64,000 bases of DNA, from assembly GCF_035594765.1 (NCBI RefSeq), contig NC_085843.1, positions 242,645,971 through 242,709,970 on the forward strand. The letters run 5' to 3'. Under the pieces are notes generated by a model. The model was not told the origin of the DNA and did no database searches. It saw nothing but the letters and a program-made list of their open reading frames with translations. Shown here in pieces: positions 1 to 64,000 of this stretch (position 1 is the stretch's first letter; each line of letters opens with the position of its first letter). Both the position numbers and the translations under genes were made by a program. The DNA comes from Anolis carolinensis (Eukaryota).

Positions 1-777
1 TGTGGAAGAAATGACACAGATTTTTCACTGTTATCACTGGTAAAAGATAGATGCTGGATCTGAGTAGTCTATTTATCCAAAGCCTAACTTCTGGGGACTA
101 CCCAGAGCTAATATGTCATGAGAAGGTTGACTTGGAAAACTGCCTATTGCTATCTACAAAAGTGATTTCTTATGTCAGCCTTCCCAGAACTCCAAGGGCA
201 ATGTCATCACCGCAACTGAACTAAGGCCCTAGAGAAATACGCTGCTTGTAGCCAGTGACTTTCCACAAGCGTCGGTAATAAATTCTTCAAGCCCCCAGAA
301 GTGCCATTGCTACTGTCATACCTTGGTAGCATTACAGCCAGAGAATCTAGTATCAAATATAAAAATCATTGCCCTAAACAAAACTTCTAAAAATCAGTGT
401 TTAATAACCAAATCACTTTCCTCTTGAACAGGGAAAGGGAACATATGGCCTTCCAAGTGCTGTTGGACTGAAGGACCCATGAACACTATCCAGTACAGCC
501 AAAGGTGAGATATGACAAGTGATGCAGTGTAAAATAACTGGGGGAGGTCACATTACCCAGAATTGCAATCAATGTGTTAATGTGATAGTGTAATCTTCTC
601 CATCCTGCTTACTTGAGGATGCAGCCTCTTGCCCTAAATGATAGTAACTCCTGATCTCACATGAACAACTTGGCAGCAAAAATATGTTTGCAACTAAACT
701 TCTTGTCACTGCTCCACTCTAATTGCAGAGGGGCAACACCAGAACTAAATATGCGAAAAGACAGCAAAAAAATGAAA

Positions 778-1109
778 GGTAAAAGGTAAAGGTTTTCCCC
801 CGACGTTAAGTTCAGTCGTGACCGACTCTGGGGGTTGGTGCTCATCTCCATTTCTAAACCGAAGAGCCGGCGTTGTCCATAGACACCTCCAAGGTCATTT
901 GGCCGGCATGACTGCATGGACCGCCGTTACCTTCCCACTGGAGCGGTACCTATTGATCTACTCACATTGGCATTTTTTTGAACTGCTAGGTTGGCAGGAG
1001 CTGGGGCTAACAGCGGGCACTCATTCCGCTCCCGGGATTTGAACCTGGGACCTTTTGGTCCACAAGTTCAGCAGCTCAGCGCTTTAACAAACTGTGCCAC
1101 CAGGGCCCC
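778..1109 (-). mobile_element. Sauria SINE, full length
   Basis: The minus strand starts GGGGCCCTGGTGGCACAG with a tRNA-like A box and B box GGTTCAAATCC, and ends in a BovB-type (ACCTTT)n tail. TSD ATGAAA at 772-777 and 1110-1115. Confidence 0.85.
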
Positions 1110-1792
1110 ATGAAAACATGGGGTTATATCAAGCATCCTTTTGCTAGAATAGTCATTCAATCATCTCTCTTTCATCAAGACCTCTACTTTTGCCCCAAAT
1201 CTGCTTCAAAGGGTGTGTGAGCATGCAGTGGGTTGCAAGAGGACAGAGAAGAAAGGAAACTTCTCATGTACGAACAGATGACCATTTGTGGAGTATAATT
1301 ATGTAGATTAAAGATTACAATGCAAGCTATCTTGACAAGCCATGCTAAACCATTATTTATGTTAGTCATGATTTATCAGTTAAGTCACAAATAGTGCTTC
1401 AGACAAACAAACCAGTTTGATTTTCCCTTTCTAGTCTGAATAGTGACGTGTTTAATAATGTTTAATGTTTTATTAATGGAGGGTCAACTTTGATGTTTTC
1501 TGCTGTTTTTTATCAAGGGCATTGAATTATTGCCAATACTGTGAACCGCTCTGAGTCCCCTTCGGGGTTGAGAAGGGTGGTATATACTGCAAATAAATAG
1601 GCTCCATGACACTTTGGTGGTATTTTTCAAGGACTGACAGATAAGACAAACATTGTGGCCAAAAGATATAGCTGCTACTGTAGGATGCAGAACTTTTATC
1701 TTAAATCAGTTTATGCATTTGTAATTATATGTGGTTGAGAGGGTATGTTTAGCCTGGAGAAAAGACTGACAGGCACTATGACAGCCCTATAT

Positions 1793-1996
1793 ACCAACAA
1801 AGGATTCCCCCAGGCAGGAATCGGCTAGACCTTGAGGCTGAAAGGCTTTTCGGTGCTAGTCGAGGTGGTTGATTTCAACATCCACACTTGCCTCGGACAG
1901 ACGGGAGTTCTTTCTCCCTCCCTGGGCTTTCCACAAATATATAAACCTCCCTTACTTAGTTTTGGACAAACCTCACAACCTCTGAAGATGCCTGCC
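1793..1996 (+). mobile_element. Penelope-like element pLTR fragment
   Basis: Matches the Penelope copies at 12620-13100 and 50070-50527 (aacaaaggattcccccaggcag...acctcacaacctctgaagatgcctgcc). It is truncated where the CR1 begins. Confidence 0.75.
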
Positions 1997-2674
1997 AAAA
2001 AGATCTTGGTGACCTCGTGGACAAATTAAACATGAGCCAACAATGTGATGCGGCTGCTTAAAAAGCCAACGGGATTTTGGCCGGCATCAATAGGAGTATG
2101 GTGTCTAGATCCTGGGAAGTCATGCTACCCCTCTATTCTGCCTTGATCAGACCACACCTGGAATCACACTGTGTCCAATTCTGGGCACCGCAATTGAAGG
2201 GAGATGTTGACAAGCTGGAATGTGTCCAGAGGAGGGCAACTAAAATGATCAAGGGTCTGGAGAACAAGCCCTATGAGGAGCGGCTTAAAGAACTGGGCAT
2301 GTTTAGCCTGCAGAAGAGAAGGCTGAGAGGAGACATGATAGCCATGTATAAATATGTGAGGGGAACTCATAGGGAGGAGGGAGCAAGCTTGTTTGCTACT
2401 GCCCTGCAGAATAGGACGCGGAACAATGGCTTCAAACTGCAGAAAAGGAGATTCCACCTGAACATTAGGAAGAACTTCCTAACTGTGAGAGCTGTTCGCC
2501 AGTGGAACTCTCTCCCCCAGACTGTGGTGGAGGCTCCTTCTTTGGAGGCTTTTAAGCAGAGGCTGGATGGCCATCTGTCGGGGGTGCTTTGAATGAGATT
2601 TTCCTGCTTCTTGCAGGGGGTTGGACTGGATGGCCCATGAGATCTCTTCCAACTCTACTATTCTATGATTCTAT
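1997..2674 (+). mobile_element. CR1 LINE, 5'-truncated (ORF2 C-terminus and 3' UTR)
   Basis: ORF 2077-2592 ([38 protein letters not shown]) is a CR1 ORF2 C-terminus. The element ends in ATTCTATG octamer repeats. Confidence 0.92.
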
Positions 2675-2705
2675 ATCCAAAAGACCAAAGGGCAATAATA
2701 TAGAT

Positions 2706-2840
2706 CAGTGGTTCTCAAACTGTGTGTACCCAGGTGTTTTGGCCTACAACTCCCAGAAATCCCAGCCAGTTTACCAGCTGCTAGGATTTCTGGGAGTTGA
2801 AGACCAAAACATCTGGGGACCCATAGGTTGAGAACCACTG
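2706..2840. mobile_element. SPIN-like non-autonomous hAT MITE
   Basis: TIRs CAGTGGTTCTCAA.../...TTGAGAACCACTG, palindromic body, 8-bp TSD ATATAGAT/ATGTAGAT. Confidence 0.8.
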
Positions 2841-4646
2841 ATGTAGATGGAGCATGTTGGTTTTGCTATTACAGCAGTAGAACCTAAACCAGTACTGTTC
2901 CATTATGCGAGCGGACTCCAAAAGGGGGCCTAGACAGAGGAGGATAGTTCATTTTATTGGAGTGGGGGCAGAGTCAAAGGAGGAAAACCATTTTCCCCAT
3001 TTTCACTTGTTATTCCCCCCTCCCATGTCATAAACTAGGATTGTTACGACTGTGACATGGGTGGGGGGAATGACAGGAAAATAGGAGGGAATGGTTTAAC
3101 TCTTTCAATCCCCCCCCCCCCAAATGGACTATCCTTCTCTGTCTAGTGTCCCCTTGTGGTCTCCACCTAGATAATGGAACAGTACCCTCAAACCAATATA
3201 TTGAAATAACAATAAAACAGATTCTAACTAAAGATTAGGGAAAAAATTCTGATGCTTATAGTGGTCCATTACCTGAAAGACAGCAAGTCCTTTTTTGCTA
3301 GATTTTAAAGAGATGCTTTAGCAATGCATTCTGCATTAATGGAGGTTGCACTGACTTATCCTTGAAGGCCTTTCCACCTCTAAAACTCTATGATTTTACT
3401 GACTTTTGTCATATTTGAAGTGATATAAATATCACTTTACCATTATATAAACCACTGGGGGTAGAAAATATAATAACTTTTATATTAAATATTACGTACA
3501 GTCATGAAGGGACCTGCAGATGAGGAAAGCTTTTTTCAGTGGAGAAGACATGGAAATGACTCCCTGAACAAAGAAAGTTTGAAAAACACTCTCACTCATC
3601 ATCATGTAAAGTACTTGTTATATGTGGCTTGAAAAAAATTCCAAAGTAACATTTCCATTATTTTCTAGGCACTCAAGAAGAGTTTTGCTTTAAAAAGTTT
3701 GCAAATATTTTGCTGTCTCTGTATGAAAAAAGTTGAATGGCATAAAAATCTACTCATAATAAAAATACATTCCAACAGAGCTACAGATATACAGTGTTCA
3801 AAGATAGATCATTTATATTTTGTTACACTGCACACATATTCAGATAGCAGTTTATATCTTAGATACTGTCTTACAAATTAATTTATTATTATGTCGTCTG
3901 CCTGTGCTAGTAATATGAAAGCTGGGGTTAGTTCTGCATTTCTGTGTTCAGAGAACAAACAGGAGAAATCAAGTAAAAATGTAACCAATTGATACACCTA
4001 ATCCACAGTGCTAAACTGCCATTATTCATGCCCAGCTGAGAGAAAGAAAAAATTCTTGCAACCCTGCTTGACTTAAAAGGCACAGAATTTAGAAAAGACT
4101 ATAAAATGATGTCCTAAGATGTTTCAGAGTAAAAGCCAACATTGTGCCATTTTAAATACTACAAACAGCTGTCTTCCAGCTGCTATATGCACCCACTAGG
4201 TTTTGCTTCAGATTCTGCAATCTAAATTTTTTGCAATTCAGTATTATCTTTCAAGCAAGCAACTAAGTAAGTAAAACACATAAAGGGGATAACTAAAGTA
4301 CAATATCCACTACCTCTTCCACATGCAGAAGTCTGCATTTGTTCAAGGGCAGAATAAACTATGTCCTGAGGCTAAACTACAATTGCAAGGCTAAGGATAA
4401 AATGATGAAGAACAGGAATGGGAATACCAATATAGAAAATGGAAATGCTTCTGTAGGTATTAAGTATTAAGTAAAAATGTGCAAAAAGGGGAGACACAAA
4501 CTGGAATAATTTGTCTTTTGAGACTGCCAGTTGCCTTTCTCTTGGAAACACAGAACTATCTATTCTCTTCTTTAAAAGTTTGATACAACATCCTAATGTC
4601 TAAGGCAGCAAGCTGAAAACATCCCTTCAGGTGATCAAGAACCAAT

Positions 4647-4931
4647 TTTTAAAATTTTATTTTTAATTTTTTTCGTGTCAGGAGCAACCGGAGCTACTTC
4701 TGGAGTGAGAGAATTGGCCGTCTGCAAGGACGTTGCCCAGGGGACGCCCAGATGTTTTGATGTTTTACCATCCTTGTGGGAGGCTTCTCTCATGTCCACG
4801 CATGGAGCTGGAGCTGATAGAGGGAGCTCATCCATGCTCTCCCCGGGTGGGATTCGAACCTGGCAGCCTTCAGGTCAGCAACCCAACCTTCAAGTCACAA
4901 GGCTTTTATCCTCTAGGCCATCAAAGGCTCC
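4647..4931 (-). mobile_element. tRNA-derived SINE with a Vingi-like 3' tail
   Basis: The minus strand has B box GGTTCGAATCCC. Its 3' end GGTTGCTCCTGACACGAAAAA resembles the Vingi 3' end at ~12407-12433. Perfect 13-bp TSD ATCAAGAACCAAT at 4634-4646 and 4932-4944. Confidence 0.8.
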
Positions 4932-5329
4932 ATCAAGAACCAATGAAGAAGGCACTTCCTAGTTGTCATCCAAGGGCAGTAGCATTTTTGACATTTCCAA
5001 AGTCTCTACAGATGGTGCAAAATGTTCAATATCTAGGTTGTATTAATCATGATTTAAAAAGCCAGAATAGTTTCAGATAATGAGAATCTATGACAACAAG
5101 ACTGTGGTCCTCTTACTCTCTTTGGCCTATCTTGTCAGCTCAGTCCTACACACCATCCCACCAAGCTGATAGGGATGGCAGGTGATAAATTCCATCTGGA
5201 TGTCATAGAAAGGACAACAGGGCCTTCTACCTACTCACTCAACTTCAGTCAAAATGAGCCACCTCTTCCTAATCACTTGCTCACGAGCACTCTGTCTCTG
5301 GATAGCACAACAGTAAGAATTGGATCCAA

Positions 5330-5500
5330 CAAACCCAATCCTCTCTTCTGGATCGCTATGTATTTTATGAATGTTATTTTACTGTTATTGTTTTAATTAT
5401 ATATGCTGCCGTCATATTGTTTTATCCGTTGATCGGGCTTGGTCCCCATGTGAACCGCTCTGAGTCCCCTCGGGGAGATGGAAGCGGGTTATAAATAAAG
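5330..5500 (+). mobile_element. L2 LINE 3'-end fragment
   Basis: L2-type terminal stem-loop CCGCTCTGAGTCCCCTCGGGGAGATGGAAGCGGGTTATAAATAAA. Similar tails lie near 1545, 8690, 17105, 21985, 25665 and 31520. Confidence 0.65.
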
Positions 5501-5514
5501 TTATTATTATTATT

Positions 5515-6815
5515 TTATTGTATGACACAGCAAACAAGATAGATATGCTGGATTTCGTATCACAAAATCACAAGTCAAACACTTCCCAAGTGTCTAGGAC
5601 TGTGTGATGTATTTTCGGATGATGCGCGCAGATCCCAGTAGGGTGGCCTTTTGCAGTTGCCAGATTGTAATTTTGTCAATGTCTATTATTTCCAAATGCC
5701 AGCTGAGATCTTTCGGCACGGCACCCAATGTGCCAATCACCACCGGGACCACCTGCACTGGTTTCTGCCAGAGTCTTTGAAGTTCAGTCTTGAGGTCCTG
5801 ATAGCAGCTGAGTTTTTCCTGTTGTTTTTCGTCAATGCAAAGTGTCACCTGGGATGGCAACATCAATGATCCAAACCTTTTTCTTTTCCACAACTGTGAT
5901 GTCTGGTGTGTTGTGTTCAAGAACTTTGTCAGTCTGGATTCGGAAGTCCCACAGTATCTTTGCGTTCTCATTTTCCAATACTTTTGCAGGTTTGTGATCC
6001 CACCAGTTCTTTACTGCTGGAAGATGGTACTTGAGGCATAAGTTCCAATGAATCATTTGGGCCACATAGTTGTGCCTCTGTTTGTAGTCTGTCTGTGCGA
6101 TTTTCTTACAGCAGCTGAGGATATGATCAATGGTTTCGTCGGTTTCCTTGCAGAGTCTGCATTTTGGATCATCAGCTGATTTTTCAATCTTGGCCTAAAT
6201 TGCATTTGTTCTGATGGCTTACTCCTGGGTTACAAGGATCAGGCCTTCTGTCTCCTTCTTCAGTGTCCCATTTGTGAGCCATAGCCAGCTTTATCAGCTT
6301 TTCCTTCAATTTTGTCAAGGAACTTTCCATGCAATGTTTTGTTGTGCCAGCTGTCAACTCTAGTTTGTAGTGCAGTTTTCTTGTACTGATTTTTTTGTCT
6401 GCTGTGCTTTGAGGAGTTTCTGATTTTTAACTTCAATCAAAACAGGTTCTTCACCTTGCTTTACATATTCTGACAGGGCATGTTCTTCTTTTGACTGCTT
6501 GTTTTACTTGTAAAAGTCCTCTGCCACCAAATCTTCTAGGCAGATATAGCCCGTCAACATCATTGCAAGGGTGCAGTGAGTGATGAATGATCATAAGTTT
6601 TCTTGCTTTTTTGTCCAAATTGTCCAGTTCCACCTGTGTCCAGTTTATAATGCCAGCAATATATCTTATGACAGGTATGGCCCAAGTGTTTATGGCCTTG
6701 ATGGTGTTGCCTCCATTGAGCTTGCTTTTGAGAATTTTTCTGACCCTTTGTGTGTATTATTTCCTATCTACAGTTTTCACATATTCATGCTTGATGTTGT
6801 CCAGCTGTAATATGC
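5515..6815 (-). mobile_element. R4/Dong-clade non-LTR retrotransposon, 5'-truncated and frameshifted
   Basis: Minus-strand ORF pieces encode the end of RT (LDKKARKLM..HHSLHP..LYLPRRFGGRGL), a CCHC finger (CRLCKETDETIDHILSCC) and a restriction-like endonuclease (HNTPDITVVEKKKVWIIDVAIP). (TAA)n repeats flank both sides. Confidence 0.85.
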
Positions 6816-7078
6816 AATATGTAATATTATTATTATTATTATTATTATTAGGTGGAAGAAGACAAGTAGGGAGAGGAAGTGGTTGTTTCTCTGCTTAGAA
6901 AGCAGCCAAGGGTCCAAATCCTATCCATTCTTCTTCCAAAGGAGATGGCAAGTAAGGATACAGAGCCTTCCAGAGGAATGATACATGCCTTGCAGAAGAA
7001 TGGTTCAGATGTTACAATACAAATGAGTGGAACAAATTACTTAATCCCACCACCTGAGCTCTTTAAAAAGAAAGTGCA

Positions 7079-7300
7079 GGGTGCATCTCTATTTCAAAAT
7101 AATTTCAGTTTGACACCACTTTAACTGCCATGGCTCAATGCTATGGAATCCTGGGAGTGATCGTTTTACCAGGATTCTAGCTTTCTCTACCAAAGAGTGC
7201 TGGTGCCCCACTAAACTATGACTCCCAGGATTCCATGTTTTTGAACCATGGCAGTTAAATTGGTGTCAAACTGAAATCATTTTACGACGTAGATGCACCC
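7079..7300. mobile_element. PIF/Harbinger-like palindromic MITE (GGGTGCATCTACAC family)
   Basis: Termini GGGTGCATCT.../...GTAGATGCACCC. Related copies at ~7727-7947, 7972-8157 and 26121-26323. Confidence 0.6.
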
Positions 7301-9203
7301 ACTGGCAAAGCAGTGAGAGAGAGGGAAAGTGTCTGTTGCACAAAAAGCCACATCAGTCCATTTAGATGCTTGCACTGCCTAAAGGGGGAAGTGCGTGGAC
7401 AATTTCACAGACAGATACACATTGCTGCATGTGATGTTGCAGAGCCCTCTTCTTATGCAGGCCAGACAGACAGTGAGGAAACAAGAAAGAAGCAGTCCTC
7501 ACTTTCCCCACTTCTTAAAAATGTAAGTGCTGCGCTGGATCACACTGAAGGCATGTCTTGTCAGCCCATTCTGATCCTCCAGTGGCTAATTATGGTCCCT
7601 ATGGAAAACTCACAAGGGCTCTCCTGCTTCATTTTCCCAGATGTCAGAGGCATGCAACCATCAAGACTAGTAGCCATTTGGCACACACTTCCAACTTTTC
7701 TTGGCTCCACAAGCAGAGCCACTATGGATACATCAACACTGCAGTATTAGTACAGCTTGATATTACTTTTAACTTCCATGGCTCAGTGTTATGGCATCTT
7801 GGGTGCTGTAGTTTTATAAGGCCTTTAGCCCTCTCTGCTAAAGGGTGCTAATGCCTCATCAAACTATAAATCTCAGGTTTCCATAGCATTGAGCTATGGA
7901 GTTAATGTGGTGTCAACCTGCTTTCTTCCTATGATGTAGGTGAACTCTAGTTACCAGTGATCTACCTCTCAGAGTGTATCTACATTATAGATTCAATGCA
8001 GTTTGCCACTGCTTTAACTGCTTTGATTCAATGTCATCGAATCCTTAGAGCTGATGTTTTACATGGTCTTTTGCCTTCTCTGCTAAAGACTGCTGGTGTT
8101 TCATTGAGCTATATTAGGGGTGTCAATGTATATTAATTCTACATTGTAGGTGCACCCTGGGTGGCTTTTAAAGCCCAAACTAACTAGGCTTAAAAAGGCC
8201 AGGGAGCGGTGAGGGTATGAGTGGTGAGAATCTTTGAAGTCACCGTTCGCCTGCCCACAAACAGCAGCGCTGCAGCTGCGTCACCTGCCCCCAGAGATGG
8301 AGGAGCAGGAGGAGGAGGAAGTGTGACTGTGAACAGAGCAAACAAGGCTCAGAAAGTGTTGTCCCGCTGGGCTGATTGAACCTTTCCTACAAAAAACACC
8401 CCCACACTATGGGAGAAATAGGCTTCAATGTCTGCAACCAAGAGTTTTGTCTATGTGTCTGAAAGAGCGGGAAGTCCCCTTCCCAAGCCAGCCTCTTCCC
8501 GACTGAAACACATCCTCCTCCCAGCTTCATCTTAAAATATAAGAAGTTTGGGGGGGGGGGGGGGGAGGACTCATGATACATCTACACACTTGAACTGATG
8601 TAGTTTGACACCACTTTAACTGCAACAAGTGAGTGCTATGTAATCTCTGAAATTGCAAAGGAATGAGTGAGGCTTTATTTCTATCCCACCCTATCTCCCC
8701 AGTGGAGACTCAGGGCGGCTTACAACACATAGAGAGACAAACATTCAATACCATATAAAAATACAAAATAACATAAACTGAAAGATAAAACCCAATGTAC
8801 ATTTACACAAGCAACAAAGACAACCAGAAAATTGAACACAGGCTAACAAATTCACATTATAACCATTTCATATTTAACAATTTTTTAAAATTTAGAGTTT
8901 AAAAAATTAAATTAAAACCATTAAAAGCCAAATCCATATTCCACTTCTTCTTGTCCATTTTTGCAAAGTATTTCAAGTATCCTCCTCTCCATAGGCCTCT
9001 GTACACAGAAATGTCTTCATTCTTTATATAAATGTATATTGTTTGACAAAAGAGTGCTGGTGCCTCACAAAATTACTAATCTCCAGATCTCATAGCACTA
9101 TATTATGACAGTTAAATTGGTGTCAACTTCTACAAGTCATTGATGTAGCCCCAATCTCTAAATAGAAGATTGTATGGGGCTGAAACTTAGGGTGCATCTA
9201 CAC

Positions 9204-9307
9204 CAGGCATGGGCAAACTTCGACCCTCCATGTGTTTTGGACTAGGCTGTTAGGAATTGTGGGAGTTGGAGTCCAAAACACCTGAAGGGCTGGTCTGCTC
9301 ATGCCTG
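9204..9307. mobile_element. hAT MITE (CAGGCATGGGCAAACT TIR) inserted in a Harbinger-MITE terminus
   Basis: Termini CAGGCATG...CATGCCTG follow directly after GGGTGCATCTACAC. Confidence 0.7.
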
Positions 9308-9337
9308 CTTACACTGTCAAAATCATGCATTCCGACT

Positions 9338-9700
9338 CACAGAAACACCTCAGCAAGTGAGAGTCCAAAAGTGGCAGGCTGAAATCTGGAACCTTAATCA
9401 GGGGCTGAGACCAGATAAGAAACTCCTCTTTGGACACACAGAAGACTGCGCTCTGGCACCATGAGATTCAGAGCTAACTTTAAGAAATGGGGCTACCAAA
9501 GAGGAGTCCATGACATGTGAGTGTGGAAAAGACCAACCAGACCACTTACTACCATGCAGTCTGAGCCCTGCACAATGGAGGACCTTCTCACAGCAACACC
9601 AGAGGCACTCCAAATTACCAGGTTTTTAACTTTGTCTATGGTTTTTCTATACATTATAACTGTATTCTCAATTCGCTTCTGACATGATAAATAAAAATAA
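9338..9700 (+). mobile_element. Vingi (Ingi-related) LINE 3' fragment
   Basis: Degenerate ...ANFKKWGY..TCECGK..DHLLPCSLSP CCHC-like C-terminus, ending TTCGCTTCTGACATGATAAATAAA. A second copy lies at 11612-12433. Confidence 0.65.
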
Positions 9701-10869
9701 ATGCATTCCGGAACCACTTTAACTGCCAAGGCTCAATGCTATGGAATCCAGGAAATTGCAGTGAGACACCAGCACTCTTTGAGCAGAAAAGACTTTGTAA
9801 AAACTGCAAGTCGAAATGATTCCATAGTACTGAGCCATGGCAGTGAGAAGTGGTGTCAGACTCCATTAATTCAACAGTTGTTATAAAACTACACCACCCA
9901 CGATCCTATAGTATTGAGCCACAGATGTAGAAAGTGTCAAAGTGCACTAATTATAGTATAAATATATCCTTTATAGGACAAAAACTCCCACGATCCCCAC
10001 AGAACTAAAGAGCCATGGTGTCAACATTCATCAGTGTAGACCAGACGTGGGCAAACTTGTGCCCTCCAGGTGTTTGGGACTTCAACTCCTACAACTCCTA
10101 AGTTGTAGAATCTTACAGCTCGAAGGGACCCCCAAAGGCCATCTACTCCACCACCTATAGATAGAATCCTAGGTTAGAATCATAGCATCCTCGAGTTGGA
10201 AGGGACCCTCAAAGGCCATCTAGTCCAACCCCCTTTTGCCTGGCAGGAACACAATTTGATCCCTCCCAACAGATGGCCAGCCAGCCACACAGACATAACA
10301 AGGTCCATGGAGAAATAGAGCTAGAGGACCCTAGAGTTGGGAGAGACCCCCACAAGGGGCCAAGCAATATAACCTCTTTAATGCTGGAAGACACCACTGC
10401 TGGGACCTCAATCTGTGAAGACTGTGTGTTGACCGGCCGTGCACCGACCTCCACACATTTAAAAAAAATCACGCACTGGCGTCTTCCAAGAAATGGAGGA
10501 CCATCATCCTCGAACTACGAGGGATCGCCTAAGAAGAAGAAAGACACAATCTGATCCCTCCCGTCCGATGGCCATACAACCGCACAGTCATTAGAAGGTC
10601 CATGGAGAAATAAACCTATAGAACCCTAGAGTTGTATTTAAGTTGTATTGCAATGCTTTTAATTTTGAACCGCTTTGAGTTTCTGAATGGAGAGAAAAAG
10701 CGGGATATAAATAAACATAATACAACTCCTAACAGCCAATTGTGGGAGTTGAAGTCCAAAAAACCTGCAGGGCCCAAGTTTGCCTAGGCCAGGTGTAGAT
10801 GCAGGAATCACGAAGCGAAGCATCTGTAAGGAGAGCCAGTTTTTCGGTGCGTTTCTTTCTTTCTTCTTC

Positions 10870-11390
10870 TTTTGAGGCGACCTGAAATGTCGCCTGGAGG
10901 AAGCAAGCAGAAGAAAAGCCCTTCCTCCTTCTCATGTATTGGTATAGCTGATGGGGCGTTATATGGGTCAAAAAGAACACTCCCCATTCCCTCACAAGGC
11001 TGCCTTCCTCAGTCGGGACTTCGTGAGGCAGAGGCTCCTCGGGGCCTGCTTCCAGCGGGCCCTTTTTCCTCCGGCTCAGAAGCCCAGGCTCTCCTCAGGC
11101 ACCTTGCTTTCTTTCCCTCCCCTTCCCCTGAGAGAAAGGGGCCCCCTCCTCCGACTCACCGAGGCCCAGCTGCTCCTTGCTCCGGGCCCTGGGACACTCG
11201 AGGGCAGGGCGCGGCCTCCTCCTCTCCGACAATGGCGGGGAGGGCCCACCGGGAGGCAGAGAGAGAGAGAGAGAGAACGAACGAGGAAGGCAGCCAGTCA
11301 AGCAGCGGAACCGCCGCGCGTGGCCACAGCCCAGGACCGGAAGGGGCGGAGCCACGCGGTCCAAGCAGAGGTGGGCGGGGAGAATGAGAG
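10870..11390 (-). promoter_or_regulatory. PAK2: CpG island with a probable non-coding exon 1 of PAK2 (donor after 11160)
   Basis: GC/CpG-rich segment with GC boxes (GGGGCGGAG, GGGCGGGG) and a consensus donor CG|GTGAGT at 11160/11159 on the minus strand. Identity is inferred from the conserved order NRROS-CEP19-PIGX-PAK2. No PAK2 coding exon was seen in the window. Confidence 0.6.
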
Positions 11391-11395
11391 AGAGA

Positions 11396-11429
<34 letters not shown>
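11386..11429. repeat. (GA)n microsatellite
   Basis: Direct reading. A second (GA)n tract lies at ~11258-11276. Confidence 0.9.
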
Positions 11430-11431
<2 letters not shown>

Positions 11432-11611
11432 AAGCCTGTGCTGCAGCTGTACTAAAAACCAGGCATGAACAAACTTGGGCCCTCCGGGTGTTTTGGACTT
11501 CAACTCTCACAACTCCTAACAGTCCAAAACACCCGGAGGGCCCAAGTTTGCCCATTCCTGGTTTGCCCACGCCTTAAATCAAGAAACCGTTTTCTAAGAT
11601 CTACAGAGATA

Positions 11612-12433
11612 CTCACAGGAACACCTCAGCAAGCAAGAGTCCAAAAGTGGCTGATACCGAATGAGAGACTTTTGAGCACACAGGAGACTGGGCGACTTGA
11701 AAAGCACGGAACAGACTGTGCTCTAGCACCAAGAGATGCAGAGCCAACCTTAAGAAATGGGGCCACAACGAGGAGTCCACGGCATGTGAGTGTGGTGGAG
11801 AAGAGCAAACCACAGACTTCCTATTCATTTATTTATTGCAGGCCACCTATTTATTTATTTATTTACCATATTTAGGTAAAGGTAAAGGTTTCCCCTGACG
11901 TTAAGTCCAGTCATGTCCGACTCTGGGGGTCGGTGCTCATCTCCATTTCTAAGCCAAAGAGCCGTTGTTGTCTGTAAACACCTCCAAGGTCATGTGGCCG
12001 GCATGACTGCATGGACCGCCGTCACCTTCCCGCTGGAGCAGTACCTATTGATCTACTCACATTTGCATGTATTCGCACTGCTAGGTTGGCAGAAGCTAGA
12101 GCTAACAGCGGGCGCTCACTCTGCTCCCTGAATTTGAACCTGCGACCTTTCGCTCTGCAAGTTCAGCAGCTCAGTGCTTTAACACACTGCAGGCTCCATA
12201 TTTATATCCCGCCTTTCTCAACCCCTGGGGGGAGTCAAAGCAGCTATTACAATGCAGCCTGAGCCCTGCCACACTCACAATGGAGGACCTTATAGCAATA
12301 CCAGAGGCACTCCCAAGTGGCCAGCTACTGGTCAAAGAACATTTAGTATAATACTAAGATTTTTAACTTTGATTGTGTCTTTAAATACATTACAACTGTA
12401 CCCTTGGTTCGCTTCTGACATGATAAAAAAAAT
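11612..12433 (+). mobile_element. Vingi 3' fragment interrupted by an L2-tail fragment and a Sauria SINE
   Basis: Vingi sequence stops at ~11817 (CECGGEEQTTD) and resumes at ~12245 (LQCSLSP), running to the GCTTCTGACATGATAAAAAAA end. Confidence 0.65.
11875..12196 (-). mobile_element. Sauria SINE
   Basis: Near-identical to 778-1109, with a (ACCTTT)n tail and TSD CATATTTA. Confidence 0.85.
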
Positions 12434-13100
12434 CCTCAGAAGTTGTGAGGTCCATTGGAAACTAAGCAAGGGAGGTTTATATATCTGTGGAAGGTCCAAG
12501 TTGGGAGAAAGAACGCTTGCCTGTTGAAGGCCAGTGTGAATGTTGCAATTAATCACCTTGCTTAGCATTGAAAAGCCTTGCAGCTTCAAGGCCTGGCTGA
12601 TTCCTGACCCTGGGAATCATTAGTCGGAAGCCATAGAAATCCACAAGCATGTGGACAATTTCAACAGAAAGGAGGAAACCATGAAAATGAATAAAATCTG
12701 GCTACCAATATTTAAAACCGCTAAAATCAGGACAATAAATAAAACAGGGGAATTCCAACGTGAATCAATCAGGCCCAGCTAACATATCACAACAAAGGAT
12801 TCCCCCAGGCAGTAAGCAGCCAGACCTTGAAGCTGAAAAGCTATTCAATGCTAATCAAGGTGGCCAGTTGCAACATACACACCTGCCTCCAACAGACAAG
12901 TGTGCTTTCCCCCACCCTGGACCTTCCACAGATGTATAAACCCCACTCGCCTAGTTTACAACAGACCTCACAACCTCTGAGGATGCCTGCCATAGATGTG
13001 GGCAAAAAGTCATGAGAGAATGCTTCTGGAACATGGCCATACAGCCTGGAAAACTCACAGCAATCCAGTGATTCCGGCCATGAAAGCCTTTGACAACACT
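12434..13100 (+). mobile_element. Penelope element with an inverted 5' pLTR piece and GIY-YIG C-terminus
   Basis: 12434-12620 is an inverted pLTR copy. From 12620 it encodes EAIEIHKHVDNFNRKEETMKMNKIWLP, followed by a pLTR. Confidence 0.8.
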
Positions 13101-15914
13101 TTTAGGAATTGTCGAAGTTGAAGTCCAAAACACCTGGAGAGCCCAAGTTTGCCCATGCGTGCTGTAGACGGACCCCTGCCTTCTTTTGCCCATGCCTTTC
13201 CTAAACATCTCTAAAATCCTGATTCTCCCCCGAGTTGTAGTTTTGCAGTCTTTTAACTTTCCATGTCAAAGAGTGCTGGGGCCTCACCAAACTGTAACTC
13301 CTATTATTTCCCACAGCACTGAGCTGTGGTGGTTTAAAGTGGTATCAAACTGCATTTATTCAACAGTGTGGATCACATGTGTCAAACTCAAGGCCCACAG
13401 ACTGAATTAGGCACCTCATGTCATTTTATGTGGCCCTCCAGATGCTAGACTACAATTCCTGTATTCCTCATCATTACACATCATGACTAGAACTGATGGA
13501 AATTGTGATACAGTAACATCTGGAAGGCAGCTGCAGTTTATTGTTTAGTCAGGAGAGTGAGGTTTCAATTTAGATAAAAGGCTTGTAGATAAGATGTCTG
13601 TCTTTAAAACGTCCTCAGAGCCACAAATGCTGTTGTGCTGCAATTTCCAAGATCCCCAGTCTGCATGGCAGAAAATCAAAAGTGATGGGAGTTGTTGTTA
13701 AATAACTTCTGGGGGCCCAAATTGGGTAAAAACTAAAGAGCATCGGCCACCATGTAAAAAAATGATTATTGGCTTTCTGTATCCATATTTTCCGGTCATG
13801 GATTCAAACGCTCTTTGAAGGCAACCATAAGGCTGATGCAGCCCTCAATTAAAATGAGTTTGACATCCCTTGTGTAGATGCACCCAATGAAAAGATATAT
13901 ACTGTCATTATGACAGACCCACAGAGTCATTGCCACCTTTCATCCCAAACTAGTTCATTTCATTTCAGTAAGCATGTATGGTCTTTTCCTGTTTTTAACT
14001 TTTTACAAAATGTACAGATGAGTACACATTGATCCATAAATGCTTTTATTTTGAATTTATAACACATTTCTTTGTAATAGGAAGTTGGTTGGACATTGGA
14101 CATCTATGCTCATATGTGTCTCTCCTTTTTTAAAATAGTCGGAGAAAGAAAGTATATACAAAGTTAATTGCATTATCTTTCAGATGACCAATATACACAG
14201 TTATTTCAAAGAATACCTAAGAACATCATAAAAGAGAGCTAAAGAGAGCTTCTAGTAAAGTTTCAGATTAAAAAGGGGAGAAACATCTGAACAGCAGATC
14301 TGCTAAGAACAGCACATACAAACCAGTCTTTTCTTGCCCGGTAGCTAAAGTGCACTGCCTTCCTCACAGGCTTTCTGTCCTCATATTGGCAGGGCTCCAG
14401 GGCAGCTTCTGACGTAAGGGCAGCTTGATTAGAGTCAACAAACACTCAGTAGACGCTTTTTTGTTTTGATTTATGGCCCACAACTCTGTGCCGGACTCCA
14501 TCCACACTGCTTGCCTTTACTGATGAAAGCAGCCAGACAGATTCTGGACTCTTTAGTGCCTAGTCCCACAAAACAAGTGCCCTGAAGTAAAGAAAACATA
14601 GTATGTCATCACAATTTTTAATTTGAAATATTTGCAACCATTCATATTTTCTTAACAGATCATTAAGCCAAGAAAAAAAAACCCCAAAGCAGCATGTAAA
14701 AAGTCAACATCTAATTAATCTCCAGATAAAATGAGCTAAAAACAATTTCTGAAGCCAGCAACACAGTGGTACTAAAAATTGTGAAAAGGCCCAAGAGAAT
14801 CACTAGAAACACTTAACGTTTGCTAGTAAAGAAATCCTGGATTAGTCTTGGCACCTGACATGGATTTTAATAGTTCTAAAATAGTTCTAAAATAGTGTTT
14901 TAGTGTTTATACCTTGTAAATTTTGAATTGTAAATTTTATTGTTTTAGCATTATGTTTTGATTCTCCTCTGGGAGAGGAAAGCAGGAAATAATAATAGGA
15001 CTCCGAAATACCATCACAGTTCCTCTTGCACGCACATTTACATATCTTTTTAGGATCCAGAGTTGTATAAAGAAAAACTAAATGCAGTAGCTAGAGATCA
15101 TTTTTTGCTCCTTCCAATGCTTCTGGCTCCATAAATGTTACACTGGAACCCAGAGGCATTTGAAGGAAATGAAACTATCCATGGATGATGAAGCCATTTC
15201 ACCTAGAATTCTCTGCTTCACATGGATCTACCTTTTGTTTCTCGTTTCCACTATTGCCTGCTTTTGCCTTTTGAAGCCTGGAACACTTCAAATCTGGCAC
15301 CAGCCCTGACCAGAGCCACTAAGGACAGTTTCCATTTGGGGTAATAACAGAAATTGGTTTATTTTCACTCAAAACTGCATTATTGTGTATGTTTAACTGA
15401 ATGTATACTCATATTGACAAATATTTAGTTCTTCAGCAATACTGAGCAAGCCCAGATAGAAAATGGAGGCTTTAAAAACTAGCTATTTCCTCACAGATTA
15501 TGTTTCCCTGACCCATATCATTAGAGTGAGTCCTGCAGACCAAACCCAAAGAAAGTTGACAGTGAATCACCCTCTATGAGTCAGGAAAAAAGTTGTGCAT
15601 ACACACCCTTCTTTAGTGGCAGAGCCTGCTGACTACACAATGTGTAAACGTGTAAATCAGAATTCACAGTGGTGGAGTGACTGTTTGCTTAAATGAAGCC
15701 CAGGTCCAGAGACAGAATAGCCTCTTTGAGGGGTACAGGAATTTCCCGCAGGACAAGCTCTATCTTGTAGACTGAGCTATGAATTAAAAACAAAGCAAAT
15801 TGCATACTTCATTGCTCATCCGGCATTTATAGCCCCAGGGGCTCCATAGTGCTTCCAGTGAGTTGTTGCTTGTTGAAGGTGGGGTAGAGTGATAAGTAAT
15901 TTTTTTCAGTTATA

Positions 15915-16230
15915 CAGTAGAGTCTCAGTTATCCAACACTCACTTATCCAACGTTCTGGATTATCCAACACATTTTTGTAGTCAATGTTTTCAATATATC
16001 ATATTTTGGTGCTAAATTCATAAATACAGTAATTACTATATAGCATTACTGCATATTGAACTACTTTTTCTGCCAAATTCGTTATCTAACATGATGTTTT
16101 GATGCTTAATTTGTAAAATCATAACCTAATTTGATGATTAATAGGCTTTTAATCCCTCCTTATTATCCAACATATTCGCTTATCCAACGTTCTGCTGGCC
16201 CGTTTATGTTGGATAAGTGAGACTCTACTG
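15915..16230. mobile_element. Tc1/mariner (Tigger-like) MITE
   Basis: TIR CAGTAGAGTCTCA(G/C)TTATCCAAC, TA TSD. Sister copy at 20317-20643. Confidence 0.85.
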
Positions 16231-18551
16231 TACTTACTTGTAACTGAAAGGTCTGTCAAATCATCTATGTACTAAAACTTCTTTTTTCAGTTAATTTTAT
16301 GGAACACTTGAAGAACTAAAAAAGTTAGTTGTTCCTATCTCAGCCCCTTTACACCACCATCTTCCAAACAGACTTTTAATGCTTTCCAGTAAATACAATG
16401 ACTTCTTACCATATCATAATGTTAGTATGGATGAAAACAGATTGGACAAGGAGAAGCCTCAAAAAAGGTGACCATCAACTCTGTGCCTATCTTCTAGTTT
16501 CTAAAGAAAGAGAACCTGACAGCTGGAATTTGTCTACTGACCTGTCATGCTGTATAGGATCTGACCTCTCGCTTCACCTCACATTCCACCGAACAGCTGC
16601 TTTCCTTTTTTTAAAAAAATAATCATTATCTCCTAGAGACAATGCCACTAATGATCGCTTCAGCATTTTTCACATGACTGGTATATTACCATTTCTATGG
16701 CCTTTATTTTGTTTAGTAATCTGAAAAAAAAATCAGATTTAAAAGATGCCATTAAGGAACAGTATATCACTGCACTGGACATGCCCTCAAGCTTTAGGAG
16801 ACTCGCAGGGGGAAAATTAATCACTCAAGATATTGCTGGGCATCCTTTGCCATTGCTTATACCAGATAGGGCTAATAGGAGTTACAGAACAAAAACATTT
16901 TGAGAGCACAGTTGTCCAAGTCTTTTATCACATGTGGTCGAGAAAATCCATTTATTTTTAATGTTTTGACAAGTTACAATTGTTCTTTTATAAACATCAT
17001 TATTTTGTATAGTCAACACATTTATTATGCTTATCTCCATCTTTATTCCAAAGAAGTCATAGCAGTGCACATGTTTCCCTGCCATTTACATTTTGTTCTC
17101 ACAACTGCCTTGAGTCCCCACGGAGAGAAAGGTATGGTATAAATAAAAATAATAAAATAAACAACCCTGTGAAGTCACAGAAGCGGTCACTGGCCAAAAA
17201 CCATCCAGTGACCTCCACAACTGAGTGACTGTTTGAACCTAAACTTCTAGAAGAAATTTATTTTATATGAGGAGCAGCAGCTGAATGTGTTAATGTAAAA
17301 ATAATTAAAGTTTATTTCAAAATTGATAGGTATATAATGTCTTTAATATGATTTTACTGGAAAAGAAAAATGTAAACATGACAACATAATTACAAGAACA
17401 GATCAGCTTCTAATACAGAGATAAGTAGATGTAAAATAAAACTCTTTCAGATCAACATTAATCCAAAAGCAATTAAGATGAGCAAGAGAGGCTCCTTGCT
17501 GACCTTTCATTATGTACTACACATTATTCTAACAAAATTCTGCATTTGGAAAAATTCAATATCTTTCCATTTCGCCCTTTTTGCTAAGCCTGAGGTGGTA
17601 GCTGAAATATTTTCAAAAGCTCTCATCGCTTCATATTTTTTACAGGGAGAACAAATGACCAGTATATTAAATTAATACATCAGTGAAAGATGCCATAAAA
17701 CAAGCTTTGGTAGAGACCCAAAAATAATGCTGGATAATTCAAAAGACAGGTTACAACAAAATACACAAGCAATAATACCAGCACAAGTAAGAAAAGATAA
17801 GTATAGGTAAGAAAGACTATTTCAGGCCAGATTTATTGGATATTTTTATTTCTATAAACATACTGGAGTTGGCCCAATTTTTTATTTTTATAAAAAATAG
17901 GGGGAACGTAGTTTTTCATTTCTGATACTATATAAAAATGATCAGATATTCAATACAAAATCTTGGATCTTTTCTTTCAAAACTTATTTACATAATTGCA
18001 GCTGTTTAATGCCCCCTGGTGATATGTAAAGCCTGCTAGGAATAGAAAAACTGAGAAAGCTTGGAAGTGCTCATTTTTTCCATTAATGAAGCAATTTCCT
18101 TTCTGCATTTCCTTGTATTTTCATGGCTAATGATTTACATCCAGTGTTTTGTCAGTGCTTAGAATAATTCCACCTGCTGCATTATCCCCTGTGACCATCA
18201 CATTCATACAGTTTACTGTTTCCAAACTAAAATTGAATACAGTGCTACTGCCACTTAGAATTCAGTTTCAATGGTGTAGTTGATTTCCCCTATTGAATTG
18301 ACATATTCAACAATTTTACATTAAACTGACATTCAAAAGCCTATTGGGAAGGATTGCAAAAATGCTCGAGGAAAAATACATCAGATGATATACAGTAAAG
18401 CACATGTGACACCAAAATGTACTTGACCTGCAACCAATCTGTGACGCTAGTCCAATTATAAACCCATACTTTTCTCATCCTTTGTCTTTCAGTTGTATTT
18501 AGACAACCCTTTTTTTCCTATGATGAGTCAGCAATAAAATCTTGTTTGGTT

Positions 18552-18707
18552 TCACAGTGAGCCTTGAACAAAGAAGAAATGTCCATGTTTGCATAAAGAT
18601 GAAAGGATAAGACTGGAACATAATATTGTAGTGATAAGAGTCCCGGTGCATACCAGTGGAAGGTGATGATTGAATCCAACTGGTATCTGCAGTTTCAACT
18701 TCTTAAC
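18552..18707 (-). CDS. PIGX: PIGX last coding exon (TM helix, stop)
   Basis: AG|GTT acceptor. VKKLKLQIPVGFNHHLPLVCTGTLITTILCSSLILSSLCKHGHFFFVQGSL* matches the PIGX C-terminus (LQVPVG..LVCSVTLLITILCS..KYGHF). Confidence 0.92.
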   Translation of the reverse strand, partial: VKKLKLQIPVGFNHHLPLVCTGTLITTILCSSLILSSLCKHGHFFFVQGSL

Positions 18708-19068
18708 CTACAATAAAAGAGTTAAAGTTAAAACCTAAATAAAATTCCTTTGTTCAAAACTTATTTGTCAGAAAAATGGCAAATCAGTATATTAAATATA
18801 TGTTGGACATTATACATTTTGGCTTAACAGATTTTTTTAGCATATACCATTTTATAAGACCCTTTATTTCAATCTTCTTTACAATATAATTCTGTATGTG
18901 TCTACTAATTGCCTTTTTATCCGGGGAAGAGTCCTACCATGTTTGTAAAATAATGTTCTTGATTCAATTGGTACTGGTACTGCTACTAGAACAGAATAGA
19001 CATCTCAGAGTCTTTAGAGACATATTAATTTTAAGAATAAGTAAGAAAAGAAAGAAACGTGAACATAC

Positions 19069-19169
19069 AGTTTTGAGCTTCAAACTATCCCAGTAGCACA
19101 TATTAATACTCTTCTGGGTACAGGGGACTTCTATTTCAGTTTCTTTCAAGCAATCCACTGAGAGAAAAG
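19069..19169 (-). CDS. PIGX: PIGX coding exon 5
   Basis: AG/GT flanks, 101 nt, phase consistent. (S)FLSVDCLKETEIEVPCTQKSINMCYWDSLKLKT. Confidence 0.9.
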
Positions 19170-19202
19170 CTACAAAGAGAAAAAATACATTATGAAATAA
19201 AA

Positions 19203-20289
19203 TGTCATAGACAGAACGCCACCAAATAGAGTAAAACTCAGTTTATTGAGGTTACAAAACTGAAAATGCCCGTAGGAAACAAAGGATTAGGCAAACACTT
19301 GACTTCAGTGTGAAAAGTAACAAAAACAGCTCCGTTTGAACTAAAACGGTTCAAAAAGGATAAACCGGATTTAAACAGGAGTTTAATCCGGATTAAATCA
19401 AAAGTGCTTACTTCAGCCTGCAAATTTAGCAAACAAAAGAGGATTAACAGAGGTCAGAATGAACACAATAAACTGGCAGCAGATTCCTCTCTGCTACTCA
19501 AAAGCTACAGATGAGTAAATCAGGCTGTTTACTCCTCCGTGCAATGAGCGAAATCCGGGTCCAGGCACATCAATCAGGGTAACGGCAGTCAGCAGGGTCT
19601 CAATCCTGGTTGAAAGCCAAGTGCAGACGTCTAGAATTCCACAAGTCCCACCGATAGCCACAGAAGGGATAATCCGGGGTCGAAGTCAGTCAGTCCAGCG
19701 TCAATCCAGAGTAGGTAATTAATGTCCGTCAAAAAGACGACGGAGGTCCAAGGTATCCAGCAACGAATCACACCCGTCTTCAGGAAGTTCCCCAACAAGA
19801 GCCCAAGCGTTCGTCCAGATTACCTTGCCCAACGCAATTAGACATTGATCCTAAACCCCATTTTATCCCAGTTCAAACTCATTATCGCTGTCAGCTGCCA
19901 TCCTAATCCCAGGTGCCTCATCATCATCATCCTCATCAGAGCTAAAACACCTTTGACTACGCCCCACAGCATCCCCAGCTGTGGATCCCGCTCCATCCCT
20001 CCAGCCCGTCCATGGGTCTGATCCTGCAACCCGCCAATCGCCCCCCAAGCTTTCATTGCCGGTGACACCCAAATCCTCCCTCACACGAGTCCACTCCATG
20101 TCATCCTCCTCCGAGCTGACCATTTCTTCCTCCATTCCCTCGGTAAAACCCTCAAAAGAATCCTCATCTGTTGGTTCTGCAAATAAGTCCCGGAGCCGTT
20201 TCCTTTCACACTCCTCAAAAGAGTCTGACTCTCGAGGAGTCTTACGACCCCGTCTCCTAGTACCGGAGCCAGAAGGCTCAACCATAACA
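19203..20289 (-). mobile_element. Solo LTR (Gypsy/BEL-type by 5-bp TSD) in a PIGX intron, containing a 140-aa ORF
   Basis: Minus-strand ends TGTTATGG...CTATGACA. 5-bp TSD TAAAA at 19198-19202 and 20290-20294. AATAAA at 19247-19242, TATA-like GATAAAA at ~19867-19861. Confidence 0.8.
19863..20285 (-). CDS. Putative LTR(U3)-encoded acidic protein with an NLS-like patch and FxGF motif
   Basis: Intact 140-aa ORF whose ATG is nt 5 of the LTR. Contains RRRGRKTPR, RLRDLFAEPTDEDSFEGF and acidic Ser tracts. Expression is not shown. Confidence 0.45.
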   Translation of the reverse strand: MVEPSGSGTRRRGRKTPRESDSFEECERKRLRDLFAEPTDEDSFEGFTEGMEEEMVSSEEDDMEWTRVREDLGVTGNESLGGDWRVAGSDPWTGWRDGAGSTAGDAVGRSQRCFSSDEDDDDEAPGIRMAADSDNEFELG

Positions 20290-20316
20290 TAAAATGCATA
20301 TTAAGGAAAGATATTA

Positions 20317-20643
20317 CAGTAGAGTCTCACTTATCCAACATAAATGGGCCGGCAGAACATTGGATAAGCTAAAATGTTGGATAATAAGGAGGGATTAAGG
20401 AAAAGCATATTAAACATCAAATTATGTTATGATTTTACAAATTAAGCACAAAAACATCATGCTTTACAACAAATTGATAGAAAAAGCAGTTCAGTACACG
20501 ATAATGTTATGTAGTAATTACTGTATTTATGAATTTAGTACCAAATTTTCGCAATTATTGAAGAATTGACTACAAAAACATTGACTACTAAAAGGCAAAC
20601 TGCGTTGGATAATACAGAACCTTGGATAAGCAAGACTCTACTG
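20317..20643. mobile_element. Tc1/mariner (Tigger-like) MITE
   Basis: Same family as 15915-16230 in the opposite orientation, TA TSD. Confidence 0.85.
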
Positions 20644-20819
20644 TATTCGTATTTTGTTAATACTTTCCACAGCTCTAAATACATGTTTGCAATTTCCTTG
20701 TTTCCTCTATTTAAAGTTTTATGATACAATGACACCCTTCCCACACTCATATACGCCTTTTATTCCTTTTCCAACTGCTCTCATGTCGTTTCCCAAAATA
20801 GAAAGTTAATGTCTCTCAC

Positions 20820-21033
20820 ATTTCTGGCAATTGATCAATATTTCTGGACTCTTCAGTACAATAAAGATTCTTCCATCATCCTTTGTTGGCCGGTGATATC
20901 GACAATGCAATGGTAATAATGCTTTAAAGCAGGATTGGCATTCAGGATCAGGTTTCATGTAAACAAGAACAGAAATATCTGTAGCCAAGTATTCAGGAAC
21001 TTCCAAATCTATATTATCTGAAATTACTAAAGC
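20820..21033 (-). CDS. PIGX: PIGX coding exon 4
   Basis: CAG|GCT acceptor and T|GTGAGA donor, 214 nt. ALVISDNIDLEVPEYLA...LPLHCRYHRP..SPEILINCQK contains the PIG-X HxRYHxP motif. Confidence 0.93.
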
Positions 21034-21089
21034 CTGCAGAAAAAGAACAGATAAATAGTTGCTAGGACAGTATTATTTCAGAATCATCG

Positions 21090-21350
21090 AGGCCTCTTCT
21101 ACACTGCCAAATAAAATTCATACTATACCTCACAGCCCCTGAGGATGCCTGCCATAGATGTGTGCAAAACATCAGGAGAAAATGCTTCTGGAACATGGCA
21201 ATACAGCCCAGAAAACACACAACAACCCTAAAATTCATATTATCTGCTTTGAACTGGATTATGTGGCAGTGTAGACTCATATAATCCAATTCAAATAATT
21301 GGATTGTCTACTTTGATAATCTGGATTATATGGAAGTGTAGAGGGGGGCC
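21090..21350. mobile_element. Harbinger-like MITE interrupted by a Penelope pLTR piece (~21126-21228)
   Basis: Termini GGCCTCTTCTACACTGCC...GTGTAGAGGGGGCC with a Penelope 3' segment inside. Confidence 0.6.
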
Positions 21351-21584
21351 CAGAGATCTACCAGGACATCCAGATTTATCTTTTTCCCATCTGTAATGCA
21401 CTGTAAGGATTGCTCTTTCACAGACAGGATGATTAGCTATATAAATATTATTTGCTTAGCAAAGAAAAACAGTGCCTATATGCTATCAGAAATCAAATTT
21501 TGCGAATATACCTCACGGATAAGTGTTTTATATTCTGTCATTGATTAATATTTCATGAGTACACAAATCAGCTCAAAGTCATAC

Positions 21585-21726
21585 CTCAGTGAGATTGTAC
21601 TTTTGCAAAGATATCAGTTCATAGGGATCCACATATAATCCTTTGGGAAGATGTACTTTAGTTGCAACTGTGCAGCTTCTTATTCCTTCATCAAATATAC
21701 CAAGGTTTACCTTAATCAAGACATCT
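21585..21726 (-). CDS. PIGX: PIGX coding exon 3
   Basis: 142 nt, AG/GT flanks. (R)DVLIKVNLG...HLPKGLYVDPYELISLQKYNLTE carries the PIG-X/PBN1 GLYVDPYEL signature. Confidence 0.95.
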
Positions 21727-22148
21727 CTAAAGTTTAAAATAAGGAAACAGACAAAATGCACTTTCAACACATTTCTTCCAAATGATACAAAATAATATCA
21801 AAGAATATTGTGGTACCACTTAGTCTGTCATATTATTGCCTTGCCTCCAATTTTTGAACACACCCATTGCACCTGATATTGTTGTTGAGTTTATGTTTCT
21901 ATGATATCTTATATGTTTTTATGTACTAATTCATTGTAATTGAAATATATTTTAAGCTGATGTATTTTATTGTTGCATTAATCCCTTCGGAGAGATGGGG
22001 CGGGATATAAAAATAAAGTTTTAATTATTATGTATTATACTAGCTCACTTCTTAATAACCACATGAAACATATTGCCACTGGGAGACAGATGTTTTAAGG
22101 ATATATATGCCTTAAAAATAGACAAGTAGCAGATTGGGACAGACCTAC

Positions 22149-22206
22149 CTATGAAAGCCATCTTTCAAAAGTTGTTGCATAACCTCTGGACATTTGTTCT
22201 GTGCAT
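22149..22206 (-). CDS. PIGX: PIGX coding exon 2
   Basis: 58 nt, AG/GT flanks. (H)AQNKCPEVMQQLLKDGFH(R) matches the PIGX LKDGFHR motif. Confidence 0.9.
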
Positions 22207-22854
22207 CTATTAAAAATAGAAGTTACATGAGAAATATTTTATAGTTTTAGCAATACTAACATATTTGCCAGCAGTACAAAGAAGCCACATCAACACATTT
22301 AAAATTTGAATAGTCTGTCTTTAAAATGGGACTAGAATGCCTTTGAAAGGAGAGATGGAAATGGGTTAACAGATCATATAAAGGAGGAGTGGCCAAAGTG
22401 TACTTGTGGAGAACAACCCCACCCATGTCTGTCATTTTAAAACTGAAAAGGTCCTTAACAAAGTGGACAATTTTATTGTTGGGGGGTATTTTGTGTTTTC
22501 ATCCAAAAGTAGTGATTTCGAGTTACTTTCAAAAAGAACCTGTGCTTAAATATTGTCAGCACCCACCAAATAAAAATGGAAACATTGTTCTGGCATAACC
22601 TCTAGAGGGCACATTTCAACAAATATTAATTTTAATAAAATGGGACAATAGTTGGAAGAGCAATAATCTGAGGGCCAGAAGGAACCATGCTTGTTCCCAG
22701 ATCTTAGAAATTTGCAATCCCAATATAATGAGAACTATCTGGTAAAGCCACAGTCAGGTATGGCAAGTGTTCAGCTCTCTGGATGTGGCTGAACTAAACT
22801 TCCCAGTATTATTTACCATTGGCAAATGATGGCCAAGGTTTCTCAGAATTGTAA

Positions 22855-23002
22855 GCCCTTCCGCACTGCCATATAACTCAGAGTATCAAGCAGAAAATCC
22901 CACAATATCTACTTTGAACTGGATTATTTGAGTCCATACTACCATATATTCCAGCGCAAAGCAGAAAATGTAAGATTTTATTCAGCTGTGTGGAAGGGGC
23001 CT
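22855..23002. mobile_element. Harbinger-like MITE (GGCCCCTTCCACAC family)
   Basis: Termini GCCCCTTCCGCAC.../...GTGTGGAAGGGGCC. Copies at 27898-28048 and nested at 23959-24422. Confidence 0.65.
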
Positions 23003-23410
23003 CAAATTCAACATCTGGAAGGCCACACAATGCCCATACCCTGCTTTAGGAGTCAACCCCCTTATTGTTATTGCCAATCTAGTGAATTAGTCCCTGAATG
23101 GTAAGTTAACACACCAAGACAAACTGCCTCTGAACAAAATTTGTGAAATGGTTTAACAGCACAGAACTGCATTATGTGAGTCTACACATACCATATAGTT
23201 TCAAACTGCATTATATGGCAGTATAGATGGGACTAGAAAAAAGAAAATACTAGCAGGAGTATAAAAAAGCAATGTTGTTTTACATTCACTAAAGACACAA
23301 AACATGTTGATTGCTGACTGTCCCTGCAAAGGTCTATTTTACTCTTATGAAAAGAATCCAACTATTCACAACTTTCCTGGAGTTTTTCTTATTGACTACT
23401 ACCATATATA

Positions 23411-23798
23411 CTAGTGTTGTCCGAGTATGCATTTTGTTTATGGCTCTTTTTTTTTCTTCCTCCTAAACCATCCCCCTCTTCTTTTTTTTCCATTCTCTTC
23501 CTTCCTTTCTCTTCCCTTCTTTTTCTCCTTCCTGTCATCTAGCAACAGCCAATCCACTTTACTTCTTTTGTTTCCCATTCACATGACAGAGGGCCACTTC
23601 ACCTAGCAACAGCCAATCCACTTTGTTCCTTTTCCTCAGCTCTGAACCCAAAATGGGTGTTTTTTTTTAGTTCAAACTCCTAAATTATTTTAAGTTGAAT
23701 AATTAAGGGTATGTGTGCCAAGTTTGGCCCAGATCCATCAAGCCATGTTGGAGCCTTTGTGGTACAAACAAGCATACTCCAACTTTTTGATGGATAGA
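23411..23798 (-). mobile_element. Non-autonomous Helitron-like element
   Basis: The minus strand begins A|TCTATC and ends CTAG|T. It carries the TGTGTGCCAAGTTTGG..CAGATCC motif shared with the element at 24973-25606. Confidence 0.5.
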
Positions 23799-23958
23799 TG
23801 AAACAGCATGAGATGGTATCTCAACAAAAAAAGTCATGGAAACACAATGACTGAATCCTGAATGTGCTCGAATATAATTAAATGCAATAGCACAAGTATC
23901 TTAATTCAAAATGTAATACATTATCCATTAAGGGCAGTTAAGCAAATTCATTCACCCA

Positions 23959-24422
23959 GGGCCCTTCTACACACAGCCATATAGCCCAGAATATCAAGGC
24001 AAAAATCCCACAATATCTGCTTTGAACTGGGTTATCGGAGACTCCTTCCACATAGCTGAAAAATATCCCACATTATCTGCTTTAAATTGGAATATATGGC
24101 AGTGTGGACTCAGGGCCCTTCCACACAGTCACACAACCCAGAATATCAAGGCAGAAAATTCCACAATATCTGCTTTGAACTGGATTATCTGAGTCCACGC
24201 TGCCATATATTCTAGTGCAAAGCAGATGTGAGATGTTATTCAGCTGTGTGTAAAAGTCCTCAGATAACCCAGTTCAAAGCAGATATTATGGGATTTTCTG
24301 CCTTGATATTCTGGGTTATATGGCTGTGTGGAAAGGCCCTAGGTTATCTGAATCCACACTGCCATATATTCCAGTTCAAAGCAGGTAATGTGGGAATTTA
24401 TTCATCTGTGTGGAAGGGGCCC
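23959..24422. mobile_element. Cluster of nested Harbinger-like MITEs
   Basis: Several GG(C)CCTTCCACACAG starts and CTGTGTGGAAGG ends are interleaved. Confidence 0.7.
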
Positions 24423-24498
24423 CAGTGCAATGGTTAGCATATGGCTTTATGCAGTTTACTCACCAACTAGTTTCAGGGAGAAGTGGAGCTCAACTTAC

Positions 24499-24553
24499 GT
24501 GTGTATTGTACTATGCACAGCAAATAAATTATCCATAATGGAAGGATATCCAT
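24499..24553 (-). CDS. PIGX: PIGX first coding exon (signal peptide); full exon 24598-24499
   Basis: TTTCTTTGCAG acceptor at 24599 and C|GTAAGT donor. ATG 24553 gives hydrophobic MDILPLWIIYLLCIVQYT(H), and phase 1 joins exon 22206. Total CDS is 726 nt = 241 aa. Confidence 0.8.
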
Positions 24554-24776
24554 TTGAAGGTGCAAGCTCTTGTTCTACAGAGACATTTCAGAATAAAGCT
24601 GCAAAGAAAGTAAATCCCATCATGATACATTAGAATCCATTTAGAATCCTTTGTAACAAAACTGTGTGCCAAGGACAGCAGGAAAGATTAATTTAATCTA
24701 ACAAAACTCCTTAGATTAACATTCCAAAAACAGGGAGGAAAAGACATTTTAAAAAATTACTGTTTACAGTCTATAA

Positions 24777-24910
24777 CAAGCATGGACAAACTTCGTCCCT
24801 CCAGGTGTTTTGGACTTCAACTCCCACAATTCCTAACAGCCTATCAGCTGTTAGGAATTGTGGGAGTTGAAGTCCAAAACACCTGGAGGGCCCAAATTTG
24901 CCCAATCCTG
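24777..24910. mobile_element. hAT palindromic MITE
   Basis: CAAGCATGGACAAACTT...TTTGCCCAATCCTG with 8-bp TSD GTCTATAA/TTCTATAA. Confidence 0.8.
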
Positions 24911-24972
24911 TTCTATAAAATTTTCTAATTTGAAACTGCACGTCTTTAGTCCTACCATTCTCATGATTCTAA

Positions 24973-25606
24973 TCTATCAAACTATCTTCTATACACTATT
25001 ATATGTATGTGAAAATCTGTATGTGTTTATGTGTGTACTCCCACCTCCACAAACTGCACAGCGCTGAGGAGCTGGATCAAACTTCGCACACAGAGCCAAC
25101 ATGGCCAACTGTTAATACAAGTGGGGTTTGAGGGTGATTGTCCTTGGATCTGGGAGCTGTAGTTCATCCTTATCCAGAGAGCACTGAATCCAGCTGGTGA
25201 CAGATCTGGACCAAACCTGGCACACAGACCCAACATGGAAAACTGGGCATACAGGCAGGGTTTGGGGGTGATTGCCCTGAGAATCTGGGAGTTGTCGTTC
25301 ACTGCATCTAGAAAGCACTGAACCCAGCTGGCAACGGATCTGGACCAAACTTGGCACACAGACCCAACATGGCCAGCTGTGCATACAGGCCTGGTTTGGG
25401 GAGGACTGACCCACAATTCTGGGAACTGTAGCTCACCCACATCATTATGTATTTTCTAATGGGAGCATTCATTAAAAAAACAAAATCAAAGACTGGCTTT
25501 TTTCTAATAAATTGTGCTACTAATTAACTAAATGATATTACCTAACACCTCAGAACAAACAATACCTTTTTCAAATAACCTAGGCACTGCCGGGTATCCA
25601 AGCTAG
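24973..25606 (+). mobile_element. Non-autonomous Helitron with ~133-bp internal tandem repeats
   Basis: 3' hairpin (ACCTAGGCACTGCCGGGTA) followed by CTAG|T. Three repeat units start at ~25075, 25208 and 25342. The 5' boundary is approximate. Confidence 0.65.
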
Positions 25607-25610
25607 TAAT

Positions 25611-25653
<43 letters not shown>
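25607..25653. repeat. (TAA)n microsatellite
   Basis: Direct reading. Confidence 0.9.
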
Positions 25654-25734
25654 TTTTTAACCTGCCCTATCTCCCAAAGGGACTCAGGGCAACTTACAGG
25701 AAAAAAAAAACAATGGTAACATTCAATGCCCAAA

Positions 25735-26060
25735 AATCAGTAAGAACACTCTGAAAACAGAGGAATTATAGGCATGAATCAATCAGGGGCAGCTAACACC
25801 TCAGAACAAAGGATTCCCCCAAGCAGGAAGAAACCAGGTCTTGAAGCTGGCAAGTCCATTAATGCTAATCAAGGCGATTAATTACAACATTCACTCTGTC
25901 CTCCAACAGTTCTTTCTCCTACCCTGGATCTTCCACAGATATATAAACCTCCCTTGCTTAGTTTTCCAAAATACCTCACAACCTCTGAGGATTCCTGCCA
26001 TAGATGTGGGAGAAATGCTTCTGGAACATGGCCATACGGCCCGGAAAATGCACAAGAACC
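25735..26060 (+). mobile_element. Penelope pLTR fragment
   Basis: Similar to the copy at 50190-50527. Confidence 0.75.
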
Positions 26061-26445
26061 AAATAAGAACGTACAACAGATCAAAACAAAATTCAATAAA
26101 ATTTATAAAAGAGGATTCTGTGGGTACATCTACACTGTAAAATTAATGCAGTTTTGATACCACTTTTAACTTACATAGCTCAATGCTATGGAATACTGGG
26201 GGTTTTTTAAAGAGGTCTTTAGCTTTCTCTTCCTCACCAGGCTACAAATCCCACTATTCCATAGCATTGAGCCATGGCAGTTAAAGCGGTATCGAAATGC
26301 ATCAGTGTTGCAATGTAGATGCCTTCTTAAGTGGAAAACATACAGGCTGATCTTACAACGGCCACTGCCATCCCTCCTCCTGACTATTCCTTCTTATCTT
26401 TGCTCTCTCGTCCCTTCCCCCCTTCCTCCCCCATTCAAGACTTAC

Positions 26446-26530
26446 GTTTCCTTGTCACCTGATGCTTAACCTCACGCTGACCTAGGAAGCAAAACCGGGG
26501 CATAGAGGAGCTCTTTTGTTTTGCTTCCGG
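26446..26530 (-). other. PIGX: PIGX probable 5'-UTR exon 1, carrying a uORF ATG at 26503
   Basis: Perfect donor C|GTAAGT at 26446/26445 next to the CEP19 start region. The TSS is not defined. Confidence 0.6.
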
Positions 26531-26746
26531 CTTAAGGTATTTCACCCTACAGCTGATCCCTTCAGAGCTTTTTCTCTCTTGTTTTCCTATTGCCATCCTC
26601 TCGGCCTGTAATAAGGAAGCCCCTTGTGGCGGCTTCTAAAATGTTACTGCCTCCTGTCAGCTGCTTTTCTGAAATAGTTGTTCAAATTCCTCCTTAGGCC
26701 AAATGAGTGGAATGTCTTCGGCCTGAGCTGACAAGTAGGAACGGAG
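26500..26746. promoter_or_regulatory. Bidirectional PIGX/CEP19 promoter region
   Basis: Head-to-head genes about 250 bp apart, with an ETS/GABP-type GCTTCCGG at ~26523-26530. Confidence 0.6.
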
Positions 26747-26876
26747 ATGTCCTTCCTGGCTAAGAAATGTGGCCTCCAGTTACAGCCGCCCTCTATCATT
26801 CTCATCTATGAGGATCAGCTCAAGAATAACATCCGCAAGCGCATCATGCCTGTTCGGAATTTCTCCAGGTTTTCAG
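26747..26876 (+). CDS. CEP19: CEP19 coding exon 1
   Basis: [43 protein letters not shown] matches the CEP19 N-terminus. Donor G|GTAAAA, 130 nt. Confidence 0.95.
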
Positions 26877-26921
26877 GTAAAACATTCGCATTTTGCTATG
26901 GATCTCCCCTAGCATCTAGAT

Positions 26922-27800
26922 CAGGCATGGGCCAACTTGGGCCCTCCAGGTGTTTTGGACTTCAACTCCCACAATTCCTAACAGCCGGTAGGCTGTTAGG
27001 AATTGTGGGAGTTGAAGTCCAAAACACCTGGAGGGCCCAAGTTGGCCCATGCCTGGCCTACTGGGAGTTGAAGTCCAAAACACCTGGAGGGCCCAAGTTG
27101 ACCCATGCCTGGCCTACTGGGAGTTGAAGTCCAAAACACCTGGAGGGCCCAAGTTGGCCCATTACGGATAGGTCCAGCACAGCAATAGAGGATGGATGTC
27201 TAGGTGAGTCTACACCAGGCATGGGCAAACTTCGACCTTCACGAAACTACATTTCCCAGAATCCCATAACATTGAGCCATGGCAGTTAAAGTATCAAGGC
27301 GCATTAATTCAACAGTGTAGACCAGGCATGGGCAAACTCCGGCCCTCAAGATGTTTTGGACTTCCACTCCCACTGATCCTGGTAGGCTGTTAGGAATTGT
27401 GGGAGTTGAAGTCCAAAACATCTGGAGGGCTGGAATTTGCCCATGCCTGATAGATGCTGCACAGCAACAGAGTATTGATGTCTAGGTGAATCTACACTAG
27501 GCACAAGCAAATTCTGGCCCTCCAGGTGTTTTTGACTTCAACTCCCACAATTCCTAACTGCCAGTAGGCTGTTAGGAATGGTGGGAGCTGAAATCCAAAA
27601 CACCTAGAGGGCTAGAGTTTGCCCATGCCTGGTCTACACTGTTGAATTAATGCAGCTTGATACCACTTCAACTACCATGGCTTAATGCTATGGGATCCTG
27701 GGAATTGTAATTTCGTGTGGCTCCAGCACACTCTGTCAGAGAAGGTTTAAAGACCTTGTCAAACTGAAACTCCTGTGGTATGAGAGAATTTCAGCTTGTA
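26922..27800. mobile_element. Composite cluster of hAT and Harbinger MITEs in the CEP19 intron
   Basis: hAT MITEs at 26922-27055, 27323-27449 and 27498-27631, 56-bp tandem half-MITE units at ~27005-27162, and Harbinger MITE halves. Confidence 0.75.
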
Positions 27801-27897
27801 GTTGAAGTCCAAAACACCTGGCCTACTGGGAGAAATTATCTATATATGAATTACAGTTGTTTCGAAAGGAACAAATGACAGCATTGGAATCACTATG

Positions 27898-28048
27898 AGG
27901 CCCCTTCCACACAGCTGAATAAAATCTCACATTTTCTGTTTTGAACTTGAATATATGGCAGTGTGAACTCAGATAACCCAGTTTAAAGCAGATATTGTGG
28001 GTTATTCTGCCTTTATATTTTGGGTTATATGACTTTGTGGAAGGGCCC
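27898..28048. mobile_element. Harbinger-like MITE
   Basis: GGCCCCTTCCACACAGC...TTGTGGAAGGGCCC. Confidence 0.7.
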
Positions 28049-28375
28049 AAAGTCTTCTTTGCGGAGAGAAAAAGCTGGGTATAAATCATCATAAAAACAA
28101 CACCATTTTAGAGTTTAGAAATGTTACATTTTTGTACCGTGCTTGCCTTGTGCCCTGTAAATCCCAAACCAATTAGTTTTCTCTAATTCTGTAATAACAG
28201 CCCTTTTTAATATATAAAGCAACTCAGCTGAGAACTGCATATTTGGAGTCAACATGGGTAAATTGTAGGGATGATGCAGATATTTGATCTGGATCTTGAC
28301 ACCTGGTTAACTGCTTGTTTATTTTAACTTTGGTTGTAATGTGGGTTGTATGCTGTATGAGTATATGTCAAGTGC

Positions 28376-28465
28376 GGGTTGCTGTGAGTTTTCTGGGCTG
28401 TATGGCCATATTCCAGAAGCATTCTCTCCTGATGTTTTGCCCACATCTGTGGGAGGCATCCTCAA
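28376..28465 (-). mobile_element. Penelope pLTR 3' piece
   Basis: Reverse complement of the pLTR end (GAGGATGCC..AGATGTGGGCAAAACATCAGGAGAGAATGCTTCTGG). Confidence 0.7.
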
Positions 28466-29009
28466 AATGTGTTTGCCTAGTGTTTTGATACGGCCAATGG
28501 GCTAATCAATAAAACAAACTTTACCTTAATTCTGTAAAGCCTTTGTTTGTTAAGTACTGGTGCCTTTTAGCAATTGCACACACACAGCTAAGTATATTTT
28601 CAAAGCCTAACCTACAGTATTATCATGTTACATGTTTATAGTATATCAGAATGAGAAACCTGTCCCAGAATTCTATAGAGGCTATCTCAGATCAGTTTTC
28701 CATGTAATAGATATACTAGCAATATTTTAGTCTCACCTCAACATACAGATAGCAAGAAATGAAAATGAATCCAATGAGGTGTGATGTTTTGTAAACTGGA
28801 TGACAGCTTTGGAGACCTGAATATGAAACCCTACTCAGCCAGAGTGACCTTAGAGTGACCTTGGGGACATCACACTCTCACAGCCTCAGATGAAAGCAAA
28901 GGCAAACACCCTCTGAACAAAACTTTCCAAGAAAACTCTATGACAAATCACCTTATAGTTGACAGGTCAGAAATTTCTTGAAAGCACATAAGCAGGCTTG
29001 TTTTTTGCC

Positions 29010-29256
29010 ACTCCAGAGAGGGAGTAGTGGATTCAAACTGCAGAAAAAGAGATCCCACCTAAACATTAGGAACTTCCTGATGATGACATCAAAGAAATAG
29101 TGGAGTATGCTGCCTCAAAATGTTGTGGAACCTCTTTCTTTGAAAGTTTTTAAATGTAGACTAGATAACCATCCCTTGGGAGTGCTTTTATTGTGTATTC
29201 ATGTGTGGCAGGAAGTTGGACTGAATGATGCTTGTGGTCTCTTCCAACTGTGATTC
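29010..29256 (+). mobile_element. Degenerate CR1 3' end
   Basis: Aligns by eye to 2430-2670. Confidence 0.6.
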
Positions 29257-29400
29257 TTACAACAAAGGAATGAAGTCATCTCCATTGACTTCCTATACTG
29301 TTAGATTTGCTTTAAAATTACTTTTAAATGTATAATTTCCAAATAGTCTTTAAATATTTATGTTTTTTGTTATCTGGTTTATTTTTCTCCTTTGATGCAG

Positions 29401-29762
29401 ATTGCAGCAGGGCAGCAGAACAGCTAAAGAATAACCCTAGACATAAAGCTTATTTGAATGGAGTTTCACTGGAACAGCTACAAAAGTTACACCGTTTACT
29501 GAGATGCCACTTGGAGGGACAAAGTCTAACTCAGAGTTTGGAGCAAATTAAGCGGGAAGAAACACTTGATCCGGAAGAAGACTTGAACAAACTGGATGAC
29601 AAGGAGCTAGCCAAGAGGAAAAAAATCATGGATGAGTTGTTTGAAAAGAACAGGAAAAAGAAAGATGATCCTGATTTCATCTATGATGTCGAGGTGGCAT
29701 TCCCACAGGATGAGGAGCTTGAATCCTGTGAGTGGGACACAAAGTCAGATGAGGAGTTTTGA
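29401..29762 (+). CDS. CEP19: CEP19 coding exon 2
   Basis: TGCAG|AT acceptor. (D)[18 protein letters not shown]...[48 protein letters not shown]. Total 163 aa. Confidence 0.96.
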
Positions 29763-30234
29763 CCCAGAAGAATGCTCTGGGCTTATGGTGTGTTACCCTG
29801 GGAATGAAAAAAAAAAACCCAAAATAATAGGCCATTGTATTTTAGCAACAAAAACTTGATTTTGAAAGCCAGTTATATCTTGTCAATTATATCAAAGTTA
29901 TTTTTTCCTATTTTTAGCATATAAAAATGTTGTTAACTTTTTTTTAAACACGACTATACTATCTTTATTTACCAGCTGTAGGTGAGTTCTTTCCTTCAAC
30001 ACATATAGTATATAAAAACAAATTTTCAAGTTTTAAAAATCTCTACAACTGCATTCTATTAGTGATGTGTTAGCCATGCTATACAAATTACCCATATTTT
30101 CTATAGAACAACAAATGTATTTTGCTGATAGAGGCAGATGCAGAGTTGTACATTCAGTAATGTGGTGCATTGTGGTTATGCACTATGCATTGTACAGCAG
30201 TACCCACTCATTGACATACATTTTGAATGTTGCT

Positions 30235-31003
30235 ATTCTCCCAGCATTCTCTCAGAATTCTATCAGTCATTTGGGGTGTTTTCTACATGTTTGCAGAGTA
30301 CTTTACACTAATCATACATGTTCATTTTGTCAGTCACAGATAGTTTTCTGCGTTGTTCATCTATGAAAAAACAGACTGCCTGTTTCTCCATAATGTATTT
30401 TCATATAGATTGCAGCAGCTATTCACCAGGCCTATGAAATGGCAGACAAATAGTCCTGCCCCAGCAAGAAGTCGCTCAACTAAGAATTGTTGCAGTATTG
30501 ACTGCTTTTCTGAAAGGGCTTCCACTCCACAATATCTGTATAGCTACTACGTGATCTGGACCACTCACTTTCACATCACGTCTTAGATTAGACTTAGTCC
30601 CAAATGAGCCTGCATTTGAGAGGGTGATTCTTTTTTCCTGTGGCATGACACTCCCTCTTCCTATGGTTAGGAGCTTGCTAGTCTTCTATTTGTGTGAATT
30701 ACAGAGACCATGAAGAAAGAGGAGAGGTTGCTTACTTGTAAGTGTAATTCTGCAAGTGGTCATCTCTGAACAAGCAGAAACCTGCCCATCCTATCTTTGA
30801 GGTGTTCTGCCTTTTACTTAGATCCTTATATGCTACTTTGGCTTCCATGTAATTGAGAGTTGGAAATGTGCTGTGTGGTGTGAATGGAGACTGGGGGCCT
30901 GTTACTGAAAATTAGTAGGTTCCAAATGTTCTCTACAGGTGCCCAATTTGTGTGAATTCACTACTGCCAATTCAAGGAACTACAGTGATAGGTAAGCAGC
31001 CTG
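30235..31003 (+). mobile_element. Degenerate DIRS retrotransposon 3' end (tyrosine recombinase remnant and inverted repeats)
   Basis: Frameshifted YR C-terminus (LHVCRVL..; RSRSTK; VAVLTAFLKGLPLHNICIATT*SGPLTFTSRLRLDL..EPAFERVIL). Inverted repeats GGTTGCTTACTTGTAAGTGTAATTC (30726) and GAACTACAGTGATAGGTAAGCAGCC (~30978-31001). Confidence 0.7.
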
Positions 31004-31474
31004 TCCATGGGTGTTAGTTGCTCACAGTATAAAATAAGAGCCTTGCTATAGTTATTATTTGTTGTAGTTCCCAGCAGCAATTTTCCTTCTGCTCCATGAA
31101 CACATTTCTTCGCATATGCAGTCTGTAAGGTGACTACTCCATAGTGTTTATTCCACAGGGACACACAGGCATAACATTTTCATTCAAGGGAACATTTATG
31201 CACTCCCATAATTTTCTGCAGAGCATGGAGGTCTTTATTATGGGTAGAAGGCCTAACTAGCACTATATGAAGCTACACTGCCAAATAATCCAGTTCAATG
31301 AAGTTAATCTGCATTATATGGCAGTGTAGACGGGGCCACAGAATTCTTAGCCCTGATAAATTTCTTGAAGGCAAAGAGACAGCTCTCCTATGCCACTTAA
31401 AGATATGGGTTCAAAAGACACACAGCCACTGATTTTATCAATCCATCATTAAATGTGTCATTCCAAATATGCAA

Positions 31475-32090
31475 TAATTTATTATTTATTTATTTATTTA
31501 TTTATTTGCTATATTTATACCCTACCTTTCTCCCCGAGGGGACTCAAGGCGGCTAAAAATCACACACCTTGATCAATTTAAAACAAAATGAATACAAAAA
31601 TTTAAAAAACAAATAGTATTGTGTGTCTGGTTCAAAATACAATTAAAACATAATACATACAATTAAAATGCATTTTAAAACATATAACCCCCTCCAAAAA
31701 AAATCCCACCCACAACCTCACCAGCAGCATGCCCCTCATCCTTTTCCAAATGCCTGCTGGCAAAGGAAGGTCTTAATCTGCTTGCATAAAGCCAGCAGGG
31801 ATGGGGCTATCCTAGTGTCTCTTGGGAGAGAGTTCCAGAATCTGGGAGCAGCCACCAAAAAGGCCTTCCCCAGTCGATCGTAGATGTCTACCAGGTTTAT
31901 AGAGAGGTGGTCCTTCAGATAACCTGATCCAGAACCTATATAGGGCTTTGTAGGTCGAAACCAGCACTTTGAATTGTGCTCAGAAACATGTTGGCAGCCA
32001 GTGGAGCTGTTGCAACAGCGGAGCCATGCTCTCCCTGTGGACAGCCCCAATTGGCAGTCTGGCTGCTGCTCTTTGAACCAACTGAAGTTG
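31475..32090 (-). mobile_element. L2 LINE 3' fragment
   Basis: Minus-strand peptide AFLVAAPRFWNSLP..IAPSLLAL.KQIKTFL.QQAF plus an L2 stem-loop tail and (AAAT)n. Confidence 0.8.
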
Positions 32091-32336
32091 GTTCAAATAT
32101 TACATGGATATTGAAAATATAATTTAAGAACATATCTAATATTTGGTCTCCAGAGGGCAATGTTGTGAAAGTTGCAAAATGTTTACAAATCTTGATACTT
32201 TGCAGAAAGCTGACATTATTGAAATACATACAGAGGAGATTGTGAATAACATATCAAACCATCCTTGAAAAAAACATTTTGGTGATCTAAATAAACATGA
32301 AAAGTAGATAAACTCTATTGATTTTTCCTTATTTGA

Positions 32337-34590
32337 CAACAACAACAACAACAACAACAATTTATTGATTAGCCAGTTGGCCTTATCAAAGACAGACAAT
32401 ACAAAAACAACATACAACATACATCTGGTTCACTTAAAATAAAATACAGATATACAGGTGTCTGCCTGCATGGTGCCATTGTACTTTAGCTAAAGATCTA
32501 TGCATCAACTATCCTCATCTCCCCTGCACTGCACCCCAATCTGATCTATGTACTCTGATCTCCTTTTAGCAGCTTTAAACAAATACAGGGCCACTTTTGT
32601 TGTCAGAGTGGGGTTATAACCGGCTAACAAAAATGAAGTTTTGACCTCAATAGACCAGCTTGTTTTATTACCAATAAAAGGCCATAAGTATTGTTTCCTT
32701 TCTTTTTTATATAGGTTACAGTTGTGCAAAATGTGGTTCAAATTTTCAACTTCAGGGCTGCCGCAAATACATAATCTTTCTTCATACGGGATATGATTGA
32801 ATCTGCCGTGTCTCTCCATGGACTCCATTTGTTCAAATCTTGCCCTAGTGAAAGTGATTCTTAGGTGTCTTGGGATATCTGCTTTTAGGTACAGTGCCCT
32901 CTGGAAATTATGTTTAAAGTGTCCTAACCACTTCAGAGATCCTGTATTAGACAGGGTGTCTATGTCTTTTTGGGCTTCAATATCTAGGATTCTTTGGATT
33001 ACTGTCCTTTTTTCGGCATCCCTATTCTGGTCTGATGAAGTAAATTGTAATCCACAGGAGCAAAGAAGCCTTGATAGTTGTTCTGCCCAGGAGTCTTGGT
33101 TAAAACCATTAGATTGTTCTAAGAAGCACAATTTTGGCAGTCTGTTATTTTCAAGATTTTTTCTTTTAGCCCAATAGTTAAAGGCCCTGATTTTGGCGAG
33201 ACCTTCAATAGAATGTATTTCTAACTCTGCTCTAACTGCGGCAGCGGTGGTCTTAGCGTCAACGCCAAGTATCTGTCTTAAAAATTTTGATTGCGTTTGT
33301 TCTAGTATTGGTAGTTTGCTTAGGCCCCAGATTTCTGTTCCATATAGTATCATGGGGAGGATTTTTGCTTTATAAACTTTGATTATTGGAGTTAAAGAGC
33401 CAGGATATCTATGGGTTAGCAGTCTTGCCAGTGTGTTGGAGCGTGCCCTAGTTTTGATCGCACAAGATTGAGAATGTGCCAACCAAGAGCCAGTCTCTGA
33501 ATATACTAAGCCTAGATATGTAAAAGAGCTAACCTGTTCTATATGCTCTGCATCTAGAGCCCATTTGTGTCTAGATGGGCGCTTTCCGAAAACCATAATT
33601 TTTGACTTGGTTTTGTTTATTGTCAGCTCATTTTTGTGGGCGTAGATGTTAAGTTTGATTAGTAATCTTCGTAAACCTATTTGGGTATTAGACATAAGAA
33701 CCATGTCGTCCGCATATAGAAGAGTATTTATGTGTCTGTTACCAATTATAGGCATATGAACCTCGGAGCTGCTGAGGTGGTCTGGCAGGTCATTGATATA
33801 AAGGTTGAAAAGTAAAGGGGCTAATAAACAGCCTTGTCTTACACCTTTGCAGGAGTCAATTCTCTTTGTCAAGGCACCACTGGTTCCTGTCCTAACCTGG
33901 ATATGGTTGTTGGAATATAAACTTTTGATCAGGAGTAGTAATCTACGGTCTATTCCATGTACTGTTAGTTTTTGACAGAGGAGCTCTCTGTTGATGCTGT
34001 CAAAGGCTGCATTTAGATCAATGAAAGCAACATAAAGTCTACCCTTTCTTTTTAGATGTTTATATATTAGGTGGTTTAGGATAAAACAGTTATCCATGGT
34101 GGATCTACCTGATCTGAAGCCGGCTTGTTCTTCTGATAGAATTTTATTTGCATATTCCCAAAGCTCTAATTTAGAAAGAAGTACTTTAGAGTAGATTTTG
34201 GCCACTATATCTATTAGACTGATAGGTCTGTAGTTTTTTGGATCTTTTTTGCACCCTTTTTTGTAAATAGGGATAATTATTGCCAATTTCCAACTGGTAG
34301 GAATGTTGGCAGTGTTATTTATGTGATTACATAGACCTGCTATTAGGGGGGCCCACCATTCAGGGTTGGATTTAAATAACTCTGGTGGTAAAAAGTCTTC
34401 TCCAGGAGCTTTATTGTTGTTAAGGCTTTCAATTATACTCTTTATTTCCTGTACGGTAATCGGGGGCCAGTCTGGCAGATTTTCGGGGCTGTCTATACTA
34501 GGAGCAAGATATTTCTTTGGAAGGGGCGGGGGGCAAACATTTGAGAAAAATAGATCTCCCAATTTGCTGCAGAAATAGGGGCATCGAATG
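32337..34590 (-). mobile_element. RTE-X-like non-LTR retrotransposon, 5'-truncated, with an intact RT ORF (32505-34562)
   Basis: Uninterrupted 685-aa frame: KAPGED, NYRPISL, EEQAGFR, AFIDLNAAFDS, GVRQGCLLAPLLF, LLYADD, and C-terminal ERLCICG..EVENLNHILHNC. 3' end GGCTAATCAATAAA(TTG)n. Clade assignment is by eye. Confidence 0.85.
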
Positions 34591-34724
34591 CATATTTCCT
34601 TTCTTTGACAAATTTGTCATGAGCCTTCAATTTCTAAGCTATATTGACTAAGACAATCCTATCATCAGGCTTTCTTGACAAGATTTGTTCCATGCAGGTT
34701 TGCCACTGCCTTCCATTGAGGCTG

Positions 34725-35375
34725 AGAAAGTATAATTTGGCCATAGTGGTGCACACCTTGGTAACATCTCATTTGGATTATTGTAATGTGCTATATGTGG
34801 AGCTGCCTTTGAAATTTCTGTTAGCCCAAAGGGAGGCAGCCAGGCTATTAACTAGGGCTGGCTACAGAAAGCGCACAACTCCCCTGTTGCAATGGCTTCA
34901 TTGGCTGCCAGTTCATTTCTGGGCACAATTCAAAGTGCCAGCTTTGATTTAGAAAGCCCTATATGACTAGGATACAGGTTATTTGAAGTATTGTATCTTT
35001 CTTTATGAACCTGTTGAAACACTACAATCACCAGGAGAAGGCCTTCTTTCTGCCCTATTTCTCACTCAAGTGATTTTGTTGATAACAAGGGAAAGGGACT
35101 TTTTGGGTGGCTACTACCAGACTTTGGAACACCCTCCCTGGATGTGGGTTGAGCTTTTAAAGGTAATGTGAATGAGATTTTAAAGTGTGGATAACATTTG
35201 AATATATTTCAATATTTTAATGTTAATAGTTTTAATATAAGTTGTTTAATTGTTTTTAAATTTTATATTTATTTTTATATATATTTGCACTGTCTTATAT
35301 TTATTGTTAGTGTCATGAGTCCCCACATTGGGAGAAAAGTAGGATAAAAATGAAGTAAATAATAATAAATAATAA
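34725..35375 (+). mobile_element. Old L2 LINE 3' portion
   Basis: LAIVVHTLVTSHLDYCNVLYVELPLK..AARLLT..TPLLQWLHWLPV..QFKV and an L2 tail at ~35305-35375. Confidence 0.8.
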
Positions 35376-35730
35376 AGGTCACCCAGAGGGTTTTTATGGT
35401 TGAATGAGATTCAAGGTCTGGTTTCCCAAATTTCTAGTCCAGTAACTCAGATCAGCTGCACACTGACTGCTTAAAAACTGGTTTTGTTAAAATAAGGCAT
35501 AGAGTTAACCTGTGACAGAAAATTACTTAGTAAAGTTTTCTCACTATATTCTACCCCATTATCAGAACATACATAAACATGTAATGTGAGATTTTTGAAA
35601 AAAATTAACATCAAAATTTGATTTTACTATTGAAAACAATACGTCTGAAATCAGTATCTTTACTCCTATACTGTGATGCAGTGGTTTCAACTTTTAAAAT
35701 ATGTGTAGCCCCTTTTTCATATATGTATTC

Positions 35731-36207
35731 AAATTTATTTATTTATTTACAGTATTTATATTCCACCCTTCTCACCCCGAAGGGGACTCAGGGCGGATTG
35801 CATGAACACATATATGGCAAACATTCAATGCCAACAGACAAACAACATTCAGTTTTAGACAGACACAGAGGCATTTTTTAAACATATTTCCAGCTTCACG
35901 ATTCCGGCCACAGGGGGAGCTGTTGCTTCACCGTCCATTGGTGGTGGTTCTTCCTCATTCCTTTCCTCGTGAGCAGTTTTATGGTGTTGTAGATTAGTTA
36001 AATTAGCCTCCCGCATAAAGCGTACCTAAATTTTCCCTACTTGACAGATGCAACTGTCTTTCGGGGCTGCTAGGTCAACAGCAAGCCGGGGCTATTTTTT
36101 TTTTATGGTCGGAGGCTTAACCCGACCCGGGCTTCGAACTCATGACCTCTCGTCAGTAGTGATTTATAGCAGCTGGTTACTAGCCAGCTGCGCCACAGCC
36201 TGGCCCC
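35731..36207 (-). mobile_element. tRNA-derived SINE with L2-like tail (AnolisSINE2-like)
   Basis: A box TGGCGCAGCTGG, B box GAGTTCGAAGCC, L2 stem-loop tail and (AAAT)n. Confidence 0.75.
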
Positions 36208-37965
36208 CTGTCAACTTGTGACAACTCAATCAGTTCCATAGTATTTTCTTAGGGAAGGAATACTCAGAAGTGTTTTACTCACCCAACTTCAAACAGCCCA
36301 CAGTCCCTTTCAGAGTATCTGGGCATTTTGCATATTTACCCAGAAAGAACTTAATCTAACTGCTGGTTAAGTTACCCCACAAATAATTTGCAAAAGATTG
36401 TCTTTGGCAGCTTCCTTTAGTAAGGTCTTCCCATATCTTCTCTATCACATATTTAAATCTTGTTTTCTGAGAACAAATGTAGCCACTGTGTTCCCTTTAT
36501 AAGTAATGTGTTCTTTTGTAGTCAGTTGCTATTGAATATCAATAACGTACTTCCATATTGTTCTCTGTGTGTGTATGTATGTACACATATCTGTCCACCT
36601 CCTGAAACACTTGCAATCCAGGTAGCAGCGAGATAATCAGAAGGCTGAAAGCTAAAAGGAATTACAAGTTGTATTTTGTTCTATTTGGACAGTTTTGTAA
36701 AAGAAAATGTAAAAAAGGCAGTTTACTTTGTATGTTTTCATGAAGCAAAATCTATGTGTGCTAGATAGATATAATAGCGCATTTATTCTCTGTGCATAAT
36801 AACACATTTATTTTCTGAGCATAGTCTTTCAATAGACAAACAATGCCCCAAACAATAGGAAGATATCCGTAAACTTGAGGTATCAGATTTTTGAAATGTG
36901 ACAAATGTTTAGGAAGCAATCCTAAGGTTGAAGGACTCTAGTGATCACAGAATACTGCCTGGCCACTGATGATGGGGAAAAACTATGAGAAAGTAGTCCA
37001 GACTACCCTAGAAGAAGGCATAGCTGACTGGCTGATACCCTGAACAGAAAGACACCACACCATGCTATTGCAAATCCCAGATGTGATAAAAGTCATGTTG
37101 CATTAGAAAAGCCAAGACCTTTCACTTGGAAAAATGACAAGTGAAATGACTACTGTGAGAAAAACAACAAAAAGTCTGGAAAATAGATTGGTGGATTACT
37201 TTTGTGACATCAGCAGCATATAAACCCATTAGCAGAAAAATAAATGTGGTCCGGAGCTCTGATAAAACTTGCCAGGACTGACCAGAGTAACATGAAAAGG
37301 AGAAGAGGGGACAGAGAAGCCACTGGAGAAAAATATGAAGGGAAAGAGGAGTTAGTGAAGCAAGTTGCCAAGATTAAGAGAAGATGAGATAAAAAGCCGA
37401 GAAACAGAGAAAGAAATGCAATGTAGGTGGAAAGAGGTGAAGGCAAGAAGAGCTATAGACCTATGACTATGATAGGTTAAATTTATCTCCACCCACCAAC
37501 TCACCACAAAGTCTTGACAAAAAAGGAAACTCTCTGAAGCTAATATTTGCATTTCAAAGGAAGCTCATGAATACCAAGAAATGCAGTCATGAAAAAATAA
37601 TGACAATGTCTAATTTAAACCTTAGTACTCAGTACTTTGTCTTCTATGTCCTGGTTTTAGTTCTCTTTAGTCACTCCCAATTAAGGAAACTGTCCCTACT
37701 CATTCATCCTGTACATTCATATGGCAATTTATCACTATAATTTTATATACACATACATACACTAATAGGTGGATATTGCACCAATGATATCTGAATATTG
37801 GGATTAGACAGGCTTAAACTGTAGATAACAATAGACTTGTAAGGAACATGCTAGATTACAAAAGTGCCAAAAGAGCCACAGAATCTTGATCGTTGTAAAA
37901 TGTTCTTTGGAAATATATGAGGCTGAAAGACAGCTGTTATAAGTAACACAAGACACTTTTACTAG

Positions 37966-38487
37966 GGTCGGGCTGTGGTGCAGCTGGTTAGTAGCCAGCT
38001 GCAATAAGTCACTATGACCAAGAAGTCATGAGTTCAAAGCCAGCCCCTGTCAGAGTGAGCACCCGGCCATTGAAAAAAACAGCCCTGCTCGTTGTTGACC
38101 TAAGTAACCTGAAAGATAGTTGCATCTCTCAAGAAGGAAAATTTAGGTACCGCTTATGCCAGGACGCTCATTTAACTAATTTACGACACCATAAAAATCA
38201 TCCAGCAGCATTTGGAATGAGGAAGTATCCATCAAGAACTCAGTGTCACAGTGGATGATGAAGCAGCTGTTCCCCCTGTGGCTGGAATCGAGCATAACCT
38301 CAGGAAGCTGGAAGCTGGAGAATGTTAAATTGCCTCTGTGTCTCTGTCTCTGTCTCTGTTCATATGTTTGCTATGTTTGCCATGTTGAATGTTTGCCATG
38401 TATGTGTACATTGTTATCCGCCCTGAGTCCCCTTCAGGGTGAGAAGGGCGGAATATAAATACTGTAAATAAATAAAATAATAATAAA
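37966..38487 (+). mobile_element. tRNA-derived SINE with L2-like tail (AnolisSINE2-like)
   Basis: Same family as 35731-36207. 13-bp TSD ACACTTTTACTAG at 37953-37965 and 38488-38500. Confidence 0.8.
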
Positions 38488-39161
38488 ACACTTTTACTAG
38501 TAAACACATTTTAAAGCACATTTAAAAAATAATAATTGCGTAAACATGTTTTTTAAATGTACAACATATATTACTTGCTATTTCAGTGGTGACTCAGTTT
38601 CCACTTAGCAATAATGGCACAAACTGCATTTTTGTTATACAAGAAGGCACAACATTTTACTAGCTATAGCTGTTGAAGCTTAGTTCCAAAATGGGTCTGA
38701 ATCCAGGCATTGGTCAACTCACCTTCTAACTGGCAGGAACCAACCAACCATTTGACCTACTGGGTATTGGAAATCAACTCATGCAGACCATTTGCCGAGT
38801 TGATCTTTGGGATTCCAGGGGTTTTCAAACTGTGATCTGCTAAACCCTTGGGGCTCCATGGAAGATAGGGGCTTTGCAGTGCCATGCGGCTTCCTGGCTC
38901 CTCCTCCTGAGAAATGTAGGGAAATTAAAGTTTTGAGCTGCCAGAAACAATAGCAGCAGTAGCAGCAGCAGGAGCCGCGTCCTCCCAGGGCTCAGGCCCT
39001 TTGCCACCGCCTCCCTCACTGCCCAGACTCGTTTCCTTGCCATCCAGACTCTTCCTCCCCATCTTTCTTTGCTTCCAAAACCCTATTTCCCTCCAACCAC
39101 TTAGGGGGTGCTTTGATTGTGTTTTTCCTGCATGGCAGAAGGGAATAGGACTGAGGTTTCT

Positions 39162-39162
<1 letters not shown>

Positions 39163-39206
<44 letters not shown>
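39163..39206. repeat. (TTG)n microsatellite
   Basis: Direct reading. Confidence 0.95.
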
Positions 39207-39673
39207 ATTATGGCGGATGGATAATGTAAAAACCTTTAGAGGTATATGCACATGAAGATATCTCTCTGAGGTTAGCCAAATGCAAATGTAGAGGGTGAAA
39301 TCTACCTGGCTGAATATAATTTTTAAACAAAACAGGGATAATACCTCTATATTCAAATGTGAATGCTTGTTGAAACTCTAGAGGTCTGTGGCAAATATGT
39401 AACCACATATAAAGTCATGGTAAAACTCTTAGGTGGTAAGGTGCAAAACAGATCCTACCTACATCAAAGCTACTTTCTCGCATCTTGTGGTAAGAAGTCT
39501 CCATTCTCAGTTTCACTACAAGATAGAGCTAGTCAGGAAGCACAACACACCAACAAGCCAAACTGAACATTTGTGGTCTATAGTGAATAGGGTCACTTCT
39601 ACCAGACATATGATGTTTGGAGCCAAATAATAACTGTCAAATGGCATGCAATGTATTAGTGACCTTATTTAAT

Positions 39674-39959
39674 CACTGACCAACACAGATTTTGGTGCCT
39701 CAAATATTAGACCTGTTTCTGGATATATTTGATCTGCTGATTCCAAAAATAGCACCAGTTTCCCCCTATCTACTCTAATTTTTGAGATATGGAACATATG
39801 CCCAATATCATTCAACATCTGCTCACTCATAGAAAATTGCGGTAAGAAATTAGAGTTGATAGATTCTATCCAGTGCAATTTCTGAATCAGCACCCCAGGT
39901 GATCCCAGAAACATGCCTAAAAAAACAAAATACCAAGATTTGTTTTTGGTTGAACTGTG
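39674..39959. mobile_element. Possible Chapaev3-like MITE
   Basis: CACTGACCAAC.../...GGTTGAACTGTG ends with inverted TGCTGATTC(C)A/GAATCAGCA subterminal motifs. The TSD is not clean. Confidence 0.4.
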
Positions 39960-40310
39960 ATAATGTTTGCATTAATTGTGCAATTTGGAAAAGGTATGAA
40001 GATTGTGAATGGGTTATGAGAAGACTTTATAGCACAAATCCAAAATGTAATACTCAGCTATTCAAAAATAACTATATTTAGTAAAAGTGTAATACCAATT
40101 TCAAGGATGATAGTCATTTCACATGCACACACCATCCTAGAACTCCCATTTGCATTGCCTTATGAGGGAACTTCCTTGACCTTTTCTGCAATATCCCACT
40201 CTTCCCATTGCTGTGCCACACTAAATAATTGCTGAGTCATTTGTGGCATAAAAAGTAAAAATCTAAATTGTATTCGAAATTACCAGCTAGCACATAATGC
40301 AGTACAAGGA

Positions 40311-42360
40311 TGATGACCGAAACCCCGGCTTTTAAATTAAATTAAAAAAAAAAAACCCAGCGGAGAGTTCCGCAGATTGCTCAACAAAAGGAACGAAGCG
40401 GGACCGCAGCAGACTATTATTAAAAGACTTTTTTCTTCACTTTCCCCTTCCCTGAACTATGTAACAAAATCCCCCAATAAAAGTAGCATTTATTTTAACA
40501 ATAACACTCTCTATCTGGTTATTTTGTATCTTTTCTCTGACTCCTTCCTTTGCATGAAATCTCTCTCTCTCTCGTCCCTTTAACTCCGGCTGAGATTTCT
40601 CCGCCATAGATTAACATGGCGGTCGATATAAATCGGCTCATATCTCTATCAAAATTACCCCTAGAACGCTCTTCTTTTAGACCTAACCCTTTCTAAGGCT
40701 CCTGACTCGAAGACAACCAGCAGAACCGGAATCGGTCCGGTTTTCGGCACCTCAACAGCTGACTGTCAAACGGGACCGACGGCTCCTTTCAAGCTAAACT
40801 GCTGCCTTATCCCGGACTTTCCTCTCCCCGCGGAATGGGTTTAAGAGATCCCTAGCCCCTTTCTGTGAACTAGGGATGGGGGATCGCTCTCTCGCTGGGG
40901 AAACATAGTTCTCCAAGTACCCTTACCCTCTCTGCAGCTGCCAGGGGGTGCCCGGACGGATGCCCTCCACGTTTCATTCATACTTTTCATGATTTTATGA
41001 AGGAGAAGAACACTCTTCCCCAGACCTACCCCTGGACTTATGAAATCCTATACTTCCAAAGACTGCAACCCACATGTGCCTCTTCCCCATGCCACCTCTA
41101 CGAATTCCTCCCATCACAGATGAACTCTTTTTCCTCATGTATCCATGAATTTTCATATTCTATGTACTTGGACACTCTCATGACTCACTGTTGTATGAAT
41201 TTCTAATCGTTGGGCTAACTTCATGGATTGTGAAATTATGCTGCTAGAACTCCACTCTTATGAATTTCCATATCGGGTTCCCCAGATGTTGTGAACTTCG
41301 TCCTTATCAAATGTTTTCTATTGCTTATATCATTCATGGTTCCCCTTTGTGCAATGTAACCCCCCCTCTATGGATTCTCCCTTTCCTCCTTGAAATCTAC
41401 CTATCTGCCTATATGTATTTATACTCTTTGGGATCCCCGGAAAATATGTGTTTTTCCCAGCTGGGTTTATGTTCCAACTTTATTTTAATTTTCATTCTAT
41501 CCCATATAATTGCCAAATCATGAAATCAAATGGGAAATATTATGACCCCAACGTGAACCTTAGCCCTATGACCCAGACCTCCCTTCCCAAAAACAAAAGG
41601 ATAATCTGCCACAGTTTAATCCAATCTCATTCCGATCGCATGGACAATATAGGGTTTAGAGTCACCAAATTCCAAAAGGTGACTCGCCCCCAAGGCAAAC
41701 ATTGTCATATCCCAGGCCAGGACGCCGCTGGAAGGCACCCTGTGGGGCCCGTCAATGACGGCTCATCACCACCCATCACCACTTCCCGTCTGACACCCCA
41801 AGGCATATCTAAAATCTGTAAACGTGACAGGACCCCGGACACCCTTGATGGGTGCCATTAATTCCTTTAGAAATCGGCCGGGCCAGGATTAATCTGATAT
41901 TTCCTGTCCGGTCACCACATTGTTTCAATAGCTCCCGCCTCCTCCTCTCTGATTGGCCCGAGTGGGGACAAAAGCGGCTTCCCATTGGGCCAGCAGAGCA
42001 AGGCGGGAAACGAAAGCCCGCCTCGTTCAAACTCTCAGCCTATCCGCGATCTGATGGGCAGGGAAGCGGGGCGGGAAATTCAAAGGGCTGTCAGACCGAA
42101 ACATTGTATAAATATGGCTTTATTTGAAACATATGTTACGCTAGTAGATTGAATGATCGCTATTAGCGTCCTTTTCAGCTGAATTGCTCAATAAAAACTC
42201 CTTGGCGGATTTTCCTTCAACTTGGCGGACCTTCTTCATTTCAGGCTTCAGGTTGTATTGCGGCTTATATTCTCCTTTTGGCTTCGCCAAGGTCCGTTCC
42301 CTCAGGACCGGGTCGGGTCTCTCCTTAAGGGCCCGATCCCCCAAAGTGCGGTCAACAACA
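40311..42360 (+). mobile_element. Long (~2.05 kb) solo LTR, ERV-like
   Basis: Ends TGATGACCG...CGGTCAACA(ACA), flanked by a direct repeat (AGGA, or ACAAGGA if the end is 42357). Reverse CCAAT at 41951, GC box at 42068, TATAAATA at 42107-42114, AATAAA at 42190-42195. Confidence 0.75.
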
Positions 42361-44780
42361 AGGAGGCATGATTAAAGAAGCTACGTTGCAAAACCATGAT
42401 TCACACAGTCATTTACTATATGCATATACAGTACTGTCTGTATTCTATTTGCAGTATTTATTTTTCAGTCCTCCACTTGCAGCTAAATTTGTGAAATGAC
42501 TCTTAATTTAAAAGCATGGTGTTTAAGTTCTCTGGAATCAACATTGTTTGCTTCATTATCATTTACAAATGTCCATTGCCACATCTCTGTGTGAACTGAC
42601 TAATAGAAGGGATCAAAAGGCTAACTGGTCAGTGTCCCTGCCAAAACCAGAAACATCTTCTAGTTCCATACAAATCAGTTTTTGCAATCCATACAATAAG
42701 CCACAAGCATGGACCACACGTGCTGCAGAAACATGCCTACAAAGCACTTGGCTCCATGTGGTTCAGCCACTCACAGGGCATATTTCACAGCTTCTCTTGT
42801 AACTGATGTGGTTTCCCAATCAGTATACTCTGATCAGATAAACTGTAAAGTTCATTTGTTTTTTTTCCTCCCTAGCTTTCTTCTGATGTTCTATTGGGCA
42901 ATTCCACATGCCCATGCTCTTTAACCACATCCTGAACTAAAGCTGCTTTTCCCTGAGCAAAAGGAGAACCAGTTAGTTGCTGCTGCTCCTAAATGTAGTA
43001 GAGGAACCAAACTTTTCTGCCTAATAAGGGGAAGGAGGCACAGCCATTTCTGGTTTCTCCAAAGTAAGGTTAAATGAAACTGTTGAGCACATGTTGAAAA
43101 ATGTTGTGATGCCACAATTCCAACTATTTGGGAGACTAGAACTTGTCACCCTAAGCTATGTGACAAAAACAATTGAGAAGACAGATGACAGAAATTGTGT
43201 TCAATTTCGCTTTTTGCTATTTTTAAGTTTAATAAATGGCTAGTTAAACTAACTAGTTCATTAGTTGAGCACTGCAACCTTCATAACTAGCTGCATTAGT
43301 TTATCCACTACATCCCCTATATGCAAAACAAGTAAGTCTCAGAAACATTTTTGTAACAGAGCCATCATGCACAGCTTTTCGCAATTACCTTCATCTTCAT
43401 ATGAATCAAACACCACTTTCCCTTTTTTCTGCCATGAGCATCAGTTTTAAGGCTGTTCTAGCACCTATGAAACATGAGCATTAAATAGTATCCTACTCTT
43501 GTTCATTTGCACTGTGTATTGTTTCTTGATAACTGGAAACTTGCTGCTTTACTTCAGTACTAAAAGATAACCACAATGTGTGTATGCATCAACATGGGCT
43601 GAGGTTTCTTCACTGTGTGGTTTTCCTTCCCGTAAACCTCTACCACAGAGAGGTTTCTGATACTCGGTACTGATCCACATATATACCAGAACTAGATGCT
43701 TTGTAGGTGATTGGCACACAGATGGCATAAACATTTGAATTTTCCAGAACTCTTTTATCTGGCAGTACAGCAGAAATACTAGGAGATGGGGAAATTTTTA
43801 TCTATTCTTATCTCATTAGGGCCAATCGACACTGATAATTTAATGCAGTTAAAAGCTAGCTTCAAACTATGGTGACCAGACAACAAACACCCATAAAGTG
43901 TGCTAAAGAAAGTCCTTAATGTGCATCAATACTTTGTGGTTTGTGTAGTCACCATCTGGACATCATATTGCTTCCAGGATTTCCTATTTAATTTTTTCCC
44001 CCTAAGTCAAAACAGTAGATTGCAACTTTTAGAAACTCTTGGGAGATCAGGATGACTGCCCTGTATTAATACCTATGACAACAGACTTTCACAAATATAA
44101 TGAAAAAATTAACTTATGCCAAATAAATGTCTACAACAAAAGTTGTGAACTTATCAACAGATAGTAGAACTAATATAGCAGTTGCGATAAAGATCCTTAG
44201 CTAGAGAATTGGCTTCCCCACAAAAAAGGATTGCCAGGTGTTTGCTTTTCCTTTTGTCAATCAGTCAGTCTGATAGAGAAAGATCATTTACTCTTGCTCA
44301 TAGTTGCCCACAGTTTCAACAACTTGGCAAACTATATTTCCATTGCTCTCCCTCCAGAAACCCAAACTCAGGCCACTATAGCCAAATTTAGTAGGCACGT
44401 GTTATAAACTGATGTAAGTTGCTGATGGTTAGTTTCTAAATATCCTTGTATATCTGATCTTAACAAATAAATAGACCTGTGATTTATTTTGTGGCTGTGA
44501 TGCAAATGTGACTCAGTTGCTAGTTTAATATAAGCTGTCCATCATACTGCATAACAAACACTGAAACAGTAAAGATTAAAAGTGGCTGTTATGTTCCATA
44601 TTAAAACTCCAAAGATATGATTCTAGAGAAAAATAAAAAACAGTATCTGGTGAGGGGAAAAAAAATAACACATTCTTCAATCTAAGAGTTCCTCAACCAA
44701 ACACTCATAACAGATGGAGACTCTCCTGACTGATGAAAGGTCTGAAATATTAGTGTAAAGCTTGAATGATCTTAAGGCCA

Positions 44781-44830
<50 letters not shown>
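44781..44830. repeat. (ATCT)n microsatellite
   Basis: Direct reading. Confidence 0.95.
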
Positions 44831-44834
44831 GTCT

Positions 44835-44969
44835 CAGTGGTTCTCAACCTGTGGGTCCCCAGGTGTTTTGGCCTACAACTCCCAGAAATCCCAGCCAGTT
44901 TACCAGCTGTTAGGATTTCTGGGAGTTGAAGGCCAAAAACATCTAGAGACCCCAGGTTGAGAACCACTG
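44835..44969. mobile_element. SPIN-like hAT MITE
   Basis: TIR CAGTGGTTCTCAACCTG, same family as 2706-2840, TSD ATCTGTCT/ATCTATCT. Confidence 0.8.
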
Positions 44970-46434
44970 ATCTATCTATTATTACAGACATGTTTTCTCC
45001 ATTCACATATGAAGTAGAAGGTGAGGTAGCTCTACTCCTTTAAAGGATAAACAAAGTATGGGATATTCATACACCTTCAAAGGGGAGAGAGGAGCAGAGT
45101 TGCTGTCCAGCATCCCACAGTTCTGGTTTAAATGGAAAGGAACAATATGTTGGGAGAGTAGAACCCCTTCACCCCTGCTACTGGTTAACATGCTGCACTC
45201 TGCAAGTACAAAACACTAACCCTATTCAGTAGTTCTTTTTGAGGTTAAGTAAACATGCAGGGAAAGGAATATGCGAGCCCTATCTTCCCCATTGTCACTA
45301 TTAAGATCCTCCATGCAAGTCAGACCCCGTGAAATTCAATATTCAGAATCCCATGGGAGGAGTCCACACACATAGGAGACTATCTGCTTCATAATTCTCT
45401 CTTTTCACATGTGCAAGGCACATGTTGTGAGATGTTGGATACCCCCTTATGTTTTTATTTATTCCCAAGGAATGCAATTGAATAAGGTTACTTCCTGACT
45501 TTCTTAGAACACTAGATTCAATTGTGGAAAGCTGCTCAAAAGTATTGTCAAGAAGTTAGTGTGCCAGCTAAGTTAGTATAAAAGAAGAAAGAAAGGCAAT
45601 GGGCTGTAGCCCATGAAAACTTATACTAAAGTAAATTTATTACACTTAGAGACACCATAGCTCTGTTTGAAATCAATTAAGTCCAACATAATAAGGCAAG
45701 AGTAGAGCCCAGATTTTGCTCCCATCTCCACCTGTTACTTTCTGTGCAATCCTGAAAATGCTGAATGCTCATGTTGCCACCTTCATATCTGACTCAGCCT
45801 GAACATTTACGTTTAGCTTTGCAACCTATTCCAATATGCATGTCCTTTGGTGTCTCCATATTGCATTATTCCCTATTTTAAATACACAAAGTATACTCTG
45901 ACTGTTCCTTCATCTTATCAAGTTAGAAATCCATGCAGTAACTAATGACACGGTGACACCCCTCAAATGTGAGCAACTGAAAATATGTGCAACCCAGAAA
46001 AATCAGAGAAGCCCACCCTCCCACTTCTATTGTCTTTTTAATGTTTCCATTTAGTGCTTAAACCATATTGATATGGAGGAAGGGAAATGAGCCTTAAAAG
46101 AAGAAAACAGCATTTGCTTGCTTAAGAATTCCATGTTTTTGAACAAGAATTCTCGGAATAAGTTTTTCACATTTGTCTTTCATGCCAGGAGTGGACTTTT
46201 CTTCCTAATCTGGATCAACTGTCTAGCATCCTTCTGCACATAATTTTTATTAACCATCATCTTTTCCAATTACATTAGGATAATTCTCTATGCTAGTTGG
46301 ACAGCTTCTTATTGTCACATTATTGTGACATTTTGGAATCACATTTGTGGCTGCAACACCAACAAGTTATTGTACTTTCCCCCATCCTGTTAAACCTGTT
46401 CATGAGGCTCAATATCTTATTTCTTCTTGCCAGC

Positions 46435-48390
46435 TCAATATGAACTAGATCTTCTATACCTGCGTTTTACCATTTGAAGAAGTCTTTCTCTGAAAGTAAG
46501 AAAGATGATGCCAAAGGCAACCAGTAGAGCCAAAAAGGTAGGCAGAGTTAGCACCAGATATACTAAAGCCATATCTGCCGTTAGCCACTTGCAGTTTTGG
46601 ATAACAGATTCGGGTAGATTTACTGCACTGAAGAACCTGGAGGAGTAGTTACAAGTAACTTCACTCATGTCTGCAATGTGTACATGTCCAAGTCTGTGGA
46701 GAGTATCCCTCCACCCTAGTTTGCAGCAGTCATAGAGATTCTGGCTGAGGTAGATCACACGCAAACTCTTCCCAAGTTGCTTTTCCATGGCATGCTGAGG
46801 TAGGAAACGGAGACGATTTTGCCTAAGGTCCAGAGTGTGTAGCTTTAAACCTGATAAAGATTCAGGAAATATGTCAAGAGAGTTTTCAGATAGATCCAAG
46901 TCTACCAAATTCTGAAAAGCAGAAAAATCTATTTTTGCACTTGGAGCAAAGAGGCCAGTCTTCCGGAGAGAGAGTATCTGCAGGAACTTTGCAATATCTT
47001 CCAGAGGTCCTAAGCCATTGTGGAGCACCTTGGGATTGCTTGATAGATCTAAGTGTACTAGGGAGGTCCCCTTAAAGGCATGCCTGACCAGTTCCCTCAA
47101 CTCACACCCAGCCAAGAAGAGATTTCTCAAAGAGCGCATATTACTAATATTTACACAGTTGGGATTTCCAGCATCATGTGAATTACAAATCTCTATTGGG
47201 TTATTACTGAGGTCAATTGTAGTGATCTTTGTTGTGTGGGTAAACATTTTAGTAGGCAATCCATGCAATCTATTACTGCGTAGATTAAGACTCCTAAGGC
47301 AGGTTAAGCTACCTCTTTGATCCAAGTTCATCTGTAGATCTGAAAGCTGGTTATAGCTAAGATCCAAGTCAATAAGATTCTTCATCCCTTCCTTCTCCCA
47401 CAGGTTCAGTGTCTTTAAGCAGTTGTGGCTGAGGTTAATGTGTGCAAGCAAAACCATCCCTTCAAAAAACCAGTCTGGAATATACCAGAACTGGTTCCAG
47501 CTAATGTCCAGAAAAGTCAGAGAAGAGAGGTTGCCATGCCTTTTTTCCTCCCAAAGTTCATGGGTGGTGATGTTGGTGACATTGCCATCCAGAAACAGCA
47601 GTTGGACTGAGTTCTCAGAACGATTATAAAGATTTTCATAGAAGTTCATTTTGTTGTGTGTTAGCAGCAAAGTTTTCAGTTTATTTAGCCTTGGTAAGAA
47701 TGGGAAGAATAGGAGCTGGTTGTAGGAAAGATCTAGTGTTTCTAGTTCAAAGGCAGCATCATTCTCAGCAGCAAAGAACCACTCAAGGTGATTGTTGCTG
47801 ACATTTAAAATCTGGAGTTGGATCAAGTCAAATCCCACAATGCACGGGATATAGTTGTAGGCCAGATTAAGCTGCTGCAGCCCTCGCAACCCTTCAAAAG
47901 CACCCGCCTCGATCTCAAAAATGTAGTTCTGCTGTAAATCCAGGTGCCACAGGTTAGGCAGGTTCTGGAAATGTCTGTCATCCAGTCTCATGATGGCATT
48001 CCCAGCTAGAGACAAAGATTCTAGTGATGGCAAGTGCTGGATCATAGTATCCACCATATCCTCAGTGAGCAGGTTTCCAGAGAGGTCCAGCTTCCTAAGA
48101 GCAGACAAAGTCCTTAGAGCTGCTGCTGTCACAGAATAGTTCATGGCAAGGACATTGTTGGTCAAAGATAGATGACTAAGACTCCTAGTCCCAAGGAAGG
48201 CCCCTGCTTCAATTATCTCCAGCCCATTGTCACACAGGCTGAGACTTTGCAGGTTTTGATACTGCACTAAAGATTCATTCTTTAGCATCTCTATGTGATT
48301 ACTATCAAGGAAGAGTTTCTCTGTTCCAGGAGGCAGATCTTCTAAGATGGAGCTTAGACTCTTCCCATTGCAATTCACTGATCTCTCTTC
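46435..48390 (-). CDS. NRROS: NRROS (LRRC33) main coding exon: LRR ectodomain, LRRCT, TM helix, short tail
   Basis: CTTCAG|GAA acceptor, 652 codons including the stop. About 20 LxxLxLxxN repeats, IYLSQNLYDCCKLGW cap and TM LVYLVLTLPTFLALLVAFGIIFL. Synteny with CEP19/PIGX distinguishes it from LRRC32. Confidence 0.93.
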   Translation of the reverse strand, partial: EERSVNCNGKSLSSILEDLPPGTEKLFLDSNHIEMLKNESLVQYQNLQSLSLCDNGLEIIEAGAFLGTRSLSHLSLTNNVLAMNYSVTAAALRTLSALRKLDLSGNLLTEDMVDTMIQHLPSLESLSLAGNAIMRLDDRHFQNLPNLWHLDLQQNYIFEIEAGAFEGLRGLQQLNLAYNYIPCIVGFDLIQLQILNVSNNHLEWFFAAENDAAFELETLDLSYNQLLFFPFLPRLNKLKTLLLTHNKMNFYENLYNRSENSVQLLFLDGNVTNITTHELWEEKRHGNLSSLTFLDISWNQFWYIPDWFFEGMVLLAHINLSHNCLKTLNLWEKEGMKNLIDLDLSYNQLSDLQMNLDQRGSLTCLRSLNLRSNRLHGLPTKMFTHTTKITTIDLSNNPIEICNSHDAGNPNCVNISNMRSLRNLFLAGCELRELVRHAFKGTSLVHLDLSSNPKVLHNGLGPLEDIAKFLQILSLRKTGLFAPSAKIDFSAFQNLVDLDLSENSLDIFPESLSGLKLHTLDLRQNRLRFLPQHAMEKQLGKSLRVIYLSQNLYDCCKLGWRDTLHRLGHVHIADMSEVTCNYSSRFFSAVNLPESVIQNCKWLTADMALVYLVLTLPTFLALLVAFGIIFLTFRERLLQMVKRRYRRSSSY

Positions 48391-48868
48391 CTGAAGCAAG
48401 AAACAGAGATACAAAGATATGTAGATTGGCTGGTTACTAAAAAGGATGCAGCAGTTGAAACAGAATATAGTATCATGGCTAAAACTTTAAAGCTGATAGT
48501 GCACCGTCCTTATGGATAAGTGCCAGTTAATTATGTAAAAATATATTTGTGGGATGTCATAGAGCAGGACTGGCTCAGGAATGTGATATTGGCCAAAAAC
48601 AGTACAGCCCTGCTCTTGCATCATCCTGTGAATAACCTACATGTAAGTATTTCATGAAAAGATTATAAGAGATCCACATTTTTGTGTCTGCAATAAAATG
48701 TCGTGGATGATGCTGTTATAAAAACGTAAGAAAAACTGGATTAGATCATACTACATGACCATCTAATCCAACATTTATTTTCCCCAATGGAAAATCAGAT
48801 GCCAATGTGATTGTCCGAAAGAAGGACACAAGTGCATTAGCTCCCTGCTCATGTTTTTCCAGCAAGTA

Positions 48869-49675
48869 CCATATTTCATCACATAATTGTTGCCAAAATT
48901 GGTATTTTAGTACTCCTCACATAATAGTCATATCCTTGATTTAGACAGTCTACCTGTTGTAAACAGTCTAGCATTCCCTTCCACGTGTTTTGCTGCCCTG
49001 TCCTAAACTGCTTTACCTACTAACTCACTTGCCCATCTATGTGCTCACCTAACCGCCCACTGGCCAGCTCTTCATATATTCACTCACTTGCCTATCCATC
49101 ATCTCGTCCATACATTTGCTTGCCCACCCACCTGCCCACTTCTTCATTCACTCACTTGCTCCCCATCCATCTACTGCTTCACTCACCATGGTGGGTGAAT
49201 AGGTGGGTGAGTGAATGGATGGGTGAGCAGATAGATGGACGAGTAAGTGAGTGCTTGAGTGAGTGAGTGAATGAGTGCAGTGAGTGAGTGGGTGAGCAGA
49301 CGAATGAATGGATGGGCAAGCAGATGGATGGGCACGTGAGTGAGCGAGTGAAGCAGGGGGTGGGTGGGCAGCTGATGGATGGGCAAGTGAGTGGGTGAGT
49401 GAGTGAGTGAGTGAGTGAGTGAGTGAGTGAAGCACCAATCAGTGGGTGGGTAGGTGGATGTTCAGACAGATGGGTGAGCTTATGAGTGAAGCACCCTTTC
49501 TGAAAGGGAGCAAGCAAGCAGGTAAAGCTGTTTAGGGCAAAGCTTTGACAGAAATGTAATAAAAAGTATTGGTATATAAAACTGACATAATTTTTTCCCT
49601 CACATAATAGTCACACACCCCTTTTTTTGCTCAAAAAAGGGATACAAAGTGTGACTATTATGTGATGAAATACAG
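48869..49675. mobile_element. Non-autonomous Tc1/pogo-like element with internal GAGT/GGAT simple repeats
   Basis: TA|CCATATTTCATCACATAAT ... ATTATGTGATGAAATACAG|TA TIRs, with subterminal CTCACATAATAGTCA repeats. Confidence 0.65.
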
Positions 49676-49751
49676 TACCTTACTGAATCAATCTGTCTCG
49701 TTTTCTAAACTTATACAAAAAGTCAATGTCTAAGGGTTCCAGAACACTCAC

Positions 49752-49847
49752 CAGTTTGCAGAGACGATGATAGGCTGGAGGTTTGATTTCCCATCCTGTG
49801 TCTAGGAAAGCTACACACAAGAAGATGTTCAGAACTATCAATGCCAT
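49752..49847 (-). CDS. NRROS: NRROS first coding exon (signal peptide); full exon 49863-49752
   Basis: TTTGCAG acceptor, MALIVLNIFLCVAFLDTGWEIKPPAYHRLCKL|GTGAGT, phase 0. Compare mammalian ...GW...VCKL. Total 683 aa. Confidence 0.9.
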
Positions 49848-50067
49848 TTCAACAGCCCACCTCCTGCAAAGAGAAGAAAACAGGAAAAATATATTTAAGA
49901 AAATATTCCCTGCCTTTTCTTAGTTATATTTTATTGCATTTTATATTACAGAAAGATTTGACCACTCCTGGAAGGTATATATTCCAAGGCCTGCAGGTCA
50001 TTTCAAACAAATGAATACTTGCTGTCTTATATTTCCTATCTGTCAAAAGAACAGATATTATGTCAAA

Positions 50068-50527
50068 AGAACTATCATGTCAGACTACACAGAGAAGCCA
50101 TTGAAATCCACAAGCATGTGGACAACTTCAACAGAAAGGAAGAAACCATGAAAATGAACAAAATCTGGCTACCAGTATTAAAAAACTCAAAAATCAGAAC
50201 AGTAAATAAAAAGCAATACTCTGAAAACAGAGGATTTCCAGACATGAATCAACCAAGGGCAGTTAACGACTCTAAACAAAGGATGCCCCAGAGGCAGGAA
50301 GAAGACAGCAGATAAGCTTTTCAATGCTAATTAAAGTGATTAACTACACAACATTCACACTGACCTCTCTCACCCTAGACTTTCCACAGATATATATTAA
50401 CCTCTTTGCTTAGTTTTCTCCATACCTCACAACCTCTGAGGATGCCTGCCATAGATGTGGGCGAAACGTCAGGAGAGAATGCTTCTGAAACATGGCCACA
50501 CAGCCCGAAAGACATACAACAACCCAA
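50068..50527 (+). mobile_element. Penelope 3' fragment (GIY-YIG C-terminus and pLTR)
   Basis: NYHVRLHREAIEIHKHVDNFNRKEETMKMNKIWLPVLK followed by a pLTR. Confidence 0.85.
50433..50473 (+). ncRNA. Minimal type I hammerhead ribozyme in the Penelope pLTR
   Basis: CCT-CTGAGGA-T-GCCTGC(catagat)GTGGGC-GAAAC-GTC-AGG gives a complete core, stem II, palindromic short stem III and a 3-bp stem I. Confidence 0.75.
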
Positions 50528-51972
50528 CAGATATTACCATCATCAAGCTCTGATGGTAATATTTTCACATGCTTTCCCTATGTATGTCATTCTGCTGTAC
50601 ACATTCAGTTTACTAAGTATAGGCAGAACTTAAGCATGCCAAGTTCATTTTTCAAAAATTCCCCAAGATGCTCCAGTCAGAGCCAAGTACAAAAGATATA
50701 GAATTAACAAACAGGTTTCTTCTATCTTGAGCCTAACAATTTACTTTTACATTATCAGAAGTGAACTCAATTTAAGAGTCCTTTTATATCAAGTTCCCTC
50801 AAATTCTCTCCATCCAGCAGTCTAATTTTATTGGCCACATTTTTATTCAATGGAGAGTCCTGTCAATCTATTGCAAACCACACAGCGATCTACCAGTAGA
50901 ACCAGAAGCTCATCCACACCACACAATTATAGCACTATTAATTGCCATAGTTCCATCCTATGGAATTATTGGATTAGTGGTTTAGGGAGGGATATTTAGG
51001 AGTCTCATAAAGAGCCTTTCCAAACTACAAACCCCAGGACTTCATAAGATGGAACCATAGAGTTTAAAGAGGAATAGAGCACTACAGTTGCATAGTGTGA
51101 ATAGGCCCGTGATTTTCTTCTGTCCCCGTATGCTTTACACAACATGTTCAAAGTCAACATTTGTTCATTCTGATGTTTAAGTGGGAATTCTTTCTTGGAC
51201 TATAATATATTATGAATAGCCACTCATATCTATAAAATAGTTTAGTCTGAAGGTAGACAAGTACTGTAATTTGATGAGAGCATTCCCTTCCTGTAGAGAT
51301 ACAAACATATTAAATTTGTCCTGCTGTCACCTTTGATCAAGAACATTTTGCAGAAACTCCCCTGCAAAGCAAAACTAGGACACACACTTCAAACCTCCAG
51401 CTCTCATAATATCATTTCAAATATCATCTTGTCTCTAGAAAAAGGCTCCAGAAGAAATTATGTGTGAGACTAATGATTCCTGGTTAGATTAAAATGTGGA
51501 AATATTACTTCTTCCCAGAATCCCTTAGCCAACTAAGACACTGAAATGAAGCTGCAAGGAGAATGCTAGTTTAATTGGAGTACTTGTATTTTCTGAAGCT
51601 AAGTTTTCCTGAAACCCCTGTTAGCACAACAAAAAGTAAGGTGAGGGCAGTAAAAGAGTAAACCCATCTTTAGGTCCAAATACACTGAAGACACAAGATC
51701 CTTTCTGATCTTCAAAGGATCAGGCCTGGTTAGTATTTGTATTAGAGGTTGCCAAAGAATGGCAAGTGCCATAGGTTAAATTTCAGAGGAAAACAACAGC
51801 AAACCACCCCTGAATATTAGTTGTATAAGAAATTAAATGCGTTGACATGAATACCTTATGCGGCGTAATTGTTCAGTACTAAACAGCAACAGCCACATGG
51901 TTACCTTTACTTCTCCTTTGTTATACCTTCTTAATGCAAAGATTGGAAACACATTTTGGGGTTGTTACTCAC

Positions 51973-52300
51973 CGCGTGGAGTAAAGTGCTCAGCTTTAGG
52001 AAAGTCATTCTGCATCAGCACCTGTCTTTGGGTCTTTCAGTATATCTGAAATCAATCAGTTAAATAAGATGAGCTGTTTGCTCTCTCTTAACATCAGATT
52101 AATTTAGAACTTGCGGAAGGAACTAACGGAAACAGCCGTCACATGGACTATTGTAGAAGTTGCAAGCTGCATCAGCCTGCCACCCTCCCCCATCCCAGGC
52201 TCAGCAGTTGCACGCGCAAAAGTTGCATATGTGCAAGTCACTTGATGATGAGAAAGAGCCCAGAAGGGAAATGAGAGGAAGGAAACCAGGCAGGGTGAAT
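51973..52300 (-). promoter_or_regulatory. Candidate NRROS non-coding exon 1 and promoter
   Basis: Donor CG|GTGAGT at 51973/51972 in repeat-free sequence, with ETS/PU.1-like GCGGAAG (~52113) and GAGGAAG (~52275). Confidence 0.35.
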
Positions 52301-53200
52301 TTGTAACCACTCGCTGAACCAAGGTGAAAGCTCCCTGGTGAGGCTTCATTTGTTTCCTTTCATCCAAACAGCACTCAGAGTCTTGCAGAAGTTTTAAAAC
52401 TAGCAAATACATGACGGCATAAGGTTTAGTGGCCTACAGTTCATGCCGTAATACGGAAGTGGATTCCAATCTTGGATACTCCATATCTTTAAAAATACAT
52501 GTCTGTAAAAAACCAATAAGATGGTTGCTTTTCTTGTGGAAGACCAGCTTGGTTACTCTTCCAGAGGTGTTTCCTATTAACGTTAGTCATCAGCTTTGCT
52601 TTGAAACAGAGCACTAAGAAATCTGGATGAGAATAAAGTCTGAGAAATTTTATCTGAAGGTCTAAAGTCTGAGGAGAATTTTCAGAACACAATAATATGC
52701 CTTAAATCACACAAATGTATTAGGATGCTGTGATCTGAATATGGCATGCATTTGGGCTAGCTAAGATCTTTTCAACAATTTTTTTTTTAAAAAAAACAAC
52801 AACTATCCATCATAGGACTTTTCTTTCCCCCTTTTTTCTAACCACATTAGTGTTTGTTTATATTCATCCAATTCATTTGAAAGTATTGTATCCTATTCTT
52901 TTTAAAATTATTATTTTAAGTTTTAAGAAATATGCAGTGGAATAAATGAAATAATGCAGCAATATAATAAAGCAAGTTAGAACCTCACTGCAATTTTACA
53001 TTAACCTGGTTGTCATATTTTTCTATACAGGAAGAACTGTATGTAACAGATAGTTAAGAAGTAATCATCAAGTAGTTTATGTGGGCTCATTAAAACTGAC
53101 TATTTATGCGGATATATACTGTGTTTCTGACTTTAATTAAAAAAAAACCTTTAAAAGGAACCCTTTTTGGTTTATTTCAGAGCATCTTGCTTGTGATATA

Positions 53201-53624
53201 CCGTGTTTCCCCGAAAATAAGACAGTGTCTTATATTAATTTTTGCTCCCAAAGATGCTCTAGGTCTTATTTTCAGGGGATGTCTTATTTTTCCATGAAGA
53301 AGAATTCACATTTATTGTTGAACCAAAAAAATGAACATTTATTATATACTGTACAGTAGTTGTCATCACAAACCAGCATAACCAGACAAACTGTGAATCC
53401 TATCAAGAATTTCTTGTTACTACTGTTTCCATGTACAATACTCTATGGTACGTACATTTACGGATCCTTCATGCTCTGGAGTTCTGTTTGGCAGGCGCTG
53501 GGCATGCTTCCAAACAAAACCTTTGCTAGGTCTTACTTTTGGGGGAGGACTTATATTTAGCAATTCAGCAAAACTTCTACTAGGTCTTATTTTCTGAGGA
53601 TGTCTTATTTTAGGGGAAACAGGG
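53201..53624. mobile_element. Tc1/mariner (pogo-like) MITE
   Basis: TA|CCGTGTTTCCCCGAAAATAAGACA ... TGTCTTATTTTAGGGGAAACAGGG|TA. Confidence 0.85.
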
Positions 53625-53905
53625 TAGGCTGTGCTCTGTCCAAACCCCTCAAATGTGTTTTCAGGTTGTTGGAAACCTCACATGGCCTTCTTCATTTCCT
53701 CCTCTAGGGCCCTTAGTGGTATTGTTAGATACTATGCAAACACGCTCTCTCAGTGTCAGTGGAAGACAAAGACACACTCGCTCTGAAGAAATAAGAATGA
53801 CAAACTCAAGTCTGTCAAGAAAATTCCATGATAGGTTTTCCTTAAGGTTGCCATAGGTGAGAAATGACATGGGAGACACACAACAACAAACAAATGCATA
53901 CAAAA

Positions 53906-54156
53906 GGGTTGCTATGAGTTTTCTGGGCTGTATGGCCATGTTCCAGAAGCATTCTTCTTGACATTTTGCCTCCATCTATGGCAGGCATCCTCAGAGGTTG
54001 TGGGATCTGTTGGAAAGTAGGCAAGTGGAGTTTATTTATCTATGGAATGTCCAGAGTGGGAGAAAGAACTCTTGTCTGTTTGAGGCAAGTGTGAATGTTG
54101 CAATTGGCCACCTTGATTAGCATTGAATAGCTTTGCAGCTTCAAAGTCTGGCTGCT
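53906..54156 (-). mobile_element. Penelope pLTR
   Basis: Reverse complement of the 12820-13065-type sequence. The hammerhead core is degenerate. Confidence 0.8.
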
Positions 54157-54699
54157 AAATGCAAACAAAATCCCAGGGGGAAAGTCAGCCACTCTGTATG
54201 CCCCCAAAGAAAGTAAAATCAAGGCAGTTGTAGCCCCGGAGCAATTTTTAAAAAAGTGCTTCCTTTCTGCACAAAAATCTGGACTTTGTTTTCAACTCTA
54301 CAAGTTCAATGATGCTAATGGCCTAGAGAGGTGCTTGGGGTTTCGTTCTCTGGATATCTTCAAAAGAGGCTGGACAGCTACTTGAAGGGGATGTTTTAGC
54401 TGGATATCCCACACTGAATAGGGGGTTGGACTCAGTGGCCCATTAGACCCCTTCCAGCTCTAATTCTATGAGTTTCAGAAGATGCCCCAAATAGAAAATG
54501 CATGTTTTTCTAAAACATAATGCAAAGTTGTGACGCATTGGGAGTTTCCCAAAGATTATACAAAATAGCTTTGTGGACAACATGTGACTCAAAGACCACA
54601 GTTTGGCTACTCCTGGTACAAGCCTGAATATCATTCATCTTCAATATGTATAGGAGAAGCTGAAAGATGTCATCTACCATTGTCAGATTTTATTAAAAA

Positions 54700-55170
54700 C
54701 TAGCTGTACCTGGCCATATGTTGCTGTGGTCCAGTCTGGATAAATGGAAAAGAAAGAAAGAGAAAGAGCTGGTTTCTAATATGTAATGTAATTTCATAAT
54801 GCTTGTGGGTATACAATAGTTTTTGTTGTTCCATTGTCTGTGCAGATATAGAGATTGTCTGGTTTGCCTACTCTAGAATATGCAACATATAATTGTCCAT
54901 GTGAGAAGCAATCCCTGTGTAGATCTAAACCACACCATTCTAAAGACTGGGCCTGAGCGTAAATTATGTAGCATAGCGTGTGTTGCTTTGACGTCCAGCA
55001 GATGGTGGTGTTTTTCCAAAAAACGTATTTTACCTGTCACAGGTGTGACATCTATATAATACTAGGTATGTGAAAACATAAAAACATGTGCCTGTTCAAT
55101 TGCTACATTGTGTCAAAAATTCAAAGCAATCGGTGAAGTATTTCAGGATATTTGAGGTTCTAAACAAAGG
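54700..55170 (-). mobile_element. Helitron-like non-autonomous element
   Basis: Minus-strand 3' end has a hairpin (CCACAGCAACATATGG) then GGTACAGCTAG|T. The other boundary is approximate. Confidence 0.5.
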
Positions 55171-55539
55171 CCTTATGAATGACTCCTCATAGCAAGTGTC
55201 GCTAACATCCCTTTACATGCCTTATACAAATAAATATGCTATAGGGTCTTTTCAGGCATCAGCATTACATTAACAATCTTGATTCAAACATCTGTATTTA
55301 TTATTTCTTTTTTTACAATTATTGGAAATTCCACATGGGCTTGTTCCTCTTGAATTTTCAAATTAAGTTGACTATTGCAATTTGTGTTTTAAAAAGAATC
55401 AAACAGGAAGCAAAAGGAAAAAATACTGAGCAAAATGAAGACATATGGGTCTTTCCATTATTTGCATGAAATATATCATAGTAGGGACCAAAGGATTTGG
55501 CTTAACATTTTGATTACATTAATGCTCTTGGGAAGAGAA

Positions 55540-55832
55540 CCAGAGAGTTGGAAGGGACAATAAGGGCCATCTAGTCCAACCACCTGCCATGCAGAAATAT
55601 ACAGTTAGAGCATTCCAGCCTCTGTTTAAGGACTTCTAAAGACTAATCTTTGAGATGGTCCATTCCACAACTGAATAGTTTTCACAATATAGATGTTCCT
55701 CCTAATGTTTAGGTGGAATCTTCTAGTCTTCTAGTTCATGTTCTAGTCTTTGGAGCAACAGAAAGCAAAATGTCTCCATTTTCTCTATGATGTTTCTTTA
55801 GATATTTTAAGATAGCTATCATGTCACCTCAA
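55540..55832 (-). mobile_element. Degenerate CR1 3' fragment
   Basis: AGAGTTGGAAGGGAC..GGCCATCTAGTCCAAC..CTCCTAATGTTTAGGTGGAATC is the reverse complement of a CR1 3' end. Confidence 0.65.
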
Positions 55833-58800
55833 AGGACCTGTGTACATTAACAAAAAAACCCAAAAAACAACCATACTCAATTCGTATTGACTATTGTGAT
55901 GATTTGTATTCCAACCAGTTTTTTCATCCTTAAACCACTTAAAAAACAATTTTATTTTATCCTTTAATGAGTTATGCATCAAATATTTTGTTTTGATGTG
56001 ATATGCATATGAGTAGGGATGCAACATAGTTATGGAGGGGTTGCCTGCTTGTCTGTAACACACACTTGTGAAAGTACGTTTATATGTCTTTGAGCATCAC
56101 AAGTTTGTCTTTTACTAACTAGTTATTTTTTGTTATGCTTTTAGGTGGCAAATAATGTTATTTGGCATTTGCCACTTGGCCCCCAGTTTTGTTTTTATGC
56201 ATTTCTTCGCTAAACTACTTTTTTGAGCTTCATTTGTCTATGAAATGAGTACTATGACAGAGAAACGTCTGCGCTGTATTTGGCTTCTTGGGGCTGTTAC
56301 TTTTTTGTTTTTTTCTTCTCCAGTTTCCTTTCTGGGAAATGGGAGTTTTGTGGCTAGCCATGTCCACCATGGGAACCAATGCCATTATGTGAACAGACTA
56401 GCTCCTATCTATTCTTTAAGTTTTTTGACAAAATGCTCTTAACATTCCAAATATGCCCAACATCTGTAAAAGATTGAGGCTTTTACAGAAAATTACGTAG
56501 GCTTTTACAGAAGATTCTGTACATGGACAAAGTCATCCATTCAGATGAAAACTAGCCTAGAACTTTGCTCTCTATCATATTGTAGGAAGGGAGTACAGTT
56601 CAGCAACATATATACTGTGAATACCGTACATAGTTTGACTTTAAGGATTGTGGACAAGGAAGGAGACAAACAGTAATTCAACCTCCTTTAGCAATTACTA
56701 CATAAATTTCTAGTACCAGTAAACTTTACACAATCCAGGTGCTTAAATCATCTGGAAGCATACCCCCTGAACTGCCTAGCAGTGGTTTTCTCAACCGTTC
56801 TCTTCAACCACTTTTTCCATTGTGTTTGGAAAGGGAAGTAAAACGAAAAGAGGGTATGTGTGTGCATTTCACTCGGACCCAGAATGGCCAGCTATAACAT
56901 AGGACACATCTGTTCAACCAAAGGGGTCTTTTTATATATCTCCTTTCTATATATAATTGTAAATCTAGTGATCTAAGTAGGGAAAAACAGCAGTTTGCAT
57001 CTGCATCTGATTCACCCCCCTTACTCCTACACTTGAGTAAATTATCTCTGCTAAGGTTAGCAGATGTGAAAATATACCAATAGCCCAACAGATCCAGCTG
57101 TGTTCCAGAAAAGCCACGTTCTCTACCCAAGGTGGCCAATTGTGTATTTAGGTACAGGTGCTCTCCCTCCAGATATTTTAGACTTCGACCGCAATCATCC
57201 TGAGCCTTTTGTCATAAGTTATGGAGATTGTAATTCAATGGAGGGGGGAAACTATTCCAAATCTGGAGTATGCAAGATGAATCAAGTTGCTGCCTTTTCA
57301 CACACACCAATAGGAAAGAAAATTAGCAAAAAATGTAAAATTCTTAGGATTGGCAATGATGTCAGAAATTCAAAGTTTTTCAAGTATCCGCAGATACCAA
57401 GGGATGCCTGGCAAGCTTCGTTAACTGTGAATGTTTCGAGTTAGGAATCAGGAATCTCACCAAGCTGAAGATGAAAGACAGAAGCATTTATTCAATCTGT
57501 GCAGAAGGGACACTTGAACAGCAGCAAAATATAAAAAATAAGAAAATAAAAAATAAAAATATAAGAATATAAAATATATAAAAATAAAAATAATATAAAA
57601 ATATAAAAATAATATAAAAATATAAAAGATGACATTCATATGATGTTTCAATATAGGTTCTTTAGAGAGAAAGACGGGTGAACGGAGAGGGGCCTCGCTG
57701 GGGCTGCATGCAGGGTATGAAAGATTATTTGCCTTACTTGTTTTAATTCACTCCTCTGTGCTCATTCACACATTCACATAAGAGAAAAAGGAAAAAGAAA
57801 AGAAATAAAGATACTTTGTATAATAGGGAGTCTGGAAACGGAGGTGAGTGATACATTGTAGCAATCTGTAGCTTGGTCAGGTTGTGAGTGAGTGGAGCCA
57901 TGAGTTCCAGATGAGTACGGATGCGGACCGGCTTAGGCTGAACAGTTGATCCTGGGTGTGTGCACATGTGGAGGGTTGGGTGCTATGGAGTTGGGGTTGC
58001 AGCTGGTCCTGGGAGACTCGAGGGAGGCTGTATGGACAGTGGCCATTGTGATTCATTTGACCTTCCATCCTATGGGAACTATAACTTCTTTGGAGGTAGA
58101 ACTATACCTCTCTTTTATTAGGGGTGAGGGTGTTCAATAACAACAACTAGCTTATTTATTAAGTTGAAGGGTCCCTACAACTGCTTTAACCTTTAAAACT
58201 CTTTTCAAAACTGGAAGTGGATTTCTTTCCTTTTTTAAAAAAAGTTTTTGCATGGGGGATGCTCATGTTTTCCAGATTCCTGGAACTTGTTCCCAGGTCC
58301 CTTGGAGAGTGACCTCCTCTGTTCAAAAGCTTCTATTTTCTATTTCCTAAGAAACTGTGTGTTTAAGGCTGGAGATTGTTCTGAGTAAAATGGAGACCAA
58401 TTGCTTTTTGAGTCTCTTCCTTCTTCTTAGGAACTCTTGGGAGAGTCCCAGATGGAACTTGAAACCATCTTTAGATACATAAAGCACAATTTAAAAGGCT
58501 GCAGACTCCTACCATTGTTTCAACTGTAAATAAATTTAGATTTTAAATAAGTTGAATCCCCCCCTAGACCAGGCATGTATAACATTCTACTCATTTTTCA
58601 ACAACAGAAGCTCACCAGGCGGTCAAGAAGAAAAAGTGATGCCGGGAACATATACAGCTACACCCTGCCATAAAATTGACAGCATAGAGCATTGTAACAT
58701 ACAATCTAGTACCAGTGTTCTGCTTTTAGAGTGTTCTGCTGTTTTATTGGACACCTTTGACAGGATCAACTAATAATGGTATGACCCACCCATGGATTTT

Positions 58801-59614
58801 GGTTTTTGTTTTATTTCTATGGATCAACGTGGACTCTTTCTTTTTTGATGCTCTCTTATAATTAATTCTTAACTGCTTGAAATTTGGAAAATTGAATGCA
58901 GAATGTGTGTATGTATATATGTTAAACTAATACATTGATTATCCTTATTTTGCATTAATGTTTACTCTAAAGTGCAATCAGGATGTTTTACCTTGATTTT
59001 CTTACCTTGCAACAAACATCGCATTTATTTAAAAAGAGGGAAAGCAGTGACAGACAGTGTATGCAAAAAGAGGGATTATTTGTGGTGTTATTTCAGTTCC
59101 ACTCATGTTCAGGCTGCCATTCTCAAAATAACTAAGTCATATTGAAGTCATCATTCAGCACACATTCTAACCAGAGCTTGGAAGCAACAATGTACAAAAA
59201 TATAATAATCTGCAATAAGGGTTTTTAAAAAGCAATGTTCTAATGAAATTACATTTCAGAGTTGTTTTCATGAGTGGGAATTGCACTGTTCCCAGAGAGA
59301 GCAAGTAACATTTTGCAGTGACTTTTAAAGAGCATTTCAAAACATTCTACTGAAAATGTCCATGTTTTATGCCATTTTTTCACCAATTCTATGATTTTCT
59401 CATTTCTCAGAAATGTAGTAAAGAGAGAAACAAGTAAGGGAGCAAGTAACACACTCCCGAGGAGTGTAAGAAATAACTGCAACAAGTCATTCTAAAACAA
59501 TAAGTAACTGGGACAAAATATATATTTTAAAGTGTTTTTTCAAACTCTAATTCTCATGTTAATCATGAAAGGGAGTGCACAGTCCATGAAATTTTTAGTT
59601 GGAACTTGGAACTG

Positions 59615-59618
<4 letters not shown>

Positions 59619-59670
<52 letters not shown>
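59619..59670. repeat. (TA)n microsatellite
   Basis: Direct reading. Confidence 0.95.
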
Positions 59671-59676
<6 letters not shown>

Positions 59677-62291
59677 AATCACTATGCTTTTGAAATGTAA
59701 TACCAAATAATCTCAAAGTTAGTCTAAGTAACATCCAAAGCAATTTATTTCTTAAGCTTTCTTTTGGTCTTAAGTAAACTGCTGTCCTCTGCTGTTAGAA
59801 AAATAAATGGTTCTCCTCCTTCCTTAATTCAGAGCTGGAACACACTAAACTTTTAGACAGAGACCTTGCCTGCAAGGATTGTTTGTTGAGCAATCATCCC
59901 TGAATTCAAACATATGGCCTCTGTGCTCATAGAGCCTTCTTCTGAACCTTCTCATTTAGAAACATTTGGTCTTTCCCTAAAGTGCATTCTTGGTTGAGCC
60001 ATTACTCTATTCAGTGCAGTCCAAGGCAACAGCTATTGAGGAAAACAGCATGTACTAATGTGCTGATGCAGAAAAGCTGATTAATATAGTGGTAATCTTT
60101 TGAAGAACAACTGTTTGTCATACTAAACCATAACCGATTGAGAAGACCTTTAACAATGTTCAGATAAGCCATCAGTTGTTTGCTGGATGACGTCAAGAAC
60201 AACCACATGTTGCTATACAGGAAAATCACAAATTCCATCACCCTATTGATGAACCTCTGTCAATACCACCATACATTTCATAAATGCTATGACTAAGTTA
60301 AAGAATAACACTTGAAGCTGAAACAGTTAATGACCCAATACAAGTTAAAGAAATCAAGTTCTAGGGAGAATGCATGCTAATGATACCTGGAATTAGTCTT
60401 CTTTACTAAGAGGATGTTGGCTGGTGTGATCATGTGAAACTGGACAGATATAATGAATTCACTTACACTTCTTAAATACAGAATGGGTTGTCAGCTACCG
60501 TCCTTGGCGAACAACAGGTACCTTGAATCAAACTCTCTGAAGGTGGGAAATATCTCACTGCAGCTGTGAAAAGAAGCTCATTGATGCTGTCCAACCGAAG
60601 TTGTAATGATATTTTACTGCAATATTTATATATTCTATTTCTTGTTTTACTATGTTTTCCTGATCCATGTTTCTCACATTCCATATTCCAATGTGTTATA
60701 CCACTTTCCTTTCACCTGAGAACATGGACTGATGTAGTAATTTCAGCTAGAGAAGTCCGTGCCTGGTGAGCCTTCGCTAAACCAGATCAGTCAGGACAGA
60801 GTACAGGGGCTCCAGGTTGAAGATAATGCTAGAGGTTTGTTACAATTCGGCCAAATACAATGCAAGTACAAGCAATATGTTTAAAAAGGTACAAGCACAA
60901 ATTCATAGAAAAATATATGACATTTTTACATAATTCTGACAGCTATTCAGACTTTCCGCTCCCTCTCCTGATTGGCTGAGAAGAAAGACAGGCTAGGATC
61001 CATGCTGGGATTGCCCAGGGGTTCCTCTGACATCACAACCTGCAGGAGGAGATTCATGTGGTGAGAAGAAAGATGGCCAGTGGCTGGTCAGCTTGAAGGA
61101 CCAATACACTGCAGGGCCACCTCCTGGGAGGACGCAACCCTGGAGGAAATGGTGATGTGGATATGAGATTTTTTTTATTAACTCAAGTATCCAGTTCTAT
61201 GTGAGACAAAGGATGCAAGACACAAAAGGCAAAAGTGGCAGATTTCAGCAATCAGAGGCTTGGCTGCCCATTCAGAGAGTTAACAAATTAATGTTTACTG
61301 AGCCTGCTCTTCCGCAGGAGCAGCATACTTTCAGCCTCAAGTTGAGTGAATAAACATCCTGAGCTCATCCTGGTGACAAAGAGGATCATCTGTCTGCATA
61401 TATACACAAAGGTTTTGATATTTATCTGGCTCGGGAAATAGCTGGCTGTGATCTCCTTTCCCAAGGGATTATGCAAACTGAGGGCACAAAGAGGTAGCTG
61501 CCTTCTAGATACATTTGATACATTCGTTGATACTGTTTATACATTTTATACTTTTAGGAATCGACACAGTAGATAAAAGATACAAGTTACATATAAGTCA
61601 TCAAGTTGAACATTTATTAAAGGGTCCTCTGATAAAGTTTGCAGGGTACAGCTACTGCTAGGTCTATCCCAGAGCTTCTAGCTGTTTCAACATTTTGCCA
61701 CTTTGGAGCTGTGGAAAATGTTAAAAAATAAAGAAAAATCATATAGCTTGCTTGAAGTCTTCATTGTCTTTATTCTTTTGGGGAGGGGTGCCATGGCTTG
61801 ATAACATATGTCCCCTTTGGGATTGAGTCCAGTTGTGTCATTAACCACAGTGCTATTCATAATTGTCCTCTTTTATACCTTGTAACTCATTGAGTGACTT
61901 CCAACCTGAGAGGGTCATCTATTTCACTTCATTTTGGATTGTTTCACATGTTAAAACATATTCAAAGAAAGTGTACTGTGCCTCCTGTGCAGTACAGACA
62001 AATGTTAACTATGATACCACTGCCATTGTTTTTATAGATCTTCTATCAGTGTCATCTCCTACCACCTAATAATCTGTTTAGCAGTCATGGCTTCTTAGCA
62101 GAAGCCCATCTTCCATGGGAGACTATTAAATGCACTGCTACCATCAGTCTAACCTCTTGCCTTACAGGCACACACAATCCCATAATCTTGGAACAGTAGT
62201 GGCATGGTGATAGTATGATATTACACCATATCACATGGAAGTACCATGTTACAGCAATTATAGTAGGCCCTAGATATAATATGAAGTCCAC

Positions 62292-62938
62292 ATGGACAAC
62301 AAGTTGTACATGAGTCAACAATGTGATGCGGCAGCTAAAAAAGCCAATGGGATTTTGGCCTGCATCAATAGGAGTATAGCTCCTAGATCCAGGGAAGTCA
62401 TGCTACCCCTCTATTCTGTCTTGGTCAGACCACACCTGGAATACTGTGTCCAATTCTGGGCACCACAGCTGAAGGGAGTTGTTGACAAGCTGGAAAGTGT
62501 CCAGAGGAAGGCAACTAAAATGATTAAGGGTCTGGAGAACAAGCCCTATGAGGAGCAGCTTAAAGAGCTGGGCACCTTTAGCCTGCAGAAGAGAAGGATG
62601 AGAGAAGACATGATAGTCATGTACAAATATGTGAGAGGAAGTCATAGGGAGGAGGGAGCAAGCTTGTATTCTGCTGCCCTGGAGACTAGGACATGGAACA
62701 ATGGCTTCAAACTACAGGAAAGGAGATTCCACCTGAACATCAGGAAGAACTTCCTCACTGTGAGAGCTGTTCAGAAGTGGAACTCTCTGCCCTGGACTGT
62801 TGTGGAGGCTCCTTCTTTGAAGGCTTTTAAGCAGAGGCTGGCCATCTGTCGGGGGTGTTCTGAATGCGATTACCTGCTTCTTGGGGTTGGACTGGACGGC
62901 CCATGAGGTCTCTTCCAACTCTATTACTCTATGATTCG
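62292..62938 (+). mobile_element. CR1 LINE, 5'-truncated
   Basis: ORF 62292-62906 (MSQQCDAAAKKANGILACINRSI..RPHLEYCVQFWAP), closely related to the copy at 1997-2674. Confidence 0.92.
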
Positions 62939-63226
62939 ATTGTCCAACCCATATGAGAGGGCACTCCCTGGTGCAGGCTGCCATGTGCCAACTACATACA
63001 CGTGGCACAAACAGCAGGGTGTCCCTAAATCCAGTATATTATTTTGCAACAAGTCCGTTCTTCAAAACCGAATGTGTGGATTGCTAAGGATAGACATTTC
63101 TGTGTGTATGTGTAGTGATTTAGCTAGAACCATGGTCAGAGAGTCTGTGCCCAGTGAGTGAAAGTGAAACCAGATAGGCTGGGACAGAACAAACTCACCA
63201 GGTTAAAGACAAGCCACAGAGGTTTA

Positions 63227-63883
63227 CAGTAGAACCCCGGTAGTCCGAGTTAAACGGGCGGACCTCAACTCGGTCAACCGGATAAGTCGGATTACCAGGC
63301 GGGACGCAGACTGGATCGGGAGGCGCTGCAAACGCCTCCCGATCCAGTCCTCGTCCCCATGGAGAGGCCTCCCCTCGGTTGGGAGCACCAGCGCAATGAA
63401 AAGGCTCTCCCTCCCTTTGGCGGAGGCCTGGAGCCAGGGAAGTGACTCCCGCTTCCCTGGCTCCAAGCCTTCGCCAAAGGAAGAAAGCCCCTTCATTCAG
63501 TGGGTGGGTGAACAGGGAGGGCCGCAAAAGCCCTCCCCGTTCCCCCACCCGCCCGCCCGCCCGTGCCTCGGCTCCCCGCCTCCAGGGCAGCAACACCGGT
63601 GCCGGGCGTGGCGAAGGAGTCGGACGTGCATGTTGCTAGGTAGATAGCAAGCTACCTAGCAACACGCATGGGGCGCTCGCCCCTTGGGATGTGCCCCCTG
63701 TGTGTTGCTAGGTAGCTTACTATCTACCTAGCAACACGCAGGGGCCACCTCCCAAGGGGCGAGCGCCCCGTGCATGTTGCTAGGTAGCTTGCTATCTACC
63801 TAGCAACACGCACGCCAGCGAGCACCTGCTTGGATTGCACGGAGGCTCGAACGAGCGGGGCTCGAACGAGCGGGGTTTTACTG
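63227..63883. mobile_element. GC-rich non-autonomous Tigger/pogo-like element with nested palindromes
   Basis: TA|CAGTAGAACCCCG ... CGGGGTTTTACTG|TA, with internal repeated hairpins TGTTGCTAGGTAG/CTACCTAGCAACA. Confidence 0.75.
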
Positions 63884-63890
63884 TATTACA

Positions 63891-63958
63891 ATTTCCTGCT
63901 TCTTGGCAGGGAGTTGGACTGGATGGCCCTTGAGATCTCTTCCAACTCTGATTCTATG
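63891..63958 (+). mobile_element. CR1 3' UTR end
   Basis: TTCCTGCTTCTTGGCAGGGAGTTGGACTGGATGGCCC..CTTCCAACTCTGATTCTATG. Confidence 0.8.
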
Positions 63959-64000
63959 AAAGGTGCAATTGTAACTGCCTCATACTTTAATAATTGCATC

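Follow-up and report, generated by a model that had tools for sequence, protein, structure and literature searches.

The window, a 64,000-nucleotide stretch of Anolis carolinensis DNA to which all unlabelled coordinates refer, contains a solo LTR of a Ty3/gypsy element in sense orientation within an intron of PIGX, the host gene being recognized by its Pfam PIG-X domain (Table 1). The original prediction of a 1087-bp TG..CA solo LTR with a 5-bp target-site duplication was confirmed, TTTTA being found at both sides; the R region is ~88 bp shorter than in relatives such as L077 (1175 bp). The PIGX exons flanking the LTR were joined in one RNA-like contig, whose donor animal may be without the insertion, and the intron at 18678-19096 was covered by two RNA-like contigs; none of the sequencing runs concerned is recorded as RNA, and contigs of this kind cannot yield a transcript start site or level. 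The sense-oriented LTR, with its AATAAA and 33 nt from the acceptor, could alter PIGX splicing or terminate the transcript early (19170-19247). Also present in the window are a CEP19 coding exon (29328-29762, + strand), from a gene on the strand opposite to PIGX, and a 703-aa LINE-type reverse transcriptase frame (32505-34616, - strand).

Table 1. Features of the solo LTR and the adjoining PIGX exons, in window coordinates.
Feature	Position	Strand	Remarks
Solo LTR of Ty3/gypsy element, Tf1/sushi-type self-priming	19203..20289	-	1087 bp, TGTT..GACA
5' target-site duplication TTTTA	20290..20294	-	
3' target-site duplication TTTTA	19198..19202	-	
140-codon frame, LTR-encoded C-terminal tail of Pol/integrase	19863..20285	-	Fills U3; continues the Pol frame in the 3' LTR of full-length elements
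Basic patch RRRGRKTPR	20232..20258	-	Putatively NLS-like; codons 1-20 without measurable purifying selection
Predicted helix at the TIM helix position, with DLF at its end	20181..20219	-	Low-confidence model
Acidic linker AEPTDEDS	20157..20180	-	8 residues; CK2-type site T39
FxGF (FEGF)	20145..20156	-	
WTRVREDL..DW	20034..20093	-	Aligns with third motif of family E/F; without FxGF in the window
TATA-like GATAAAA	19861..19867	-	32 nt upstream of putative transcript start
GCGTTGGGCAA	19825..19835	-	11-nt complement of primer-binding site of full-length copies; marks putative start of R
AATAAA polyadenylation-signal-like site	19242..19247	-	Close to LTR end
PIGX exon, upstream of LTR-bearing intron	20820..21033	-	
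Next PIGX exon	19070..19169	-	Acceptor 33 nt past LTR end

As had been claimed, the LTR carries an intact 140-aa open reading frame, running from an ATG at LTR nucleotide 5 to a TAA within GATAAAA. The overlap of stop codon and TATA-like box holds for the sub-lineage of the window's copy (140 aa), but most copies stop at 137 aa. The sequence elements that had been singled out, RRRGRKTPR, RLRDLFAEPTDEDSFEGF and the acidic tracts SSEEDD and SSDEDDDDE, were all found, although the second spans 20198-20145, one codon off the predicted start at 20195. The element is abundant: searches of the lizard's own genome returned 2738 DNA candidates (40 scored) and 10,628 protein candidates (150 scored). Of 38 copies selected for their DNA similarity, 28 were solo LTRs flanked by perfect 5-bp duplications, eight were ends of longer elements and two had imperfect duplications; the frame, for which retention in related copies had been proposed as a check, was intact in 35 of these 38. 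Three NCBI gene models (P0133, P0283 and P0296) annotate the tail as uncharacterized lizard proteins, alone with an SH3 module or fused to another repeat. The closest named proteins were those of A. carolinensis; protein searches, in which LTR frames are poorly covered, found no relatives of the tail itself outside this species, and no useful match was obtained in Pfam, PDB sequences or the protein atlas, blanks that carry no weight.

Rather than being a gene of its own, the frame is the conserved C-terminal end of the integrase of a gypsy element. Full-length copies (6.2-6.4 kb) encode Gag (~273-278 aa) and Pol, which overlaps it in another frame, and have no env. Pol shows the domain order PR-RT-RH-IN followed by a GPY/F-SH3 module (Tf2-like), crosses the purine tract (..GDS-V-M..) into the 3' LTR and ends in a 137-aa tail, giving frames of 1212-1214 aa. 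This in-frame fusion of tail to Pol was present in subfamilies A, B and C and in a further family, E, and among the 150 matches listed for the B-like tail, 60 belonged to a 1214-aa frame (counted from the match table). Chromo was found at the corresponding position in 5 of the 9 closest non-lizard matches, as well as in another gypsy family, G, and in P0007; Pfam did not find it in L035 or P0004, where PR, RT, RH, IN and SH3 were recognized, nor in P0005 or the E tail. Among chromodomain-bearing rows, A/B/C/E formed a 100/100 clade in a tree with open deep forks and no non-chromovirus outgroup.

The position of the frame relative to the transcript was deduced from the priming site. Fifteen copies were examined, and in all 14 for which both LTRs were found an 11-nt self-priming match pairs the primer-binding site with LTR nucleotides 454-457 onward, and three B copies (L169-L171) carry a compensatory change at both sides of the pair. 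Self-priming of this kind is described as a trait of Tf1/sushi elements (PMC6317226, available text). The site places the transcript start near LTR nucleotide 455, 32 nt past the TATA-like box; the frame would therefore lie wholly in U3, upstream of the start, in agreement with the claim that it fills U3.

The tail is under protein-level purifying selection between subfamilies. Subfamilies A (the window's), B and C were compared as natural copies, with LTR pairs 98.5-99.7% identical in A and 99.9-100% in B. Tail dN/dS was 0.26 for A/B (95% CI 0.15-0.44), 0.18 for A/C and 0.16 for C/B, and not the value near 1 against which related LTRs were to be checked. Residues 21-66, the motif region, gave 0.03-0.10 (dS 0.75-1.75, dN 0.05-0.11), while dN/dS of residues 1-20 was not below 1; constraint is stronger in the integrase core (0.02-0.05) than in the tail. 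Read in the five other frames, the same DNA gave 1.2-2.2 in four and 0.43 in one antisense frame. There were no indels between subfamilies in the tail, compared with 34-55 elsewhere in the LTR. For subfamily A, single-copy variants comprised 22 silent, 40 replacement and 3 stop changes (omega ~0.6-0.7), and shared variants gave ~0.3, a comparison biased toward conservation because the copies were chosen by similarity. Near-neutral private variants together with constrained shared ones fit selection during transposition followed by decay. An antisense frame of 111 aa (19957-20292, + strand) is open here and in several A copies, and is probably a shadow of the tail's acidic codons.

We next consider the motif itself, using the definition given in the available text of two reviews (PMC9987994 and PMC8022399). 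In a TIM, a helix is followed by 8-16 residues of acidic linker and, optionally, by FxGF, the last of which marks LEDGF/HRP2 partners, and several host proteins contain two or three such motifs (PMC9987994); the FxGF consensus is D/ExExFxGF (PMC8022399). The original prediction of a TIM/IBM-like motif in the frame was borne out, the helix-acidic-FxGF order being conserved across subfamilies and lying in the selected region. FxGF was present in all subfamilies, and the full consensus was exact in B and in motif 2 of family E; A and C fit it only partly, since they have D instead of E two residues before FxGF. Twelve motif instances from six copies kept the helix pattern [ILM][RQ][DE][ILV][FLC..] and an invariant proline at -6, and FxGF, by which they had been selected, is invariant among them by construction. 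When SH3 and the tail were modelled as a single chain, the low-confidence result (mean pLDDT 38.5) had a helix at tail residues 23-34 (pLDDT ~58). In 200,000 shuffles of the tail, the helix-like/acidic/FxGF pattern arose at a frequency of 0.001, FxGF alone at 0.025 and two motifs never (0/200,000).

Host proteins of the lizard offer a direct comparison. An exon of a CDCA7L-like gene, DVFNAPSDDEDFFGF, and the B tail, DIFAAPSDEESFEGF, are identical at 10 of 15 residues with the same 8-residue spacing, which also occurs in the motif of a CDCA7-like exon; both genes are provisionally named, with Pfam zf-4CXXC_R1 as a guide. There was no DNA sign of motif capture from CDCA7L (26 of 45 nucleotides and 5 of 15 third positions identical). 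The lizard PSIP1 IBD is present. An intronless, broken PSIP1/LEDGF copy was also seen (L164, G000:C2:143718346-143718648) and is probably a processed pseudogene.

Family E, met by chance beside the CDCA7L-like gene, is diverged and older, and has a sister family, F, at ~70% identity. Its LTR (~1350 bp) starts TGTTGTAG and hence lacks a Met at the position homologous to Met1. The E frame of 205 aa contains three helix-acidic-FxGF motifs and is continuous with the SH3 module, with no chromodomain, in L265 and L266. Motif 2 aligns with the motif of the window and motif 3 with its degenerate WTRVRE segment. In old E copies FxGF was intact in 20/26 (motif 1), 22/29 (motif 2) and 19/25 (motif 3). 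Differences between motif copies fell mostly at third codon positions (for example, 4/2/16 for B versus E motif 2). Between E and F, omega was 0.41-0.43 for the whole tail, significantly below neutral, and 0.36-0.39 for the tail outside the motifs; for the motif windows it was 0.54-0.75, with CIs that span 1, and not significantly below neutral. The E repeats are ~70% alike as DNA, and silent divergence is low in the E/F motif windows. In the CDCA7L-like gene, the first exon that bears the motif has a 5'-truncated E-family LTR (L182:7170-8345) ~40 kb upstream of it, a proximity taken as coincidence because of the copy number. Another E-family LTR (L242:7494-8801) has a 92-bp unit in tandem, amplified more than 10 times; the Pol at L242 was considered as part of the same element, and was rejected because it belongs to family G.

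Other gypsy lineages were examined for comparison. A profile of SH3 plus tail gave 149 distant matches, 134 of which could be anchored; 62 of the anchored integrase tails were chromodomain-like and two had acidic FxGF motifs. In P0144 (two motifs) and P0188 (one), the acidic FxGF stands behind a Pfam chromodomain, and the nearest named relatives are Podarcis proteins. This lineage and A/B/C/E formed separate clades (99/100 and 100/100), and a single clade was not rejected (p-AU 0.18). Family G (L242:139-3921, L268-L282) is a young chromodomain gypsy whose Pol also crosses the purine tract and gains ~85 aa from the element's own LTR; this extension contains DEEEN[L/W]GF, a partial TIM-like motif without the first phenylalanine. 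Family D (L134-L163) is an abundant gypsy with single frames of ~1600 aa, in which the integrase ends right after SH3; it transposes with neither chromodomain nor tail.

Matches to A, B, C and E/F were spread along many contigs. Contigs beyond C6, which make up 15% of the assembly, held 10 of the 150 listed LTR matches for A, 12/150 for C and 10/150 for E/F, together with 22/150 for the tail-less D and 4/90 for the chromodomain family G. There was no small-contig enrichment of A, C or E/F among the listed matches, counted by eye, in a comparison in which solo LTRs are not comparable with internal regions and post-insertion selection confounds; crude as it is, this comparison lends an insertion bias no support. 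Flank GC was 0.38-0.44 for A, B, C and E (51, 6, 5 and 44 flanks), which is uninformative. The location of the window's LTR inside a gene had been offered as support for targeting; a single intronic site is no evidence of it.

In shape the motif resembles those by which host proteins bind the chromatin reader LEDGF, and insertion of the element may accordingly be steered by this factor, as it is in HIV. The PWWP domain of LEDGF and HDGFL2 reads H3K36 methylation. Our main reading, to which we assign a probability of roughly 0.55, is that a U3-encoded integrase tail has been kept in place of a chromodomain, its motif likely binding the TND/IBD of LEDGF/HDGFL2 and tethering the integration complex to transcribed chromatin. 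Binding of LEDGF/HDGFL2 by the motif, possibly strengthened by CK2 phosphorylation, is the part that we regard as probable. That such binding biases insertion to H3K36-methylated gene bodies, or aids transcription of the new copy, has in our estimate slightly less than an even chance. Under this mechanism only the 3' LTR copy of U3 would be present in genomic RNA, and the tail would be made solely as the end of a frameshifted Gag-Pol and would stay on the integrase. The promoter of a 5' or solo LTR would not drive transcription of the frame, and the solo LTR of the window would be a silent relic.

It is also conceivable, though unlikely, that binding of a TND protein by the tail serves not site choice but another step, such as nuclear retention, or recruitment of IWS1/SPT6, TFIIS or HDGFL2 for repair or transcription of the new copy. 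TIMs bind many TNDs (PMC9987994, available text), the three tandem motifs of E/F resemble scaffold proteins such as IWS1, and the lack of small-contig enrichment among the listed A, C and E/F matches is consistent with such a role. The tail, however, occupies the exact place of chromoviral targeting domains, and the two readers of H3K36 are the partners that FxGF suggests. We give still less credence to the view that selection has kept the tail as an acidic, disordered extension for another partner or for the element's own proteins, its likeness to a TIM being incidental. In favour of this view, selection acts on the whole tail rather than the motif alone, and family G likewise reads into its LTR to an extension without the first F; yet the shuffle frequencies, the triplication and retention of the motif, its recurrence in a second lineage and the 10/15 identity with a host motif argue against coincidence.

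The original prediction had the frame expressed from Met1 by solo or 5' LTRs as a stand-alone 140-aa adaptor, like MMTV sag or HIV nef, which are coding sequences inside U3. The ATG at nucleotide 5 in A/B/C, the 35 of 38 intact frames and the inclusion of the tail in the automatic gene model P0133 speak for such a protein, but we consider it very improbable. The likeness to sag and nef ends with coding in U3, as there is no separate frame here: it continues Pol/integrase and lies upstream of the putative transcript start, and its ATG is part of the LTR terminal repeat and is missing in E/F. Private mutations among copies, stops included, are moreover much closer to neutral than shared ones. 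The case shows that an open frame found in a solo LTR may be the end of an integrase and not an accessory gene. Finally, that the repeated segment is a DNA-level U3 enhancer with the protein motif as by-product, which its position in U3, the DNA similarity of the E repeats and the low silent divergence in the E/F motif windows might suggest, is largely refuted by the high silent and low replacement divergence across the motif in A/B/C, the third-position excess between repeats and the absence of indels, and is just as improbable.

A tethering tail would have partial parallels in known systems. Ty5 and MLV bind host chromatin factors (Sir4 and BET, respectively) by a short integrase-tail motif. 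A short motif in the disordered integrase tail of Ty1 similarly binds the host chromatin factor AC40 (PMC7459421 and PMC10050235, available text). Compared with these three, the motif and the proposed partner here are different, the tail is LTR-encoded and there are up to three copies. Host TIM/IBM ligands (JPO2/CDCA7L, IWS1, KMT2A, POGZ, MED1 and ASK) share the 8-residue acidic S/T linker, FxGF and tandem copies, and have a hydrophobic helix like the one predicted here; the motif described here differs in being on the integrase of a mobile element. Lentiviral integrase engages LEDGF by its folded core, not by a copy of a cellular linear motif. The host factor and outcome proposed here are those of lentiviral integrase-LEDGF tethering, and the available text of PMC9987994 names no hijackers of the LEDGF/HRP2 domain other than lentiviral integrases; in contrast to lentiviruses, the present element is a gypsy without env and with a host-type linear motif.

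The layout itself is that of plant CRM group A, in which the polyprotein extends into the 3' LTR, with a CR motif at its end (PMC3059260), the tail motif here replacing the chromodomain. CRM group A elements are from plants rather than vertebrates and are centromeric, whereas the copies here are spread along chromosomes and not visibly clustered; the partner of CR is unidentified in the available text of PMC3059260, whereas the tail motif resembles a known host ligand. No report of a TIM/IBM-like motif on a retrotransposon integrase was found in the literature searched, from which subscription papers were mostly missing and which included PMC11640333, PMC9976928 and PMC7386202 in their accessible parts; a word search of the accessible text of the latter two returned no mention of LEDGF or the motif. 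Host-binding motifs in integrase tails and Pol reading into the 3' LTR are already known, and what appears new is a host-type LEDGF-ligand-like motif on a gypsy integrase. An IBM in Passer/pogo transposases, considered as a further parallel, thus gained no support from these two papers.

More broadly, we tentatively propose that reptile gypsy integrase tails copied the host LEDGF/HDGFL2 motif, possibly twice and in up to three tandem copies, with one lineage having an LTR-encoded version instead of the chromodomain; targeting of the heterochromatin-reader type would have given way to a gene-body tether of the lentivirus type with a different interface. If true, a gypsy integrase with the host's own ligand motif would represent convergent use of the LEDGF tether by a different route, and would provide a named partner for the 'targeting domain' position whose plant counterpart lacked one. 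The near-identity of its LTR pairs marks subfamily B as young, so that population insertion data are usable for site bias, and family D constitutes a natural control for insertion-site comparison.
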